Positions 1-64,000 of a stretch of DNA of 64,000 nt are shown here, one piece after another. A program made the translations under genes and the position numbers. This stretch comes from Candidatus Latescibacterota bacterium. GTDB taxonomy: Bacteria > Latescibacterota > UBA2968 > UBA8231. Below the pieces are notes generated by a model, which searched no databases, was not told where the DNA came from, and saw only the letters and a program-made list of their open reading frames with translations. Numbering within the stretch: the stretch's first letter is position 1; the number at the start of each line of letters is the position of its first letter. Location: contig OZ253462.1 in the NCBI GenBank assembly GCA_965261395.1, positions 5,088,001-5,152,000 on the forward strand, given 5' to 3'.

Positions 1-375
1 ATTGCAGGCAACCTAGCCAAGACCGAATTGCGCCGTCGCAAGCGCTGGAATTGGATTCCGATCAGTCCCAGCGACGACGAACAGCCCACCGCCTTTTACG
101 AGCCGGAGGCCAAGGACCCACTCCCCGGCGAACAGACCGACGGCAACCGCGTCGAGTCCGTCGTCGTCCATGCCATCGAGGACCTGCCCACAGAATTTCG
201 CGCCGCCGTGCTCCTCCGCGATTTGAAAGGGCTCTCGTACGAGGAAATCGCCAAGATCATCAACTGCCCCGTAGGCACGGTCAAGTCGCGCGTCAATCGA
301 GGCCGCCTGCGGCTACAAAAGAGCCTGCGCGGACTGGCTGAAGAAGTTATTGGGTCGCTTGCCGCTCCGGCCTGA
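1..375 (+). CDS. ECF-type RNA polymerase sigma factor, 5'-truncated by the window edge
   Basis: Frame open from base 1 (IAGNLAKTELRRR); sigma70 region 4 motif LPTEFRAAVLLRDLKGLSYEEIAKIINCPVGTVKSRVNRGR. Confidence 0.9.
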   Translation: MAGNLAKTELRRRKRWNWIPISPSDDEQPTAFYEPEAKDPLPGEQTDGNRVESVVVHAIEDLPTEFRAAVLLRDLKGLSYEEIAKIINCPVGTVKSRVNRGRLRLQKSLRGLAEEVIGSLAAPA

Positions 376-463
376 CCCTTTTGCCGGCTGACCGCAGCGG
401 CGTTTTCATTGCCCAGCGACGTGCTCCTAATTATTTTCGTTCACCTCCCATTAGGAGCACTCC

Positions 464-1519
464 ATGACCATTGATGCCCAACGCCTCTACGGCTTTGTCG
501 AGCAACTGCTCGCCGCGCACGCGCCCTCGGGCGCAGAATCCGCTATGGACGCCCTCGTCACCGAGCTCGCCGCTCCCATCGGCGACGCCGTTTGGCAGGA
601 CGCGGCCGACAACATCATCATCCACATCAAGGGCCAAAGCCACGACCAACCCGTGGCAGCAGTCGCCCACAAGGACGAGATCGCCCTCATCGTCAAGCGC
701 ATTGAAGCCGATGGCAAAATCAGGGTGCAGCCCTTAGGCGGCTTGCACCCTTGGGCACTAGGTGAAAGCCCGGTAGAGATCATGGCGCGGGACGGCCTCT
801 GCCCAGGCGTGCTCTCCACCGGCGCTAAGCACGTCTCCACCGAGAGTCCGGCGGGGCGGCTCAAAGACGGCCAGCCTCTCAAGTGGGAACAGATGTGGAT
901 CGAAACGAGGCTCGCGGCCGCAGAACTGACCCAGCGCGGCATTCGCGCTGGCACTCGGGTCGTCATCGCCGGCAAACACAAGACGCTCTGGCGTTTGGGC
1001 GATTGCGTCTGCGGCTACAACCTCGATTGCCGCGCCGGCTTGGCGGCCATGCTCGAAGTGGGCCTGCACTTGCGGGAGAACCGGCCAGCCCAAGACGTAT
1101 ATCTCGTGGCCAGCTCCAGCGAGGAAATCGGCGGTCACGGTGCGATCTACGCGCTCGGGCGGCTGCCGGTTGACGCGGCTGTTGCCGTTGACATCGCGCC
1201 CGCGGCCGCCGAGTACGGAACGGTAAACAGCGGCGACCCCATCATCGGCGTCCGGGATAGTCGCGGCCTGTACGATGCGCGCATAATCAACCGCTTGGAC
1301 ACCCTGGCCACCGCCTGCGGGTTCGGCATCCAAACGGCCGTCCTCACTTCGTACTCCAGCGACTCGTCGATTGCCAAAACGTCTGGTGCCATTGCGCGCG
1401 CTGCGTTGATTGGCTATCCGGGCGACAACACGCACGGGTACGAAATCTGCGCCTGGGACGGCATCGTCAACACAGCGCGGTTGCTCTTGGCTTATTTGGA
1501 AAATCCAGCGGTGAGTTAA
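464..1519 (+). CDS. M42 family metallopeptidase
   Basis: Motifs PSGAE, AHKDEI, NLDCR, SSSEEIG, AVDI and a C-terminal THGYE; RBS AGGAG. Confidence 0.85.
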   Translation: MTIDAQRLYGFVEQLLAAHAPSGAESAMDALVTELAAPIGDAVWQDAADNIIIHIKGQSHDQPVAAVAHKDEIALIVKRIEADGKIRVQPLGGLHPWALGESPVEIMARDGLCPGVLSTGAKHVSTESPAGRLKDGQPLKWEQMWIETRLAAAELTQRGIRAGTRVVIAGKHKTLWRLGDCVCGYNLDCRAGLAAMLEVGLHLRENRPAQDVYLVASSSEEIGGHGAIYALGRLPVDAAVAVDIAPAAAEYGTVNSGDPIIGVRDSRGLYDARIINRLDTLATACGFGIQTAVLTSYSSDSSIAKTSGAIARAALIGYPGDNTHGYEICAWDGIVNTARLLLAYLENPAVS

Positions 1520-2568
1520 AAAGCGCGCCGAACCAGAAAGTCCAGCATTTCTCCCAACATATCGCGCGCGGGGTTGGCCGGGAGTTTCTCTAGGTGCGCC
1601 AAGCTCTCTTCGACCTTTTGCTGGCACACGCCCTCGACATAGCGGTCGCATTCGTAGTGCTCGACCAAGGCGATGACTCGCTCGATTTCGGCGGCCGTAT
1701 TGCGCTGGCGCTCTTGGTGCAAGATCGCCAGCACTTCCTCGCGCTCCGCCGCCGTGCATTTGCCCAATAGGTCGATGATAATCAAGGTCCGCTTCCCTTC
1801 CGCGATATCCCCGCCCCGCTCCTTGCCGTAGGCTCCAGAAGTGACCCCGGGCGCAGAAGCAGCATCTTGTTCGGAAGAACTCAAGTTCAGTAGATCGTCG
1901 CGGAGTTGGAACGCGATGGCCATGGACTCGCCGAAGTCGCCGATACAAGTTCTCAACTCCATCTCGGTACCCGCGATAATCGCCCCGGCGGTACACGGCC
2001 CTCGGCCCGTGTACCACCCGGTCTTTTTGCGCAACATGGTCATAAACTCGTCCTCGCTGGGAATATAGCGCTGGCGAATCCAGCCCACGTCGTATGCCTG
2101 TCCCTCAAATGTCTCGCACGCGCCGCGGATCATCTCGTCCATCAAATCGAGCGCGACATCCGCCCCCAATAGTTCGCGGTTCGCACTGAGGATCTCAAAG
2201 ACCTTGGCGTACAGGGCATCGCCGACGTTGATGGTCAATGGGATCCCGTGCAGCTTGTGCAAACAGGGCTTGCCGCGCCGCATCTCCGAATCGTCTTCAA
2301 TATCGTCGTGGACCACGGCAAACGACTGGAACATCTCAAAGGCCACCGCAGTCCGCATGGCTTTCTTTGGATCGCCGCCGCAGACTTGGCAAGCCAGCAG
2401 CACCAACGCCGGGCGGAATCGCTTGCCGCCGCGCTCCGGGTAGTCGCGCATCAGCCGATATAGAAACTCCTCGGGTTCGCGCACGACGAGGAACGAGAAC
2501 ATCTCCTCTTCTATTTGCGGAATGTAGCGATGCAAAAACTGGCGCAAGCCTCGGGGTACCGCAGACAT
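1516..2568 (-). CDS. Polyprenyl diphosphate synthase (short-chain, GGPP/FPP synthase type)
   Basis: GGKRFRP, FARM HDDIED..RRG, KTG, SARM FQLRDDLL, GDIAEGKRT; Phe five residues before FARM; start moved to MSAVP. Confidence 0.9.
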   Translation of the reverse strand: MSAVPRGLRQFLHRYIPQIEEEMFSFLVVREPEEFLYRLMRDYPERGGKRFRPALVLLACQVCGGDPKKAMRTAVAFEMFQSFAVVHDDIEDDSEMRRGKPCLHKLHGIPLTINVGDALYAKVFEILSANRELLGADVALDLMDEMIRGACETFEGQAYDVGWIRQRYIPSEDEFMTMLRKKTGWYTGRGPCTAGAIIAGTEMELRTCIGDFGESMAIAFQLRDDLLNLSSSEQDAASAPGVTSGAYGKERGGDIAEGKRTLIIIDLLGKCTAAEREEVLAILHQERQRNTAAEIERVIALVEHYECDRYVEGVCQQKVEESLAHLEKLPANPARDMLGEMLDFLVRRAF

Positions 2569-2602
2569 ATTTAACCTTTCGTTGCAAATAGTACGAGCAC
2601 AT

Positions 2603-3187
2603 CTACCATCTGGTGCGCCCCACTTGTACCTCGGGGTGCGAGACAATTAAATGCCATATGACGGCTTGGAAGGATTCCGTCAGCGGCGTGACCGCATCCG
2701 GGGCGACCGTCGGCACAATCGCGCAGGCATCGGCGACTTGGGCTGTAAAGCCGCCATCCCGCCCCACGATGCCGCAGATTTTGGCTCCGACCTCTTTGGC
2801 GTACTCCAGTGCTGCAACCAAGTTGACGCTCGTATTCAGCGGGCGATTGCCGCCGCCGACGGAAAGGACCAAGATCAGATCCTTTTCGTTTAAGCGGCTG
2901 CCCTCCAGCCAGTTGGCGAAGGCCGTATCCCAGCCCTCGTCGTTGATGCGCGCCGTCAGCTCCGAGACGTTGTCCGTGGGTGCGTAGGACTCAATACCAG
3001 CGATCTTGCGAAAGTCATTGACCGCGTGGCTCGCATTGCCCGCGCTGCCCCCCACGCCGAGGATAAAGAGCCGTCCCTCGCGCTGACGGGTCTCGACAAA
3101 GAGCCGCACCATCGCGTCGATCGCACTGCGATCTAGCTGCTCAATGACCTGAGCCGCTGCCGCCAAGTACTGTTGGGTATAACTCAT
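2603..3187 (-). CDS. SIS-domain sugar-phosphate isomerase (GmhA-like)
   Basis: GVGGSAGNASH, TARINDEG, LSVGGG. Confidence 0.85.
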   Translation of the reverse strand: MSYTQQYLAAAAQVIEQLDRSAIDAMVRLFVETRQREGRLFILGVGGSAGNASHAVNDFRKIAGIESYAPTDNVSELTARINDEGWDTAFANWLEGSRLNEKDLILVLSVGGGNRPLNTSVNLVAALEYAKEVGAKICGIVGRDGGFTAQVADACAIVPTVAPDAVTPLTESFQAVIWHLIVSHPEVQVGRTRW

Positions 3188-3196
3188 CCGCCGTGC

Positions 3197-3946
3197 TTAC
3201 AGGCTATAGCCGGCAGCCGTGGCATCCGCGTAAAAGATCTGCACCGTCTCTAGCGAGAACTGCCCCAACTCCTTGCCCAAGGTCGGCAGCTTTTTGATGA
3301 TGTCGCTGGTGCAGGTGATGATGTGGCAGCCGATGCTGTCGGCTTGGACGACATTGTACACCTCGCGGGGGCTGGCCCAGATGAGTTCGGCTTGGGGGTT
3401 GGGCGCGAGCAGTTCGACCGACTCGGCCATGACTGGCATGTAGTCTAGCCCAGCGTCGGCGATACGACCGGCAAAGACCGACACGCAGCACGGTGCCCCG
3501 CCCTCGACCGCGGCCGCTACTTCTCGCACTTGGTCGAGCAGAAAGATCGCCGTGACATTGACCTTGACTCCGTCTTGAGACAGCCGATGGACCAAGTCGT
3601 AGCTTACCTCGCCCTTAGTGTTGCTGACGGGGATCTTGGCATACACGTTTTCGCCCCAAGTGGCGATCTCGCGGGCTTGGCTCTCCATGTCGTCGAACTC
3701 GTCTGAAAAGACCTCAAAAGAAATGTGGCGATCTGGAATGGCTGCGACGATGTCGTGGGCAAAGGTTCGGTAGTCGGTGACGCCCGCTTGGCGCATCAAG
3801 GTGGGATTGGTCGTAAACCCAGAGACTAGTGGGTTGGCATAGCTCGCCAGCATGCTCTCGCGGTCGGCCCCGTCGGCAAAGACCTTAACCGCGAGGTCGG
3901 CGGCGGATTTTTCGTACGCGAGCACTTGGGAAGTGAGGGTGGTCAT
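3197..3946 (-). CDS. tal: Transaldolase (short form)
   Basis: GFTTNPTL, ISFEV, YAKIP, VNVTAIF, VSVFAGRIAD, WASPRE. Confidence 0.9.
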   Translation of the reverse strand: MTTLTSQVLAYEKSAADLAVKVFADGADRESMLASYANPLVSGFTTNPTLMRQAGVTDYRTFAHDIVAAIPDRHISFEVFSDEFDDMESQAREIATWGENVYAKIPVSNTKGEVSYDLVHRLSQDGVKVNVTAIFLLDQVREVAAAVEGGAPCCVSVFAGRIADAGLDYMPVMAESVELLAPNPQAELIWASPREVYNVVQADSIGCHIITCTSDIIKKLPTLGKELGQFSLETVQIFYADATAAGYSL

Positions 3947-4050
3947 GGCATTGCTCCTTTAGATTACGCGATAGGCTTAAGTCTATTAATATTAAACACT
4001 AAATATAAAACTCGCTGCCGAAAAATAGCCGTGGGGCCCGCGGGGCGCGG

Positions 4051-4079
4051 TTGGCGTTGTAAAACGCGTATCGTATAAT
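4051..4079 (+). promoter_or_regulatory. Putative sigma70 promoter for the TolC gene
   Basis: TTGGCG-N17-TATAAT about 50 nt upstream of the ATG. Confidence 0.6.
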
Positions 4080-4130
4080 TACAAGCAACTGCTGTATCTC
4101 GCTCGCCATCCAATAAGAAGGGATTTTGCG

Positions 4131-5570
4131 ATGAAATACCAATGGGCACTGGTCGGTTTGCTGATTGCCACCACCTGCTCCACGGCCGAAGTCCTCTCGC
4201 TGCAAGAGTGCATCGACTTGGCCATGCAAAACAACTTGCAACACCAAATGGACCAACACACCCTAGCCAGCAACCGCACCCAACTGACGGCGGCGCGCGC
4301 GCCTTTTGGCTTCAACATGAACGCCAACGTCATCGCGCCCAGCTTCACCGGGCTGCGCGATATCCAAGAAAACATCGCCCTCGAAACCCGAGTTCGAGAA
4401 GAGAGTACCGATAGCTCTTACAGGGGCAACTTGCGCATGACCCAGCGCCTGCGCCACCTCGGTCAATTCACGCTGACCACTACGGCCCTGCGCCGCGACT
4501 TCTCGTCCAATCGCCGCGCCGACTTCCTCGACTATGACGGTTCGACGCTCCTCGCGTTTGAGCGCAACATACTCGGCCAGCCCAGCGAGGAGATCGCGCT
4601 CAAGCGGGCCGAGCACAGCCTGCAAAGCGCACGCCTCAACTTCGACCGCCAGCGGCTCCAGCTAGAGGGCCAAGTCATCGACGATTACTACGACTTGGTG
4701 CAGAGCGTCCGCGAGCTCGAAATAGAGGAACAGCGCCTAGCGCAGTCGCGCGCCAATTTGGAACTGGCCCAACGAAAATTTGAGGTCGGCCTCATCGCCG
4801 AAGTGGAAGCCCTGCGCCTACAGGTGGAGATGCTGCAGGCCGAAGCCACGTACGACCAAGCCCAAACCAATATCGAATCGAGTCGCGACATTCTCCGCGA
4901 AACCCTCGGACTCGATGTGTGGGCACCGCTCGAAATCGACACCGAGGTCCAGTACGAGATCCACCCCATCGACGCCCAACGCGCCCTTGAAATCGGCTTG
5001 GCGCGCCGCACCGACATGAAACGAGCCGAAATTTTCGAGGAAATCCGCGCGTTGGACCTAGAAGACACCCGCCGCCGCAACGGCATTAACGCAACCTTCG
5101 GTGCCAATGTCAGCATGCGGGGGCACGGCGATGAAATCGGCGCTGTCAGCGACAATTTCGAGCGCAATCGGTGGGGAGTTGACCTGCAGATAACCCTGCC
5201 GCTGATCGACAGCGGCCAGCGGCGCGCCAACGTCAGCCAAGCGCGCATTGCCTTGGAGCAAAGCCGCCTCACCCGCGAGCAGCAGCGCCGCCAAATCATC
5301 CAACAGATCCGCGACGCCACGCGCCGCGTCCACGAAGCCGAGCGCCAGATCGACCTGCGCCAAGCCACCCTCCAGTTCGCCCAGCGCACCTACGACGTCG
5401 AGCAGAGTCGCTTTGAACTCGGCTTAGCCGACAGCCAGCAATTGCTCCAGGCCCAAGGCAATTTGACGCAGGCCCAGATCAACGCTTTAGGCGCGGTCAT
5501 AGGCTACCAGCGCCAGCTCAAAAACGCACGGCTCGCCACCATGGCCGAACTCAAAGAGCTAGCGCCTTAG
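4131..5570 (+). CDS. TolC family outer-membrane efflux protein
   Basis: Signal peptide, LSLQECIDLAMQNN, two OEP repeats (RKFEVGL / SRFELGL), LQITLPLIDSG. Confidence 0.9.
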   Translation: MKYQWALVGLLIATTCSTAEVLSLQECIDLAMQNNLQHQMDQHTLASNRTQLTAARAPFGFNMNANVIAPSFTGLRDIQENIALETRVREESTDSSYRGNLRMTQRLRHLGQFTLTTTALRRDFSSNRRADFLDYDGSTLLAFERNILGQPSEEIALKRAEHSLQSARLNFDRQRLQLEGQVIDDYYDLVQSVRELEIEEQRLAQSRANLELAQRKFEVGLIAEVEALRLQVEMLQAEATYDQAQTNIESSRDILRETLGLDVWAPLEIDTEVQYEIHPIDAQRALEIGLARRTDMKRAEIFEEIRALDLEDTRRRNGINATFGANVSMRGHGDEIGAVSDNFERNRWGVDLQITLPLIDSGQRRANVSQARIALEQSRLTREQQRRQIIQQIRDATRRVHEAERQIDLRQATLQFAQRTYDVEQSRFELGLADSQQLLQAQGNLTQAQINALGAVIGYQRQLKNARLATMAELKELAP

Positions 5571-5593
5571 CTTCCCAATCCCAATTCAAACAC

Positions 5594-5633
5594 AAAGGCG
5601 GCCTAAGTTTTTCAAAAAACTTAGGCCGCCTTT
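5594..5633. terminator. Bidirectional intrinsic terminator
   Basis: Near-perfect inverted repeat AAAGGCGGCCTAAGTTTTT-CA-AAAAACTTAGGCCGCCTTT between convergent genes. Confidence 0.8.
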
Positions 5634-5665
5634 AGTTAAGCTCGAATAACGCGCGGATTAAGCGC

Positions 5666-6154
5666 CTATTTATCGTCTTCTGAATCCATCAGCGGATGCG
5701 AGAATGCTTCTATGTCCTCGCCAAACATTCGCCGCGGGCGCAGCCGGGTATAGGATGGGATCTGATTCTGCTCTTCCGCCTCCTGACAAGACACGCACAG
5801 CCGCGCCGTAGGCAGGGCCTCCAAGCGCGGCTTGGGAATAAACGGGCAGGTCGGGCACATGTTTAAGGGCTTTTCGAGACAGGCTTCGCACTTGCCATAC
5901 GTTGTGCTGTCCAGCTTCTCGAGTGCCAGCATGACTTCCTCCAACTCGCGGCGCTCGGTATCCCCTAGGGCTACCAAAAGCTCCATGGCCCCGGCCTCGA
6001 CAGCTCGGTCGAGGTCGTCTGCCTTGGGATCTTGCAGTTCGTCAATCTCGTGCTCGGTGCCGTCCAGATCGCTGAGCAATTCAGCGCGGCGCACCAGGAG
6101 TATCTTCTTTATTCGCTCTCGATCTCGCTTATTGAGGGCCACCTTTTTGGCCAT
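5666..6154 (-). CDS. TraR/DksA family transcription factor
   Basis: Coiled coil with a DxxDxA tip (DDLDRA), YGKCEAC...RLEALPTARLCVSC zinc finger. Confidence 0.85.
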   Translation of the reverse strand: MAKKVALNKRDRERIKKILLVRRAELLSDLDGTEHEIDELQDPKADDLDRAVEAGAMELLVALGDTERRELEEVMLALEKLDSTTYGKCEACLEKPLNMCPTCPFIPKPRLEALPTARLCVSCQEAEEQNQIPSYTRLRPRRMFGEDIEAFSHPLMDSEDDK

Positions 6155-6200
6155 AGTTCCCTTCTCCTTTAACCGGCTCCCAAGCCAGTGGATTACCTGT

Positions 6201-7967
6201 TCAAATGCCCGCTGTCTGCAAGCGAAAAACCGCCGTCCCCAGCGGCCCTAACTCTGCGGCGAGCCGCCCTTTGGCCAGCGTTGGGACGGCCTGCCCGTGC
6301 AGCACTTCGGCCCGCCCCATAGGCGGCAAGCCTGCTAGGCGCAAATCGAGCCGTCGCGGCTCTTGGGCGACATTGACAGCAAATACGTAAAAATCGCGTT
6401 TGTATTCTTTGATCGCCACTTCTACCCCGTCACCAGCCGGTTGAACCTCCAAGCTGTACTCCTCCTGCAAGAGCACCGGCCCTAATTCGGTAAGCTCGGC
6501 CGCGAGGCGCTGCACTTCTTGCCACAAGGCCAGGGGCTGGATGTGGCGTTCGTTCTCCTGGCAATAGCGGTAAAACAACACTCCCTTAGCCCCTCCGACT
6601 AGCCCTTGGTAGATCATGTTCCGCAACTCGCCCGCCGTCGGCGAGCGCGCCCAGTGCTCCACGCCGCCAAAGGCCTGGGCGATCAACCAGACTGGCTTTC
6701 GCTCCAGCGAGGTCCAACGCGCCTGCTGCATATAGTCACCCACTTGGGTGATGGGGTAATTCGGAATCGGATAGACGTCGATGGCCAGAATATCGCTGGC
6801 GTCCGAGTATGCTGCGTATGTGCGCGACCGGTTATTGACTAAATAGACTGGATGATATGGATCGAGTTCCCGGATCAGCTCGTATATCGCCAAGGCAGAC
6901 GCAGGGGCCATCTTGGTCTCGGCTGGCTCGTCAACCAGATACCATGCCAAGAGCGCCGGATGCCGGCGATAGCGTTTGACGAGGGCGGCAATAGCCCGAT
7001 AATCCGGTTCGGGCTGCCGCCGGGCGTACTCGGTCAGTTCCAGAAGTATCTGCATCCCCTCTACGGCTGCCGCGTCCATGAGCGAGGCGACCTCTTCCCC
7101 GCGCAGCTTGTAGAAGTAATCTCCAGAATTGAAGTGCAGGCGCCGCATCGGGCCGAGGTCCTCGGCCCGCAGCCAGTATAGCCCAATGGGAAAGAACGGC
7201 TCGCCATCGACGAGCAAAGACTGGCTGAACAGGTCTATTTTCACCTCCCGTGCGGCCGGCGCTAACTTCTCGCAGGCCACGGCCAGCGAATCCGCACCGC
7301 CGACCGGGTCCAGCCACCGCGCTGCTAGCCAATAGCGCCCCTCGGGCAAGGCGTAAGCGGCAAAGGCCCCAGAGACCTCCTGCCCGACCATGTTTACATC
7401 CAAGCGATCCAAGACCTCGACGCCGCGCCGCAACTCGACCGTCACGGGGATGGCCATATCGCCGCGGCGATTGCGCCGCAGCCGGAAGCGAATCTCATCC
7501 TCTACGGTATAATACGAGAGATCGCCTGAAAGCTCCCAAGCAGGCCGAGCAAAGAGACGCAACTCTTCGACAACATGGATTGGTGTGCCGAGCTCCTGAT
7601 CGTACAGCCGCAAGGCCGCCCGGTGTATGCCGGCCTCTTCCAACCGATACGGCAGCTCATAGCGCACGAGACGCCCCTGTGGCACCTGCAACCGGTGCTC
7701 GACCTCGCGCTGCTCGCCCGCAGGGGTTTCCCACTCCAGCCGAGCTATTAGGAGGCGCGAACCAGAACCCGGCCTGAACAACTGCAGATCGAGCAGGTTA
7801 TCGCCTACTATGGGTAACTGTTCTTGGATAATCTGGACCGTCGGCACCTCGGGCGTCGTCTTGGGGGCCATTTGCCCGCAAGCACTTAACAGTGCGAACA
7901 GGGCAAAGTAAAAGGGCCGGGAGACAGCACCCCTCGGCCCACTCCTCGGCACCAATCGCCCTTTCAA
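6201..7967 (-). CDS. Putative lipoprotein with a glycoside-hydrolase-like TIM barrel
   Basis: Lipobox LSAC, LLVDGEPFFPIGLY, HPALLAWYLVDEP, DILAIDVYP; exact start uncertain. Confidence 0.6.
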   Translation of the reverse strand: MKGRLVPRSGPRGAVSRPFYFALFALLSACGQMAPKTTPEVPTVQIIQEQLPIVGDNLLDLQLFRPGSGSRLLIARLEWETPAGEQREVEHRLQVPQGRLVRYELPYRLEEAGIHRAALRLYDQELGTPIHVVEELRLFARPAWELSGDLSYYTVEDEIRFRLRRNRRGDMAIPVTVELRRGVEVLDRLDVNMVGQEVSGAFAAYALPEGRYWLAARWLDPVGGADSLAVACEKLAPAAREVKIDLFSQSLLVDGEPFFPIGLYWLRAEDLGPMRRLHFNSGDYFYKLRGEEVASLMDAAAVEGMQILLELTEYARRQPEPDYRAIAALVKRYRRHPALLAWYLVDEPAETKMAPASALAIYELIRELDPYHPVYLVNNRSRTYAAYSDASDILAIDVYPIPNYPITQVGDYMQQARWTSLERKPVWLIAQAFGGVEHWARSPTAGELRNMIYQGLVGGAKGVLFYRYCQENERHIQPLALWQEVQRLAAELTELGPVLLQEEYSLEVQPAGDGVEVAIKEYKRDFYVFAVNVAQEPRRLDLRLAGLPPMGRAEVLHGQAVPTLAKGRLAAELGPLGTAVFRLQTAGI

Positions 7968-8734
7968 GGCGACCTACCGGCTTGCTCGGTCTCAAGCGAA
8001 CGCAAGCGGTCCCTGAGCGAAGCGGCCAACTCGAACCGATCCGCCTCGACTGCGGCCTGTAAATCGGCCATCAACCGCTCTCGCGGTGTGCGCGGCCGGG
8101 TGCTCTCCACTTCGCCTTCCCACTCGCGCAAAAAGAGCAGTTCAGGGCACTCGTCGAGCTGGTCCAATTGACCAATCTTGGCGAGGAACTCCTCAATCTC
8201 GGCGATGCCCCGACGGATCTCGGTTAGGGCCTCGGTGTGGGCCTCGGCCTCTAGACAGGCCAGCGCTCGCGCCTGTACCCGATGCGCTGTGACAAAGACG
8301 CGGTATTGTTCGGCTAGTTGGCGGTCTTCGTCCTCTTCGGCGTATTCGTAGCACAAGTCGAGGATGGCGAGGTTGTGCACGGCGTCCTCTTCGGCCCGCT
8401 CGTATTCCTTCAGTTCGAAGAAACCAATCCGCCGCCAATAGTATTTCATGGCCTCTTGGGCTAGCTCGGAACAATCCTCGTGCGAGAGGCTAAAGGTACC
8501 CGGGCCGTGAGCTTCCTCCCACTCGCGTCGCTTTTGGCAGTAGTAATCCAACAGCGATACATAGCCGTGCGGGCGGAGCGCGTCGGGACGCCCCCGCCAC
8601 TCTAGCTGCATCAAGCCCAGGTCCATGCGGATTTGGAGCTTGGCGCTGCCATTACCACCTCGTATTTTGCGCACGCTCAACTCGCCTGGGGCATATTTCC
8701 ACTCGCCGAGGATCGGGCCAATATCGCTTTCCAT
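7964..8734 (-). CDS. Conserved protein with a C-terminal UvrB/UvrC (UVR) motif, paralog 1
   Basis: KLQIRMDLGLMQLEWRGRPDALRPHG; C-terminal LQAAVEADRFELAASLRDRL. Confidence 0.8.
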   Translation of the reverse strand: MESDIGPILGEWKYAPGELSVRKIRGGNGSAKLQIRMDLGLMQLEWRGRPDALRPHGYVSLLDYYCQKRREWEEAHGPGTFSLSHEDCSELAQEAMKYYWRRIGFFELKEYERAEEDAVHNLAILDLCYEYAEEDEDRQLAEQYRVFVTAHRVQARALACLEAEAHTEALTEIRRGIAEIEEFLAKIGQLDQLDECPELLFLREWEGEVESTRPRTPRERLMADLQAAVEADRFELAASLRDRLRSLETEQAGRSP

Positions 8735-8867
8735 AATGGGTAAAACCTCGAACTATACTTGGCCTTCAGGCCAGGGGTAGGGATCGCTTTTCACAGGCAA
8801 ACCAAGCGTCTGCGGGCCTCTCCCTCAACGGGTAGGCATCGCGTATCTCGGTGATTTTTCGGGTTTT

Positions 8868-8896
8868 ATTATATGCGCTGGGCGTACCCTTGTCAA
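8868..8896 (-). promoter_or_regulatory. Consensus sigma70 promoter
   Basis: TTGACA-N17-TATAAT on the minus strand, upstream of the UVR-motif gene. Confidence 0.85.
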
Positions 8897-8897
8897 C

Positions 8898-9743
8898 TCA
8901 CAGGCGGGAGGCCGTGGAATCGGCTTTTACCGCCGGAGCGACACCTGTGATTTCGCCTATTATGGCCAGCAGTTCCTTCTGCAGAGTCGGGCTTACGCGC
9001 AGGCTATCTAGGTAGTTTTCAATCACCGGAATGGCGTCCGTTCCCACCGCTGTAATAGCCTGATGGGTTAGGGTGCGCTCTTCGGGGGTGGGGTCGTATT
9101 CCATCTGCGTGGGTTCGATGGGTGTGCCGAACATGCTCACTCGGGGCTGCCCTCCCTCCCCAAAGGGATCCAGCCCCACGTTTGGATAGCGCCGTGGGCC
9201 GCCCGTGGAGTCGGCGAGCTGTCCATAGGGCCCGTAGGGAAAGGATTGCTCCTCGCCGGTGAACACCCCCCGACGGGTTCGCTGCTCAGCGCGCAGGGTA
9301 AGTATGTCGTAGTAGCCAAGGGCATTGACCAAAATCTCAGCCGCCTTGGTCCCCCCCATTTGCCCGAGCGCTTCAACGGCGGCCATCCGCAACTCGGCGT
9401 CGGCTGTATTGAGCGAGAAATCGAGTAGCCTCCCTATAGCCGGAGTCGCGCTCTGGTCGCCAATGGCACCCAAGGCGCGGAGCGCATCCTGCTTGAGGGT
9501 GGTGCGCTGGTCGTAGTCTTGGAGCGCCATCTTAAGCACCGGCACGGCGCGCGGGTCGCCTATCTCGCCGAGAATACGCGCGGCCTTGCGCCGCGTGGCA
9601 TAGGGGTAGTCCTGACGGGAGACGATCTCCATAATCCGATCTAATTGCCCGTGGTCTCCCTCCTGATAGAGCTTGTGCATCTGATTGACATTCGTGCAAC
9701 CCAAGGGGGCCAAAACGACCACTAAAAGCGCGATCCTATACAT
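8898..9743 (-). CDS. HEAT/PBS-lyase repeat lipoprotein
   Basis: PLGC lipobox; repeats RRKAARILGEIGD, ALRALGAIGD, AAVEALGQMG. Confidence 0.75.
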   Translation of the reverse strand: MYRIALLVVVLAPLGCTNVNQMHKLYQEGDHGQLDRIMEIVSRQDYPYATRRKAARILGEIGDPRAVPVLKMALQDYDQRTTLKQDALRALGAIGDQSATPAIGRLLDFSLNTADAELRMAAVEALGQMGGTKAAEILVNALGYYDILTLRAEQRTRRGVFTGEEQSFPYGPYGQLADSTGGPRRYPNVGLDPFGEGGQPRVSMFGTPIEPTQMEYDPTPEERTLTHQAITAVGTDAIPVIENYLDSLRVSPTLQKELLAIIGEITGVAPAVKADSTASRL

Positions 9744-9826
9744 GGCTAGCTCCTTTGTCGCTCCCCTTGCCGCGCCGAAGTCTTTCCTCTATACTTCAAA
9801 CTTTCCACAACGCAGCAGGAACTCCA

Positions 9827-10618
9827 GTGAACGCTCCACAAACCCACAACCGCCAACCCATTCCCGGCATTAAAGATACACTAGCCATAGCCAGCGGCAA
9901 GGGCGGCGTCGGCAAGTCCACGCTCTGCGCCAACTTAGCCGTGAGCTTGGCCCGTCAAGGGCTACAGGTCGGCTTGCTCGACGCCGACATCTACGGCCCC
10001 AATATCCCGGGCCTGCTCGGCCTAGAGGGCCGACCAACCGCAGATGACGGCCGCATCCAGCCCTTGTCCGCGCACGGCCTCAAAGCCATTTCCATGGGGA
10101 TGCTAATCGACCCGGGGATCCCGGTCGTGTGGCGCGGCCCCATGCTGGCCAAGATGATGCACCAATTTCTCTTCAACGTCACTTGGGGTGAGCTCGACCT
10201 CCTGCTCATAGACCTGCCTCCCGGGACTGGAGACGTACAAATCACGCTGACTCAAGTGGCACCCTTGACTGCGGCCTTGATTGTCACCACGCCCTCAGCC
10301 ATTGCCCTCGAAGACGTGCGCCGCGGCGTCGAGATGTTCCGCCAGACCGAGGTGCCCATCGTCGGCTTGGTCGAGAACATGAGCTATTTCCGCTGCGACA
10401 ACTGCGGCCATACCGACCCCATCTTCGGCACCGGAGGAGGCCGCGCCACGGCCAGTCGCTTGGACATTCCCTATCTAGGCGAAATTCCGCTCGACCCGCT
10501 CGTCCGCAGCCAAGCCGACGCGGGGGAGCCGGTCGTAAGGACACATCCCGATGCCGAGGGCAGTCAAGCCCTCGCGCACCTAGCCGCCGCCATCGGCGCT
10601 TATTTTCAGCCCGCATGA
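9827..10618 (+). CDS. apbC: Mrp/NBP35 (ApbC) Fe-S carrier ATPase
   Basis: ASGKGGVGKST, DADIYGP, WRGPM, DLPPGTGD, ENMSYFRCDNC; start placed at GTG after AGGA. Confidence 0.9.
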   Translation: MNAPQTHNRQPIPGIKDTLAIASGKGGVGKSTLCANLAVSLARQGLQVGLLDADIYGPNIPGLLGLEGRPTADDGRIQPLSAHGLKAISMGMLIDPGIPVVWRGPMLAKMMHQFLFNVTWGELDLLLIDLPPGTGDVQITLTQVAPLTAALIVTTPSAIALEDVRRGVEMFRQTEVPIVGLVENMSYFRCDNCGHTDPIFGTGGGRATASRLDIPYLGEIPLDPLVRSQADAGEPVVRTHPDAEGSQALAHLAAAIGAYFQPA

Positions 10619-11625
10619 GCCGCGTCCAAATCGCCTGCGTCGGCGCGGGGTATTGGGGCAGAAACCTAGTCCGCGTCTTCCACGACTTGCCCGATGTACA
10701 TCTGCGCCAAGTCTGCGACGCCAGCCTGGAAATCCGCAGCGACATCCAGCGCCAGTACCCGGAAGTCCCTATCACCGCTAGCTACGACGAGGTGCTCGGC
10801 GACGACGCGCTCGACGCCGTAGTATTGGCCGTCCCAGCCGCCGACCACTACGAATTGGCCCGCCGTGCCCTAGAGCGGGGCAAGCACGTGTACGTCGAAA
10901 AGCCCATGACCCTCAACGCCACCACGTCGGCTCACTTAGTCGAATTAGCCGCAGAGCGGGACCGGGTGCTGATGGTTGGGCACCTGCTGAAGTACCACCC
11001 GGCCGTGCAAATGCTACATGATTTAGTACGGGAAGGCGCGCTAGGCGACTTGTATTATCTGTACTCCCAGCGCGTCAACTTGGGCATCGTCCGCCGCGAT
11101 GAAAACGCCTTGTGGAGTTTGGCGCCACACGACATATCGGTCATCCTGTACCTGCTCGGCCAAGAGCCGGACGCCGTCAGCGCCCGCGGCGAGTGCTATC
11201 TGCAACCCGACATCGAAGACGTGGTTTTTGCCAATTTGCACTTTGCCGATGGCAAGATGGCGCAGATGCAGCTCTCTTGGCTCGACCCGCACCGCATCCG
11301 CCGCCTGACCGTGGTCGGCAGCCGCAAGATGGCGGTATTTGACGATGTGGAAAGCACGGAAAAGGTGCGCATCTACGACAAATCGGCCGAGCGACCGCAA
11401 TACGACTCTTATGGCGACTCCATCGCGCTGCGCTTTGGCGATGTCGTCATTCCGCGGCTGCAAATGGCCGAGCCACTAAAACTAGAATGCCAGCACTTCG
11501 CCGAGTGCGTGCGCAGCGGCCAAACGCCCCGCAGCGATGGCCGCGATGGGCTGCGCGTCGTGCGGGTCTTAGAGGCCGCGCAGGCGTCGCTGCGTCAAGC
11601 CGGTGCCCCAGTGCCGCTGCGCTAG
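10615..11625 (+). CDS. Gfo/Idh/MocA family oxidoreductase
   Basis: GAGYWG, HVYVEKP, SLAPHDIS. Confidence 0.9.
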   Translation: MSRVQIACVGAGYWGRNLVRVFHDLPDVHLRQVCDASLEIRSDIQRQYPEVPITASYDEVLGDDALDAVVLAVPAADHYELARRALERGKHVYVEKPMTLNATTSAHLVELAAERDRVLMVGHLLKYHPAVQMLHDLVREGALGDLYYLYSQRVNLGIVRRDENALWSLAPHDISVILYLLGQEPDAVSARGECYLQPDIEDVVFANLHFADGKMAQMQLSWLDPHRIRRLTVVGSRKMAVFDDVESTEKVRIYDKSAERPQYDSYGDSIALRFGDVVIPRLQMAEPLKLECQHFAECVRSGQTPRSDGRDGLRVVRVLEAAQASLRQAGAPVPLR

Positions 11626-13829
11626 CGCACGGTAAATTCCGCGTGGGTCTCGGCTTGGTTGCCGCTCATATCCCGCACCCTCAGCACTAGGCGGTGCGCG
11701 CCCGGCGATAAATCTTCCGCCAAATGCCCGTACACGCGCCCGGCTTCTGGATCGTATTCAGCGATCAGCGGACGTCCGTCGAGCTCAAACTCAAGGTCTG
11801 CTTCCCGCCCAATGCCCGCGCCTTGGTCGCGCACCGCGCCGCGAATTTCCGGACGCGAGCCAACGACGGCCCCTTCAGCGGGCTGCAAGCTGCTGATCTC
11901 AGGGGCTGCAAGGTCGGCCAACAGCGCATAGCGGCCAAAGCGACGCACCCGTGCCACGACCTGTCGGCCCAGAGCATCCCATTCGTTGCTCACCAGCGAC
12001 CACTTTTCAGCGGCGATCTCTCGGTAGATGCCCAGCTTCTCCGGCGGCAGTGTTCCCCGGTGGTCGTAGCGCAAGCGCAGCGCAACCTTGCGGTCAAAAC
12101 TAACATCAGGCCCCAAGGCAAAAGCCGGCCCGGCTGCCATTAGCGCAGCGGGCACTTGCGGTTCAAAGGTTTCGACTTGCGGGAAAAACGGCGCGTACGC
12201 GCTCGCCGCGGCAAAACCCAATTCGACCGCGCCGCCAGCATAGGTCAACTCAGCCGCAGCTCCCGGCTGCACGAGCTGCCGGTCGAGGACGACCTTTTGC
12301 ACGGCTGCCTTTGGCGTCCGCAGCAAAACCGATCCCGCTGCCGAGCCGTTCGGACCGAGCGGCACGGTGACTCGGAATTCGCGCAAACCGGTCTGACGGG
12401 GGCTGATATTAGCGGTATCAGCGCGGACTAAGGGCGTAGCGCTGGGCACTTGTGAGTATCGCATCACGAGCTCCACGAAATCCGCGTGGGAACGGCGCTC
12501 CAAGGAAAAGGGCGGCGCAGCGGCCCCGGCGTCGGGCAGGCGACAAATGGCAAAGGCCGTAGCGCCCGCTGGATCCCGCGCCTGGATTCGCCAATAGGAA
12601 GCGTTGCGGTGGATCTGCCACTTGAGCGGACCGGGGCGGCTCTGCCGCCGATCTACGCGCCGCCACGTCTCGCCATCGCGCGAGCTGGCCAATGCTACTT
12701 CCACGAGCGGGTCGTCCGCATCGGTCAGCCGTGCCTCGATAAAGGCTCCGTCCCCTTTCTCCACGATCCGCGCCCCGGCAATGACCGGCGGTTCATCAAC
12801 CACCAACCCAAAGCGCGCCCGGCTCTCATTGCCGTTGACATCCGCAACAACGACGACGGCCTCGTGCCGCCCCTTGGCCAAGTTTAGCATTCCATCGTCA
12901 GGCCCCTCGTAGAATTCGAGCCGATTGCCCGGCAGGCGGCACAAATTGTAAAAGCGACCCACCCCGCCCTTAAAAGCAGCCAGTGGCCGGTCCAAATACA
13001 TCTGGTGCATATCGCCGTACCCGACCCGCTCGTAGCGCGCCGCGAAAACCGGCTCGCCGTCGATGTGCAAGGACGCGCGATAGGGGGCTAGTTTGTTGGG
13101 GGCTGCATCGGCGCGATCGTACATCAACGCGCTGATGCTCACCGGGCCGAGTACCTGCACGGGCCGCGCCCCGGCGAATTCCCCCCGGCCCGGCTGCCAG
13201 CGCAAATTCAGCACATAGGGATCGTGCCCGCCCTCGACTTGGGCATTGTGGCCATGCGGCGTAATGGCCACTCGTTGCAAGGTCGGCGCAATCGTATCGG
13301 CGATGGCGAACCCGTGCAAGAGGGGATTGATCGCCACGTTATTTGCGTCGCGCAGTTCTAGGTGCAAATGGGGAGGACCGGCTCCGCTCTCGCCGCTCCA
13401 AGCGATGACCGAGCCACCTAGCACTGGAATCTCCCCCTCCTTGAAGTACAAATCCACGCTGTAGCGTCCGCGCTGCTGCTGTGCTTGCTGCACGTGCTCG
13501 GCCACGGGCGCGGCAAAGCCCTCTAGATGGGCATATACCACGATGCGACCATCGGCCAGTTTCTGGTACAAGGCCCGACCATAGCCCCAAGGTGAGGTGC
13601 GCACCCGCCAGATATAGCCGTCGGCTAGGGCTTGTACAGGGTGGCCGGTCTCGCCCCAAGTCTTGAGGTCTATGCCGGCGTGGAAGGCTCGGGAACGCGA
13701 TTCGCCGAAGGTGGAAGACAAAGCTGGCGCAAGGCGCAGCGGCCAGACGAGACCCCCCTCTTGCGCGCTAGCCGGCAGCCACGCGGCCACCATTAACAAG
13801 AGCATCCATTTAATCACAGTCGTCCTCAT
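11622..13829 (-). CDS. M23 family metallopeptidase with a long C-terminal extension
   Basis: Signal peptide, FHAGIDLK, YAHL, PHLHLELR. Confidence 0.85.
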   Translation of the reverse strand: MRTTVIKWMLLLMVAAWLPASAQEGGLVWPLRLAPALSSTFGESRSRAFHAGIDLKTWGETGHPVQALADGYIWRVRTSPWGYGRALYQKLADGRIVVYAHLEGFAAPVAEHVQQAQQQRGRYSVDLYFKEGEIPVLGGSVIAWSGESGAGPPHLHLELRDANNVAINPLLHGFAIADTIAPTLQRVAITPHGHNAQVEGGHDPYVLNLRWQPGRGEFAGARPVQVLGPVSISALMYDRADAAPNKLAPYRASLHIDGEPVFAARYERVGYGDMHQMYLDRPLAAFKGGVGRFYNLCRLPGNRLEFYEGPDDGMLNLAKGRHEAVVVVADVNGNESRARFGLVVDEPPVIAGARIVEKGDGAFIEARLTDADDPLVEVALASSRDGETWRRVDRRQSRPGPLKWQIHRNASYWRIQARDPAGATAFAICRLPDAGAAAPPFSLERRSHADFVELVMRYSQVPSATPLVRADTANISPRQTGLREFRVTVPLGPNGSAAGSVLLRTPKAAVQKVVLDRQLVQPGAAAELTYAGGAVELGFAAASAYAPFFPQVETFEPQVPAALMAAGPAFALGPDVSFDRKVALRLRYDHRGTLPPEKLGIYREIAAEKWSLVSNEWDALGRQVVARVRRFGRYALLADLAAPEISSLQPAEGAVVGSRPEIRGAVRDQGAGIGREADLEFELDGRPLIAEYDPEAGRVYGHLAEDLSPGAHRLVLRVRDMSGNQAETHAEFTVR

Positions 13830-14484
13830 ATGTATGTAGAGCCATGCGGTCCGGGGCTACTTCGAGAAAGTGGAGGGGTTTTTCGGTCCAAGCACCGGTG
13901 TTGAAGTAGCACCGGCCCTGCCGCTCAATCGCCATGGCCGCGTGCGTGTGCCCGCAGACTATGGCTTCAACTCCCTCATGCCGTGCCACGCGCAGGGCGT
14001 TGCGCGCCACGTGTTCGTTGAGCACCCGGTAGAGCAAAGACCATTTCTTGGCGTACTCGGCCACGTGGGCATCGCGCCCGCCGAGCCAGATGCGGCAACG
14101 GTGCAAGCAGCGGAAAACCCACTTGAACGCCGAGTGCCGAGGCATTAGCTGGTCGAGCCTATGACCATGGATTACGAGCAGCCGCTGATCGAGCCGCCAG
14201 CTATCGACAAAGCGGATCCGCCCCGGCTCGGCCAGCTTGAATTCGGCATCGTGATTGCCGTACACCCAGATTACGGGCCGGTATTGCGACTCGCTCACGA
14301 GGCGCTCCAGCACGGCCCGATGGGCGTCGGGCAGGGCTTGGCCCGGCTCATCTATGACGTCGCCGTTGAGCACGAGCGGCACCCCTTTGGGCAAAGCATC
14401 CAGCCAAGAAGAAAAGTTTCGATGGCAAAAGTAAGCCGATCCTAGGTGCAGATCGCTGACGATGAAGCAGCGTGCGACGCCCAT
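13810..14484 (-). CDS. Calcineurin-like metallophosphoesterase (LpxH-like)
   Basis: SDLHLG, NGDVID, GNHD, HGH, CGHTH, NTGAW; start moved to MGVARC. Confidence 0.85.
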   Translation of the reverse strand: MGVARCFIVSDLHLGSAYFCHRNFSSWLDALPKGVPLVLNGDVIDEPGQALPDAHRAVLERLVSESQYRPVIWVYGNHDAEFKLAEPGRIRFVDSWRLDQRLLVIHGHRLDQLMPRHSAFKWVFRCLHRCRIWLGGRDAHVAEYAKKWSLLYRVLNEHVARNALRVARHEGVEAIVCGHTHAAMAIERQGRCYFNTGAWTEKPLHFLEVAPDRMALHTYEDDCD

Positions 14485-14524
14485 GCCCCTTGCTGTATGG
14501 GTTATATTATTGAATAATTGCCCG

Positions 14525-15988
14525 ATGAATAAACAGAGAACCCCATCTGCGCGCAAAGCGTACGACCCGGATAAATTACAGGCCCTGCTCCAGTACATTG
14601 GCCATCTGCTGCCCAACGACCAAGAGCGCGCGGCCTTTGATCGGTGCTCGCGCACGCCCCCCCCCGCTTCGCTGCGCTTGAACGCGCTCCAAGCCCAAAC
14701 GCGACACGTACGGCCCCACTTGCTCCAACGCGGCCAAAGCGTGCCATGGTGCAGCGATGGCTTCGCCTTGCCAGAGAGCGACGCAAGCTTCGGCCAGACC
14801 CTTGAACACGCCATGGGCGCATATTACGTCCAAGCCAAGGCCCCCATGCTAGCCGTCGAGGTGCTGGCCCCCCAGCCCGGCGAGCGCGTCCTCGACCTGT
14901 GTGCCGCCCCGGGCGGTAAGGCCACCCAGATTGCCGCGCGCATGCAAAACAGCGGCCTGCTGCTGGCCAACGAACTCCAGCGCAAGCGCATGCCCGCCCT
15001 CGTGGGCAATTTAGAGCGCTGTGGAGTGGCCAATCACGTCTTGACCCAAGCCCCTGGAACTATGCTGGCGCGTTACTTTCCCAACTTTTTCGACCGCATC
15101 TTAGTAGATGCCCCCTGCTCGGGCGACGGCATCGTGCGCAAAGACCAGAGCATGCTCACCTACTGGTCGCCGCAAGACGCCCAGCGCCTCGCGCAGCAAC
15201 AGAAGGGCCTCTTGCGCGCCGCCTATGCAATGCTCCGCCCCGGCGGCACCTTGGTGTATTCGACGTGCTCGCTCTCGCTGGAGGAAAACGAAGAAGTGCT
15301 CCTCGGGCTGTTGCGCCGCTATGGAGAAGACGTCGCTATCCTCCCCATCGCAGAGTTCGAAGGACCGCCGCTGCCGGATGCACTGGCCGCCCAATTCCCG
15401 ACCGAGTTCGCCCGCTGCGTCCGCGTCTGGCCCCACCACCACGACACCGAAGGGGCTTTTGTCGCTCGTCTTTCCAAACGCGCGCCGACGCCAAGCCCCG
15501 AAGACGCCCCTGCTTGGGCTGTCTCGACGACCGATCCCGCCGCCGCCGAGTCCCGGCACGCCATCGAAGGCCGGTGGAGCGGCACCCTGCCCTGCCCCCC
15601 GGACCAGATATTCACCCTCGGCAGCCGCCACCTGTGCCAGCAGCCGGCGCTCGGCCCGGCTATCCAAGAGCATCTGCCCTACTTCGTCCGCAGTGGCATG
15701 AGGGTCGCCCGTCCCCACAAAGGGTACTACTACCTGTCCCAGCAAACCGTCTCCCTATGGGGGCATCTCATGCAGGGACCTAGCATCGAACTAGACTGGC
15801 CCCAACTACAAGACCTGTTCGCGGGGCGTCCAATCCACTGCGACCCGCCCACGGGCCTCAAAGGCGAAGTGTTCTGCCGCTTTGGGCCGTGGACCGTCTG
15901 CCGCGCCATAGCCAGAGAGGAAGGCCACCTGCTCGAAGGCATGCTGCCGCGCGCGTTGTTCCGCGCCAATTTGGATCGGCTAGTGTAA
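14525..15988 (+). CDS. RsmB/RsmF (NOL1/NOP2) RNA m5C methyltransferase
   Basis: LDLCAAPGGK, LVDAPCSG, YSTCS...ENE, EGAFVARL. Confidence 0.9.
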   Translation: MNKQRTPSARKAYDPDKLQALLQYIGHLLPNDQERAAFDRCSRTPPPASLRLNALQAQTRHVRPHLLQRGQSVPWCSDGFALPESDASFGQTLEHAMGAYYVQAKAPMLAVEVLAPQPGERVLDLCAAPGGKATQIAARMQNSGLLLANELQRKRMPALVGNLERCGVANHVLTQAPGTMLARYFPNFFDRILVDAPCSGDGIVRKDQSMLTYWSPQDAQRLAQQQKGLLRAAYAMLRPGGTLVYSTCSLSLEENEEVLLGLLRRYGEDVAILPIAEFEGPPLPDALAAQFPTEFARCVRVWPHHHDTEGAFVARLSKRAPTPSPEDAPAWAVSTTDPAAAESRHAIEGRWSGTLPCPPDQIFTLGSRHLCQQPALGPAIQEHLPYFVRSGMRVARPHKGYYYLSQQTVSLWGHLMQGPSIELDWPQLQDLFAGRPIHCDPPTGLKGEVFCRFGPWTVCRAIAREEGHLLEGMLPRALFRANLDRLV

Positions 15989-15995
15989 GGGAGAA

Positions 15996-16610
15996 TTATC
16001 GCGCAGGCCCCGGCCAAGGCGGGAAGAGCTGGTGCTCGATCCGCAGCACGTTGCAGATGCGGCCAGCGATAAAATCGCCCAAATCGTCAAAGGTCTGCGG
16101 CTTTTGGTAAAAGGCTGGCATGGCTGGCAGAATGACCGCTCCGGCTTCGGCCGCCGCCGTCATATTGCGCAACTGAATCAGATTGAGCGGGGTCTCGCGC
16201 ACCACCAGCACCAGCGGCCGCTGCTCCTTGAGGCTGACATCGGCGGCCCGCTCCATTAGGCTCGCAGACGCCCCGCGAGCGATGCTCGACAGCGTCTTGG
16301 CCGAACAAGGCACCACCACCATGCCGTCGATAGGCACCGAACCGCTGGCGATGGGGGCCGATAGGTCGCCGGCATTGTATTCGCACAGGTCGCCAGCTTG
16401 GGTCTCCTCCCCATAGCACCGCGTTATAAATGCGCGCAAGCTCTCCTTGTCGGGGCGGAAGCCCAACTCCTCGACGAGCAGGTAGCGCCCGTATTTTGAC
16501 AGGACCAGATGCACTTGGTGTCCGCCGATCAGCAGGGCGCGCAGCAGGCGACCAGCGTAGAGCGCGCCACTGGCCCCGGTGATGCCGACGACGATTTGCT
16601 TGCCGCTCAC
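15996..16610 (-). CDS. ubiX: Flavin prenyltransferase UbiX
   Basis: GITGASG, IASGS, VVPCS, LVVRETP, PAMPAFY. Confidence 0.92.
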
Positions 16611-18589
16611 GACGTCCCCTTTAGCGCCTCGCGGCCCGCTTCGAGCGTGGCGACAATCGCATCCACGTCATAGACGCAACCACCCCAAGTGCCGCCGCCG
16701 ACGTTTTGCAACGCCGCCCACAGCTTAGTGTCGTCGGGTAGCTCCGCTTCGGGCGCAAGGTCTGAGCGCAAGGTGCGTTCGGCTAGCACCCGCTGGCCTT
16801 CCTCTGCGCCGAACTCCTCGCCTTCGCAGCCGACCAAGTCGATGCACCCGCGCAGATTGTGGCAGTCGATTTCAATGGCGATCAAGTCGCCGTCCCGCAG
16901 CTTGCCAATCGGTCCGCCAGCCAGGGCCTCCGGGCCGATGTGCCCGATGCACGGGCCGGAGGAAAACCCCGAAAATCGCGCGTCCGTAAGCAGGGCCACT
17001 CGCTTGCCGATATCCGTGTACTTGAGCGCGATCGTAACCTGCGCCACTTCCTCCATCCCCGTGCCCATCGGCCCGCAGCTAATCATCACCAGCACGTCGC
17101 CTTGCTCAATCTCGCCGGCCTTGATCGCGGCGATGGTGTCGCGTTCGGTGGTAAAAACCTTCGCCGGCCCCGTGTGCCGATAGACCCCCTGCGCGTCCAG
17201 CAATGAAGAGTCAATGGCCGTGCTTTTGACGACCGCGCCCTCGGGCGAGATGTTGCCGACCGGGAAGCAGGTGGTGCTGGTCAGGCCCTTGGCGCGAGCG
17301 CGATCGGCGTCCATAATCACGTCGTCCGGGTCCACCCCGTCTAGCTTTTGCAATTCCTCGCGGAAGCGGTGACGGCGCGGCGCATTCTCCCACCAGTCGA
17401 GGTTTTCGCCCAGCGTGCGGCCCGTAACCGTCATCACCCTCTCCTCCAACAGCCCTAGGCGGCGCAGGTGCAACATGACCTCCGGCACCCCGCCAGCCAA
17501 AAAGGCGCGCACAGTAACGTGGAACTCTGGGCCATTGGGCAGCACATCGACCAAGCGCGGCACCTCGCGATTGATCCGGTCCCAATCCCCTACCTCTGGC
17601 CGCTTCCGCCCGGCCGCATGGGCAATAGCCGGCACGTGCAATATCAAATTGGTCGAGCCGCCAAAGGCCGCGTGGACGACCATAGCGTTGTGCAGCGCCT
17701 GATCGGTGACCAACTCCTGCGAGCGAATGTCCGCGGCCTCCAGCGCCATCAGCGCCCGCGCCGAGCGCACGGCCATATCGCGCCAAACCGCTTCTCCCGA
17801 AGGAGCCAGCGCCGAATGCGGCAGCGACAGCCCCATCGCCTCGCCCACCACTTGAGCCGTGGCCGCGGTCCCCAAAAACTGGCAGCCGCCTCCCGCTGTG
17901 GCGCAAGCCCGGCAGCCGAGCACCTGAAAGTCGTCAATGTCCATCTCGCCCCGTGCCAGCCGCGAACCCGCCGACTGGATCTTGCCCGCGTCCTCGCCTT
18001 CTTCCGGCGGCAGGGTCACCCCGCCGGGCACGACAATAACCGGCAAGTCTGGCATACCAGCTAGGGCGATGAGGACCGCCGGCAATCCCTTGTCGCAGGT
18101 GCCCACGCCCATCACGCCGCGCCGCGTCGGCAACGAGCGGATCAAGCGGCGCAGAACCATGGCCGCGTCGTTGCGGTACGGCAGGCTATCGAACATGCCG
18201 GTCGTGCCCTGCGTGCGGCCATCGCACGGGTCCGAGCAATAGGCGGCAAAGGGAATGCCGCCCCGGCGGTGGATTTCCTCGGCCGCGGCCTCCATCAACA
18301 GGCCGATTTCCCAGTGGCCAGTGTGGTAGCCCAGCGCGATCGGCCGGCCATCCGGGGCGCGGATGCCGCCCTGCGTGCTGATGATGAGGAACTCTCCCCG
18401 GCCCAGCTCGTCGGGGTTCCAGCCCATCCCCGCGTTCTGGCTGTAGCCAAAGATGTGGCCGCTCGGCGCTTCGACGACCTGCTCTATGGTCAGCGGCAGC
18501 TTGCCGCTGGGTCCGGGAGCGCGGGTGCGGATCTGGTAGATCGCATCATCGGTCTCGCCGACGATTTCTGCAAAGGAATCAGTACTCAT
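16607..18589 (-). CDS. YjhG/YagF family D-xylonate dehydratase (IlvD/Edd superfamily)
   Basis: [48 protein letters not shown]. Confidence 0.85.
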
Positions 18590-18616
18590 GCTACCTCGTT
18601 ATTTTTTGGTTCAGTC

Positions 18617-19627
18617 CTACCAGCCCTCTTCGCGGACTTGGATTTTCTTTAGCAGGGGACGCCACCAAGCTTCGTTGTCGCGGTACCAGTGGACCGTATC
18701 GCGGAAGCTCTGAGCAAAATCAACTTGCGGTTCCCAACCCAATTGGATGCGGATTTTGCTTGAATCAAGTAGGTAGCGCCGGTCGTGGCCAGGCCGGTCA
18801 TCGACGTAGGTTTTGTGCGCAGCGTCCATCCCCAAGGCGTCGAGGATCAGGTCGGCGATGGTTTCGATGTCTTTTTCAATGCCGCTGCCAACGTTGTACG
18901 TCTGCCCGATCTCGCCTTTTTTCAGCACTAGGTCTATGGCCCGGCAGTGATCATCAACGTGAAGCCACTCGCGGCGGTTCTGGCTCGATTTGTACAGCGG
19001 CATCTTCTGGCCGGTGAGCAGGCGGACGACGAAGAAGGGGATGACTTTTTCCGGGAATTGATAGGGGCCGAAGTTGTTGGAGCAGTTCGACAGCGTCACG
19101 GGCAAGCCAAAGGTGTGGCCATAAGCGCGCACGGCCAAGTCGGCCGCAGCCTTGGCCGCGTTGTACGGAGTGCGCGGCCGATAGGGCGATTCCTCGCTGA
19201 AGGTCTCGTCCGCGTCGAGGGCCAGATCGCCGTACACTTCGCAGGTGGAAATGTGGTGGAAGCGCGGCACTTGGGCATCGGCCGCGGCCTGCAACAGCTT
19301 TTGCGTCCCCACGACATTGGTCTGGAAAAAGGCCGAGGGATTGACAATGGCCAAGCTGTTGTGCGATTCCGCGGCAAAGTTGACCACGTAGTCGGGGCGG
19401 TGGACCTCGAAGAGATGACGGGTCAGATCGGCATTCTGAATATCGCCGCGGACAAAGGTGTAGCGGTCGCCATAGCTTGCTTCCACGTCCTGCAGGCTGG
19501 CCAAGTTGCCGGCGTAGGTGAGCAGGTCGTAGTTGACAATGCAGTCGTCGGGATAGGTCGATAGCCAGTAGCGAATGAAATTGGAGCCGATGAAGCCAGC
19601 GCCGCCGGTGACGAACAGGGTAGTCAT
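18617..19627 (-). CDS. rfbB: dTDP-glucose 4,6-dehydratase
   Basis: TGGAGFIGSN, LTYAGN, FAAESH, YNAAK, GPYQFPEK, DRPGHDRRY. Confidence 0.92.
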   Translation of the reverse strand: MTTLFVTGGAGFIGSNFIRYWLSTYPDDCIVNYDLLTYAGNLASLQDVEASYGDRYTFVRGDIQNADLTRHLFEVHRPDYVVNFAAESHNSLAIVNPSAFFQTNVVGTQKLLQAAADAQVPRFHHISTCEVYGDLALDADETFSEESPYRPRTPYNAAKAAADLAVRAYGHTFGLPVTLSNCSNNFGPYQFPEKVIPFFVVRLLTGQKMPLYKSSQNRREWLHVDDHCRAIDLVLKKGEIGQTYNVGSGIEKDIETIADLILDALGMDAAHKTYVDDRPGHDRRYLLDSSKIRIQLGWEPQVDFAQSFRDTVHWYRDNEAWWRPLLKKIQVREEGW

Positions 19628-19662
19628 GGATTCTTTTGGTTAGGGATTGGGTACGTGGTCCG

Positions 19663-19702
19663 TTATTTAATCAATTGTTTAACATTTGGGCAACTCGCAG
19701 CC
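19663..19702 (+). repeat. Left copy of a degenerate ~40-bp direct repeat bounding the defence island
   Basis: TTATTTAATCAATTGTTTAACATTTGGGCAACTCGCAGCC matches 27378-27416 at 30/40 positions by manual alignment. Confidence 0.6.
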
Positions 19703-19716
19703 GGGATTTCAGTAAA

Positions 19717-19758
19717 TACCCTTATTACTACCCTTATTCAAGCATTACTACCCTTATT
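19717..19758 (-). repeat. Three copies of AATAAGGGTA(GT) across the Fic stop codon
   Basis: TACCCTTATT at 19717, 19729 and 19749 on the plus strand. Confidence 0.8.
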
Positions 19759-20799
19759 CCCGATAAAACGCCAGCGCGCACCCGGGCCTCGACCGCTGCA
19801 AGTTACATCGCCGGATTTCTTTAGCTCCGCCAAGAGGGTGCGAATCCATTCGCGGCCGACGCCGGGGCAATCGCGTTCTAGGTCGCTCAGGCGGAATTCG
19901 CCCGGTTGGGCGCGGATGGCGGCGAGCACCCGCTCAGACTTGGCACCCCGTGGGGCCTTGATCTGACCAGCGCGTTCCTCCAATTCGACGTAAGCACGGC
20001 GGATGATCGCGAAGAGGAAATTGAACCAAGGCGTCAGTTCGTGTTTGCCATCGTGCCAGCGCTGTGAACTGAGCCGGAGGCATTCGTAGTAGGACTCCCG
20101 GGATTCCTCAATGAGGCGTTCCAAGCTGATGTAGCGACCGACCTCATAGCCGTGCTGGTAGAGCGCCAACAGGGTGAGCAGCCGAGACACGCGGCCGTTG
20201 CCGTCCCGGAAAGGATGGATGCAAAGGAAATCCAAGACGAGGGCGGCGATGGCGATGAGCGGCGGGATATTCTCCTGGTCGAGGGCGTACTGGTAATGCT
20301 GGCAGAGTTCTTCTACAGCCGCCGGGGCCTCCGCGGCCTTCACGCAGCGGAACCGGACCACCGGGGCCTGTCCGGGCAGGAATTCCACGATGTCGTTATC
20401 AACTCGTTTTAATTGGCCCGCGTCGCCGCTGGCGGATTGGCAAAGGGCATGTAGGCGTTGCAAGGTATCTGGCGTGATAGAAAGCGCGGCGTAGTCGGAG
20501 TGAATCTCGTTCAAGGCGCGGCGATAGTCCTGAATCTCCTGCTCGGAGCGGTCACGGGGTTTCGCTTGGCCGAGCACCAGCGGGTAAAGGCGAGCCGGGG
20601 CGACCGTCACCCCCTCAATGCGGTTGGAGGACTCAGCGCTTTGAACGACAGCCGTGTCGCGGAGCGCTTTGAGGGCTTGCGGCGACTGGCGTGTGAATAG
20701 CTCCTGTTTGCCCCTCGACTCGGCGATATCGTTGAGCAGCCACACTGTGCTCAGAGGCGTTTCATGGTCGCGTAGGCGGTTGTTGCGGAAAGAATTCAT
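19738..20799 (-). CDS. Fic family protein with a C-terminal HTH-like segment
   Basis: HPFRDGNGRVSR Fic motif; SAESSNRIEG inhibitory-type motif. Confidence 0.92.
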   Translation of the reverse strand: MNSFRNNRLRDHETPLSTVWLLNDIAESRGKQELFTRQSPQALKALRDTAVVQSAESSNRIEGVTVAPARLYPLVLGQAKPRDRSEQEIQDYRRALNEIHSDYAALSITPDTLQRLHALCQSASGDAGQLKRVDNDIVEFLPGQAPVVRFRCVKAAEAPAAVEELCQHYQYALDQENIPPLIAIAALVLDFLCIHPFRDGNGRVSRLLTLLALYQHGYEVGRYISLERLIEESRESYYECLRLSSQRWHDGKHELTPWFNFLFAIIRRAYVELEERAGQIKAPRGAKSERVLAAIRAQPGEFRLSDLERDCPGVGREWIRTLLAELKKSGDVTCSGRGPGARWRFIGNKGSNA

Positions 20800-20869
20800 G
20801 GTTTGAGAAGATTTTAGTCTGGAGGGGATTCAGCAATCTGCACATAGCTATAAAAGAAGATGCAATACC

Positions 20870-22855
20870 TTACTGGCTCTCAGTATCAATGTCTTTGATG
20901 AGCTGATAAACGCGACCTGCTTCTTTATTCTTCTCCAGAAATGCCTGATAAGTCCGATAGGCGTCTTCAATAAGTTCACCATACAGAACAACCCGTACAT
21001 TTTTGGCTGCCAGCGATCTCTTGGATTCCTCCTCCTGCTCGGAAGTTTCCCACTGCTTGAGTCGCTCGCCTACGATGCAGATAACTTCAATCGGTTCGTT
21101 CTTTCCTGTTTCCTGAATCAGCTTTCTCAGTGCATTTCTGTATTTATCGACCTGTCCCTGCAGTTCAAAGTCCTCTAGTTTCCTCCTAGCGCGTTTGAGC
21201 TCGATTATAACGTGTTTCCCCGATGTCATTTTGTATTTGATGTCAAATCTCCCCCTCTGCTCTTCTTCGGTCAATTTTGCATCGAGTTTATTGAATTCGA
21301 TTTTGACATTTTGCTCCATCAACGGTGTTTCAGTCGCCCTATCCCATGAAGGGTCAAGCAACCAAAGGTGTTTGTAGAGATGTTCTTGAACTACCTTTTC
21401 AAGGACATTGTCCTTATTCTGCTCACGTAAGGCATCAATTACCTGTAGCCGCTCTCGAACAATCTGGTAATAGAGCGAAGCTTCAATATCATCCAGATCT
21501 GCGAAAACTTTAGCAAACTCTTGGATATTTTCGGGAGATACGTTATCAAGGGCAGAGAGATAATCCTTGTATCTAAGCTTTTCAAACGCTAACACGCTAT
21601 GCCGGTAGAGTTCTGTTCGCTCATTTTCTTCTAGAGTGAGTTGACCGATTTTCCCCAACATTGATTTCGCCTGTTTCTGCTTGTCTTTGCCCAATCCCTT
21701 CACCCATTCGTCAATCGCAGGAATCTGTCTAGCTTCTTTTTCTCCTTCCTGGGTACGCAGATCTGTCCACTGATTCTTGATATTTCTCAGTTCGTCTTTA
21801 ACCCAGTTCCTAAGTGCCTGGTATCTTGGATCGTCTTTGATGATTTCTTGTCGGTTGCTGGTCGCAATATCTTCTTGGCCATCAAGGTCCAAAAAATCAG
21901 CGTGGATTTCGCCGATAAGGTACTTTGTGTACAGTCCACCTTCGGGAAAGTCTTCAAGGATGTCTTCCTGAGCAAGTTTTCCGCGAACCATGATGACGAT
22001 CTTGTTGAGGTTGTCTTCACCGTCTTTGAGGTCGCCCGATCCAACGGCAGTGCCAATCCAACCTGTTACCTGATAGCCAACCGCTCCAATATCTCCTTCA
22101 CTTTCTACTTCAATTTTTCCCTCCCTTTCTTCTTCGTGTTCGAGCTTTTCCGAATTACAGAATGCAGTATACCTCTCACCTTCTCTGCCGTAATACCATA
22201 AATGCTGGAGCTTGTGGAAGTAATCACGGTCTGTGATTTCAACAGGGTTTTCATTGATGCGAACCGTGAAATTATATTCAGTTCCGATGATGCTGAATCT
22301 CCTTGCCAGTCGCTTCCTCAGGGCGGCGGGTGCTTGGGAAACCCGCTTTTTTAGTTCCGTGAGAACAATCCGCGTTCCATCTTTATCAAGGGTAAATTTG
22401 TCGTCTGGCAGAGGATCAGGGTAGTAGGTACTACCATCCTGCTTACTAATTTGGTCTTCAATCTCCTGCGCTGACATCACAAAACCGTTCTTTTTTCCGT
22501 CTTTGACCGTCTGAATCTCAGCAATGCCAGCAATCGAAAAGAGCGATAGCTTGCCGATGCCCTTGCGTCCCATGACAGGTCGCTCGTACCTAGGCGTTTG
22601 CTTGGCCTCTCTTTTTCTTCTCTCATAACCGACAGTGAGATACTTTTCGTTTATATCTGCCTCGGTCATACCGTGTCCATCGTCGGTAATTATGATTTGG
22701 TCGGATTTAATTTCTATGTCCACGTTTTCAGCATCAGCATCCCAAGAATTAGCGACCACTTCTGACAGAACGGCTGGGACATTACTGTAGAGCTTGAGAC
22801 CGAGATGATTGAGGACATTGAGGTCAATGCTCATCTGATATTTGGGATCAGGCAC
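20870..22855 (-). CDS. GHKL/MORC ATPase fused to a PD-(D/E)xK nuclease (HgiDII/BbrUII-like restriction enzyme)
   Basis: EVVANSWDADA, DDGHGM, GRKGIGKLS, GTRI; C-terminal RFDIKY...VIIELKR; overlaps the MTase stop. Confidence 0.8.
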   Translation of the reverse strand: MPDPKYQMSIDLNVLNHLGLKLYSNVPAVLSEVVANSWDADAENVDIEIKSDQIIITDDGHGMTEADINEKYLTVGYERRKREAKQTPRYERPVMGRKGIGKLSLFSIAGIAEIQTVKDGKKNGFVMSAQEIEDQISKQDGSTYYPDPLPDDKFTLDKDGTRIVLTELKKRVSQAPAALRKRLARRFSIIGTEYNFTVRINENPVEITDRDYFHKLQHLWYYGREGERYTAFCNSEKLEHEEEREGKIEVESEGDIGAVGYQVTGWIGTAVGSGDLKDGEDNLNKIVIMVRGKLAQEDILEDFPEGGLYTKYLIGEIHADFLDLDGQEDIATSNRQEIIKDDPRYQALRNWVKDELRNIKNQWTDLRTQEGEKEARQIPAIDEWVKGLGKDKQKQAKSMLGKIGQLTLEENERTELYRHSVLAFEKLRYKDYLSALDNVSPENIQEFAKVFADLDDIEASLYYQIVRERLQVIDALREQNKDNVLEKVVQEHLYKHLWLLDPSWDRATETPLMEQNVKIEFNKLDAKLTEEEQRGRFDIKYKMTSGKHVIIELKRARRKLEDFELQGQVDKYRNALRKLIQETGKNEPIEVICIVGERLKQWETSEQEEESKRSLAAKNVRVVLYGELIEDAYRTYQAFLEKNKEAGRVYQLIKDIDTESQ

Positions 22856-23951
22856 GGCAAATCTCCTCCAGATGCGTTTGAATGCTTTGGCCGATAACGG
22901 CTGCGAGTTGGACAGGTACGGCGTTTCCGACGTGAATTCCTAAGCGCACGAATGAGATCGGGAGATTCGGATCTACAAAGTCGTACTCTTTCGGAAATGT
23001 TTGTAGAAGTGCCCCCTCGCGGAGCGAAAGTGCCCGATCTTGTTCTGGGTGTCCGAAGCGTCCAGTGCCGAAGTTGTAAAATTGAGTCGTGATGGTCGGT
23101 GCGGGTTCATTCCACTCCATACGTGCATAAACCGACTTGTACGTCTGGCCTGACTTTTTTTTGTGGCATGGGGCACGTAGGGCAACATCCCAATCTAACC
23201 AAGTGCCGCCCGGAGTTGACTGTTTCATCCGTTCCTTATTAAGAGAAGAAAGTTTCCGCGACCTATGCAGCGGGTCTTCGTCAGATATTTGACCATCGGC
23301 GATTGCAGGAAGGTCTCCAATAGTAGCCTGTACTGTTGGGAGAGGATTCAACTCTGCCTGTGGGGAACATGCATGCGTTTGGGGTAGCAGAGAGACTTCC
23401 CCGAAGAGAGAGGCCATGAGAACGAGGCGGCGACGCTTTTGCGGAATGCCATAGTTGGGGCAGTATATCGACTTTTGATAGACGTAATATCCAAGAGAGT
23501 CGAGTTTCTCGACAAAGTCTGTAAAGACCTGCTGATTTCTGAGTGGCGTGACGTTCTCTATGGCGATCATTTCAGGCTTAACTCCCTCGGCTAGCCTCCC
23601 GAAGTGGGCGAGTAATCCCCACCGTTCGTCTTTGTCTCTATCTCTGTTTTTTCGCGTATGAGACGAAAACGGCTGACAGGGGGCGCACCCGACGAGCAGT
23701 CTGATAGCACCTTGTGGGTACAGGGCGGCAAGCTCGGCATTGGTGACAGAGCGAATATCTTTTTCAATAAATTGCGTCTGATTATTCTTCTCGTAGGTGT
23801 ACCTGCATGTCTTGTCAATATCAATCCCCGCGCTCACGTTTATATTGGCCTGCTGGAGACCGTGCGTCATGCCGCCAATGCCGCAGAACAGATCAACGGC
23901 GGATATAGGCACTTGGGTTATCTCTTTTGATAATATGTTCATGGCGATCAC
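22848..23951 (-). CDS. C5-cytosine DNA methyltransferase
   Basis: DLFCGIGG, GCAPCQPFS, ENV, QKRRR, REGALLQTFP, GNAVP. Confidence 0.95.
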   Translation of the reverse strand: MIAMNILSKEITQVPISAVDLFCGIGGMTHGLQQANINVSAGIDIDKTCRYTYEKNNQTQFIEKDIRSVTNAELAALYPQGAIRLLVGCAPCQPFSSHTRKNRDRDKDERWGLLAHFGRLAEGVKPEMIAIENVTPLRNQQVFTDFVEKLDSLGYYVYQKSIYCPNYGIPQKRRRLVLMASLFGEVSLLPQTHACSPQAELNPLPTVQATIGDLPAIADGQISDEDPLHRSRKLSSLNKERMKQSTPGGTWLDWDVALRAPCHKKKSGQTYKSVYARMEWNEPAPTITTQFYNFGTGRFGHPEQDRALSLREGALLQTFPKEYDFVDPNLPISFVRLGIHVGNAVPVQLAAVIGQSIQTHLEEICRA

Positions 23952-23962
23952 CGTTTGAACTG

Positions 23963-24358
23963 CTAGAGTTTGATATCCTCAAATCGGTCAAAGTCTTTAT
24001 CAAATGTTGCCACATGGTCGCCGGATGCCGCAGCTAGGGCAGCCAAGTAGCAATCCAGAAAATCGCATTTTGTCGTCGCAAAGCGATACAAAGCATCGAG
24101 CATTTCATCTTGCTTCATACAGCGCACACCGGCACTAATGATGACCTTACGCAGCCATTCTGCAATCTGTTCGCGCTCGGTCTGGTAGAAGGAATTGAGC
24201 ACCCACACCGCTTCGGCAACAGCCACTTCGGTTAATATCAGCACACATTTTCCATCGCAAGCGTCCGAAAATAGTGCCCGAGCAGCCGGGGAGTGCTGAG
24301 CATCGTCGCCGCGCAGAAAACGAAGGAGGACGTTGGCGTCTAAAAGATACTTGATCAT
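23963..24358 (-). CDS. vapC: PIN-domain toxin (VapC)
   Basis: LLDANVLLR, AEAVWVL, DFLDCYL, TFDKDF. Confidence 0.9.
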   Translation of the reverse strand: MIKYLLDANVLLRFLRGDDAQHSPAARALFSDACDGKCVLILTEVAVAEAVWVLNSFYQTEREQIAEWLRKVIISAGVRCMKQDEMLDALYRFATTKCDFLDCYLAALAAASGDHVATFDKDFDRFEDIKL

Positions 24359-24597
24359 TCGTATCTTGCCGCTCTTGCTTTGCGTGCTGCCTCTCGTTCC
24401 TCGGATTTGGACGCAGAGGGCTTGTCGTCTGCAAGACAGCCATATAGATCCTTGAGCGTTTCGGGCTGGGGCTTCACCAAAACGGCACCGTCAGTCAACT
24501 CATAGATGAGCTGCTGCCGAGGCTTGAGGTGGAGTGCCTTGCGGACTTCGGCCGGGATGGTGGTTTGCCATTTATCGGTTAGAGTTGACTTGATCAC
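24355..24597 (-). CDS. AbrB/MazE/SpoVT family antitoxin
   Basis: STLTDKWQTTIPAEVRKALHLKP; 4-nt overlap with vapC. Confidence 0.88.
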   Translation of the reverse strand: MIKSTLTDKWQTTIPAEVRKALHLKPRQQLIYELTDGAVLVKPQPETLKDLYGCLADDKPSASKSEEREAARKARAARYE

Positions 24598-24630
24598 GGG
24601 TCCATCTCCTTTTCATTGTTTTTATGAATC

Positions 24631-24652
24631 CATTGTATTAAATATAACAATG
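24631..24652. promoter_or_regulatory. Putative antitoxin operator overlapping the -10 box
   Basis: Inverted repeat CATTGT-N10-ACAATG upstream of the antitoxin; TTGCGG-N16-TATATT on the minus strand. Confidence 0.5.
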
Positions 24653-24700
24653 CAAATCCAGTCCGCAAGCATCGGGTCCCAGCGGCGTCAATCAAGCAAT

Positions 24701-24836
24701 AAGGGCATGTAGGCGTTGCAAGGTGTCCGGCGTGATAGAAAGAGCGGCGTAGTCGGAGTGAATCTCGTTCAAGGCGCGGTGATAGTCCTGAACCTCTTGC
24801 TCGGAGCGGTCACGGGGTTTCGCTTGGCCGAGCACC
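24701..24836 (-). pseudogene. 136-bp duplicated internal fragment of the Fic gene
   Basis: Direct repeat of 20443-20578 with 6 substitutions and no indels. Confidence 0.9.
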
Positions 24837-24877
24837 TAAGGCGTTCATCATTTTCCCCGTATCACCGTTCGGGCAGA

Positions 24878-25900
24878 TCACGGATCCCCGAGATTGATTC
24901 TCTGTATGATCTTCTTTGCCAAATCCCTAAAATCCCGGTGTGCGTCTTTTGCCGCGGCGGCATGGCTGCCAATGGCACCATCGGCCGTGGTGAGGTGAAA
25001 AATGGGCTTGCGTGCTTCCTGAGCCATCGGCACCAAGCTCCGGTAGTGCTTGACGGTGGCAAGGGCGTGTTCCTCATCCTGTGTCGGTGTCTCGGGGTAC
25101 GGTCCTTCGTTATCATCGCACAGGTTGCGGGCGTATTCTTCCGGCATTCTATTGACCCATTTGTCATACGCCCTGACGGGGCGGTTCAGACGGACGCCGT
25201 GCTGTTGCACTACATAGCCGACGGGTTGCATGGCCCCATCCGGCAGTGGAAAGTCCGGTTGCGCCCAGTGGTCCCTTCGCCGCTGCCAGTCTTGTCGCCA
25301 CCGATTCAGCGTCGGGCCGAGATTGCGCAGACCTTGGAGCGAAAACAGGTCAGCACCCAGCGGAACGACGATGTAATCGGTGGCAATCAGCGCGGAACGA
25401 TTAATCGCACCAAGATTGGGGCCGACGGCGGCTAGGATGACCGAGGCGTCCATCTGTGCGGCTCCAGACTGCATGACGGTCGAGAAGGAAGTCAAAATGC
25501 GGAAGGGGCGGTATAGCTCGCTAGAACCCAATGCGTTAGGCCATTCTGATGACAGAGTATCTTCAAATCCGGCCAGCGCCAAGTCTCCCGGAATCAGGCA
25601 CAGCCTAGATATAAGCGTAGATGTAATTTCAGCGAGCGTCGGGTCTTTGATATCGCCAACTTTCGTCAGAGGTCGGACGCATTGCAGTATGGTCTTAGCG
25701 GATGCCTCGTTGTCTTCATCCCACAGCATTTCCAACTGATCTTCATTTAGAAATGCAGCGGTGAGATTCGCCTGTGGATCGAGATCGCAGGCCAGCACCC
25801 GATAACCACTGTCGGACAGCATCCACGCCAGATGATAGACAAGCGAGGTCTTGCCGACCCCCCCCTTGTTATTGAAGAAAGTCAAAACGGGAACGGTCAT
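24878..25900 (-). CDS. ParA/MinD-family (AAA_31-like) ATPase
   Basis: FNNKGGVGKTS, DLDPQANLT; Walker B reads ILAAVGP (expected Asp absent). Confidence 0.85.
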   Translation of the reverse strand: MTVPVLTFFNNKGGVGKTSLVYHLAWMLSDSGYRVLACDLDPQANLTAAFLNEDQLEMLWDEDNEASAKTILQCVRPLTKVGDIKDPTLAEITSTLISRLCLIPGDLALAGFEDTLSSEWPNALGSSELYRPFRILTSFSTVMQSGAAQMDASVILAAVGPNLGAINRSALIATDYIVVPLGADLFSLQGLRNLGPTLNRWRQDWQRRRDHWAQPDFPLPDGAMQPVGYVVQQHGVRLNRPVRAYDKWVNRMPEEYARNLCDDNEGPYPETPTQDEEHALATVKHYRSLVPMAQEARKPIFHLTTADGAIGSHAAAAKDAHRDFRDLAKKIIQRINLGDP

Positions 25901-25907
25901 TGTTATG

Positions 25908-27120
25908 CTATGCTCCCCTGGCCTTTACTGTTACCCGCGCAAAATTATTGGAAATATCAAATTCAGGTTCCGGATGTCCCGCCTCCGCCAATTGATTCTT
26001 AGCTATCGGTATTCCTACTCCAAAACGCTGGACAAATCCGAGTGTCCTCATCGCGTCCGCAAGATTTGGATTGCGATAATCAACCAACCCCGGCTCTCCA
26101 AAGCTCTCGATTGTCACTGCCCCAAATGCGCCGCCGGGACTCAAAATCTCAATGCGGTCATTGAACCAATAGACATGAACGGGTGCGTTGGTCGCCTCGT
26201 AAGTCCTGTGCATCACTGCATTGCGAGTGATCTGGTGCAATGCTTCCATGGGGTACAACTCTGTTCGTTGTTCAATGTAGCTCTTTGTAATATCCACAGC
26301 GACGCGATTGTGGGCCGTCAGTTTTTCTTCGAGCTGGTGCAGGAGTTCCGGGATGGCACCGCGTATCTCTTGGGCATCGATTATCTCATCGGCGTATCCG
26401 TTGCCATCGATTCTGAGGAATTGCACATAAGCACCTGGCAGAAAATCCTGCGGGTTTTTGCCGATCGCGAGTATGCCCAGCACGGTCGCGGTGGGTTGGT
26501 CGGCGGCGACGATCATTTTTGTCGCTGCCAGTTGCTCATTCAGGCTGCGGTCGTTTGCTGCTAGCACCTCATCCGAAAATGCTGCGGTTAAGTATTCGTT
26601 CTCAAACTGGGTCAGATTGAGGTCGGACAAGCCGGCGGTCGGGATCGGTTGAAGGTCAAAAGGGCGGTCTCCGTATCGCCTCTTTTCGTTGAGAATCCTT
26701 TCGTCCTGGGATGTGGCGGTACCACGGCGAGGGCCGGTACGGAACATGGATGGCACCCTTGAAGCGAACCGGAGGCGAGTTAGAAGGTTGCACTATGATC
26801 ACCGCAACTTCCTTGCCTTGCAGCCTACGCTTCTCCACCGTCAGCGAGGGTGGAGGTACAATATTGCCATCGGTTTTCATATCTGCCAATTGCTCAAGTA
26901 ACCGATCTGTGACCGCTATAGTACCTATCGTTCCATCGTCCTTCACACCGACGAAGACGAGGCCGGGTTCTTCGTGCCCAGCCAAATCATTGGCAAAAGC
27001 GCAGATAGTTTCCCTGATTCTAGTGGCGGCGTCGCCAGCCAAAGACTCCTTGAACTCGACGCGGGCAGTTTCGCCGGCTGCGATGATTTGCAGCAACTCT
27101 TGTTCTGTAAAATCTGGCAT
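25908..27120 (-). pseudogene. Frameshifted Schlafen/AlbA_2-domain plus HATPase_c_4 (RecG C-terminal-like) protein
   Basis: N-part GETARVEFKES..ICAFAN..VFVGVKDDG; C-part ITRNAVMHRTY..DRIEILSPGG..YRNPNLA..GVGI; one extra C near 26742 separates KGAIHV from RTGPRR. Confidence 0.85.
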
Positions 27121-27377
27121 TGGATTGCTCCGCTCATGTTGACTTGGTATCAGCCTGTGCGTTCAAGCACAACGAGCCAAGTTACCAACTCAAATGTTCG
27201 GCTTGTCGGATTGCACAGGTAGCCTAAAATCGCGCTGACCATGAATGCCCAGTTGCTGGATCGGCATAGCTCTGTCCGCTCCGCCGATGTGGGCCATGAC
27301 CTCATTCAACAGGATGAGTTCGTATTCCGCCATGTCGCATAGGAAAAGAGGCGAACAGACTTTCAATTACTTAGTGA

Positions 27378-27416
27378 TTACTTAGTGATTGTCTAGCACC
27401 TGAGCAACCCGCAGCC
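27378..27416 (+). repeat. Right copy of the island-bounding degenerate direct repeat
   Basis: TTACTTAGTGATTGTCTAGCACCTGAGCAACCCGCAGCC; its first 11 bp are also tandemly duplicated just upstream. Confidence 0.6.
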
Positions 27417-27427
27417 AGATTCTCCCG

Positions 27428-28315
27428 TCAAAGGCGCAGCAATTCCCCCTCGCCAAAGACGAGCAGATCGGCCAGGATCGCAGCAAAGTAGATCAGGCTG
27501 ACCGTGCTGTTGACCGTCATAAAGGCCGTGCTCATGCGGGACAGGTCGTCGGCCCGCACCAGCCGGTGCTCGTACACCAGCAAGCCAGCTACCACTACTA
27601 CCCCCAACCAGTACAAAAAGTTCAAGCCAGCCATGTGGCCCACGAGGATCAACAGCACCACAAACAACAGGTGTAAGGCGCGAGCAATGTACAAAGCGCG
27701 AGCAATGCCAAAGCGAACCGGGATGGAATGGAGTCCGGCCCGCACGTCAAAGGCGTGATCCTGGCAGGCGTAGATGATGTCAAAGCCAGCCACCCAAACC
27801 AGCACTCCCAAGCAGAGCAGCAGCGGTATGAGGTCAAAGCCGCCGGTGACCGCAATCCAGGCGCCCAGTGGTGCCCCGCCCAAACTCAGCCCCAAAATCA
27901 AGTGAGAGGCCCAAGTGAAGCGCTTGGTCAGCGAGTAAAACAAAAGCACGGCCAAAACCAACGGCGACAGATAAAAGCACAACGAGTTGAGCCGGTAAGC
28001 TGCCAAGACCAAAACCAAGACAGACAAAACCACGAACAACCCCACAGCTTGCGGCGAGACCACGCCTCGCGGCAATTCGCGGTTTTCGGTGCGGGGATTG
28101 GCCGCGTCGAGGTGGCGGTCAACGAGGCGATTAAAACCCATCGCCGCGCTGCGCGCCCCCACCATCGCCAGCGCAATCCAGCCGATCTGAGCCGGGGTAA
28201 TGCCCGTGTAAGTCGCGGCCAGCAAGGCACCGCTAAAAGCAAAGGGCAAAGCAAAGACGCTGTGGGAGAATTTGATCATGCGGCCGTACACCGCAATGGC
28301 CTGCAAGGGAGCCAT
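27428..28315 (-). CDS. UbiA-family prenyltransferase (futalosine pathway, MqnP-like)
   Basis: MIKFSHSVFALPF, NRLVDRHLDAANPRT, YSLTKR, FDIIYACQD; last gene of the mqn cluster. Confidence 0.88.
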   Translation of the reverse strand: MAPLQAIAVYGRMIKFSHSVFALPFAFSGALLAATYTGITPAQIGWIALAMVGARSAAMGFNRLVDRHLDAANPRTENRELPRGVVSPQAVGLFVVLSVLVLVLAAYRLNSLCFYLSPLVLAVLLFYSLTKRFTWASHLILGLSLGGAPLGAWIAVTGGFDLIPLLLCLGVLVWVAGFDIIYACQDHAFDVRAGLHSIPVRFGIARALYIARALHLLFVVLLILVGHMAGLNFLYWLGVVVVAGLLVYEHRLVRADDLSRMSTAFMTVNSTVSLIYFAAILADLLVFGEGELLRL

Positions 28316-28327
28316 CTCGACCTTCCT

Positions 28328-29122
28328 TCAGGCTGCTGGATAAAAGCGCAGCGGAGGGACCGCGTCGATCAGGCCGTGGCGATGAGCCAGTTGGTAGAAC
28401 AACTGCAAACCAGCTTGGGCGGCCTCGTCCAAATCAAAGCGGATGTGGTGGGTCAGGTAGCGCTCGTAGAACTCGGGCGAGCCGCCGCATTCTCGGCTAT
28501 ACGCTGCGGCGATGGATGGCACTTGGCATACCCCTTGATCTTTGGCCCGCTGCAATTGTTGGACTTGGGCGGGTGTGAGCGCCTGCTGGCGGCCAGCCCA
28601 AAAGGCAAACACAAAAGGCAGATCGGTCATAGCCGTCCATTCCTGACCCAAATCCAAGCTCTCCACGTCCCTGTCCAAGTGCGGAAAGACCTGATCGCCG
28701 ATGAGCAGGGCCGCGTCGGCACACTCCAGCATGGCCTCCAAGTCGGGCGGAGCTTCAATCAATTGCGGAGTAAGAGCGAACCTTTCGCGCAGGAGAATGG
28801 ACAAGAGAGCCACTGAAGTGCGGGAACTGGTATCTAAGGCGATGCGCTCGATCCGCGACAACGGACGGCGGCAAAAGAGGCGCACCGTCAGCACCGATCC
28901 CTGCGAGCCAATGGCTATATCGGGGACGATCCAGTAGGGGTGAGGACTGCGGGCGTATTCGATCGCGGGAATGACCCCCACGTCGATCGTACCGGCCGCG
29001 AGTTCCCTCGCGCAGCGCGAAGGAACTGAATAACTCAAGGCGAAAGGTGCGGGGTCGCGTTCAAGGGCAAAGACGAGGGGCCGCGTGTTGAGGTACGGGA
29101 CCGCGCCCAAGCGCGGCTTCAT
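28328..29122 (-). CDS. mqnA: Chorismate dehydratase
   Basis: VPYLNTRP, SSRTS, LLIGD, DLGQEW...LPFVFAFW. Confidence 0.9.
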   Translation of the reverse strand: MKPRLGAVPYLNTRPLVFALERDPAPFALSYSVPSRCARELAAGTIDVGVIPAIEYARSPHPYWIVPDIAIGSQGSVLTVRLFCRRPLSRIERIALDTSSRTSVALLSILLRERFALTPQLIEAPPDLEAMLECADAALLIGDQVFPHLDRDVESLDLGQEWTAMTDLPFVFAFWAGRQQALTPAQVQQLQRAKDQGVCQVPSIAAAYSRECGGSPEFYERYLTHHIRFDLDEAAQAGLQLFYQLAHRHGLIDAVPPLRFYPAA

Positions 29123-30261
29123 GAATGGAGGGCCTCTTGCAAAGCGTCGATCCGACAGGGTGAAGCCACCAACTCGTAGCGGGTGTTGCGCCGTTGGGGC
29201 GCAAAGCCGGCGTCGCGAATTAGCCGTTCCATCGCATCCAAGCTCATCTCGTTGGTGTGGCTGGTGCCGGCGGCGCTGACGACGTTTTCTTCGAGCATGG
29301 TGCTGCCGAAGTCGTTGACTCCGTAGTGCAAGCTAACTTGGGCGATTTTAGGCCCTTGGGTCACCCACGAGGCCTGCAGGCTGGGGATATTGTCGAGGAA
29401 GAGCCGCGCTACCGCCACCGTGCGCAGGTGGTCGTACCCGGTTGCTTTGGCACCGTTCCAGCGGGTAGCGTCCGCGCCCAAGTCCGTGTGGTCGGGTTGG
29501 AAGTTCCAAGCGATAAAAGCGGTGAAGCCACCGCGCTCGTCCTGTAGCTGCCGCAGGTGGTCAAGGTGCTCTAGGCGGTGTTCGACCGTCTCCACATGGC
29601 CGTACATCATCGTCGCGGTGGTCGGCATCCCCAGTTTGTGCGCCACGCGATGCACTTCCAGCCACTCCTCGGTGCGATCCTTGCGAAAGCCGATAATATC
29701 GCGCACCTCGTCGTTGAGGATCTCGGCCCCGGCCCCCGGTATCGAATCCAGCCCAGCGTCGCGCAGGCGGCGAATGGTCTCATCCAGTGGCAGCCGCGAC
29801 AGGTGTGCGATGTAGATGATTTCCGTGGCCGAAAGACAGTGTAGCTGCACCTGCGGATAGCGGTCCCTAATCGCCGCAAGCAACTGTTCGTAGTAATCGA
29901 GACGCAGCTTGGGGTTGAGACCGCCCTGCATCAGGATTTCGCAGGACTTGAGCTCGTCGCCGCCAAAGGCCACCAGTTTATCGATTTTGGCAAATATCTG
30001 CTCTTGGGGCAGGACGTAGCCCTCGTTGGAACCCGGCGGCCGGTAGAAGGCGCAAAAGTCGCACTTGACCCAGCAGACATTGGTGTAGTTGATGTTGCGC
30101 CCGACATTGTAGGTGACCATCTGCTCGGGGTGTTTCTGCAGGCGCACCCAATGCGCCAACATCCCCAACTCGGCAAGGTTGTGGTGCGCGTAGAGGCGAC
30201 GGGCATCATCGAGCGCGAGGCGCTCCCCGGCATAGACTTTTTCGGCAATATCGGTAATCAC
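29119..30261 (-). CDS. mqnC: Cyclic dehypoxanthinyl futalosine synthase (radical SAM)
   Basis: RNINYTNVCWVKCDFCAF, QASWVTQG, NDFGSTMLEENV. Confidence 0.92.
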   Translation of the reverse strand: MITDIAEKVYAGERLALDDARRLYAHHNLAELGMLAHWVRLQKHPEQMVTYNVGRNINYTNVCWVKCDFCAFYRPPGSNEGYVLPQEQIFAKIDKLVAFGGDELKSCEILMQGGLNPKLRLDYYEQLLAAIRDRYPQVQLHCLSATEIIYIAHLSRLPLDETIRRLRDAGLDSIPGAGAEILNDEVRDIIGFRKDRTEEWLEVHRVAHKLGMPTTATMMYGHVETVEHRLEHLDHLRQLQDERGGFTAFIAWNFQPDHTDLGADATRWNGAKATGYDHLRTVAVARLFLDNIPSLQASWVTQGPKIAQVSLHYGVNDFGSTMLEENVVSAAGTSHTNEMSLDAMERLIRDAGFAPQRRNTRYELVASPCRIDALQEALHS

Positions 30262-30266
30262 GGGCG

Positions 30267-31391
30267 CTATCCAGCCGCCGCCAGCAGGGTCGAGGTATCG
30301 GCGACGATATTGTAGAGGGAATCGCGCTCCAAAGGCTGGCGCCCGGCCTCGACGATGCGCTGCAAGAGGTCGGCCTGCGTCAGCCGCTGCTGAGTGTCAG
30401 CAAAGCTCTTGCGGGTGATTTCGTAGTCCATGACGGTGCCGTCGATATCGTCGGCCCCGTACCAGAGCGCGGTCTGCGAAATCTCAATGGTGTTCATAAT
30501 CCAGAAGGTCTTGACGTGGGGGAAGTTGTCGAGCATCAGCCGCCCCACGGCGATTTCTTTGAGGTCTAAGCAACCCGTCGGCCCGGATAAGTGCTCCAGT
30601 TCGGTGCGCTCGGGATGAAAAGAAAGCGGGATATAGCAGAGGAAGCCGTCGGTCTCGTCCTGCACTTCGCGCAGTCGCACGAGGTGATAGACCTTCTCCT
30701 CAGTGTTTTCGATGTGGCCGTAGAGCATGGTGGCGTTGGAGGGCAAGCCGGCTCGATGCGCCGTCTGGGCGATTTCCAGCCATTCCTCAGAGTCCGCCTT
30801 GGTCCAGAACAGGTCGCCTTGGACCCGATCGCTAAATACCTCGGCCCCACCGCCGGGCAGCGACTCTAGCCCAGCCGCCTTTAGGTCGGCAAAGATCTCC
30901 TCCAGCGGCTTTTTGGCGATGCGCTGAATCTGGGCGATCTCGATCATGGTGAAGGCCTTCAGATGCGCGGCGGGGCGGGCTTGCTTCATCGCCCGCAAAA
31001 CGTCGAGATAGTATTGGTAAGGCAACTTGGGATTGACGCCGCCGACCATGTGGATCTCGGTGATCGGGGCTTGGTCGTACTCGGCGACCCGCGCGGCGAC
31101 CTGCTCGGGTGCCAACACGTAGCCGCGCTCGTCTTTGGGCTTGACGTAGAAGGAGCAGAACTTACAGAGCTTGTTGCAGATATTGGTATAATTGATGTGC
31201 TGATTGCGCACGTAGTACGCAGTGTCGCCGCTTTTGCGCTCGCGGACGATATTGGCCAGATAGCCCAAGATAGGCAGTTCATCGCAGGCGTACAGGCGCA
31301 GGCCGTCGTCCAAGCTCAAGCGCTGTCCGGCCAGCACTTTGTCGTGGATATCGCCGAGGCCGGCACGGCCGATAAGATCGTCGTAAATCAC
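30267..31391 (-). CDS. mqnE: Aminofutalosine synthase (radical SAM)
   Basis: NQHINYTNICNKLCKFCSF, EIHMVGG, PGGGAE, HVKTFWIM, YGADDIDGT. Confidence 0.9.
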   Translation of the reverse strand: MIYDDLIGRAGLGDIHDKVLAGQRLSLDDGLRLYACDELPILGYLANIVRERKSGDTAYYVRNQHINYTNICNKLCKFCSFYVKPKDERGYVLAPEQVAARVAEYDQAPITEIHMVGGVNPKLPYQYYLDVLRAMKQARPAAHLKAFTMIEIAQIQRIAKKPLEEIFADLKAAGLESLPGGGAEVFSDRVQGDLFWTKADSEEWLEIAQTAHRAGLPSNATMLYGHIENTEEKVYHLVRLREVQDETDGFLCYIPLSFHPERTELEHLSGPTGCLDLKEIAVGRLMLDNFPHVKTFWIMNTIEISQTALWYGADDIDGTVMDYEITRKSFADTQQRLTQADLLQRIVEAGRQPLERDSLYNIVADTSTLLAAAG

Positions 31392-31431
31392 TTATTTCTC
31401 CCGCGTTTAGTACATAATACCTATGGGTATC

Positions 31432-32160
31432 CTATTCGTCAACCGGCCTTTTGACGCCCTGGTACACCGCGGCAATCCCTAGGGTCATGGGCATGTAGCG
31501 CGTCTGGCTGAAACCAGCCTCGACCAGCAATTCGACAAAGGCCTGCCCTTGGGGAAAGGTCCCCACCGAACGAGGCAGATAGGCATAGGCCCGGCGCTGG
31601 CCGGAAATTAGGCCGCCGATTAGGGGCAGCACTTTGTGGAAATAGAACAAGTACAATTGCCGAAACAGCGGCGCAGTAGGCTCGCAGAAGTCGAGCACCA
31701 AGAGCTGGCCGCCGGGTTTGAGGACGCGGTAGGCCTCGGCCAAGCCGCTGGGAATGTGCCCAAAATTGCGCACCCCAAACGCCCCGGTCACCAAGTCGAA
31801 GGAGGCATCCTGGAACGGCAACTGCTCGGCGTCGCCGACCAATAGCTCCAGCGACATCGGCGGGCGTTTTGCCGCGGCTTTGGCAGCACCCAACCGCAGC
31901 ATCTCAACGGCCATATCGACGCCTACTACTTGCTGCGGCCTCAGCCGCGCCGCCGCTAGAGCAAAATCGCCGGTGCCGGTAGCTAAGTCCAAAACGCGCT
32001 GCGGGGAGGCTTCCAAGGCGCAGTCGAGGGCACGCCGCCGCCAGTACACATCTACGCCGCCGCTGAGCAGGTGGTTGAGCAAGTCGTAGCGCCGGGCAAT
32101 GGCGTTAAACATGTCTCGGTTGCGCCTCTTGTGTTCGGCGACGTTTTGCTTATTCTCCAT
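31432..32160 (-). CDS. ubiE: Demethylmenaquinone methyltransferase (UbiE/MenG)
   Basis: IARRYDLLNHLLSGG, LDLATGTGD, FGVRN, YAYLPRSV. Confidence 0.92.
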   Translation of the reverse strand: MENKQNVAEHKRRNRDMFNAIARRYDLLNHLLSGGVDVYWRRRALDCALEASPQRVLDLATGTGDFALAAARLRPQQVVGVDMAVEMLRLGAAKAAAKRPPMSLELLVGDAEQLPFQDASFDLVTGAFGVRNFGHIPSGLAEAYRVLKPGGQLLVLDFCEPTAPLFRQLYLFYFHKVLPLIGGLISGQRRAYAYLPRSVGTFPQGQAFVELLVEAGFSQTRYMPMTLGIAAVYQGVKRPVDE

Positions 32161-32167
32161 GCATGAA

Positions 32168-32195
32168 AAGCTAGTCCCCTGCCCGTCACTGTCAA
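32168..32195 (-). promoter_or_regulatory. Putative sigma70 promoter giving a near-leaderless ubiE-mqn transcript
   Basis: TTGACA-N16-TAGCTT with only 7 nt between the -10 box and the ATG; no RBS. Confidence 0.5.
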
Positions 32196-32204
32196 CAAGA
32201 GCTT

Positions 32205-33569
32205 ATGTCCCCACTCCAGGCCAACATCCTCATCGCCGACCACTCGCTCTTTATCCGCGAAGGACTGCAAGAGGCATTGCAAAAACCCGGCTATGCCATC
32301 GAAACCGCTGCGGACGGTGCCCAAACGCGCCGGATGCTGAAAGCCGGCGACTTCCACTTGGCCATTCTCGACTTGCAGATGCCCGGCCCCTCTGGGATGC
32401 AACTTTTGCAGGAGGTCGGCCAAGGCCACCCTGACACCCTGTGCATCATACTCACGGCCCATGACAACGTCCACACCGCGGTCGAAGCCATGCGCAAAGG
32501 TGCGTATGACGTGGTGACCAAACCCGTCGATCTAGACCATCTGCGCGTCGTAGTCGCCCGTGCACTCGATCGCTTCGAGCTCGTCGTCGAAAACCGCAAG
32601 CTCCACCACCGCCTCGAAAAAGAAGCCCCCTTCCGCCGCCTCGTGCGCCGCAGTCCGGCCATGCAAGCCGCCGCGGCCACGATCAAACAAGTGGCCCAAG
32701 CGGACGTACCGGTGCTCTTGCGCGGCGAGACCGGCGTCGGCAAGGATCTAGTAGCACGCGCCATCCACGAGCGCAGCAAGCGCCGCGATGCCCCCTTTGT
32801 TGCCGTCAACTGTGGCGGCTTCACCGAAGAGCTTTTTACCAGCGAACTGTTCGGCCACAAGCGCGGGGCCTTTACCAGCGCCCACGCCGACCGGCCCGGT
32901 CGTTTCACCCTCGCCGAGAGCGGCACCCTCTTCCTCGACGAAATCGGCGAGGTCTCGCACAAAAATCAGGTCGAGCTATTGCGCGTCCTAGAGTCACACG
33001 AGTTCCAACCGCTGGGGGACCCGCAGGTCCACCGCGCCGATGTGCGCATCATCGCCGCCACCAACCGCGACCTCGAAGACGCCGTCGCAACAGGCGCCTT
33101 CCGCGAAGACCTGTACTATCGCCTCAACGTGGTCCCCATCGACATTCCTCCCTTGCGCCAGCGGCGGGAAGACATCCCGGTCTTAGTCGAAATGTGCCTC
33201 GACGAAACTTGCCGTGCTCAAAACAAGCCCCCTAAAAAAATCAGCCCGGAAGCTATGGAGGGCCTCATAGCTTATGATTGGCCGGGCAATGTGCGTCAGT
33301 TGCGCAACCTGCTGCAGCGGCTCGTGGTCACCACCCCGGTTGCGGTCATCCTCCCCGAACACCTGCCCGGTCCGCTCGGCGAGCTAGCCGATGGCCCCGG
33401 GCAGTTCTCAATGGCCCTCGGCTCTTCTCTACAAGAGGTCGAAGCCGAACTCATCCGCCAAACCCTCCAACGCCTCACGGGCAACCGCCGCGCCGCCGCC
33501 GCCATTTTGGGCATTAGCGTCCGCTCCCTCCAGTACAAGATCAAGCGATACAACATCACGACCAAGTAA
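32205..33569 (+). CDS. Sigma54-dependent response regulator (REC-AAA-Fis HTH)
   Basis: AILDLQMP, GETGVGKD, ELFGHKRGAFTSA, LFLDEIGE, WPGNVRQL. Confidence 0.93.
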   Translation: MSPLQANILIADHSLFIREGLQEALQKPGYAIETAADGAQTRRMLKAGDFHLAILDLQMPGPSGMQLLQEVGQGHPDTLCIILTAHDNVHTAVEAMRKGAYDVVTKPVDLDHLRVVVARALDRFELVVENRKLHHRLEKEAPFRRLVRRSPAMQAAAATIKQVAQADVPVLLRGETGVGKDLVARAIHERSKRRDAPFVAVNCGGFTEELFTSELFGHKRGAFTSAHADRPGRFTLAESGTLFLDEIGEVSHKNQVELLRVLESHEFQPLGDPQVHRADVRIIAATNRDLEDAVATGAFREDLYYRLNVVPIDIPPLRQRREDIPVLVEMCLDETCRAQNKPPKKISPEAMEGLIAYDWPGNVRQLRNLLQRLVVTTPVAVILPEHLPGPLGELADGPGQFSMALGSSLQEVEAELIRQTLQRLTGNRRAAAAILGISVRSLQYKIKRYNITTK

Positions 33570-33747
33570 CACTCTGTCGGCTGACGGCACACGTGCAACA
33601 AGTCGGCAACCCATGCGCCAACTTTAGGCGACTCCTGCATTTTTTGCACTTTTGCGCCTGCGCGGCCTCTCGGCCCGCTTCTCGCCCAGCAGTGCTTCTT
33701 TCGTAAGTAAATTATTCACAATGCCTTAACTAGTAAGCAATCAAGTG

Positions 33748-33763
33748 TGGCATTGGATTTGCT
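33748..33763 (+). promoter_or_regulatory. Sigma54 -24/-12 promoter upstream of the sigma70-family gene
   Basis: TGGCATTGGATTTGCT (GG-N10-GC), preceded by an AT-rich IHF-like tract and TGCA-N5-TGCA at 33636. Confidence 0.75.
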
Positions 33764-34077
33764 TATCTATACGTGAGTCGAATGGAGCGCCGGTCGCCCT
33801 TCGCGCGACCGAAAGAGTTTCACAGCCCGCATCGACCTTAACTATTTGTTAACACAGAGCAAACAATTTTGTCTCACCGGGCATTGAGCAACGCGGGGGC
33901 ACTTTGCAGCCCCCAACTAAAACGGTGAGAGTGCAAATTATGCACTTTAAGCACATAGAGCCTGACGCTCCTAACTCGCGTAATTCAAGCGCCTTGCGGA
34001 ACGTCGGCCCAAAATTGTTACAACTGAGTGCAAAAATTTGCACCTGCTGACCCCATTACCCAAGGAAGGTTTCGCAC

Positions 34078-34950
34078 ATGGCTTACGCGATCCAAGAAGC
34101 CCTAAGCGATGAGGACAACACACTGCGCCTCTATTTCGACGACATTGCCGAGTCTCGGCCGCTGAGCCGCCAGCGGGAAGTCGAGCTGTCGGCGCGGATC
34201 CAAGGCGGCGACATGGCCGCCCGCGACGAGTTGGTTCAAGCCAACCTGCGCTTCGTCATTGATGTGGCCAAAAACTACCAGAACCGCGGTCTCTCGCTAG
34301 AGGACCTTATCAGCGCGGGCAATGTGGGCTTGCTGACCGCTGCCGAGCGCTTCGACGGCACCAAGGGGTACAAGTTCATCTCGTACGCCGTGTGGTGGAT
34401 CAAGCAGTCCATCTTACAGACCATCGCCGAGCACGCCCGCACCGTACGCCTGCCGCTGAACAAGCTCAGCCTGCTCAAGGACATTTCGCGGGCCGTGCGC
34501 AAGCTGGGCCAAGGCCGCGAGAGCGAGCCAGAGGTCGAGGAAATCGCCGCTGAGCTGGGCCTGCCAACTGAGGAAGTACTCGACACGATGCTCAGCGCCC
34601 GCTCGGTGCGCTCGCTCGACGAGTCTTTTGAAAACGACGACGATCGCAGCCTGCTCAGCCTGCTCGCCGACGACAATCAGGCGACGCCCGACAGCCACAT
34701 CTTGCAGACCTCGGCCCGCGCCCACTTAGAGGAAGCCCTCTCCAGTCTCGAAGACCGCGAGTTGCGCATCATTCGCCTCTACTTCGGTCTCGATGGCAGC
34801 CAAGCGCTGACCTTGGAGCAGATCGGTGGATTGATGAGCCTAACGCGAGAGCGCGTGCGCCAGCTCAAGGAGCGCGCCCTGGGCAAGCTCCGCCACCCGA
34901 CTCGCTACCAGTCGCTCCTCGCGTTGGTAGATGAGACGGAGTTTTACTAG
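34078..34950 (+). CDS. Alternative RpoD/RpoS-family sigma factor lacking region 1.1
   Basis: LVQANLRFV, DLISAGNVGL, FISYAVWWIKQSI, TLEQIG..TRERVRQ; 290 aa. Confidence 0.92.
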   Translation: MAYAIQEALSDEDNTLRLYFDDIAESRPLSRQREVELSARIQGGDMAARDELVQANLRFVIDVAKNYQNRGLSLEDLISAGNVGLLTAAERFDGTKGYKFISYAVWWIKQSILQTIAEHARTVRLPLNKLSLLKDISRAVRKLGQGRESEPEVEEIAAELGLPTEEVLDTMLSARSVRSLDESFENDDDRSLLSLLADDNQATPDSHILQTSARAHLEEALSSLEDRELRIIRLYFGLDGSQALTLEQIGGLMSLTRERVRQLKERALGKLRHPTRYQSLLALVDETEFY

Positions 34951-35034
34951 GATTGCAAGCGAGTCCGCTGCCCTCTTTTAGGTCAGCGGACCGCTAGTTT
35001 GGTAGGGGGTATGGTTGCGGGCGGCACCGGCTGC

Positions 35035-35808
35035 TCAGCCTTCGCCCTCCCGCAATTTTTTGAGTTCGTCGCGCAAGAGCGCGGCTTTTTCAAATTCTTC
35101 GCTATCGACCGCTTCTTGTAGCCAGCGCTCTAGCTGCTCCTTTTGGCTCAGCGGTTTCTTTTGTAAGATTTCCTGCTCCAACTCATCGAGCGCGGCTTCT
35201 GAACGCTCGCGCTCAATGTAGAACTCCTCGGCTTCCACCTCGGGCCACGTACCAATCCGCGCACGGGTCTGCTGCACAATGACCAATGCGCTGTCGCAAT
35301 CTTGGTCGCCGATGGCAATCATGGCCCGGGCCACGCCGTTGATGCGCAAGATATAAGGCCACCATTTCTCTAGATTGTCGCAATCTTCTTCGCGCTCGGC
35401 ATAGCGGTTGACAAACCGAAAGAGTTCCATGTTGCGCTCGGTATCGCGGACGACCCGCCGGTAGTCGTTCAATTGGATCAGAAAGGCGTAGCGCTTGTAC
35501 AACCGGCTCCCCTCGTCAAAAAGCTCGCTGCAAGCTGCTTCGTCGAGCGCGAAGCCCTCGTCGCTGGCCCCGTGCTCGCGGCAGTATTTTTTCAATTCGT
35601 CTCGGTAGTAATCGAGAGCAAAGTCCTGCCCGTGGGGCCGGCGGCCATCGGGCCGGCCGTCGAGGTTTAGCTGCAAAATGCCCTGAAAGGCCCCTTGATC
35701 CACGCGAATCTGGATCTTCGCCTCCCCGTCCCTTCCCGATATTTTCCGCACATTCGCCTCTGGATCGAAGGACCATTCATTTAACAGGTCGGTCATATCT
35801 CGACTCAT
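35035..35808 (-). CDS. Conserved protein with a C-terminal UVR motif, paralog 2
   Basis: KIQIRVDQGAFQGILQLNLDGRPDGRRPHG; LQEAVDSEEFEKAALLRDEL; homologous to 7964-8734. Confidence 0.8.
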   Translation of the reverse strand: MSRDMTDLLNEWSFDPEANVRKISGRDGEAKIQIRVDQGAFQGILQLNLDGRPDGRRPHGQDFALDYYRDELKKYCREHGASDEGFALDEAACSELFDEGSRLYKRYAFLIQLNDYRRVVRDTERNMELFRFVNRYAEREEDCDNLEKWWPYILRINGVARAMIAIGDQDCDSALVIVQQTRARIGTWPEVEAEEFYIERERSEAALDELEQEILQKKPLSQKEQLERWLQEAVDSEEFEKAALLRDELKKLREGEG

Positions 35809-35972
35809 GCCGACCTCGCACAACGGCTGTTTACTGACATTTCAGGCCTCGCGCCTGCAGGACGGAAATTCTCATAGCAGAATAATAACCGAGTTGATGC
35901 GTTGCGGCAATGTCCCTCCACAGCCTTGGGGATCACACCCTTCCCGCGGACCTTTTGGATCTGAGTCTGCGA

Positions 35973-35988
35973 TGGCATAGTTTATGCT
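35973..35988 (+). promoter_or_regulatory. Sigma54 -24/-12 promoter upstream of the NifA-like gene
   Basis: TGGCATAGTTTATGCT (GG-N10-GC). Confidence 0.6.
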
Positions 35989-36165
35989 ACAACAATGTAC
36001 GACACATTCTCTACATTTACTCGAATGACGCCCTTTTCGGCGTGCGACACTGTATTTTTGGTCGCTTTTTCGCTTTTCACCACGAATATGTGGTCTTTTG
36101 ATATTTACAAAAATGTAGTTTTTGACCACATTAACGACAAAAAAGTCGTAACATAGGATCCGTAC

Positions 36166-37710
36166 ATGTCCACCCTACCGACCGCTGCCCAACAACATAT
36201 CTCCATCCTGCACGAAATCGGGCAAATACTAGGCTCGACAACCAAATTTGAGGAGGCGCTCAACGTCATTCTCAAGCTCATGTGCGACCAACTCAACATG
36301 GGCTTGGGGACCGTCAGCCTCTTGAGCCAAGGAGCCACCGAAGTCTCCATCGACGTGGCTCATGGACTATCGCAATCGGAAATCAAGCGCGGCCGCTACG
36401 ACGTGGGGGAAGGCATCACCGGCAAGGTTGTAGAATCGGGCAAACCCGTGATCGTGCCGCGCATCAGCAGCGAGCCTCTCTTCCTCAACCGCACCGGTGC
36501 CCGCGGCAGCGCGGCCAAGAAGAGCCAGACCTCGTTCATTTGCGTGCCCATCCTACAGCAGCAACAGGTAGTAGGCACCATTAGCGTCGATATTCCTTAT
36601 GAAGACAACGAAAGCCTGCAAGATACCGTGCGCTTGCTGTCTATCATGTCCGCCATGATCGGCCAAGCGGTCGCCGCCCGCCAGCGCGCCCGCGCCGAGC
36701 AAACCCAGCTTCTCGACGAAAACTTGCGCCTGCAAAACGAGCTCCGCGAGCGCTTCCACCCCACCAACCTCATCGGCAACTCCCGCCCCATGCAGGAGGC
36801 TTGCCAGCTCATCGGCCAAGTGGCTCCCAGCGACGCCACGGTCCTATTGCGCGGTGCGAGCGGCACCGGTAAGGAACTTGCCGCAGATGCCATACATTAC
36901 AACAGCTTACGTGCCGATAAACCCTTTGTCAAAGTGCATGTCGCCGCCCTGCCGGAAACCTTGGTCGAATCCGAGCTATTCGGCCACGAACGCGGGGCTT
37001 ATACCGGGGCCTCGACGAGCAAAGCCGGCCGATTTGAACGAGCGAGCGGCGGAACGATTTTCCTCGACGAAATCGGCGAACTCAGCCTAGGCGCGCAGGT
37101 CAAGCTGCTCCGCGTGCTGCAAAACCGCGAAATCGAGCGCCTCGGCGGCCGCGGCCCAATGCCGATTGATGTCCGCGTTGTGGCGGCAACCCACATAGAT
37201 TTGGAAAAAGCCATAGCCGAGGGAACCTTCCGCGAGGATCTCTTCTACCGACTCAATGTCTTTCCCATCTTCATTCCGCCCTTGCGCGAACGCAAATCCG
37301 ACGTCCTCCAGCTCGCCGACCACTTCCTCGAAAAGTACTCCCGTCAGCACGGCGTGGAGATGCACCGTATCTCTACGCCCGCCATTGATATGATGATGAG
37401 CTACCACTGGCCAGGCAACGTGCGCGAGTTGGAAAACTGCATTGAACGGGCGATCATTCTCAGTAACGATGGCGTCATCCATGGCCACCATCTGCCCCCC
37501 TCCCTGCAAACGGCTGACGCTACCGGAACGCCGGTCGCCGGTTCGTTTAATACGATGATGCGGGCCTATGAACGAGAAATCATCATCGAGGCCCTCAAAA
37601 ACGCCCGCGGCAATATGGCCAAAGCCGCCCGCACCCTCGGCACTACGACCCGCATTTTCTCTTATCGCATCGAGAAACTAGACATCTGCCCAAAAAACTA
37701 CAAGAAGTAG
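36166..37710 (+). CDS. NifA-like GAF-AAA-HTH sigma54 activator
   Basis: [22 protein letters not shown]; [33 protein letters not shown]. Confidence 0.9.
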
Positions 37711-37717
37711 CCACACA

Positions 37718-37762
37718 AACTACAAAATTGTTATTTTTACTACTATTTTCAATTTTGTAGTT
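37718..37762. promoter_or_regulatory. Putative upstream activator sites for the amtB operon
   Basis: 13-bp inverted repeat AACTACAAAATTG...CAATTTTGTAGTT about 90-135 bp upstream of the sigma54 promoter. Confidence 0.55.
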
Positions 37763-37853
37763 ATGCTGACCTCGTTCCTCTCTTTATTGTTATTTTTTTA
37801 ACTCCCTAATTTACAATAAGCTACAATTCTGGAGTGTCTGCGCCCAATCCACT

Positions 37854-37869
37854 TGGCACATTTCTTGCT
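37854..37869 (+). promoter_or_regulatory. Sigma54 promoter of amtB-glnK-porin-glnA
   Basis: Consensus TGGCAC-N5-TTGCT. Confidence 0.9.
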
Positions 37870-37948
37870 TTATAGCAAGTCGACGTTCGTATATACGAGG
37901 CGTCGATCGGATGCCTCCTCATACCTCATACAAGGGAAGGGATTGCCC

Positions 37949-39295
37949 ATGTCTGTTTTTCGCAACCGTCCTTCACTCTTATGGATCAGTGCCGGGGTCC
38001 TCGGAGCGACTACACAGGCTTCAGCGGGGGATTTCACAACCGTAGAAGCCTTCCAGGCCATGCCCTTGGCCTATCCCAAATTCATGGTGGACAACCTGTG
38101 GATTCTCATCGCCGCAGCCTTGGTCTTCGTCATGCACTTGGGCTTTGCCACGCTCGAATCCGGCCTGACCCGGCAGAAGAACACGGTCAACATCCTCTTC
38201 AAGAACCTCTTTGTCCTCTCAGCCGGCATCCTCACTTACGCCTTGTGCGGCTTCAACATCATGTATCCGGGCGACGATTGGCTCATCGCCGATGTGCTGG
38301 CCCTCAAAGGTTGGATCGGCTTTGACGACGATGTGGCCAATCTGACCAATCAGTACGCAAATTACACCTATTGGTCGGACTTCATCTTCCAGGCCATGTT
38401 TGCCGCCACTGCCGCCACCATCGTCTCCGGTGCTGTGGCCGAGCGCGTCAAGCTGTCGGGCTTCATGCTCTACGCCGCGATCTTGGTGGCCTTTGGCTAC
38501 ACCATAGCAGGCTCCTGGAAGTGGGGTGGCGGCTGGCTCGATGACCTGGGTTTCTACGATTTTGCTGGCTCCTCGGTAGTGCACGCCTTTGGCGGCTTTT
38601 CGGCCCTAGCCGCCGTCATGGTGCTGGGGGCGCGCAAGGGCAAGTACCACAACGGGGAAATCAGGCCCATCCTCGGCCACAGCATGCCGCTGTCAACCAT
38701 CGGCGTCTTCATGCTCTGGCTCGGCTGGTTCGGCTTCAACGGCGGCTCGGTGCTCAGCGCCGACCCGGCGGCCATATCGCTGGTCTTCGTCACCACGACC
38801 CTCGCGGCTGCGGCCGGTTGTATGGCCTCGATTTTCACCTCCTATATCTATCTTAAAAAGCCCGACATCACCATGGCACTCAACGGCATCCTCGCCGGCC
38901 TAGTCGGCATCACGGCTGGGGCCGATGTGGTCACTTGGGCCGGGGCCATCTGGATTGGGCTGATCGCCGGAATCATCGTCGTTTTCGCCATTGTCTTTAT
39001 CGACCGCATCAAGATCGACGATCCGGTCGGTGCCATCTCCGTCCACGGTATCTGCGGCATCTGGGGCACGGTCGCGGTCGGGCTGTTCAGCACCAACGCC
39101 GACCACAGCGCGGGTATCCAGCTATTGGGTACCCTGTCTTTTGCCATCTTCGCCTTTGTCTTTTCCTTTATCCTCGCGACCATTGTCAAGGCGACACTCG
39201 GGTTCCGCGTCGATGAGGAGGACGAGGACGAGGGCCTCGACTTAAGTGAGCACGGCCAGCCCGCGTACGCGGATTTCCAGCACATCAACAACTAA
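37949..39295 (+). CDS. amtB: Ammonium transporter
   Basis: FQAMFAATAATIVSGAVAER, DFAGSSVVH, WLGWFGFNGGS, DDPVGAISVHG, GLDLSEHG. Confidence 0.96.
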   Translation: MSVFRNRPSLLWISAGVLGATTQASAGDFTTVEAFQAMPLAYPKFMVDNLWILIAAALVFVMHLGFATLESGLTRQKNTVNILFKNLFVLSAGILTYALCGFNIMYPGDDWLIADVLALKGWIGFDDDVANLTNQYANYTYWSDFIFQAMFAATAATIVSGAVAERVKLSGFMLYAAILVAFGYTIAGSWKWGGGWLDDLGFYDFAGSSVVHAFGGFSALAAVMVLGARKGKYHNGEIRPILGHSMPLSTIGVFMLWLGWFGFNGGSVLSADPAAISLVFVTTTLAAAAGCMASIFTSYIYLKKPDITMALNGILAGLVGITAGADVVTWAGAIWIGLIAGIIVVFAIVFIDRIKIDDPVGAISVHGICGIWGTVAVGLFSTNADHSAGIQLLGTLSFAIFAFVFSFILATIVKATLGFRVDEEDEDEGLDLSEHGQPAYADFQHINN

Positions 39296-39314
39296 AGCGA
39301 GGGGAGAACTAACG

Positions 39315-39653
39315 ATGTATAAGATTGAAGCATTTCTCCGGCCATCGGCCCTTGAGGACGTGCAGAAGGCCCTGGGCGAACGAGGCATCGCCGGCATGTC
39401 CGTAACCGAAGTGCGGGGCTTTGGCCGCCAGCGCGGCCACCGCGAGGTCTATCGCGGCGCCGAGTACCGCATTGATTTCGTCCCCAAAATCAAAGTCGAG
39501 GTCGTCGTCAAGGACGCGGACCACGAGCTAGCGATCAACACCATCGTCGAGGCGGCCAAGTCCGGCAAAGTCGGCGACGGCAAGGTCTTCGCCTCGCCGA
39601 TCCAAGAAGCCGTGCGCATTCGCACCGGCGAGACGGGCGAAAGCGCCCTGTGA
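39315..39653 (+). CDS. glnK: P-II nitrogen regulatory protein
   Basis: GFGRQRG..VYRGAEY, GKVGDGKVF, RIRTGE; adjacent to amtB. Confidence 0.93.
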   Translation: MYKIEAFLRPSALEDVQKALGERGIAGMSVTEVRGFGRQRGHREVYRGAEYRIDFVPKIKVEVVVKDADHELAINTIVEAAKSGKVGDGKVFASPIQEAVRIRTGETGESAL

Positions 39654-39747
39654 TATGCAAGGGGCCGGCGTGGCCCGTCTGCGCCGGCCCTCTTACACCA
39701 TCAACGCAGCACCTCTCAACCCACCTAACCCACCCAAGGAGAACTTG

Positions 39748-40395
39748 ATGAATCGCTTGCTTTTTGCCGCACCCCTTCTCTTCGCGCTGACCTTAGCCGC
39801 CGTTCCGGCCGATGCCGGGGTTGGCTTTGGTGCCGACGTAGTCAACCGCTACGTGTGGCGCGGCACGGATTTTGGCAATGCCGTCAGCGTCCAGCCGGGC
39901 ATGTCCATCAGCCACGGCAACGTCGAAGTCGGCGCTTGGTCGTCGTGGGCTATCACCGACGGTGGTGCCAACGAGAACGACCTCTACGCCAGCTTCTCCT
40001 CCGGCCCCATCGGCATTACCCTGACCGACTACTACTTCCCGGGCCTGACCGAAGACGACATGTTCTTCAGCTACAGCAACGACGACGCAGTACATATCCT
40101 CGAAATCAGCGCGTCCCTCGCCCCGGACGGCGTGCCCTTGAGCGCCATGGTCGCCTATAACTTCTCCGGCGACGCCGACAAGTCGTTCTGGGCAGAAGCG
40201 ACCTACGACTTGGGCGAGATGGAAGAGACCGCCGTCAGCGTCACCGTCGGCTTCGGCAACGGGTTTTATACTACAACTACCGACCCGGCCTTGGTCAGCG
40301 TCGGCCTCAACATGAGCAAGGGCGATTGCTTCGCTTCGTACATCCTCAACCCAGACAAAGAATCCACCTTCCTCGTCTTCGGTAAGAGCTTCTAA
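39748..40395 (+). CDS. Putative outer-membrane beta-barrel (TorF/Gcw_chp-like porin)
   Basis: Signal peptide, [22 protein letters not shown], terminal Phe. Confidence 0.7.
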
Positions 40396-40441
40396 ACTTG
40401 GTCGGCATCCCGCGCAATCAACGGCGGGGCCGGATCAGAAG

Positions 40442-40475
40442 CAGGGGGCGCGTGCTGCGGGGAGCGCGCCCCCTG
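40442..40475 (+). other. Intergenic stem-loop upstream of glnA
   Basis: CAGGGGGCGCG...CGCGCCCCCTG; no U-tract directly after the stem. Confidence 0.6.
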
Positions 40476-40516
40476 ATCCCATCTCAACTCAACCACTTTT
40501 TGCGAAAGGAATTCTC

Positions 40517-41992
40517 ATGGCTAAAGCCAAGGCTAAAGCCAAAACGAAAGCCAAAGCCAAAACGAAGTCATCCGGGCCCAGCGCGGTCGATGCCGCGCTG
40601 GCCTTAGCACGCAACCAACAAGCGCAGATGGTCGATTTCAAGTTCGTCGATCTGCCCGGCACCTGGCAGCACTTTACCATGCCCATCGCCGGCCTCGAAC
40701 CCGACCTGTTCGACGATGGCCTCGGCTTCGATGGCTCCTCCATCCGCGGATGGAGGGCGATCGACGAATCCGACATGCTCGTCGTGCCCGATCCGACCAC
40801 CGCCGTGATGGATCCGTTCACCCAGGTGCCCACCCTGTCGCTGATCTGCTCGATTGAAGACCCCATCACCCGCCAGCCCTATAACCGCGATCCCCGCGGC
40901 GTTGCCCAGCGCGCTCAAGCCTACTTGCTGCGCACCCAGCTGGCCGACACGGCGTTTTTCGGGCCGGAAGCGGAGTTTTTCATCTTCGACAACATCCAGT
41001 TCGACCAGCAAGCCCATCAGGCTTTCTATGCGATTGACTCGACCGAAGGACGCTGGAACAGCGGCGCCGACGAAGGGCCTAACCTCGGCTACAAGCCCGA
41101 CTACAAGGGCGGCTACTTCCCCGTGCCGCCCACGGACTCCCAGCAAGACATCCGCAGTGAGATGGTGCAGACGATGCTCGACTGCGGCATCGACGTGGAG
41201 ATTCACCACCACGAGGTGGGCACCGCCGGCCAGGGCGAAATCGACATCCGCTTTTGCCCGCTGTTGATCTGCGGCGACCGGATGATGATGTACAAATACA
41301 TCGTCAAGAATGTGGCACGGCAGCACGGCAAGACGGCTACGTTCATGCCCAAGCCGCTGTTTGAGGACAACGGCACCGGCATGCACACCCACCAGAGTCT
41401 GTGGCAGGGCGACCAGCCGCTGTTTGCTGGCAGCGGCTATGCGGGTATCAGCCAGATGGCGCTGCACTACATCGGCGGGTTGTTGCACCACGCACCGGCG
41501 CTGTTGGCGTTTACCAATCCGACGACCAACTCCTACAAGCGGCTGGTGCCCGGCTACGAGGCCCCGGTGAACTTGGCCTACTCGCAGCGCAACCGCAGTG
41601 CGTCGGTGCGCATTCCGATGTATTCGCCTAGTCCCAAGAGCAAGCGGGTGGAGTTCCGTTGTCCGGACCCGTCGTGCAACATTTACTTGGCGCTGTCGGC
41701 GATGCTGATGGCGGGGTTGGACGGGATCGAGCAGCAGATGGATCCGGGGGAACCGCTGGACAAGAATCTGTATGATCTGTCGGCGGAGGAACGGGCGGGG
41801 GTGCCGCAGACGGCCGGCTCATTGGAGGCGTCGTTGGATCACTTGGAGCAGGATCGGGACTTTCTGTTGCAGGGCGATGTGTTCTCCGACGACCTGATCG
41901 ACGCGTGGATCGACTACAAGCGCACCGAAGAGGTCGATGCCCTCCGACTGCGTCCGCATCCCTATGAGTTCTCACTCTACTACGACGTGTAA
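40517..41992 (+). CDS. glnA: Glutamine synthetase type I
   Basis: [57 protein letters not shown] adenylylation site. Confidence 0.97.
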
Positions 41993-42018
41993 ATTCAAAC
42001 TACCTTACAAACGACACA

Positions 42019-42051
42019 AAAGGGGCGGTGCCAGCTTGGCATCGCCCCTTT
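42019..42051 (+). terminator. Intrinsic terminator after glnA
   Basis: AAAGGGGCGGTGCCA-GCT-TGGCATCGCCCCTTT followed by a T-rich tract. Confidence 0.75.
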
Positions 42052-42111
42052 ACATTTTTGGTAAGCCCGCGCGATTTTCGTATATTCAGCCCACCAAAAT
42101 AAGGAGAACAT

Positions 42112-42906
42112 ATGCACTTCTTGACGATCCTAGTGCTCGCCATCCTCCCACTCGCAACGTACGCCGATGCAGATCCGCAGGCGCAGTACGCAGTCCAACG
42201 CGCGCTCGAACCGGTCGTTGTCGATGGCAAATTGGACGAATTCTCGTGGGAACGGGCGCATCAAATCAACCGCTTCGAGCGCATCCTCAACGACTACGAC
42301 GAGGTGCTCTTTCCCACGCGGGCGAAGATGCTGTGGGATGGCGACTACTTTTACTTTGCCTTCGTCTGTCAAGACGCGGACATGTGGGCCATCTACGAAG
42401 AGGAAGACGATCCGCTGTGGGGAGAGGAAGTCGTGGAGATCTTTATCGACCCCGACGGCGACGGCAAACGCTACCTAGAGCTGGAGGTCAACCCGCGCAA
42501 TGTGGTCGTCGATTTGCTGATCTATTCGGTGTCACCCGAGTGGCACTCGTCCAAAGACTGGGATATCGCCGGGCTTAAAACAGCGGTCCGAGCTTACGGC
42601 ACCGTCAACGACTCGCTCGCGCTCGACTGGGGCTGGACTGCGGAAATCGCCATTCCCTGGGCCGCTCTAGCCGATAGCGTCACCGGTGGCGCGCGCCCGA
42701 CAGCAGGCGATGTCTGGCGACTCAACCTCTACCGCATCGAACGCAAGGGCGGGCGCAATCTAAAAAGCCGCCTAAACGACCTCCAAGACGCAGACGCGCT
42801 CCAGCAGCACTACCACGAGCAGACCGAGTACACGGCCTGGAGCGAAACCTACCAGCGCGGCTTTCACCACCCCGACCGCTTTGGCGCGGTGCAATTTGCG
42901 GAATAA
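42112..42906 (+). CDS. Secreted carbohydrate-binding family 9-like protein
   Basis: Signal peptide, VDGKLDE..W, MLWD, VVEIFIDPDG, WTAEIAIPW, WRLNLYR. Confidence 0.8.
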   Translation: MHFLTILVLAILPLATYADADPQAQYAVQRALEPVVVDGKLDEFSWERAHQINRFERILNDYDEVLFPTRAKMLWDGDYFYFAFVCQDADMWAIYEEEDDPLWGEEVVEIFIDPDGDGKRYLELEVNPRNVVVDLLIYSVSPEWHSSKDWDIAGLKTAVRAYGTVNDSLALDWGWTAEIAIPWAALADSVTGGARPTAGDVWRLNLYRIERKGGRNLKSRLNDLQDADALQQHYHEQTEYTAWSETYQRGFHHPDRFGAVQFAE

Positions 42907-42912
42907 GCAGCC

Positions 42913-43500
42913 ATGGATAAGCTCTTAGCCCTCTGCCTGTTACTCGTCCTGCCGGCGCTGGCCGCGGCCGATGTGGAAGGCATGGTATGGATCGGCCCGG
43001 ACTTCTACATCGACATGTACGAGTACCCCAACCAGCGCGGTGCCCTCCCCACAGTCGACGTCACCTGGGGCGAAGCGGAATCGCTCTGTGCAGCGCAAGG
43101 CAAACGGCTGTGTACCGAACAGGAATGGCAGAAAGCCTGCACCGGGCCGCAGAATTTTGCGTATTCCTATGGTGCAGAATTCGAGCCGGGGCGCTGCAAT
43201 ACGCGCTTTGCCGTCGATGGGGTCTGGCAGCGTGGACCGGGCCTAGCGCCCAGCGGTGCGTATGCAGGCTGCACCAATGACTACGGGGCCTACGACATGA
43301 TCGGCAATGCTTGGGAGTGGACCGCATCCTGGTATTCGCGCTCCGACCGCTGGCGGATCGTGCGCGGCGGCTCCTTTTTCCACAGCGTCAACCTAGCCCG
43401 GGCCGACACCCGCTACGGGCGGTTCCTCGACCCCGACTACCGCCTCGATTTAGTGGGCTTCCGCTGTTGTCTCTCGGCTGCTGCTCCTCAAGCGCCGTAA
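42913..43500 (+). CDS. FGE/SUMF1-sulfatase-modifying-factor domain protein
   Basis: KRLCTEQEW, YDMIGNAWEW, RGGSF, GFRCC. Confidence 0.85.
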   Translation: MDKLLALCLLLVLPALAAADVEGMVWIGPDFYIDMYEYPNQRGALPTVDVTWGEAESLCAAQGKRLCTEQEWQKACTGPQNFAYSYGAEFEPGRCNTRFAVDGVWQRGPGLAPSGAYAGCTNDYGAYDMIGNAWEWTASWYSRSDRWRIVRGGSFFHSVNLARADTRYGRFLDPDYRLDLVGFRCCLSAAAPQAP

Positions 43501-43504
43501 CGCC

Positions 43505-44041
43505 ATGGCCATTCGCAAGGTGTCGCGGATGGGACATCCGGTGCTGCGCCAACGCGCCGTAGAGATCCCCCCTGCCCAGATGCAAAGCCCCCAGATGCAG
43601 CGCTTAATCGACGACATGATCGAGACCATGATCGACTACGAGGGCATTGGCTTGGCCGCGCCGCAAGTCTTTGAACCCTTGCGACTGATCGTCCTCGGCG
43701 ACCCAGAAGCCGACCCCCAAGACGAGACCGCTATCCCGTTGACCGTGCTCTTCAATCCGCAGTTTACCACCCTGTCGCCGGAGCATCTAGACGGCTGGGA
43801 AGGCTGCTTGAGCATCCCCCAATTGCGCGGCGGCGTCCCGCGCTCGGCAGCCGTCGAGGTCCGGGGCTACGACCGCGAGGGTCGAGCGGTGGAGCAGACG
43901 GCAGAGGGGCTTTTTTCCCGCGTCCTCCAGCACGAAATTGACCATCTCGACGGCGTGCTCTTCCCAGACCGCATGGCCGATCTACAGACCCTTACCTTTA
44001 TAGAAGAATATCAACGCTATTGGCTCGATGCCGAAGCGTGA
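43505..44041 (+). CDS. def: Peptide deformylase
   Basis: GIGLAAPQ, EGCLS, QHEIDHLDG. Confidence 0.96.
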   Translation: MAIRKVSRMGHPVLRQRAVEIPPAQMQSPQMQRLIDDMIETMIDYEGIGLAAPQVFEPLRLIVLGDPEADPQDETAIPLTVLFNPQFTTLSPEHLDGWEGCLSIPQLRGGVPRSAAVEVRGYDREGRAVEQTAEGLFSRVLQHEIDHLDGVLFPDRMADLQTLTFIEEYQRYWLDAEA

Positions 44042-44070
44042 GGCCGCCGGGTCGGTGAGAGAGAGCCGAC

Positions 44071-44098
44071 TTGACAACCGCCCCAGACCTCGTACTAT
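44071..44098 (+). promoter_or_regulatory. Putative sigma70 promoter
   Basis: TTGACA-N16-TACTAT upstream of the oxidoreductase gene. Confidence 0.55.
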
Positions 44099-44133
44099 GT
44101 TTGCGTTCATTTCCAACCCTATCAGATACGCCC

Positions 44134-47100
44134 ATGGATCCCCGCTTCTCACTTGAACAAGGCACGGGCATTTACACCGGCAACGAGCTGATCGTTAAGG
44201 GTGCCTTAGAAAGCCAAGTCGGCATCATCACCGGGTACCCCGGCTCGCCCTTGGCCGAGCTTTTCGAGACTCTCGAAAACAACAAGGACCTCTTTAACGA
44301 ACACGGCATCGTCGCGCAGATAGCCAACAACGAAGCCCTCGCCGCGGCCCGCCTCAACGGCTCGCAGATGGAGGGCATTCGCGCCTTGGGCGTGATGAAG
44401 AGCGTCGGCCTGCACGTGGCGGCCGACGGGTTGGCCCTTGGCAATATGGTCGGTGCGTCGCCCAGCGGGGGTGTCCTAGTCGCCGTGGGCGATGACACTT
44501 GGTCCGAGGGCACCCAAGTACCGGCTGACTCGCGCTTTCTATCCCAGCATCTCTACATGCCGGTCCTCGAACCCGCGACCTTTCAGGAAATCAAGGACTG
44601 GATCGGGAAGGGCTTTGAGTTGTCGCGGCGCTCGCGCCTCTATCTGACCTATCTGGTCACCTCCAACCAAGCCGACGGCGGCGGCAGCGTCACCGTCTAT
44701 CACAACCGCTTTGCCGCCATCAACCGCAAGCAGCGCATCGCGCTGGACACCAGCACCATTTGCTCTGACGACCGCGTCATTATCCCGCCAGCTACGGCGC
44801 TCAAAGAGAGTGAAGTCGTCCACCAGCGCTACCCCCACCTGTGGCAGTTAGCGCGAGAGGCGGGCATCAACCAAATCCTCTATCCTCCGAGCGCGGCCCC
44901 CAAGCCGCTGGGCTTTATCACCTCTGGCTTGGCGTATAGCTATCTCGAACACGCCCTGCACATCCTCGGGCTGACCGGGCATTTCCCCATCCTCAAGCTG
45001 GGTATTACCTACCCGGTCGATCCCCACATGATCGCGCGCTTTGCCGATTGCGCGCAGACCTTCTGCGTGGTCGAGGAAAAGCGGCCCTTTATCGAGCCGC
45101 AGATCGCCGCCGAGTTGGCGCGGCAACAAGACCTCGCCCCCGCGCTGTGGGGCAAGCGCTTCCCGGGCAATGTCCCAGGCTTTCCCGATGTCCAGGGCCT
45201 GCACCCCTCGCTCATCGTCCAAGACCTATCTCGCCTCTTTACCGCGCTGGACGCCGAGCTGCCCATCGACCGCGAGAAACTACAGGCCGAACTCGACGCC
45301 TTGGCACCCGTGCCCTCCACCACGACCGTTCCACCGCGCGCTCCCTCTTTCTGCCCGGGGTGTCCACACCGCGACTCGGCCAGCGTGCTCAAGAAAGCCG
45401 CGGCCGACTTGGCTGCGCCGCCCGAGGGCCAAGCCCCCGTAGATTTGGTCTTCCACGGCGACATCGGCTGCTACTCCATGCTCAAATACGCGCCGTTTTC
45501 CGAGCTGATGCACAATCTTTCCGGCATGGGCTTGGGCGGCGGCACCGGCGCGGGCATCGACCCCTTCATCGATAACAAACAGGTCGTCTTCATGGGGGAT
45601 TCGACCTTTTTCCACACCGGTATGATCGCCATCTCCGACTCGATCAAAAACGGCCAGGACATCACCTACATCATCCTCGACAACAAGACCACGGCCATGA
45701 CCGGGCACCAGCCCACCCCAGGCGTGGACGTCGACGTCTTGGGCAAACCGACCTTTGCCCAAGACATCGAAAAGACCGTCGCTGGCCTAGCGGGCGACTC
45801 GTCGGCCTTTATCGCCCGCATGGACCCATCCCAACGCCAGGACTACGACGCCCTCGTCCGCAAGACCTTGCTCCGCGACGGGGTCAAAATCATCATCGCC
45901 GACAAGGAATGCGGCATCACCTACCACCGCCGCGAGCGGGCGCGCCAAAGCGCGATCGCCAAAGAACAGGGCTTCCTGCCGGTCGAAAAGCACATCAACA
46001 TCAGCGAAGACGTCTGCGAGTACTGCCTCGAATGCACCCAGGCTACCGGGTGCAGCGGCCTGACGGTCGCGGCCGCCACCGAGTACGGCCCCAAGATCGC
46101 CATCGACCCTTCCTCCTGCGTTGCCGACGGGGCCTGCACCCGGGTCGAAGTCGGCGATGGCGACAAAACCTGTCCCTCGTTTGAGGAGGTCACGGTCCAG
46201 CGCAAAGCCCCACCCACCGTCTCGACCCCTCCCATTGACGTCGGCCAGTTGCCCACGCCCGCACACCGACCCCTCTCCGACATCTGGTACACCTACATAG
46301 CCGGGGTCGGCGGCATGGGCGTCAACGTAGTGGCCTCGGTGCTGGCTCAAGCCGGGGTGCGGCAGGGCTACGAGGTGCGGCTGACCAACAAGAAGGGGCT
46401 GGCCATCCGCAACGGCTCGGTCTATTCGCATTTGAGCTACGCGCCCAAGGGAACTCCGGTCTCCCCGCTGATTCCCTGTGGCAAGGCCGACTTGCTCTTC
46501 GGGCTCGACGTACTCGAAGCGGCGCGGGGCCTCGAACCCCAAGGCCGCTACCGCATCGCCCACCCGGAGCGCACCGCAGCCATCGTCAATACCGCCAAGA
46601 CCCCCACGATCGACACCCTCATCGGCCAAGAGGACTTCTCGGCCGAAGTCCAAGCCGACCTAATCCGCCAACACACCCGCCAAGACGCGTACTTCGGCAC
46701 GGATCTCTTCCGCATCTGCGAGCACTACTTGGGCAATAAGCTCTACGCCAACATCATGATGCTCGGCGTGGCCTTCCAACGCGGGTTGCTCTCCCTAGAG
46801 CTAGATACTTTGCTCTGGGCCATAGGCCGGGCCGTGCGCCGCGACCTAGAGACCAACCTAAAAGCCTTTAACATGGGACGGTACCTAGCGCTCGATCCGA
46901 ACCATTTTCCACTCGAAGAAAAACCACTTAGCTACGCCGAACTCGTCGCCGACAAAACTGCGCTACTGACTCGGACGCGGGGCAAGCGCGTCGCCGAGGC
47001 CTACCGCGACCGCATCCGCGATACGCCCATCGCCGTAGCGCGACGGCACTTCGCGCTGCGGGTGTACGACCTGATCCAGTACGAAAACCTCGCGTACGCC

Positions 47101-47688
47101 GACCGCTATATCCACCAAGTGCTCGCCGTGCAGGCCAAAGACGGGCCCGAGCGCAATTTCGCAGCCACCCGCACGGTCATCCACCAGCTCGCCAAGGTCC
47201 TCGCCATCAAGGACGAAATCTACGTGGCCTATCTACTCACCTGCGAGGAGAAGTACCGCCGCGACCGCCGCCGCTACAACATCGACCCGAGCCGCGGCGA
47301 CCGCATCCGCTACCGCCACCTGAACCGGCCGAACCTGCGCCTGTTTGGCCGCGACTTCCGCCCGGATATCAAGCTAGGCGATAGGCCGCTGAAGTTGATC
47401 GCCCGCATGAAGTTCCTCCGCCGGCTCTGCTCCTCGTGGTGGCACCTCGAAGAGCGCGACTTCGTCGCTTGGTACGAAGGCCTAATCGCCGACTTTTCTC
47501 CTCATTCCGCCGCCGAGTACGACATTTGGGTGCAAGTCCTGTCGCTGCCCGAGGAGGTGCGCGGCTACCGCGGCGTCCGGCAGCCCAAGATGGAGGCGGC
47601 CAAGGTGCGGGCCGCCGAACTGCTAGCCGGACGCGAGCCCACCCCAGACCCAGCGCTGTTGCAGATCTCCGTATCCATTGTAAGCTAA
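44134..47688 (+). CDS. Fused indolepyruvate/2-oxoacid:ferredoxin oxidoreductase family protein
   Basis: TGYPGSP, FCPGCPH, GDIGCY, TPP motif GDSTFFH..DN..TAMTG, CEYCLEC, GVGGMG, YKD-like AIKDE..VA, EVRGY. Confidence 0.88.
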   Translation: MDPRFSLEQGTGIYTGNELIVKGALESQVGIITGYPGSPLAELFETLENNKDLFNEHGIVAQIANNEALAAARLNGSQMEGIRALGVMKSVGLHVAADGLALGNMVGASPSGGVLVAVGDDTWSEGTQVPADSRFLSQHLYMPVLEPATFQEIKDWIGKGFELSRRSRLYLTYLVTSNQADGGGSVTVYHNRFAAINRKQRIALDTSTICSDDRVIIPPATALKESEVVHQRYPHLWQLAREAGINQILYPPSAAPKPLGFITSGLAYSYLEHALHILGLTGHFPILKLGITYPVDPHMIARFADCAQTFCVVEEKRPFIEPQIAAELARQQDLAPALWGKRFPGNVPGFPDVQGLHPSLIVQDLSRLFTALDAELPIDREKLQAELDALAPVPSTTTVPPRAPSFCPGCPHRDSASVLKKAAADLAAPPEGQAPVDLVFHGDIGCYSMLKYAPFSELMHNLSGMGLGGGTGAGIDPFIDNKQVVFMGDSTFFHTGMIAISDSIKNGQDITYIILDNKTTAMTGHQPTPGVDVDVLGKPTFAQDIEKTVAGLAGDSSAFIARMDPSQRQDYDALVRKTLLRDGVKIIIADKECGITYHRRERARQSAIAKEQGFLPVEKHINISEDVCEYCLECTQATGCSGLTVAAATEYGPKIAIDPSSCVADGACTRVEVGDGDKTCPSFEEVTVQRKAPPTVSTPPIDVGQLPTPAHRPLSDIWYTYIAGVGGMGVNVVASVLAQAGVRQGYEVRLTNKKGLAIRNGSVYSHLSYAPKGTPVSPLIPCGKADLLFGLDVLEAARGLEPQGRYRIAHPERTAAIVNTAKTPTIDTLIGQEDFSAEVQADLIRQHTRQDAYFGTDLFRICEHYLGNKLYANIMMLGVAFQRGLLSLELDTLLWAIGRAVRRDLETNLKAFNMGRYLALDPNHFPLEEKPLSYAELVADKTALLTRTRGKRVAEAYRDRIRDTPIAVARRHFALRVYDLIQYENLAYADRYIHQVLAVQAKDGPERNFAATRTVIHQLAKVLAIKDEIYVAYLLTCEEKYRRDRRRYNIDPSRGDRIRYRHLNRPNLRLFGRDFRPDIKLGDRPLKLIARMKFLRRLCSSWWHLEERDFVAWYEGLIADFSPHSAAEYDIWVQVLSLPEEVRGYRGVRQPKMEAAKVRAAELLAGREPTPDPALLQISVSIVS

Positions 47689-47692
47689 CCTC

Positions 47693-48160
47693 GTGATTCG
47701 ACCCTATCGCCCAGAGGACTTGGCCGCGCTCAAGCGCATTACGGCCGTCTGCTTCCCCGGGGTATCCATCGACCACAACATCGAGCAGCGCTTCGGGCTA
47801 ATCGGCGGCCGCGACTGGCAATTTCGCAAGCTGCGCCACATCGACGACGACGTGGTCGGCGAGCGGGCGAGCGGCGTCTTTGTATGGGAGTCAGACGGCG
47901 AGGTCGTCGGCTACATCACCACCCGCATCGACCACGAGAGTAAAATCGGCGGGATTCCCAACATCGCCGTCCTGCCGCACTGCCAAGGCGAGGGCGTGGG
48001 CCGCCAGCTCTTAGAGCACGCCCTCGCGCACCTGCGCGCCGCCGGTATGGAGTACGCCAAAATCGAGACGCTGGCGCAAAACCCCATCGGTGCGCACTTG
48101 TATCCCAGCCTCGGCTTTGAGGAAGTCGCCCGCCAGATCCACTATTGCACGCGCCTGTGA
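47693..48160 (+). CDS. GNAT family N-acetyltransferase
   Basis: IAVLPHCQGEGVGRQLL, LYPSLGF. Confidence 0.85.
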   Translation: MIRPYRPEDLAALKRITAVCFPGVSIDHNIEQRFGLIGGRDWQFRKLRHIDDDVVGERASGVFVWESDGEVVGYITTRIDHESKIGGIPNIAVLPHCQGEGVGRQLLEHALAHLRAAGMEYAKIETLAQNPIGAHLYPSLGFEEVARQIHYCTRL

Positions 48161-48171
48161 TTGGTAGAGAT

Positions 48172-48852
48172 ATGACGCCGAAAGAAGCCGCAGGCCGCCG
48201 CGCCGCCGAGTACATTGAAGCCGGTATGATCGTGGGGTTGGGCACTGGCTCGACCGTCGAATGGACCATCCGCGCCCTTGGAGAGCGAGTCGCGGCCGGG
48301 CTGGCGGTTACGGCCATCCCCACCTCAGAAGCCACGACCGCCTTGGCCCGCGCCCTCGGCATTGAGCTGATGACGCTCGCCGAGGTAGCCAGCGTCGATT
48401 TGACCATCGACGGGGCCGACGAGGTCGATCCCAGCCTCGACTTAATCAAGGGCCTCGGCGGCGCGCTCCTGCGCGAGAAAGTCGTCGCCTCCATCACCAC
48501 GCGCCAAATCATTGTCGCCGATCCATCCAAGCTAGTCGATCGGCTCGGCACCAAGGCCCCGCTGCCGATCGAGGTCGTCCCCTGGTCCCATCCCCTCATC
48601 GCGCGGGGTCTCGAAGAACGGAGCCTCGAACCAGCCTTGCGCTTGCGCGCACCGAACATCCCTTTTGTCACCGACAACGGCAACTACGTCATCGACGCTC
48701 GCTTTCCCGAGGGGATCGACGACGCCCGCGCAACCGAGCGCTGGCTCAACACCCTGCCCGGGGTCGTGGAAAACGGACTTTTTATCGGCATGACCCATCT
48801 CGTGATCGTCGGCCAAGACGACGGCTCCTGCCACCTGATCAACAAAAGCTGA
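48172..48852 (+). CDS. rpiA: Ribose-5-phosphate isomerase A
   Basis: GLGTGST, DGADEVD, KGLGGALLREK, TDNGN, GVVENGLF. Confidence 0.96.
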   Translation: MTPKEAAGRRAAEYIEAGMIVGLGTGSTVEWTIRALGERVAAGLAVTAIPTSEATTALARALGIELMTLAEVASVDLTIDGADEVDPSLDLIKGLGGALLREKVVASITTRQIIVADPSKLVDRLGTKAPLPIEVVPWSHPLIARGLEERSLEPALRLRAPNIPFVTDNGNYVIDARFPEGIDDARATERWLNTLPGVVENGLFIGMTHLVIVGQDDGSCHLINKS

Positions 48853-48859
48853 GATTCCC

Positions 48860-49987
48860 ATGCACGATTCTGCACCGCGCTCGCGCCGCTCCTTTCTGCA
48901 AAGCGCCCCGCTGCTAGCGGCTGGCACCTTGGCCGCCTGTGGCGAGAGCCAGCAACAGCAAGCGGCCCCGGCCGTCCAATCCCAACAGCACTTCAAGTGG
49001 AAGATGGTCACCACCTGGCCTAAGAACTTTCCGGCCTTGGGCACCGGGGCCAACAACCTCGCCCACAGCATTGCGGCTCTCTCCGGGGGACGCCTGCAAG
49101 TCAAGGTGTACGGCGCGGGGGAGTTGGTGCCGGCCTCGGGCGTATTCGACGCGGTCTCCGGCGGCACCGCCGAGATGGGCCACGGAGCCGCTTACTACTG
49201 GAAGGGCAAGCACGAGGCGACCCAATTTTTCTCGGCCGTCCCCTTTGGGCTAAACGCGGCCGAGATCAACGGCTGGCTGCGCTATGGTGGCGGCCAGAGC
49301 CTGTGGGACGAACTCTACGCCCCCTTCAACCTCCGAGCCTTTCCCGTCGGCAACACCGGCGTGCAGATGGGCGGTTGGTTCAACAGGGAAATCAATACCC
49401 TGACCGACTTCTCCGGCTTGGTCATGCGGATGCCGGGCTTGGGCGGCGAGGTCCTGCGCCGCCTAGAAGTCACGGTCAAAGCCCTGCCCGGCGGCGAAAT
49501 CTTCCAAGCCCTCAGGACCGGTGCCATCGACGCCACCGAATGGGTTGGCCCGTACAACGATCTCGCCTTTGGACTGCACCAAGCCGCCAAATACTACTAT
49601 TGGCCGGGCTGGCACGAGCCGGGAACCGCGCTAGAGTGCATGGTCAACAAGCAAGCCTTGGAAGCCCTCCCCGCAGACCTCCAAGCCGTCGTCGCATACG
49701 CCTGCCAAGCGGCCAACGACGACATGTTCAGCGAGTTCACCGCGCGCAACAGCCAAGCCCTCAAGACCTTGGTCGACGAACACGGCGTCCAGCTCAGGCG
49801 CTTTCCCGACGAGCTCTTGGCGCAAATCGGCAAAGTGGCCGCCGAAGTCGTCGCCGAGATCGCGGGCCAAGACCCCTTTTCCAGCCGGGTCTATAGCTCG
49901 TTTGACGCCTTCCGCAAAAACTCCATCGCATACACGCGCATCTCCGAGGAAGCTTATACCCAGGCCCGCGCCCTGACCTTTGGCTGA
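48860..49987 (+). CDS. TRAP transporter substrate-binding protein (TakP/FcbT1-like)
   Basis: Tat signal SRRSFL, WKMVTTWP, GNTGVQMGGWF, MRMPGLGG, EWVGP, WHEPG. Confidence 0.9.
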   Translation: MHDSAPRSRRSFLQSAPLLAAGTLAACGESQQQQAAPAVQSQQHFKWKMVTTWPKNFPALGTGANNLAHSIAALSGGRLQVKVYGAGELVPASGVFDAVSGGTAEMGHGAAYYWKGKHEATQFFSAVPFGLNAAEINGWLRYGGGQSLWDELYAPFNLRAFPVGNTGVQMGGWFNREINTLTDFSGLVMRMPGLGGEVLRRLEVTVKALPGGEIFQALRTGAIDATEWVGPYNDLAFGLHQAAKYYYWPGWHEPGTALECMVNKQALEALPADLQAVVAYACQAANDDMFSEFTARNSQALKTLVDEHGVQLRRFPDELLAQIGKVAAEVVAEIAGQDPFSSRVYSSFDAFRKNSIAYTRISEEAYTQARALTFG

Positions 49988-49994
49988 CGCCCGC

Positions 49995-50471
49995 ATGGAA
50001 CGCCTCAACCGCTTCATCGTCCACACCGTACCTTGGCTGACGCTGGGCATGGTCTTGGTGACCTTTGTCATTGTGATCTTGCGCTACCTCTTTGGACGCG
50101 GCTGGGTCTGGATGCAGGAAATAGCCCTGTACATGCACGCCTTTACCTTCCTCCTCGCGGCCGGCTACACCCTCTCGCGCGACGCGCACGTCCGCGTCGA
50201 TATCCTCTACCGACCCTTGGACGTCCGCCGCAAGGCCCTAGTCAATCTCTTGGGCAGCGCGCTGCTGCTGATTCCCTGCTGCACGGTGCTGATCTACCAG
50301 TCGCTGCCCTTTGTCGCCGACTCCTGGGCCGTGTTCGAAGGCTCCCAAGACGGCGGCGGCTTGGAGGCGGTCTATCTGCTCAAAACCGCCATTCCCCTGT
50401 GCTTCGTGCTGCTGTTTTTGCAAGCCCTAGCCATCATTCACCACAGCGTGCAAACCCTCCGCACCCAATGA
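49995..50471 (+). CDS. TRAP transporter small permease (DctQ)
   Basis: Four TM segments, HVRVDILY. Confidence 0.88.
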   Translation: MERLNRFIVHTVPWLTLGMVLVTFVIVILRYLFGRGWVWMQEIALYMHAFTFLLAAGYTLSRDAHVRVDILYRPLDVRRKALVNLLGSALLLIPCCTVLIYQSLPFVADSWAVFEGSQDGGGLEAVYLLKTAIPLCFVLLFLQALAIIHHSVQTLRTQ

Positions 50472-51862
50472 GCGAACTCGCGCCGCTGGCCATGTTCCTC
50501 TGCACCTTCGCGGTACTGCTATCCGGCTTCCCGGTGGCCTTTTGCCTCGCGGGTACGGCCCTTGGCTTCGCCGGCCTCGGCGTCCTCACCGGCCACTTTG
50601 ACGCGGCCTTTCTCTCGGCTTTGCCGTCCCGCATCTACGGCATCATGTCCAACGAGACCCTGATGGCCGTGCCGCTCTTCGTCTTTATGGGGGTCGTGCT
50701 AGAGCGCTCAAAAATTGCCGAGGACCTGCTCGAAACCATGACCCAGCTCTGCGGCAGCTTGTGCGGCGGGCTGGGGATTTCGGTCTGCCTCGTCGGGGGC
50801 CTGTTGGCAGCCTCCACCGGCATCGTCGGCGCGACGGTCGTCACCATGGGCCTCATTTCGCTGCCGGCCATGCTCAAACGCGCGTACTCCCCAGCGGTTG
50901 CCACCGGCATCATCTGCGCTTCGGGGACGCTCGGCCAGATCATTCCACCCAGCATTGTGCTAGTCATCCTCGGCGACGTCGTCTCCTCGGCCTACCAACA
51001 GGCCCAGCTCAAAATGGGCAATTTCGCCCCGGTCTCCGTGTCGGTCGGCGACCTCTTTATGGGCGCACTCATACCTGGCCTCGTGCTGATGGGCCTCTAT
51101 ATCCTCTATATAGTCGTCCTTGGCCTCATCAAGCCGGCCGCCGTGCCGGCTGTGCCGGCGGAGGAACGCGCGCAAATCCTCAGCGCGGCCTTCTTCCGCC
51201 GCCTCGGCGCGGCCCTCGTGCCGCCTCTAGTCCTCATCAGCGGGGTGCTCGGTTCCATCCTCTTCGGGGTGGCCACCCCGACCGAGGCGGCTTCGGTCGG
51301 CGCAGTTGGTGCCATGCTCTTGGCGCTGGTCAAAGGGCACTTCAACCGCGCCGCGCTCAAAGAAGTCCTGCGCACCACCACTGAGATCAACGCCATGGTC
51401 TTTATCATCCTCATCGGCGCGAGCGTGTTTTCGCTGGTCTTTCGCGGCTACGGGGGCGACGAAGCGGTCGAGAGCTTTCTGACCCATGGGGCGACCGGCG
51501 GCGTGGTCGGCTCTTTCGCGCTGGTGATGGCGGTGATGTTTTTGCTCGGCTTCTTTCTCGACTTCTTCGAGATCATCTTCGTCGTCGTCCCCATCGTCGG
51601 CCCGATCCTCTTGGCGATGGGCTTAGATCCAGTGTGGTTCGGCGTGATGATCGCCTTGAATTTGCAGACTTCTTTTCTCACGCCCCCGTTTGGCTTCTCG
51701 CTCTTTTATCTGCGCGGCGTCGCCCCCCCTGAGATCAGCACGCCGCAGATCTACCGGGGGGTCGTGCCCTTTATCGCGATTCAGGTGCTGCTGTTAGTGG
51801 GGCTGTGGTTCGTGCCGGAGCTGGCTACGTATCTGCCGGCGAAGGTGTTCGGACGCGGGTAA
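50468..51862 (+). CDS. TRAP transporter large permease (DctM)
   Basis: AVPLFVFMG, SGTLGQIIPPS, ATPTEA, QTSFLTPPFG. Confidence 0.92.
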   Translation: MSELAPLAMFLCTFAVLLSGFPVAFCLAGTALGFAGLGVLTGHFDAAFLSALPSRIYGIMSNETLMAVPLFVFMGVVLERSKIAEDLLETMTQLCGSLCGGLGISVCLVGGLLAASTGIVGATVVTMGLISLPAMLKRAYSPAVATGIICASGTLGQIIPPSIVLVILGDVVSSAYQQAQLKMGNFAPVSVSVGDLFMGALIPGLVLMGLYILYIVVLGLIKPAAVPAVPAEERAQILSAAFFRRLGAALVPPLVLISGVLGSILFGVATPTEAASVGAVGAMLLALVKGHFNRAALKEVLRTTTEINAMVFIILIGASVFSLVFRGYGGDEAVESFLTHGATGGVVGSFALVMAVMFLLGFFLDFFEIIFVVVPIVGPILLAMGLDPVWFGVMIALNLQTSFLTPPFGFSLFYLRGVAPPEISTPQIYRGVVPFIAIQVLLLVGLWFVPELATYLPAKVFGRG

Positions 51863-51987
51863 AGTTGGGTGGAATTCGCGTCGCCGGCGACCATTCGGTC
51901 GAATTTTTGGCTTTGGCCGAACGCTTTATAGATCGAACAGATCCGCAGTGAACGCCGACGCTTCTTACCATCTGTGAGGCCAAGTGC

Positions 51988-54084
51988 TCAGAGGCGCTCT
52001 TGGTCAGATTCCCTCACCATAGTCAGAATCCCGACATAGGCGTCGTAGAAATTCTGAATGTTGCCCACGTAATGCACGGGCTGGCCGCAACGACAGAAGC
52101 CGTAGCGAGCTCGTTCGTGATACGCCGGCTTGGCAAGCAGCCGCATCGCCTGTTCCACGTGGCCAAACCACTTATCGGGATTCAACCCTTTCTCGCGGGC
52201 CAAGCGACGCGCGTCGAGCACGTGCCCGTAGCCGACATTGTAGGCGGCCAGCGCAAGACGCATCCGTTCCTCTATGGGGATTTGCGGATCGAAGCGGTTG
52301 ACCAGTTGAGACAGGTACTTTACCCCCGCGTGGATATTCTCTTCGGGGTCGTGCAGATCGGTAAATCCCAACTCGTGCCCGGTGACCGGCATGATCTGCA
52401 TCAGCCCGCGAGCGCCGACCCAGCTAGTGGCCTGAGGATCGAATTTGGATTCCTGGTACATCTGCGCGGTAATCAAGCGCCAGTCCTGGCCGTACTGGCG
52501 GGCGTATTTTTTCACCAACTCATCATAGGGCGACAGGCGGCCGCTCAAATCGACCCGCAGCGAATCCTTTGCCTTGGCGATGGTGCGCTTGTTTTTGAAG
52601 TATCGCTTCTTCATCATGTTAAAAAACAAGCCGCTTTTTTCTTCTTTTACGTACTGGTTGAGCGCTGCCAGCAAGGCCGGATTGTCCTCGCGCACCGCCC
52701 ACCCCAAAGGCGTCGGCTTGATGCTGAAGGCCGCCTTGAGCTGGCGCCCGTAGGCGAGTTCCACGTCGAGCAGATTGGAGTCGCACAGGGTAATGTCGTA
52801 GCGACCCTCTTCGACGCCGGCCAAGATGTCTTCGGTTTCGAGGGAGTCGGGCAGGGACGCGACCTGCAAACCCTCTATGGAATCCTGGAGGGCCATCAGG
52901 GTGGTGAAAAAAGAAGAGCTTCCGCGCACGTGGATCGTGCGCCCGGCCAAGTCCTGCAGGCTGGTAATCGAATCCTCCTCTGCGCGCACTACCACGAGTT
53001 CGTCCACCTCGTTATAAGGCAAGGTGAACGCCGCCTGCGCCCGTCGCTCCTCGGTAATGGTCATCGCCGCGGCCACGATGTCGCCTTTGCCTTCGTGCAA
53101 ATACGCCAGCAGGTCGGCGTGACTTTCTGGGATGACGATATCGAGCCGCAGGTCGTGCCGGTCGGCAAATTCCTTTATAAGCTCGTATTCAAAGCCCACC
53201 TGTCGGCCGCGATGGATAAAATAGGTCAGCGCATTATTGCGGGTGATCATGCGCAACCGCCGACGCTCCTTTAAGCCGGGCAGATCGTCGGTGAAGGCCT
53301 GCTGGGACTGGCGCGTAAACTGCTGGGCAAGCAGATATTCATCGACCTTGGTCTTGAACTGCACATCGTCGGGCCGCATCATCAGGGCAATCGGGCGGTT
53401 TTCGGCCACCATGAGCGGCGTAACCATGTTGTCGTAGTATCTTTTCACCGCCCGCCACAAGTGCTCATCGGCTACGGTCGCCGTGTATTCGCCGCGGACG
53501 ATGCCTTCTATAAGGTGTTCGAGGCCAAGCTGTTCCGGCGCGGCGTGAATGCGCAACGACGGCACCTGTTGCTGAATGTCCAACAGGGTCTGGTAGTGCG
53601 AGCTGGAGCGCCGGACGCCGATTTTCATCCCGGCCAAGTCCTCAATCGTCGTCGGCAGGCTATCGCTGGCCGCGGTAATCAGGTACTCGTCCACGTAGAG
53701 ATACGGCACGGAAAACGCCGCTTGCTCCTGCCGCGCTAGCGTAACCGTCAGACTAGCGGCGACGATATCGCCTTCGCCTCCCAGCAGCTTCTGGACCATC
53801 TGGGCATAATTTTCGGCCTTTACCAGCATCAGCTCTAGATTGAGCTCCTCGGCCAAGTCGCGGGCGAGGTCGTAGTCAATCGTCACCGGTTCCGCGTGCT
53901 TGGGCATGTGGTCAAGCGGCTCCGGCGGAACGATGACGCGCAGCTTGCCGTGGGATTGCAATACCGATAGATCGCCGGTGTACTTGGGCAGCGGCGGAGC
54001 AGGGGTTGCCGGCTGGCTGCATTGAACAAATGTAGAAAGGGCAATAAGCCCTGCAGGAAGAAGCGTTCGAGTGCGAAATAACAC
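51988..54084 (-). CDS. MltF-like lytic transglycosylase with two SBP_bac_3 domains
   Basis: Two PBPb repeats (GDIVAASLT / GDIVAAAMT), QMYQESKF, GLMQIMP, AAYNVG; start GTG after AAGGAGG. Confidence 0.88.
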   Translation of the reverse strand: MLFRTRTLLPAGLIALSTFVQCSQPATPAPPLPKYTGDLSVLQSHGKLRVIVPPEPLDHMPKHAEPVTIDYDLARDLAEELNLELMLVKAENYAQMVQKLLGGEGDIVAASLTVTLARQEQAAFSVPYLYVDEYLITAASDSLPTTIEDLAGMKIGVRRSSSHYQTLLDIQQQVPSLRIHAAPEQLGLEHLIEGIVRGEYTATVADEHLWRAVKRYYDNMVTPLMVAENRPIALMMRPDDVQFKTKVDEYLLAQQFTRQSQQAFTDDLPGLKERRRLRMITRNNALTYFIHRGRQVGFEYELIKEFADRHDLRLDIVIPESHADLLAYLHEGKGDIVAAAMTITEERRAQAAFTLPYNEVDELVVVRAEEDSITSLQDLAGRTIHVRGSSSFFTTLMALQDSIEGLQVASLPDSLETEDILAGVEEGRYDITLCDSNLLDVELAYGRQLKAAFSIKPTPLGWAVREDNPALLAALNQYVKEEKSGLFFNMMKKRYFKNKRTIAKAKDSLRVDLSGRLSPYDELVKKYARQYGQDWRLITAQMYQESKFDPQATSWVGARGLMQIMPVTGHELGFTDLHDPEENIHAGVKYLSQLVNRFDPQIPIEERMRLALAAYNVGYGHVLDARRLAREKGLNPDKWFGHVEQAMRLLAKPAYHERARYGFCRCGQPVHYVGNIQNFYDAYVGILTMVRESDQERL

Positions 54085-54220
54085 GACGCACCTCCTTTCC
54101 AAATCGGCCCGTTCGACGGGCCTCCGTAGTGTTTTAGTCTGGGATAAAAAACGGCGCTTATGGGTTAAATATTGCGCCGTAGAGGTTTTTGGTAGGTTGT
54201 CAGCTCACTGGGCAATATCA

Positions 54221-54553
54221 TCAAAAAGTAGCTACTCCTTTACATCTTCCGTTTGTGCCTAGCGATTGAGTACAAGCGCCTACACTCGCTAGCTCTTCAG
54301 ATGTAATTTTGCTACTGCCCATAAAGTCATCTTCTCAGTTGATGATTTAATCTACCATATCTTGTAGAACAAATTTGCTCATATCCCAAAGTGTAGTATC
54401 ATTTAATTTTTAATACCATCCATGATATTCCCTACACCAATATGTATTAAACCAGATGCCTTTTACTCGTACCTTATACCACCATTTACAAAGTCTGTCT
54501 ATGTAAATTCACTTGTCCTGATTCACGGCGACTAAATCCCCGTTAATTTCCAC
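54221..54553 (-). pseudogene. AT-rich decayed reading frame of unknown origin
   Basis: GGAGG plus GTG start; one ~111-codon frame interrupted by 4 stops (TGA, TAA, TAA, TGA); promoter TTGACG-N17-TATCAT at 54603-54631. Confidence 0.45.
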
Positions 54554-54725
54554 CGCCTCCTCGGGCGCAATAAACCCCTTGTGCCCGCGAGCACGTCCGC
54601 CAATGATAGAATGGTCGGCATCTTTCGTCAAGCAGTTTTATTCCCTTTGTACGGCTTGACGCCACTCCCCTAAAGGGCCTTTATATTTTCTGTACTTGCT
54701 GCCAATACAGCCCATTTAAGGAGGA

Positions 54726-55754
54726 TTGACCGCCGTGCGAACCCATGGACTCACCGTCGTCAAGCCGGGGCGGATTGAGGTTGCAGAGACCGATCTCGAC
54801 GACCACCTGCACCCCCATGAAGTACTAATAGAGACCGAATACTCCATCATCAGCGCCGGCACCGAAGGCGCGGGATTTACCGGCCTCGTCAAGCAGATGC
54901 CTTTCGGCGACGCCGGCCAGTACCCCCGCGACACCGGCTACGGCAACCTCGGCCAAGTGCTGAAGGTCGGCGACGCAGTCTCCGGCGTACAACCGGGCGA
55001 CCGCGTATTGTCCTTTACCCGCCACGCTTCTATCGTCAAAGCGGATGCGCAGCGCATGGCGCTGCCCGTCTCGCGCGAGGCCCCCGGCCAGCACCTCGTG
55101 TTTACGCGCATGGCCGGCGTCAGCATCTCCGCTTTGCGCTCTTCTAGCGTCCAGCCCGGAGACACAGTGCTGGTGGTCGGCGGCGGTCTCGTGGGCAATT
55201 TCGCCGCCCAGCTCTTCCGCCTAGCTGGTGCCGATGTCATGCTCGCGGATTTATCCGAACTGCGCCTGCGCCAAGCGCGTGCCTGCGGCATCAAGCACAC
55301 GGTCAATCCCGGCCGCGACGATCTGGAAGAAGTGGTGCGCGACTGGACCGGCGGCGCTGGTGCTCGCATCGGCGTCGAGGCCATTGGCATCAGCGAAGTT
55401 ATCGCCCAGACCGCGATGTGCATTGCCCGCCACGGCGAACTCATCCTACTCGGCAGCCCGCGGGCCCCGGCCCACTTCGATGTCACGCCCATGCTGCTGC
55501 GCATCCATCTAGAGGCGATTCGCATGATCGGCGCCCTCGAGTGGCGCTGGCCGCAGCACGAGACTGAGCGCTGCCGCGATCTCGACGCCAATTATCGCCA
55601 AATCGCCGTGTGGATCGCCGGCGGCCAGCTCGTCGTCGAACCTCTGCTCTCCCACCTAGGCTCTCCAGCAGACTGCCAGCAGATGTACGAAGGGCTTACC
55701 GCCAATAAAGAGGAATACCTCGGCGTGGTCTTCGACTGGTCGCTCCTGAGTTAG
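54726..55754 (+). CDS. MDR-family (zinc-binding-type) dehydrogenase
   Basis: YSIISAGTE, GYGNLG, VVGGGLVG. Confidence 0.85.
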   Translation: MTAVRTHGLTVVKPGRIEVAETDLDDHLHPHEVLIETEYSIISAGTEGAGFTGLVKQMPFGDAGQYPRDTGYGNLGQVLKVGDAVSGVQPGDRVLSFTRHASIVKADAQRMALPVSREAPGQHLVFTRMAGVSISALRSSSVQPGDTVLVVGGGLVGNFAAQLFRLAGADVMLADLSELRLRQARACGIKHTVNPGRDDLEEVVRDWTGGAGARIGVEAIGISEVIAQTAMCIARHGELILLGSPRAPAHFDVTPMLLRIHLEAIRMIGALEWRWPQHETERCRDLDANYRQIAVWIAGGQLVVEPLLSHLGSPADCQQMYEGLTANKEEYLGVVFDWSLLS

Positions 55755-55758
55755 TTCC

Positions 55759-57228
55759 ATGTCAACGCATTACCTCGCGCTAGACATCGGCTCGACGACC
55801 GTCGTCGCCATCGTCATTGACCTCGACACCAACGCCGTCGTCGGCGCAGCCAGCACGGCCAATCTGTCCGAAGTGACCTCCCCGGCGGACAAGCGAATCA
55901 GCCGCTCGGAGTGGAACCTCGACGCGATGACCGAGCTGGCCATCGGCAACGCCGCCGCGCTCGTAGCCCGCATCAACGCCCGGCCAGCAGCCATCGGCAT
56001 CACCGGGCAGCAACAGGGCCTTCAGCTTCTCGACGCCGCGCTCAATGCCGTAGGCCCTTTCTTCTCCTGGCAGGACCAGCGCGCCCAAGAACCCCTACCT
56101 GACCAGCAACACACCTACCTAGACGCTATAGCCCAGCGCGGGGGTGCCACCGCCGCCGAAGACGAGCAGCCCGCCTTTGCCCATACCGGCTGCCCTCTCG
56201 TGGCCGGCCACGCTGCGCCGCACCTGTTTTGGCTGCAAGCCAACGATCAGCTTCCCAGCGGCGTCAGCGGCACCACGGCCCCTGAGTTTGTGGTATCGCG
56301 CTTGGTGGGCAAACAGCCCGTTGTCGATCCCACGGACGCGCACGGCTGGGGCGTCTATGACGTGGCCAAACGCGGCTGGGCGGACGAGCTTATCGCCGCC
56401 CTTGGCCTAGGCCAGTCGCTGTTTCCCGATCTCGCCGAATCGTGTACCATGGCCGGTCCCCTGACCACAGCAATGGCCCACAAGCTCGGCGTACCAACGG
56501 GCTTGCCCGTCGCCGTGGCGTCCGGCGATCACCAGTGCAGCTTTGCCGGCACGGTCGCCGATTACGCCAACACCGTGGCGGTCAATGTCGGCACTGGCGG
56601 GCAAGCCGCACTGTATATCGAAACCCCACTGCCGCGCGGCTGGCTCGAATTGCGTCCCTATATGCAGCGCGGCTATCTGCTGGCCGGCGTGGGGGCCGTT
56701 GGCGGGCGGACGTTCAGGACGCTGCGCGACTTCTTCGCCGACGCCATCTATGCCCTCGCTGATGTCCAACCCGACCGCGAGGCCCTCTACGAGCGGCTCG
56801 TCGCATTGGCAGCCGACGTACCGACCGGTGCCGAGGGCGTGCGCGCCGATCCGCTGTTTTCCGGGTCGCGCAGCAGTCCACACGCCAAAGCCACTTTCCG
56901 CGAGCTGACCGCGGCGACGCTGACTGCCGGACATCTGACGCGCGCGCTATTGGAAGGCATGGCCGTCGAATTGGCCGACTCATACCGCGAGGCCATCCGC
57001 CTGGGCAGCGGCACGCGCTCCAAGCTGGTTGGCGCGGGCAACGGCATCAAGCTAAATCCCGTGCTGCGGGCGGCGCTAGAAGCTGAGTTCGCTATGCCGC
57101 TGCACGTGGGATCGCACGGCGAAGAGGCGGCCGTCGGTGCCGCGCTGTGCGCCGCCGTGGCCGACGGCGCGTTTGGCTCTATTGCCGAAGCGAGCGCGGT
57201 GTTTGCTAGAGACCCTCCTTCCAAATGA
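55759..57228 (+). CDS. FGGY carbohydrate kinase (sedoheptulokinase-like)
   Basis: LDIGSTT, GITGQQQG, WQDQR, GDHQCS, NVGTGGQ, EEAAVGAA. Confidence 0.85.
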   Translation: MSTHYLALDIGSTTVVAIVIDLDTNAVVGAASTANLSEVTSPADKRISRSEWNLDAMTELAIGNAAALVARINARPAAIGITGQQQGLQLLDAALNAVGPFFSWQDQRAQEPLPDQQHTYLDAIAQRGGATAAEDEQPAFAHTGCPLVAGHAAPHLFWLQANDQLPSGVSGTTAPEFVVSRLVGKQPVVDPTDAHGWGVYDVAKRGWADELIAALGLGQSLFPDLAESCTMAGPLTTAMAHKLGVPTGLPVAVASGDHQCSFAGTVADYANTVAVNVGTGGQAALYIETPLPRGWLELRPYMQRGYLLAGVGAVGGRTFRTLRDFFADAIYALADVQPDREALYERLVALAADVPTGAEGVRADPLFSGSRSSPHAKATFRELTAATLTAGHLTRALLEGMAVELADSYREAIRLGSGTRSKLVGAGNGIKLNPVLRAALEAEFAMPLHVGSHGEEAAVGAALCAAVADGAFGSIAEASAVFARDPPSK

Positions 57229-57319
57229 AAAAACCGAGGGTAACATGAAACATATCGAGATTGTCGATGGTGTTGAAATGGATAAGTCGACTATTAACCA
57301 CTTAAAACAGGAGTCTTAG

Positions 57320-60169
57320 ATGAGACGAGTTTTGATACTGTTCGTTGTGTTTCCACTGCTGCTGTGCGCCTGCGCCAGCACGTCGCCAACGCCCGTGCAA
57401 CAGGCCGCGATGGAAGAGACGACCGAGGAGAAGCTGCCCATTGATTCGCTGGTGACCGTCGGCCAGCTAGACAACGGCCTGCGCTATGTCATCCGCAAAA
57501 ACCAGAAACCCGAGAACCGAGTCGAGCTGCGGCTAGTGGTCGATGTAGGCTCAGTGCTGGAGGACGAAGAGCAGCAAGGGCTGGCGCACTTTGCCGAGCA
57601 CATGGCCTTCAACGGCACCAAAAACTTTGCCAAGCAGGAGTTGGTGGACTATCTGGAGCTAATCGGCATGCGCTTTGGGCCGGATCTCAATGCCTATACC
57701 AGCTTCGACGAAACCGTGTACATGCTGACGGTACCTACCGACAGCACCGAGGTGGTGCACACAGCCTTCCAAATCTTGGAGGACTGGGCGCACCAGATCA
57801 GCTTTGAGACCGAGGAGATCGACAAGGAACGGGGCGTAGTCGTCGAAGAGTGGCGGCTGGGGCGCGGCGCACAGCGGCGCATGTTCGACAAGCAATTGCC
57901 CATCCTCCTAAAAGATTCGCGCTACGCCGTGCGCCTGCCTATCGGCCAGAAGGCCGTGCTCGACACCTTTCAGCACGAGGCCCTGCGCCGCTTTTACCAA
58001 ACCTGGTACCGGCCCGATCTGATGGGTTTTGTGGCCGTCGGCGACATTGAGCCAGCGGCAATAGAGGCACTAGTGCAGGAGTATTTTGCGCGCATCCCCT
58101 CGGCAGAAGGCCCCAGCGAACGCACGGTGTTCCCCGTGCCCGACCACGAGGAGACGCTGTTCTCCATTGCCACCGACCCAGAAGCCACCTACAACAACGT
58201 CAGCATCTACTACAAAATGGACGTGCGGCCCCAGGGGACGGTGAGCACCTACCGCCGCTCGCTCATTGAGGCCCTATATCACCAGATGTTAAACCAGCGC
58301 CTGCACGAACTGACCAAGCTACCCGAGCCGCCTTTTTTAGGGGCCTATTCGGGCCAAGGGCGCTGGCTGCGCTCCAAGGAGTTTTTCATCCTCGGCGCTG
58401 CGGTGCAAAACAACGGTTTCGACGCGGGGCTTGAGGCTCTGTTGATTGAAGCGGCTAGAGTGCGGGAATTCGGCTTTACCGCCTCCGAGCTGGAGCGCGA
58501 GAAAAAGGAAATGCTGCGCGGCATGGAGCAGTCCTACCGCGAGCGCGATAAGCAGCAGTCGAGCGGTTTTGCCTCCGAATACGTGCGCCACCTGCTGACC
58601 GACGAGGCCATCCCCGGCATTGCCAAGGAGTACGAACTCTATCAGGAACTGGTACCCGGCATTGCGCTGGCAGAGGTCAATGCGCTGGCCAGCGAGTGGA
58701 CGAGCGGAAAAAACCGAGTGATCACCGTGGAGGCTCCCGAGCAAGAGGGTATTGCCGTGCCCAACGAGCAGGATCTGCTGGCGATCTTCGCCGAGGCGGC
58801 GCAGCAGGAGATCGAGCCGTACGCCGAAGAGGTGTCCGACGAGCCGCTGGTGGCCCAGGTGCCAGCTCCGGCTGAAATCGTCGAACGCAGCCAAATCCCC
58901 GAGATCGGCGTGACTTGGTGGACCCTCGCCAACGGCATCCGGGTCTGCCTGAAGCCGACGGACTTCAAAAACGATGAGATCCTCTTCCGGGCCTATAGCC
59001 CCGGCGGGCACTCGCTGGTCCCCGACGCCGACTACGTGGCGGCTTCGACGGCGACCTCGGTGGTAAGCGAAGGCGGCGTGGGGCCGTTTAACAAGATCTC
59101 ACTGGAGAAGAAACTGGCCGGCAAAGTGGTGCGGGTATCGCCGTGGATCAGCAGCTTGCGGGAGGGCATTTCTGGCTCGGCCTCGCCCGAAGATATTCAG
59201 ACCATGTTCGAGCTGATCTACGCCTTCTTCACCGCGCCACGCCAAGACAGCACAGCTTTCCAAGCCTACCAGACGCTCATGCGAGGCTCCATCCAAAACC
59301 GCAGTGCGCGCCCAGAGACAGCTTTCGGCGACACCATTGCGGTCACCATGGCGCAGTATCACCACCGGGCGCGCCCCTGGTCGCTGGAGTTGCTCGACGA
59401 GATGGACTTGGCCACGTCGATGGCCGTGTATCAAGATCGCTTTGCCGACGCCGGCGACTTCTCGTTTTTCTTTGTCGGCAACTTCACCCTCGAAGACATG
59501 GAGCCACTGGTGCGCACTTATTTGGGCGGCTTGCCGGCCACGGGACGGGAGGAGACTTGGCGCGATGTCGGCATTGAGGCCCCAGAGGGTGTGATCGACA
59601 AAGCGGTCTATCGCGGCATCGAACCCAAAAGCCAATCGCGGATGATTTTCACCGGCCCCTTTGAATACGACGGCTGGAAAAACAACCTCGAACTCAGGGC
59701 TATGACCTCCGCGCTGCAGATCAAGCTGCGCGAGGTGTTGCGCGAGGACTTGGGCGGCACCTATGGGGTATGGGTCAGCAGCAGCGGCTCGCAGTACCCG
59801 GACGAGAAGTACAGCATCTCCATCTCTTTCGGCAGCGACCCCGAGCGCGTCGAGGAGCTGACGCAGGTGATCTTCGAGCAGATCGACAGCCTAAAAACCG
59901 TCGGTACCACCGACCTCTACGTCGATAAGGTCAAGGAAATGCGCAAGCGCCAGCGCGAGACCGACCTTAAGGAAAACAGCTTCTGGGTCGGGTCTCTGGA
60001 GTCGCTCGACTTCAACGGGGTCGATCCACGGCTGCTGATTCAGTATCCAGCGTTGGTCGATTCGCTGACTGTGGAGGCGGTGCAGCAATCGGCGCAGAAG
60101 TATTTCAATATGGACCGCTATGTGCGGGTGGTGCTCTATCCAGAGGAGGGTGAGTCGGAGGAAGAGTAG
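57320..60169 (+). CDS. M16 (PqqL-like) zinc peptidase, lipoprotein
   Basis: LCAC lipobox, GLAHFAEHMAFNGT, NAYTSFDETVY, LREDLGGTY. Confidence 0.92.
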   Translation: MRRVLILFVVFPLLLCACASTSPTPVQQAAMEETTEEKLPIDSLVTVGQLDNGLRYVIRKNQKPENRVELRLVVDVGSVLEDEEQQGLAHFAEHMAFNGTKNFAKQELVDYLELIGMRFGPDLNAYTSFDETVYMLTVPTDSTEVVHTAFQILEDWAHQISFETEEIDKERGVVVEEWRLGRGAQRRMFDKQLPILLKDSRYAVRLPIGQKAVLDTFQHEALRRFYQTWYRPDLMGFVAVGDIEPAAIEALVQEYFARIPSAEGPSERTVFPVPDHEETLFSIATDPEATYNNVSIYYKMDVRPQGTVSTYRRSLIEALYHQMLNQRLHELTKLPEPPFLGAYSGQGRWLRSKEFFILGAAVQNNGFDAGLEALLIEAARVREFGFTASELEREKKEMLRGMEQSYRERDKQQSSGFASEYVRHLLTDEAIPGIAKEYELYQELVPGIALAEVNALASEWTSGKNRVITVEAPEQEGIAVPNEQDLLAIFAEAAQQEIEPYAEEVSDEPLVAQVPAPAEIVERSQIPEIGVTWWTLANGIRVCLKPTDFKNDEILFRAYSPGGHSLVPDADYVAASTATSVVSEGGVGPFNKISLEKKLAGKVVRVSPWISSLREGISGSASPEDIQTMFELIYAFFTAPRQDSTAFQAYQTLMRGSIQNRSARPETAFGDTIAVTMAQYHHRARPWSLELLDEMDLATSMAVYQDRFADAGDFSFFFVGNFTLEDMEPLVRTYLGGLPATGREETWRDVGIEAPEGVIDKAVYRGIEPKSQSRMIFTGPFEYDGWKNNLELRAMTSALQIKLREVLREDLGGTYGVWVSSSGSQYPDEKYSISISFGSDPERVEELTQVIFEQIDSLKTVGTTDLYVDKVKEMRKRQRETDLKENSFWVGSLESLDFNGVDPRLLIQYPALVDSLTVEAVQQSAQKYFNMDRYVRVVLYPEEGESEEE

Positions 60170-60295
60170 CGCTACGAGGAATCGTATATTTTTCTCGCCA
60201 CTACGTCGCCGTCGGCCCGAGCTGTTTTGGTTGGGTCGGCGGCGACTTTATCACCGTGGCCGAAGCAAGAGAATGCAGCAGACTCTCGCCCCCAA

Positions 60296-61075
60296 CTACA
60301 ACTGCCACATAATGCTACCATCGTTTCGCGTGGTGAGTACCTTTCGCCACTCCTGTCCGCGCGGACCATTGAACCATCCACCTGTGGCGTGTTGTCCGTA
60401 TATGCCAGCCATTTCCTGCGTGTCGTACTGAATTGGCCCATCGGACATGACCACCAGCGATGGACTACAGTAATCGAAAACCTCTCTACAATAGCCGCTC
60501 TCTCGACCGTGATGCGAAGCAACAAAAATGTTGACACGTCCAAGTAATGTACAGACATAAGGATTCTTGAGTAGTTCAATCCAGCCCGGCTGTTCAAGAT
60601 CACCTGGAAGAACAAAGGAAAGATTGCCAATATCCAAAAATATGAGCAGACTCAGATTGTTGGTATCTGTGAACGATGGATAATTGTTATGGAACGTCTG
60701 CACTCGGATCCCCGGCGGCTCAAGCTGATCGTTGGAGACTACTCCTGTATAATTGTCAATCATTTCGAGTAGTTTATCCATAGCAGGGCTGATAGGCGGT
60801 GTCTTCAGGTTACGCAGTTGAGTAGAATTAATACTGGAATTACGAGTTAGTATCTCGATCTTGAAATACTGCTGTAACATCGGCAAGTCTGCAATATGGT
60901 CTTCGTCGTAATTTGTCACAAATAGCCAACGTATAACTCTTATACCTTGTGTCCAAAGGTATTGAGAGGGCTGGCATGTCGATGAATAACCACAGTCAAA
61001 AAGAAAAACGCTACCGTCTTCCGCTATAGAGTAAGCGGCAAATCCATGTTCTACATTTAGAATCTCGAACTTCAT
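60296..61075 (-). CDS. ComEC/Rec2-like MBL-fold hydrolase 2
   Basis: FEILNVEHG, FDCG, TNYDEDH, LPGDLE, ASHHG; ATG overlaps the upstream TGA. Confidence 0.85.
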   Translation of the reverse strand: MKFEILNVEHGFAAYSIAEDGSVFLFDCGYSSTCQPSQYLWTQGIRVIRWLFVTNYDEDHIADLPMLQQYFKIEILTRNSSINSTQLRNLKTPPISPAMDKLLEMIDNYTGVVSNDQLEPPGIRVQTFHNNYPSFTDTNNLSLLIFLDIGNLSFVLPGDLEQPGWIELLKNPYVCTLLGRVNIFVASHHGRESGYCREVFDYCSPSLVVMSDGPIQYDTQEMAGIYGQHATGGWFNGPRGQEWRKVLTTRNDGSIMWQL

Positions 61076-62085
61076 CAGATCAAATTCTCTGTAATAGAGC
61101 CGACATACCAAGCCTTGAAGGTATTGCTGTAAAAGGTGTCCGAATTTACCCGCTTGGCGAAGTTCTTGTGCGTCACGTAGAGTACCATCGGTGTTGTGCT
61201 CGTATCAACAACCATACAATTCGCCTGGTTGTTGGTTATATAGGAGAGTTCTCGATGCCGCCATGCAGAGTAAGCTAGATGCTCAGAACGTGCATTCCCG
61301 AAGAATGTCAGGGTTGGATTGAGTGTATCAAGGAACTCATACGAACGTCCAGAATCACGGCCATGGTGAGGCGCAATTAGCAGATCGATATTATTCACGT
61401 AGTTCCGATAATTTTCAAGAATGTGTGCCCATGTGTCGTCGTGCGAGTCTCCACCGAAGACAATACGGTTATCTCCTATTCGATAAAGAAGCACGTAAGA
61501 GCAATCGTTGTAATCCTGGTCCGTCTTGTTCGCAGAATCTATAAGTTCCTCAGTTGGAGCAAGGATGTGAAGGCCATCGCCCCCAGAAGAGCCGTCGTCT
61601 CCAATGTTCCAATATTGTCCTTCTGCGCTAGCTAATAATGCTAGTCGCTTCGGGTCGTCGTCTGGTTTCGTATCCCGCAACTCCTTGTAGAACTTCCAGT
61701 CATCCTCGTTATATGGCGAGTTCTCCCATGACGACTTATCCATCTCTTTCTTGTTATCTGTATCCCAAAAATTGACAGGTCTAAACTCGTCAAATAAAGC
61801 CTTGATCCCATCCATGTGATCCATATCGGGGTGTGTCTGAATGTACCGGAAAATGCTGGTGATACTATGGTCCTGTAAGTAACTGATGGGATTAACCGGA
61901 TGTTTTTTCTGTTGAAAATTTCCACGGACACCCATCTCAAGCTGCGCCGTTTTGGCGGTCGATTCTTCAGTCAGTACGTCCGGTGGTTTTGCATTACAGA
62001 CATCGATCACCGTTATATGCCCAGAATTGTGGTTAATAACTGAACAGTCGCCTTGCTTAACGTTTAGGAAGTGAATTATCGCCAT
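61075..62085 (-). CDS. ComEC/Rec2-like MBL-fold hydrolase 1
   Basis: IHFLNVKQGDC, THPDMDHMDG, FGGDS, APHHG. Confidence 0.88.
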   Translation of the reverse strand: MAIIHFLNVKQGDCSVINHNSGHITVIDVCNAKPPDVLTEESTAKTAQLEMGVRGNFQQKKHPVNPISYLQDHSITSIFRYIQTHPDMDHMDGIKALFDEFRPVNFWDTDNKKEMDKSSWENSPYNEDDWKFYKELRDTKPDDDPKRLALLASAEGQYWNIGDDGSSGGDGLHILAPTEELIDSANKTDQDYNDCSYVLLYRIGDNRIVFGGDSHDDTWAHILENYRNYVNNIDLLIAPHHGRDSGRSYEFLDTLNPTLTFFGNARSEHLAYSAWRHRELSYITNNQANCMVVDTSTTPMVLYVTHKNFAKRVNSDTFYSNTFKAWYVGSITENLI

Positions 62086-62803
62086 CCTCTACCTCCAAAT
62101 CTAGAGAAGCTTCTAAGAGGAAGTGAGCATAACGATCAGCAGTTATCCTAACTGCTCCCTCTGTAAACCACCGAATCCAGACTAACGTTAATCCAAAATT
62201 AATAGATCCGGGGACGATAGTTAGACCCGATAGATTTTCTGTTTTCCAATCGTCAAAGCCCATTATTAGACAGACTGAGAAAGATAAAGCAGCAATCGTT
62301 AGACCGTAAGGTTTCAAGGCGAATATGTTGCGCCGGAACCCATAGTCCCTTAGTTCTTCAAAAATTCGTGGGAAACGTTCTCTATCGCGTGTTCGGCGGC
62401 GGAGTTCATAGACGCAAGATTCATAATAGTCGTCTGCCGCCTGCGGATTCTGTTCCTGTTCTTCCCGAGAAGGAATGTAAAATCCAAGACTACGAAGCTT
62501 GTCGTGGATGCGGTTACGGGTAATCTGGTTGAATTCTGTATTGCCATGCCTAAGGAGACGCGTTGTTGGTGGCCCATCCCATTTATCCCATAGAGCACTT
62601 TCGCGCTTTTTCCCTAAGTCTCCACCTATTTGCTTGCATAGATAGGAAAGAGGTAAAAGAACGAAGGAAGCTAATCCCCCAAGTTGCCAATCAATCCCTT
62701 CCGGTAGAATAGAAAACAGAACCAACGCAACCGGCACAATAGTTATGTAGACTGGAAAAGCCCGTGCGTAAGCGAAGTAAGGATTTAATCTAAGTCCTTT
62801 CAT
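62057..62803 (-). CDS. Uncharacterised 2+2 TM membrane protein
   Basis: RBS AGGAGG; two N-terminal and two C-terminal hydrophobic helices around a soluble domain (WDGPPTTRLLR, RTRD..F..YGFRRN). Confidence 0.8.
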   Translation of the reverse strand: MKGLRLNPYFAYARAFPVYITIVPVALVLFSILPEGIDWQLGGLASFVLLPLSYLCKQIGGDLGKKRESALWDKWDGPPTTRLLRHGNTEFNQITRNRIHDKLRSLGFYIPSREEQEQNPQAADDYYESCVYELRRRTRDRERFPRIFEELRDYGFRRNIFALKPYGLTIAALSFSVCLIMGFDDWKTENLSGLTIVPGSINFGLTLVWIRWFTEGAVRITADRYAHFLLEASLDLEVEDGDNSLPKR

Positions 62804-62849
62804 ACCATCCTCCTGATGGTTAGCGGATTTACTGTGCATAAGTGATTTT

Positions 62850-62945
62850 CATACCATCGGCATCTTCACTATCGACCAATCATTCCTCCCGATCCGTATC
62901 TTCAAACACGTCTCAGGTTTCCTCATTGAGCGGCTTCCACGGCAA
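62850..62945 (-). pseudogene. Degraded RelB/DinJ antitoxin fragment
   Basis: NEET*DVFEDTDREE*LVDSEDADGM, homologous to the antitoxin end at 63937-64000. Confidence 0.65.
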
Positions 62946-63187
62946 ACTTCTCCCACACCTCAACATCCAACCCAACCCGTTTGCGCCCGGTCGGCGGCGA
63001 CCCGCTGGCTTAAGGTGGTGCTGCAAAGAAAGCCCGCCGCAGTCAGGGCGGTGGCTTTGATTTCCGTAGCGCCACCTTTTCAGCCATCGTGCTCCCTTTA
63101 CGCGTCGAGATCGGTCATCGCTCCTAGGGTGCGTCTGGGAAATCCAATCTGGCGCGACCGCAAGCCGCGATCACCCCACGAGCCTAA

Positions 63188-63250
63188 ACCAGTGCGAACC
63201 AGATGCAATTCGGCTCCTTGGACGCGGTAAATCAAGAGCCAGTCCGGCTC
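63188..63250 (-). pseudogene. C-terminal fragment of a YafQ/RelE-family toxin
   Basis: EPDWLLIYRVQGAELHLVRTG; no N-terminal half and no following SHSDLF. Confidence 0.75.
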
Positions 63251-63292
63251 GGTCGCAGGCTCAACGTTCGGCTTGGACCAAACTTGCATCAT

Positions 63293-63310
63293 GGTACTTC
63301 TTTTAGTACC
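63293..63310. promoter_or_regulatory. Putative HicB operator
   Basis: Palindrome GGTACT-N6-AGTACC within TTGCAT-N17-TACCGT upstream of hicA. Confidence 0.55.
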
Positions 63311-63321
63311 GTTAAATCGTC

Positions 63322-63576
63322 ATGCGAGCGAAGCATCAGCGCACGCTGGAGAGTGTGCTCAAGACGCCGACGCCAGCAGCCATCCGGTGGACTGACATCG
63401 TCGCCATGCTGAAGGCAGCAGGCGTGGAGGTGTCTCAGCGTTCGGGGTCGCGCATTCTGCTGAAGAAGGGAGCAGAACGGATGGTAGTTCACCGACCCCA
63501 TCCAGAGCCAGAGACTGGTAGAGCGACGGTGCGCGACATCGTCGTGTTCCTCAAAGCCGTAGGAGTCAAGCCATGA
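63322..63576 (+). CDS. hicA: HicA family toxin
   Basis: KHQRTLESV..IRWTDI..SGSRI..VHRPHP. Confidence 0.9.
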   Translation: MRAKHQRTLESVLKTPTPAAIRWTDIVAMLKAAGVEVSQRSGSRILLKKGAERMVVHRPHPEPETGRATVRDIVVFLKAVGVKP

Positions 63577-63905
63577 TTCAGTACAAAGGATACGCTGCCG
63601 AGGTCGAATTCGACGATTCCGTGGGATGTCTTCACGGACGGGTCGTCAACAGCGGTGCTTATTCGATTGCCACCTTTGAGGCAACTGACGTCGAGGGGAT
63701 TCGGCGCGAGTTCCATCGCTCCATCGACGAGTATCTCAAGTCCTGTGAGGAAGACGGCATTGAGCCGCGAAGGCCTTTCTCAGGCAAGCTCAACGTTCGG
63801 CTCGGGACAAACTTGCATCAGCGCGTTGCGCGCTCGGCGGCAGAGAGCGGTCTGAGCTTGAATAGCTGGATCACGCAAGCACTGGAGAAGAGCGTGTCCG
63901 AGTAA
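63573..63905 (+). CDS. hicB: HicB family antitoxin
   Basis: YKGYAAEVEFD, SIDEYL, RPFSGKLNVR, SLNSWI RHH; ATGA overlap with hicA. Confidence 0.92.
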   Translation: MIQYKGYAAEVEFDDSVGCLHGRVVNSGAYSIATFEATDVEGIRREFHRSIDEYLKSCEEDGIEPRRPFSGKLNVRLGTNLHQRVARSAAESGLSLNSWITQALEKSVSE

Positions 63906-63936
63906 CCCTGTCAACAACCACCAGAGGGACGCCGCA

Positions 63937-64000
63937 TCAAATATTGAGCTTCTGAAACATGTCATCGGCGTCTTCACATTCGACCAATTCTTCCCCTCGA
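63937..64000 (-). CDS. 3' end of a RelB/DinJ family antitoxin (runs off the window)
   Basis: RGEELVECEDADDMFQKLNI*; stop overlaps an ATG (TGATG). Confidence 0.6.
   Translation of the reverse strand, partial: RGEELVECEDADDMFQKLNI

Follow-up and report, generated by a model that had tools for sequence, protein, structure and literature searches.

Three overlapping genes at positions 60,296–62,803 of a 64,000-nucleotide stretch of DNA (hereafter the window, meaning the whole stretch analysed) encode a membrane protein followed by two MBL-fold proteins resembling part of ComEC. The initial annotation of this locus, made from the sequence alone, raised the idea that the three genes form a defence or nucleotide-signalling module that operates without a cyclase. 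We asked whether these genes constitute a unit of their own, whether such a unit serves in defence, and which of its products would be the effector.

A low-GC cassette of three coupled genes

All three genes lie on the reverse strand. Gene 1 (62057–62803) encodes a transmembrane (TM) protein of 248 aa, gene 2 (61075–62085) an MBL of 336 aa (MBL2), and gene 3 (60296–61075) a second MBL of 259 aa (MBL3). The ATG codons of genes 1 and 2 stand behind GGAGGA and GGAGG, respectively, and gene 1 begins with the Met on its 62803 side, as its homologs do, rather than with an upstream ATG at 62839. The translational coupling described in the initial annotation is present: gene 1 and MBL2 overlap by 29 nt, and the MBL2 stop codon overlaps the MBL3 start in a TGATG junction. 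Because homologs were found down to E 5e-161, we regard these ORFs as real genes and not chance reading frames.

The trio had also been described as AT-richer genes inserted tail-to-tail against a GC-rich M16 peptidase gene, and both parts of this description were borne out. The cassette has a GC content of 0.454, compared to 0.597 for the remainder of the window, and is the lowest-GC 2.5-kb stretch in the whole window; the low-GC island that contains it extends over 60296–62900 (GC ~0.45 in a 0.60 background), and the M16 peptidase gene, identified by Pfam at 57320–60169, is convergent with it. A GC content this far below background is consistent with horizontal acquisition. We considered a 31-nt imperfect direct repeat flanking the island (60216 and 62971, 74%, with a 13-nt exact core) as an insertion scar and rejected it; by a rough estimate, such a repeat is near chance level in DNA this rich in GC. 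A tRNA search of the window found none, and a promoter scan returned 2 sites against 4.0 expected, with none upstream of gene 1.

Upstream of the cassette lie degenerate repeats and toxin–antitoxin genes. This region had been called toxin–antitoxin debris, which is apt for a YafQ-like fragment at 63098–63292 (Pfam E 2.8e-4; 0 PADLOC matches) but only partly right overall, as the HicA/HicB pair at 63322–63905 is intact. HicAB and the toxin fragment are the only defence-type neighbours in the window. A hairpin rich in GC and bearing T-runs on both strands (63034–63054, a consensus match only), upstream of gene 1, is a possible insulator separating the toxin–antitoxin remnants from the cassette.

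A membrane protein with four helices beside two ComEC-like hydrolases

Hydropathy analysis of the TM protein identified strong segments at residues 10–39 and 160–186, and an AlphaFold2 model (pLDDT 89.5, pTM 0.84) placed helices at residues 8–32, 41–74, 164–187, and 193–212, in agreement with the arrangement of two plus two TM helices around a domain that had been proposed. Between the two helix pairs, the model contains an all-helical, K/R-rich domain of ~100 residues. Gene 1 is thus predicted, from the model, to encode an inner-membrane protein with an all-alpha cytoplasmic domain. Residues conserved across the family include W75, G77, P79, R85, T138, R139, Y154, G155, R158, and N159.

This family is large, with 74 clusters of close homologs and 3,360 clusters at 50% identity recovered by profile search, and we identified no family model for it. 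The window protein matched no model in Pfam, NCBIfam, or PADLOC; Pfam searches with 88 family members gave only scattered, weak matches to hydrophobic DUFs, in at most 10 of the 88; and its relatives in the ESM Atlas fall exclusively in unnamed 'hypothetical protein' clusters. The all-helical fold of the model likewise has no PDB relatives at E≤0.001 by Foldseek (0 matches), the best match being an ABC-transporter TM domain (E 0.09), and a family profile compared with PDB sequences picked up nothing but designed helical proteins, none with a significant stretch. Stators of the MotA/ExbB/ZorA type have the 2+2 topology alone in common with the TM protein. We dropped a stator-like reading because the Foldseek matches to ExbB and MotA were not significant (E 0.3–1.2, TM-score at most 0.28); no MotB/ExbD-like partner gene is present.

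Genes 2 and 3 were said to encode soluble, ComEC-type MBL folds without the ComEC channel, one with a canonical and one with a variant metal site, and our searches point the same way. MBL2 carries HPDMDH (residue 85) and HHG (residue 240), and its metal site, marked by invariant residues, is complete and ComEC-like (D28, H85-x-D87-x-D89-H90, D213, H240-H241). It matches ComEC by PDB profile search (E 2.9e-5), and for its AlphaFold2 model (pLDDT 86.6) Foldseek ranks 9ic4, the beta-lactamase-like domain of ComEC, first (E 2.9e-13, TMt 0.74). The second match is the phosphorylcholine esterase 2bib (E 6.8e-13), and the fold is also akin to the small-molecule phosphodiesterase 7dck. Given the rank of 2bib, the substrate of MBL2 may be a non-nucleic phosphodiester. 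MBL3 carries NYDEDH at residue 55 and HHG at residue 188, giving a variant motif II (N55-x-D57-x-D59-H60) together with D159 and H188-H189. Across 21 MBL3 orthologs, N55 is kept in at least 90%, and D57, D59, and H60 are invariant. MBL3 matches Pfam Lactamase_B (E 5.8e-5) and, by PDB profile search, ComEC (E 2.7e-8). Judged by sequence, MBL2 is a soluble ComEC-type MBL-fold hydrolase and MBL3 a soluble ComEC-type MBL paralogous to it.

Both MBLs lack a hydrophobic N-terminus and the ComEC channel domain (hydropathy, Pfam, NCBIfam). Pfam found no Competence channel, scores against the NCBIfam ComEC_Rec2 model (TIGR00361) reached 28.5 bits for MBL2 and 30.8 bits for its paralog over the MBL part only (cut-off 190), and neither Pfam nor NCBIfam detected the ComEC OB domain in either protein. 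As neither has a signal peptide or TM segment, both are probably cytoplasmic. By sequence, the closest PDB relative of the two MBLs is the ComEC/Rec2 MBL domain, which for MBL2 is also the closest by fold. In ComEC, as reported, an Asp replaces the second His of motif II, and the C-terminal domain works as a Mn2+-dependent phosphodiesterase/nuclease for which the two motif-II aspartates are required (PMC8579336); the window MBLs have the same motif II with Asp for the second His. The MBL domain of ComEC is fused to the channel and located beyond the cytoplasmic membrane, on its outer side (PMC8579336), whereas the window MBLs are free-standing, without an export signal, and partnered by an unrelated 4-TM protein. 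Among longer homologs we found no fused TM–MBL proteins at E≤0.001, which is weak evidence. A complex prediction for TM, MBL2, and MBL3 with the TM protein as partner (score 0.00, mark 0.32) weighs neither for nor against their association.

Recurrence of the cassette and its defence neighbourhood

To ask how often the three genes travel together, we drew on 221 confirmed genome loci of TM homologs, of which the best 80 were kept. TM, MBL2, and MBL3 follow one another on one strand and in one order in 21 of these 80, as would be expected of the conserved, stand-alone three-gene unit that had been suggested; the combination TM+MBL+CD-NTase was not seen in the material scanned. All three ORFs are unbroken in 15 of the 21 cassette loci, and the other 6 have broken genes. 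Judging by record titles, the cassette occurs in Latescibacteria, Poribacteria, Gemmatimonadota, Acidobacteriota, Nitrospirales, Binatia, Sumerlaeota, Rhodothermales, Chloroflexota, Cyanobacteria, and Alpha- and Gammaproteobacteria, such that the 21 loci (from the best 80 of 221) span more than 10 phyla. In a tree of TM proteins, inter-phylum branches are short, a split with SH-aLRT 100 separates a TM-first half from an MBL-first half, and a 29-row clade contains every TM>MBL2(>MBL3) row.

Pairing with an MBL extends beyond the cassette. The best 80 of 221 loci include 65 assessable TM genes, which encode 225 aa or more and have no less than 1.5 kb of sequence on either side; an MBL lies within 1.5 kb in 54 of them and in the same cluster in 10 more (64/65), making an MBL a near-obligate partner of the TM family. 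Plasmid records with a TM homolog number 80, an MBL>TM pair is present in the record of a P2-like Ralstonia phage, and MBL2-like genes without the TM family are found on two plasmids. On a Rhodococcus plasmid, a TM-family locus sits beside toxin–antitoxin genes.

The suspected association with defence genes was also found. In 6 of the 21 loci, hsdS and hsdR of a type I restriction–modification (RM) system flank the cassette, and in three loci it abuts a type I RM system. Other neighbours recognised by PADLOC include type II RM, MzaA, HEC-09, PDC-S03, PDC-S11, PDC-S65, PDC-M14A, PDC-M26A, and WYL. In total, 13 of the 21 cassette loci have an RM or specific PADLOC defence neighbour, a frequency judged against general expectation and without a background set, and PADLOC found no specific defence neighbour within about 5–6 kb in the other 8. 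The locus had been described as free of a cyclase, and it is: PADLOC, Pfam, and NCBIfam gave no match to a CD-NTase or pyrimidine cyclase in the cassette, and none was found among the window ORFs or the 127 neighbour ORFs of the 21 loci. The cassette therefore lacks the enzyme that type II CBASS and Pycsar require. We conclude that this conserved, widely transferred three-gene unit is a candidate defence unit and probably does have a defence role.

Known relatives and possible modes of action

A known system to which the cassette is related is 6A-MBL. Iyer, Burroughs and Aravind (2006) described it as operon type 6a, with two genes and no TM protein (PMC1779556). Under the name 'anti-phage 6A-MBL system', NCBIfam represents 6A-MBL by the models NF058524 (6A-MBL_enzyme, the MBL) and NF058523 (cap2_3, the E2-E1-JAB protein). 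The primary paper on the system is reportedly that of van den Berg et al. 2024, and its anti-phage activity is reported through citing papers. An E2-E1-JAB gene lies near the TM gene in 18 of the 80 loci (best 80 of 221). The initial annotation had placed both E1-E2 and CD-NTase genes beside such TM proteins and MBLs; the link to E1-E2 genes is real, but no CD-NTase appeared in the material scanned, and the E2-E1-JAB gene of the TM loci scanned accompanies an MBL, not a cyclase. In 8 loci (best 80 of 221) and on one Nostoc plasmid, the genes run MBL, E2-E1-JAB, TM, and the TM proteins behind cap2_3 in those 8 loci are homologous to the window TM protein (phmmer E 1e-26 to 1e-39). In one of them, the MBL scores 453.8 bits against NF058524 and the E2-E1-JAB protein 574 bits against NF058523; true 6A-MBL members score 354–454 bits against NF058524. 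The TM family is therefore a partner of ComEC-like MBLs inside some 6A-MBL loci as well, a position outside both the published and the NCBIfam definitions of that system.

The window cassette has in common with 6A-MBL a ComEC-like MBL, a TM homolog that is nearby in some loci, and a patchy, mobile distribution. It differs in having its TM gene first and a second MBL in place of E2-E1-JAB, with no Pfam match to Prok-E2, ThiF, or JAB among the 57 window ORFs or in the cassette genes, and its MBLs fall below the 6A-MBL cut-off of NF058524 (MBL2 40.2 of 220 bits; MBL3 no match). The module lies outside 6A-MBL but is not entirely without a name, as both MBLs fall in the PADLOC candidate PDC-M48B (MBL2 with PDLC04673, E 1.1e-36; MBL3 with PDLC04674, E 2.9e-48), more weakly than clear members such as the single MBLs paired with TM homologs (E 1e-136 to 1e-160). 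PDC systems are described as candidates, chosen for their embedding in type I RM (bioRxiv 10.1101/2024.01.29.577857). PDC-M48A is also a small membrane protein (~165–170 aa), and the design of membrane protein plus ComEC-like MBL is shared; none of the three cassette proteins matched PDC-M48A in PADLOC, homology of the TM family to it was rejected (hhalign Prob 0.1), and in three loci a PDC-M48 A+B pair adjoins the TM cassette as a separate unit. The cassette as a system is in none of PADLOC-DB 2.0.0, NCBIfam 20, and Pfam. Literature searches found nothing on PDC-M48 by name and, for MBL with Cap2/Cap3 or transmembrane/E1-E2/JAB, no description of a TM + MBL + MBL cassette; the DefensePredictor paper (PMC13092281) does not mention MBL, lactamase, or ComEC.

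The same MBL clade matches the PADLOC models for LmuA (Lamassu), Avs1a (AVAST type 1), and RTasMBL (DRT). These matches, and the MBL2-like genes on plasmids without TM, mark the MBL as an apparently promiscuous module. Across Lamassu, AVAST type 1, DRT, and HamMAB, the MBL partners are SMC-like, STAND, reverse-transcriptase, and helicase proteins and, unlike in the window cassette, include neither a membrane protein nor a second MBL. For HamMAB, immunity is reported to need an active MBL (PMC13069673). Because this clade is the effector module elsewhere, we favour the MBLs as effectors at least as much as the TM protein. Our best explanation is that the three genes are one horizontally mobile anti-phage or anti-plasmid cassette related to 6A-MBL, a defence role being probable. 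On this view, the cassette belongs to a wider partnership of the 4-TM family with ComEC-like MBLs. We hold more tentatively, at slightly less than even chances, that the MBLs act as effectors, with the TM protein serving them at the membrane as partner or sensor.

On this explanation, MBL2 would be the core partner, a cytoplasmic Mn2+-type phosphodiesterase/nuclease effector with a full HxDxDH/GD/HHG site, and MBL3, which keeps both motif-II aspartates and has Asn for the first His, would be a second, specialised or regulatory subunit. CPSF73/100 are an inactive/active pair of MBLs, to which the MBL3/MBL2 pairing may be likened. With its conserved cytoplasmic domain, the TM protein would hold the hydrolases at the inner membrane, localise them there, or switch them, and invading nucleic acid would be attacked at entry or once infection perturbs the membrane. 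If confirmed, this would show how immunity came to employ a nuclease fold of the competence type on the cytoplasmic side of the membrane, and the TM protein with one or two MBLs and no E1/E2 would offer a simple handle on the role of the MBL in 6A-MBL.

A signalling role in abortive infection is a live alternative, though one that we consider rather unlikely. One or both MBLs would sense infection and make or destroy a phosphodiester ligand, and the TM protein, on binding it, would oligomerise and depolarise or permeabilise the membrane, with the MBL taking the cyclase's place in CBASS or Pycsar. The order MBL, E2-E1-JAB, TM in the 8 loci and on the Nostoc plasmid corresponds to the enzyme, Cap2/3, and effector of type II CBASS, and a Corbett-lab preprint, which treats the MBL pathway alongside CBASS and Pycsar, has them conjugate 'their respective signaling enzymes' (10.1101/2024.11.21.623953). 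The resemblance of the MBL2 fold to small-molecule phosphodiesterases (2bib, 7dck) would fit such a role, as would the invariant polar and basic positions of the TM cytoplasmic domain (W75, G77, P79, R85, T138, R139, Y154, R158, N159), whose Arg, Asn, Thr, and Tyr residues might make up a ligand pocket instead of a docking site. However, the TM protein has no known ligand-binding fold (0 PDB fold matches at E≤0.001, no Pfam match), and homologous MBLs occupy the effector position of the Lamassu, AVAST, and DRT models. Moreover, known signalling effectors are common to several types of enzyme, whereas MBLs are the only partners of the TM family, and we know of no hydrolase of this MBL clade that makes a second messenger. 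Somewhat less likely again is the specific version in which a phosphodiester messenger or nucleic-acid fragment, made or removed by the two MBLs upon infection, opens the TM protein as a membrane-disrupting effector, a hydrolase-driven, cyclase-less immunity; if true, it would explain what the unannotated TM gene beside some 6A-MBL systems does.

We think it quite improbable that the cassette is instead an accessory metabolic trait, a membrane-associated phosphodiesterase for envelope or lipid head-group turnover or for processing DNA that has been taken up. In its matches, the MBL2 model does come nearly as close to the pneumococcal teichoic-acid phosphorylcholine esterase as to ComEC, ComEC relatives are reported to work in DNA uptake (PMC8579336), and 8 of the 21 loci have no recognisable defence neighbours. 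Yet the MBLs appear cytoplasmic, with no signal peptide or TM segment, the ComEC channel and OB domain are absent, and the cassette is embedded in type I RM operons, patchy across phyla, often pseudogenised (6/21 broken), carried on plasmids as well as in a P2-like phage record, and linked to 6A-MBL. Least likely, and very much so, is a selfish addiction module, in which an MBL nuclease toxin is restrained by its partners, loss kills the host, and there is no net anti-phage role: toxin–antitoxin genes do adjoin the cassette in the window and its relative on the Rhodococcus plasmid, and the cassette is low in GC and mobile, but three genes of 248–336 aa with a membrane protein are unlike known type II toxin–antitoxin pairs, the translational coupling places TM first, and the broken copies tolerated in 6 of the 21 loci argue against strong addiction.

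The low-GC cassette and the proteins it encodes

Three tightly packed minus-strand genes span 60296–62803 of the window. The first (62057–62803) encodes a 248 aa transmembrane (TM) protein and has an ATG preceded by GGAGGA; the ATG further upstream, at 62839, is an improbable start, since homologs begin at the same Met as this ORF. The second (61075–62085) encodes MBL2, a 336 aa metallo-beta-lactamase-type hydrolase (MBL), and starts 29 nt ahead of the end of the TM gene. The third (60296–61075) encodes MBL3, a 259 aa MBL, and starts at a TGATG junction. With a GC content of 0.454 (0.597 elsewhere in the window), the cassette is the window's lowest-GC 2.5 kb stretch, and it is convergent with an M16 peptidase gene (57320–60169). 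The initial annotation of these genes was borne out at every testable point.

On the far side of the cassette from the M16 gene lies a terminator-like hairpin (63034–63054), followed by a 64 aa C-terminal fragment of a YafQ-like toxin (63098–63292, minus strand) and a HicA/HicB pair (63322–63905). Two parts of the HicB region are repeated directly, in degenerate form: 62850–62892 resembles 63958–64000 (79%), and 63255–63291 resembles 63784–63820 (89%). The fragment and these repeats (62850–64000) are remnants of rearranged toxin-antitoxin modules, as the initial mention of toxin-antitoxin debris implied, but that description does not fit the HicA/HicB pair, which is intact. A 31-nt imperfect direct repeat (60216–60246 and 62971–63001; 74%, 13-nt exact core) flanks the low-GC island and is compatible, by a rough, uncomputed estimate, with a chance-level match in GC-rich sequence. 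The remaining window is ordinary chromosome, including glutamine synthetase, ammonium transporter, ubiE and radical-SAM menaquinone genes. A second low-GC island, 36 kb from the cassette (19738–24597), contains a SoFic-like Fic gene (E 1.4e-36 to the PADLOC SoFic model), a PIN / PrlF-MazE toxin-antitoxin pair, and a type II restriction-modification (RM) pair in which the restriction enzyme carries a HATPase_c_3 domain (REase_II, E 7.5e-104) and its partner is a C5 cytosine methylase.

MBL2 and MBL3 each have an MBL fold of the ComEC type. PDB profile searches placed ComEC entries top for MBL2 (E 2.9e-5) and MBL3 (E 2.7e-8), and a model of MBL2 (pLDDT 86.6) had as its best match a ComEC beta-lactamase-like domain solved by crystallography (9ic4; E 2.9e-13, TMt 0.74), followed by the pneumococcal phosphorylcholine esterase 2bib (E 6.8e-13). 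MBL2 carries the motifs D28, HPDMDH (85–90), GD213 and HHG (240), and MBL3 carries D27, NYDEDH (55–60), GD159 and HHG (188). Neither has a signal peptide or channel domain, in agreement with their original description as soluble folds lacking the ComEC channel. Residues D57, D59 and H60 never vary across 21 MBL3 orthologs, and at least 90% of these have N55, which argues that the variant site is under selection and not decaying. A ComEC study attributes Mn2+ binding and nuclease activity to the two motif-II aspartates and notes an Asn-for-His sequence variant in S. pneumoniae ComEC (PMC8579336).

Hydropathy analysis of the TM protein picked out four hydrophobic segments, two strong and two weaker. 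An AlphaFold2 model built with 88 family members (pLDDT 89.5, pTM 0.84) is all-helical, with helices at 8–32, 41–74, 164–187 and 193–212 enclosing a domain of some 100 residues that is also helical; four TM helices around a soluble domain had been proposed from the sequence, and both analyses agree with this. The domain is presumably cytoplasmic because it contains 22 Lys/Arg. Invariant across the family are Y9, A13, P24, G64, W75, G77, P79, G155, R158 and N159, and nearly invariant residues include R85, T138, R139, Y154 and F156. The protein had no Pfam, NCBIfam or PADLOC match and no PDB relatives by sequence profile, and Pfam gave no consistent match across the 88 members. A PDB fold search with the model returned 0 matches at E≤0.001 (best TM-score 0.28), and an ESM Atlas search returned unnamed clusters only. 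The membrane partner is therefore unannotated and, judging from its model, has a predicted new fold. Searching 1.84 billion representatives with the TM profile yielded 3,360 clusters at E≤0.001, of which 1,575 also passed E≤1e-30. Nearly all of the best 150 clusters were 228–275 aa, and no longer, fused forms were found, which is weak evidence.

Gene orders and partnership of the TM family

Scanning a single genome for each species gave 221 TM loci, of which we analysed the best 80 (L001–L080), calling ORFs and classifying neighbours by phmmer against verified representatives. The three-gene order proved to be conserved: TM>MBL2>MBL3, as in the window, occurred in 21 of these best 80 of 221 loci. 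Fifteen of the 21 have three unbroken ORFs; cassette genes are split or shortened in L002, L010, L012, L015, L020 and L022, and a contig edge cuts the cassette in two further loci (L003 and L004). TM>MBL2 without MBL3 was found in five loci (L009, L018, L026, L030 and L035) and TM>MBL3 without MBL2 in one (L036), and in L024 a type II RM system is inserted between MBL2 and an MBL3-like gene. At L002:7315–12479 the cassette occurs twice in tandem, with the TM gene truncated in copy 1 and MBL2 split across three ORFs in copy 2.

Three other patterns were found. In one, the TM gene precedes a single MBL of the PADLOC sub-model PDLC04673; this type is the one closest to MBL2, at 26% identity across 341 residues. 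In another, a single MBL (PDLC04676-type or L045-type) precedes the TM gene. In the last, a gene of about 760 aa with Prok-E2_A, ThiF and Prok-JAB domains (E2-E1-JAB) lies between the MBL and TM genes. This middle gene in L055 matched NF058523, 'anti-phage 6A-MBL system cap2_3 protein', at 574 bits (cut-off 320), and the MBL of this pattern matched NF058524 at 354–454 bits (cut-off 220). Among the best 80 of 221 loci, 18 have an E2-E1-JAB gene close to the TM gene, confirming the initially proposed proximity of this family and its MBLs to E1-E2 genes.

To count pairing, we took the 65 TM genes from the best 80 of 221 loci that reached 225 aa and had 1.5 kb or more on either side. An MBL lay within 1.5 kb in 54/65 and in the same cluster in ten more (eight TM genes behind an E2-E1-JAB gene, plus L032 and L041); the sole exception, L039, aligns over just the first 144 residues. 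A quick maximum-likelihood tree of 70 TM proteins, excluding ten of the 80 loci with short or overlong TM ORFs, split into TM-first and MBL-first halves (SH-aLRT 100). All TM>MBL2(>MBL3) rows fell in a single 29-row clade (support 90) beside a 7-row clade of TM>PDLC04673-type loci. The TM protein therefore diversified alongside its MBL partner. The cassette is also mobile, as near-identical TM branches join different phyla. The three genes form a genuine module, conserved and spread by horizontal transfer.

Defence context and relation to named systems

In L007, L008, L012, L015, L016 and L021, the cassette is flanked by hsdS and hsdR of a type I RM operon and shares their strand (Pfam check done on L016), and type I RM genes directly adjoin it in L005, L022 and L023. 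Such genes were present in the fetched flanks of 16 of the best 80 of 221 loci. PADLOC's 145 PDC candidates were picked by embedding in type I RM, BREX or DISARM (bioRxiv 10.1101/2024.01.29.577857), a setting that the cassette shares where it lies inside type I RM. We also scanned with PADLOC 127 neighbouring ORFs (at least 110 aa, within about 5–6 kb, 21 loci, E≤1e-10), of which 22 matched. Some matches were generic (a sigma-54 activator, a radical SAM protein, an IscS-like protein and ThiF); specific ones comprised a type II MTase, REase, MzaA, HEC-09, PDC-S03, S11, S65, M14A, M26A, WYL regulators and a capP/RmrA-like protein. Specific defence neighbours, including RM, occurred at 13/21 loci and at none of the other 8/21, a raw count without random background and not a formal enrichment. 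From its gene context, the cassette is very probably a defence system.

Both MBL2 (E 1.1e-36) and MBL3 (E 2.9e-48) matched the B component of PDC-M48, a PADLOC candidate system. However, its A component, a distinct membrane protein (about 170 aa), has no similarity to the TM family and is absent from the window. The named 6A-MBL system shares the MBL clade with PDC-M48 and the cassette, and a subset of its loci shares the TM family, but the cassette has no E2-E1-JAB gene and its MBLs fall far under the NCBIfam cut-off. The cassette therefore belongs to neither system. The 2006 description presents 6A-MBL as a two-gene operon of E2-E1-JAB and a specialised MBL (PMC1779556), and two later papers cite it as an anti-phage, anti-jumbo-phage system. 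Our literature searches found no description of a TM + MBL + MBL cassette, which is new within MBL-based defence (6A-MBL, PDC-M48) and brings to it an unannotated membrane partner of predicted new fold. In three Poribacteria loci (L005:8133–9713, L002 and L003), a PDC-M48 A+B pair (171-aa membrane protein, 353-aa MBL) lies directly upstream of TM>MBL2>MBL3, and in L003 a 6A-MBL pair lies further upstream; MBL-based modules therefore stack.

Candidate mechanism and mobile relatives

The order and coupling of the genes, the folds and motifs, the partnership and the contexts are observations; for the mechanism, we favour one inferred by analogy with the ComEC domain. The MBLs would be catalytic effectors, Mn2+-type phosphodiesterases or nucleases resembling that domain, with MBL2 as the core enzyme, MBL3 as a specialised second subunit and the TM protein as a membrane partner localising or controlling them. 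The main rival is the initially proposed cyclase-less module, in which the TM protein is the effector and an MBL makes or removes its signal. It draws on the CBASS-like gene order MBL, E2-E1-JAB, TM, on the invariant polar residues in the cytoplasmic domain of the TM protein, and on the published grouping of the MBL with 'signaling enzymes' (10.1101/2024.11.21.623953). We favour MBLs as effectors because their clade is an exchangeable module beside very different partners: its PADLOC matches include LmuA, Avs1a and RTasMBL, HamMAB is another partner setting (PMC13069673), and MBL2-like genes occur without the TM family on two plasmids. The TM family, in turn, is found with MBLs only and co-diversifies with them.

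TM homologs were found on 80 plasmid records. They adjoin an Abi gene and a RelE-HTH-SecB module on a Rhodococcus plasmid and occur in 6A-MBL layouts on Nostoc and Acinetobacter plasmids. On an A. baumannii plasmid (L083; NZ_CP027245.2, 425–5657), a WYL-domain gene lies ahead of a TM homolog that is divergent from a 6A-MBL MBL + E2-E1-JAB pair, an arrangement that suggests WYL-type transcriptional control in some variants. The Ralstonia phage YO009_3 (L086; ON170032.1, 3245–5139), a P2-like record with the flag UNVERIFIED_ORG, encodes an MBL>TM pair made up of a PDLC04676-type MBL (E 2.4e-85) and a TM-family gene (E 6.9e-31). Finally, a Runella plasmid (L084; NC_015694.1, 3537–12899), with no TM-family member at this locus, has three MBL genes in a row, one MBL2-like at 43.5% identity, together with a SEC-C domain gene, two small hypotheticals and a 1,363-aa serine protease, and looks like a further MBL-based module.
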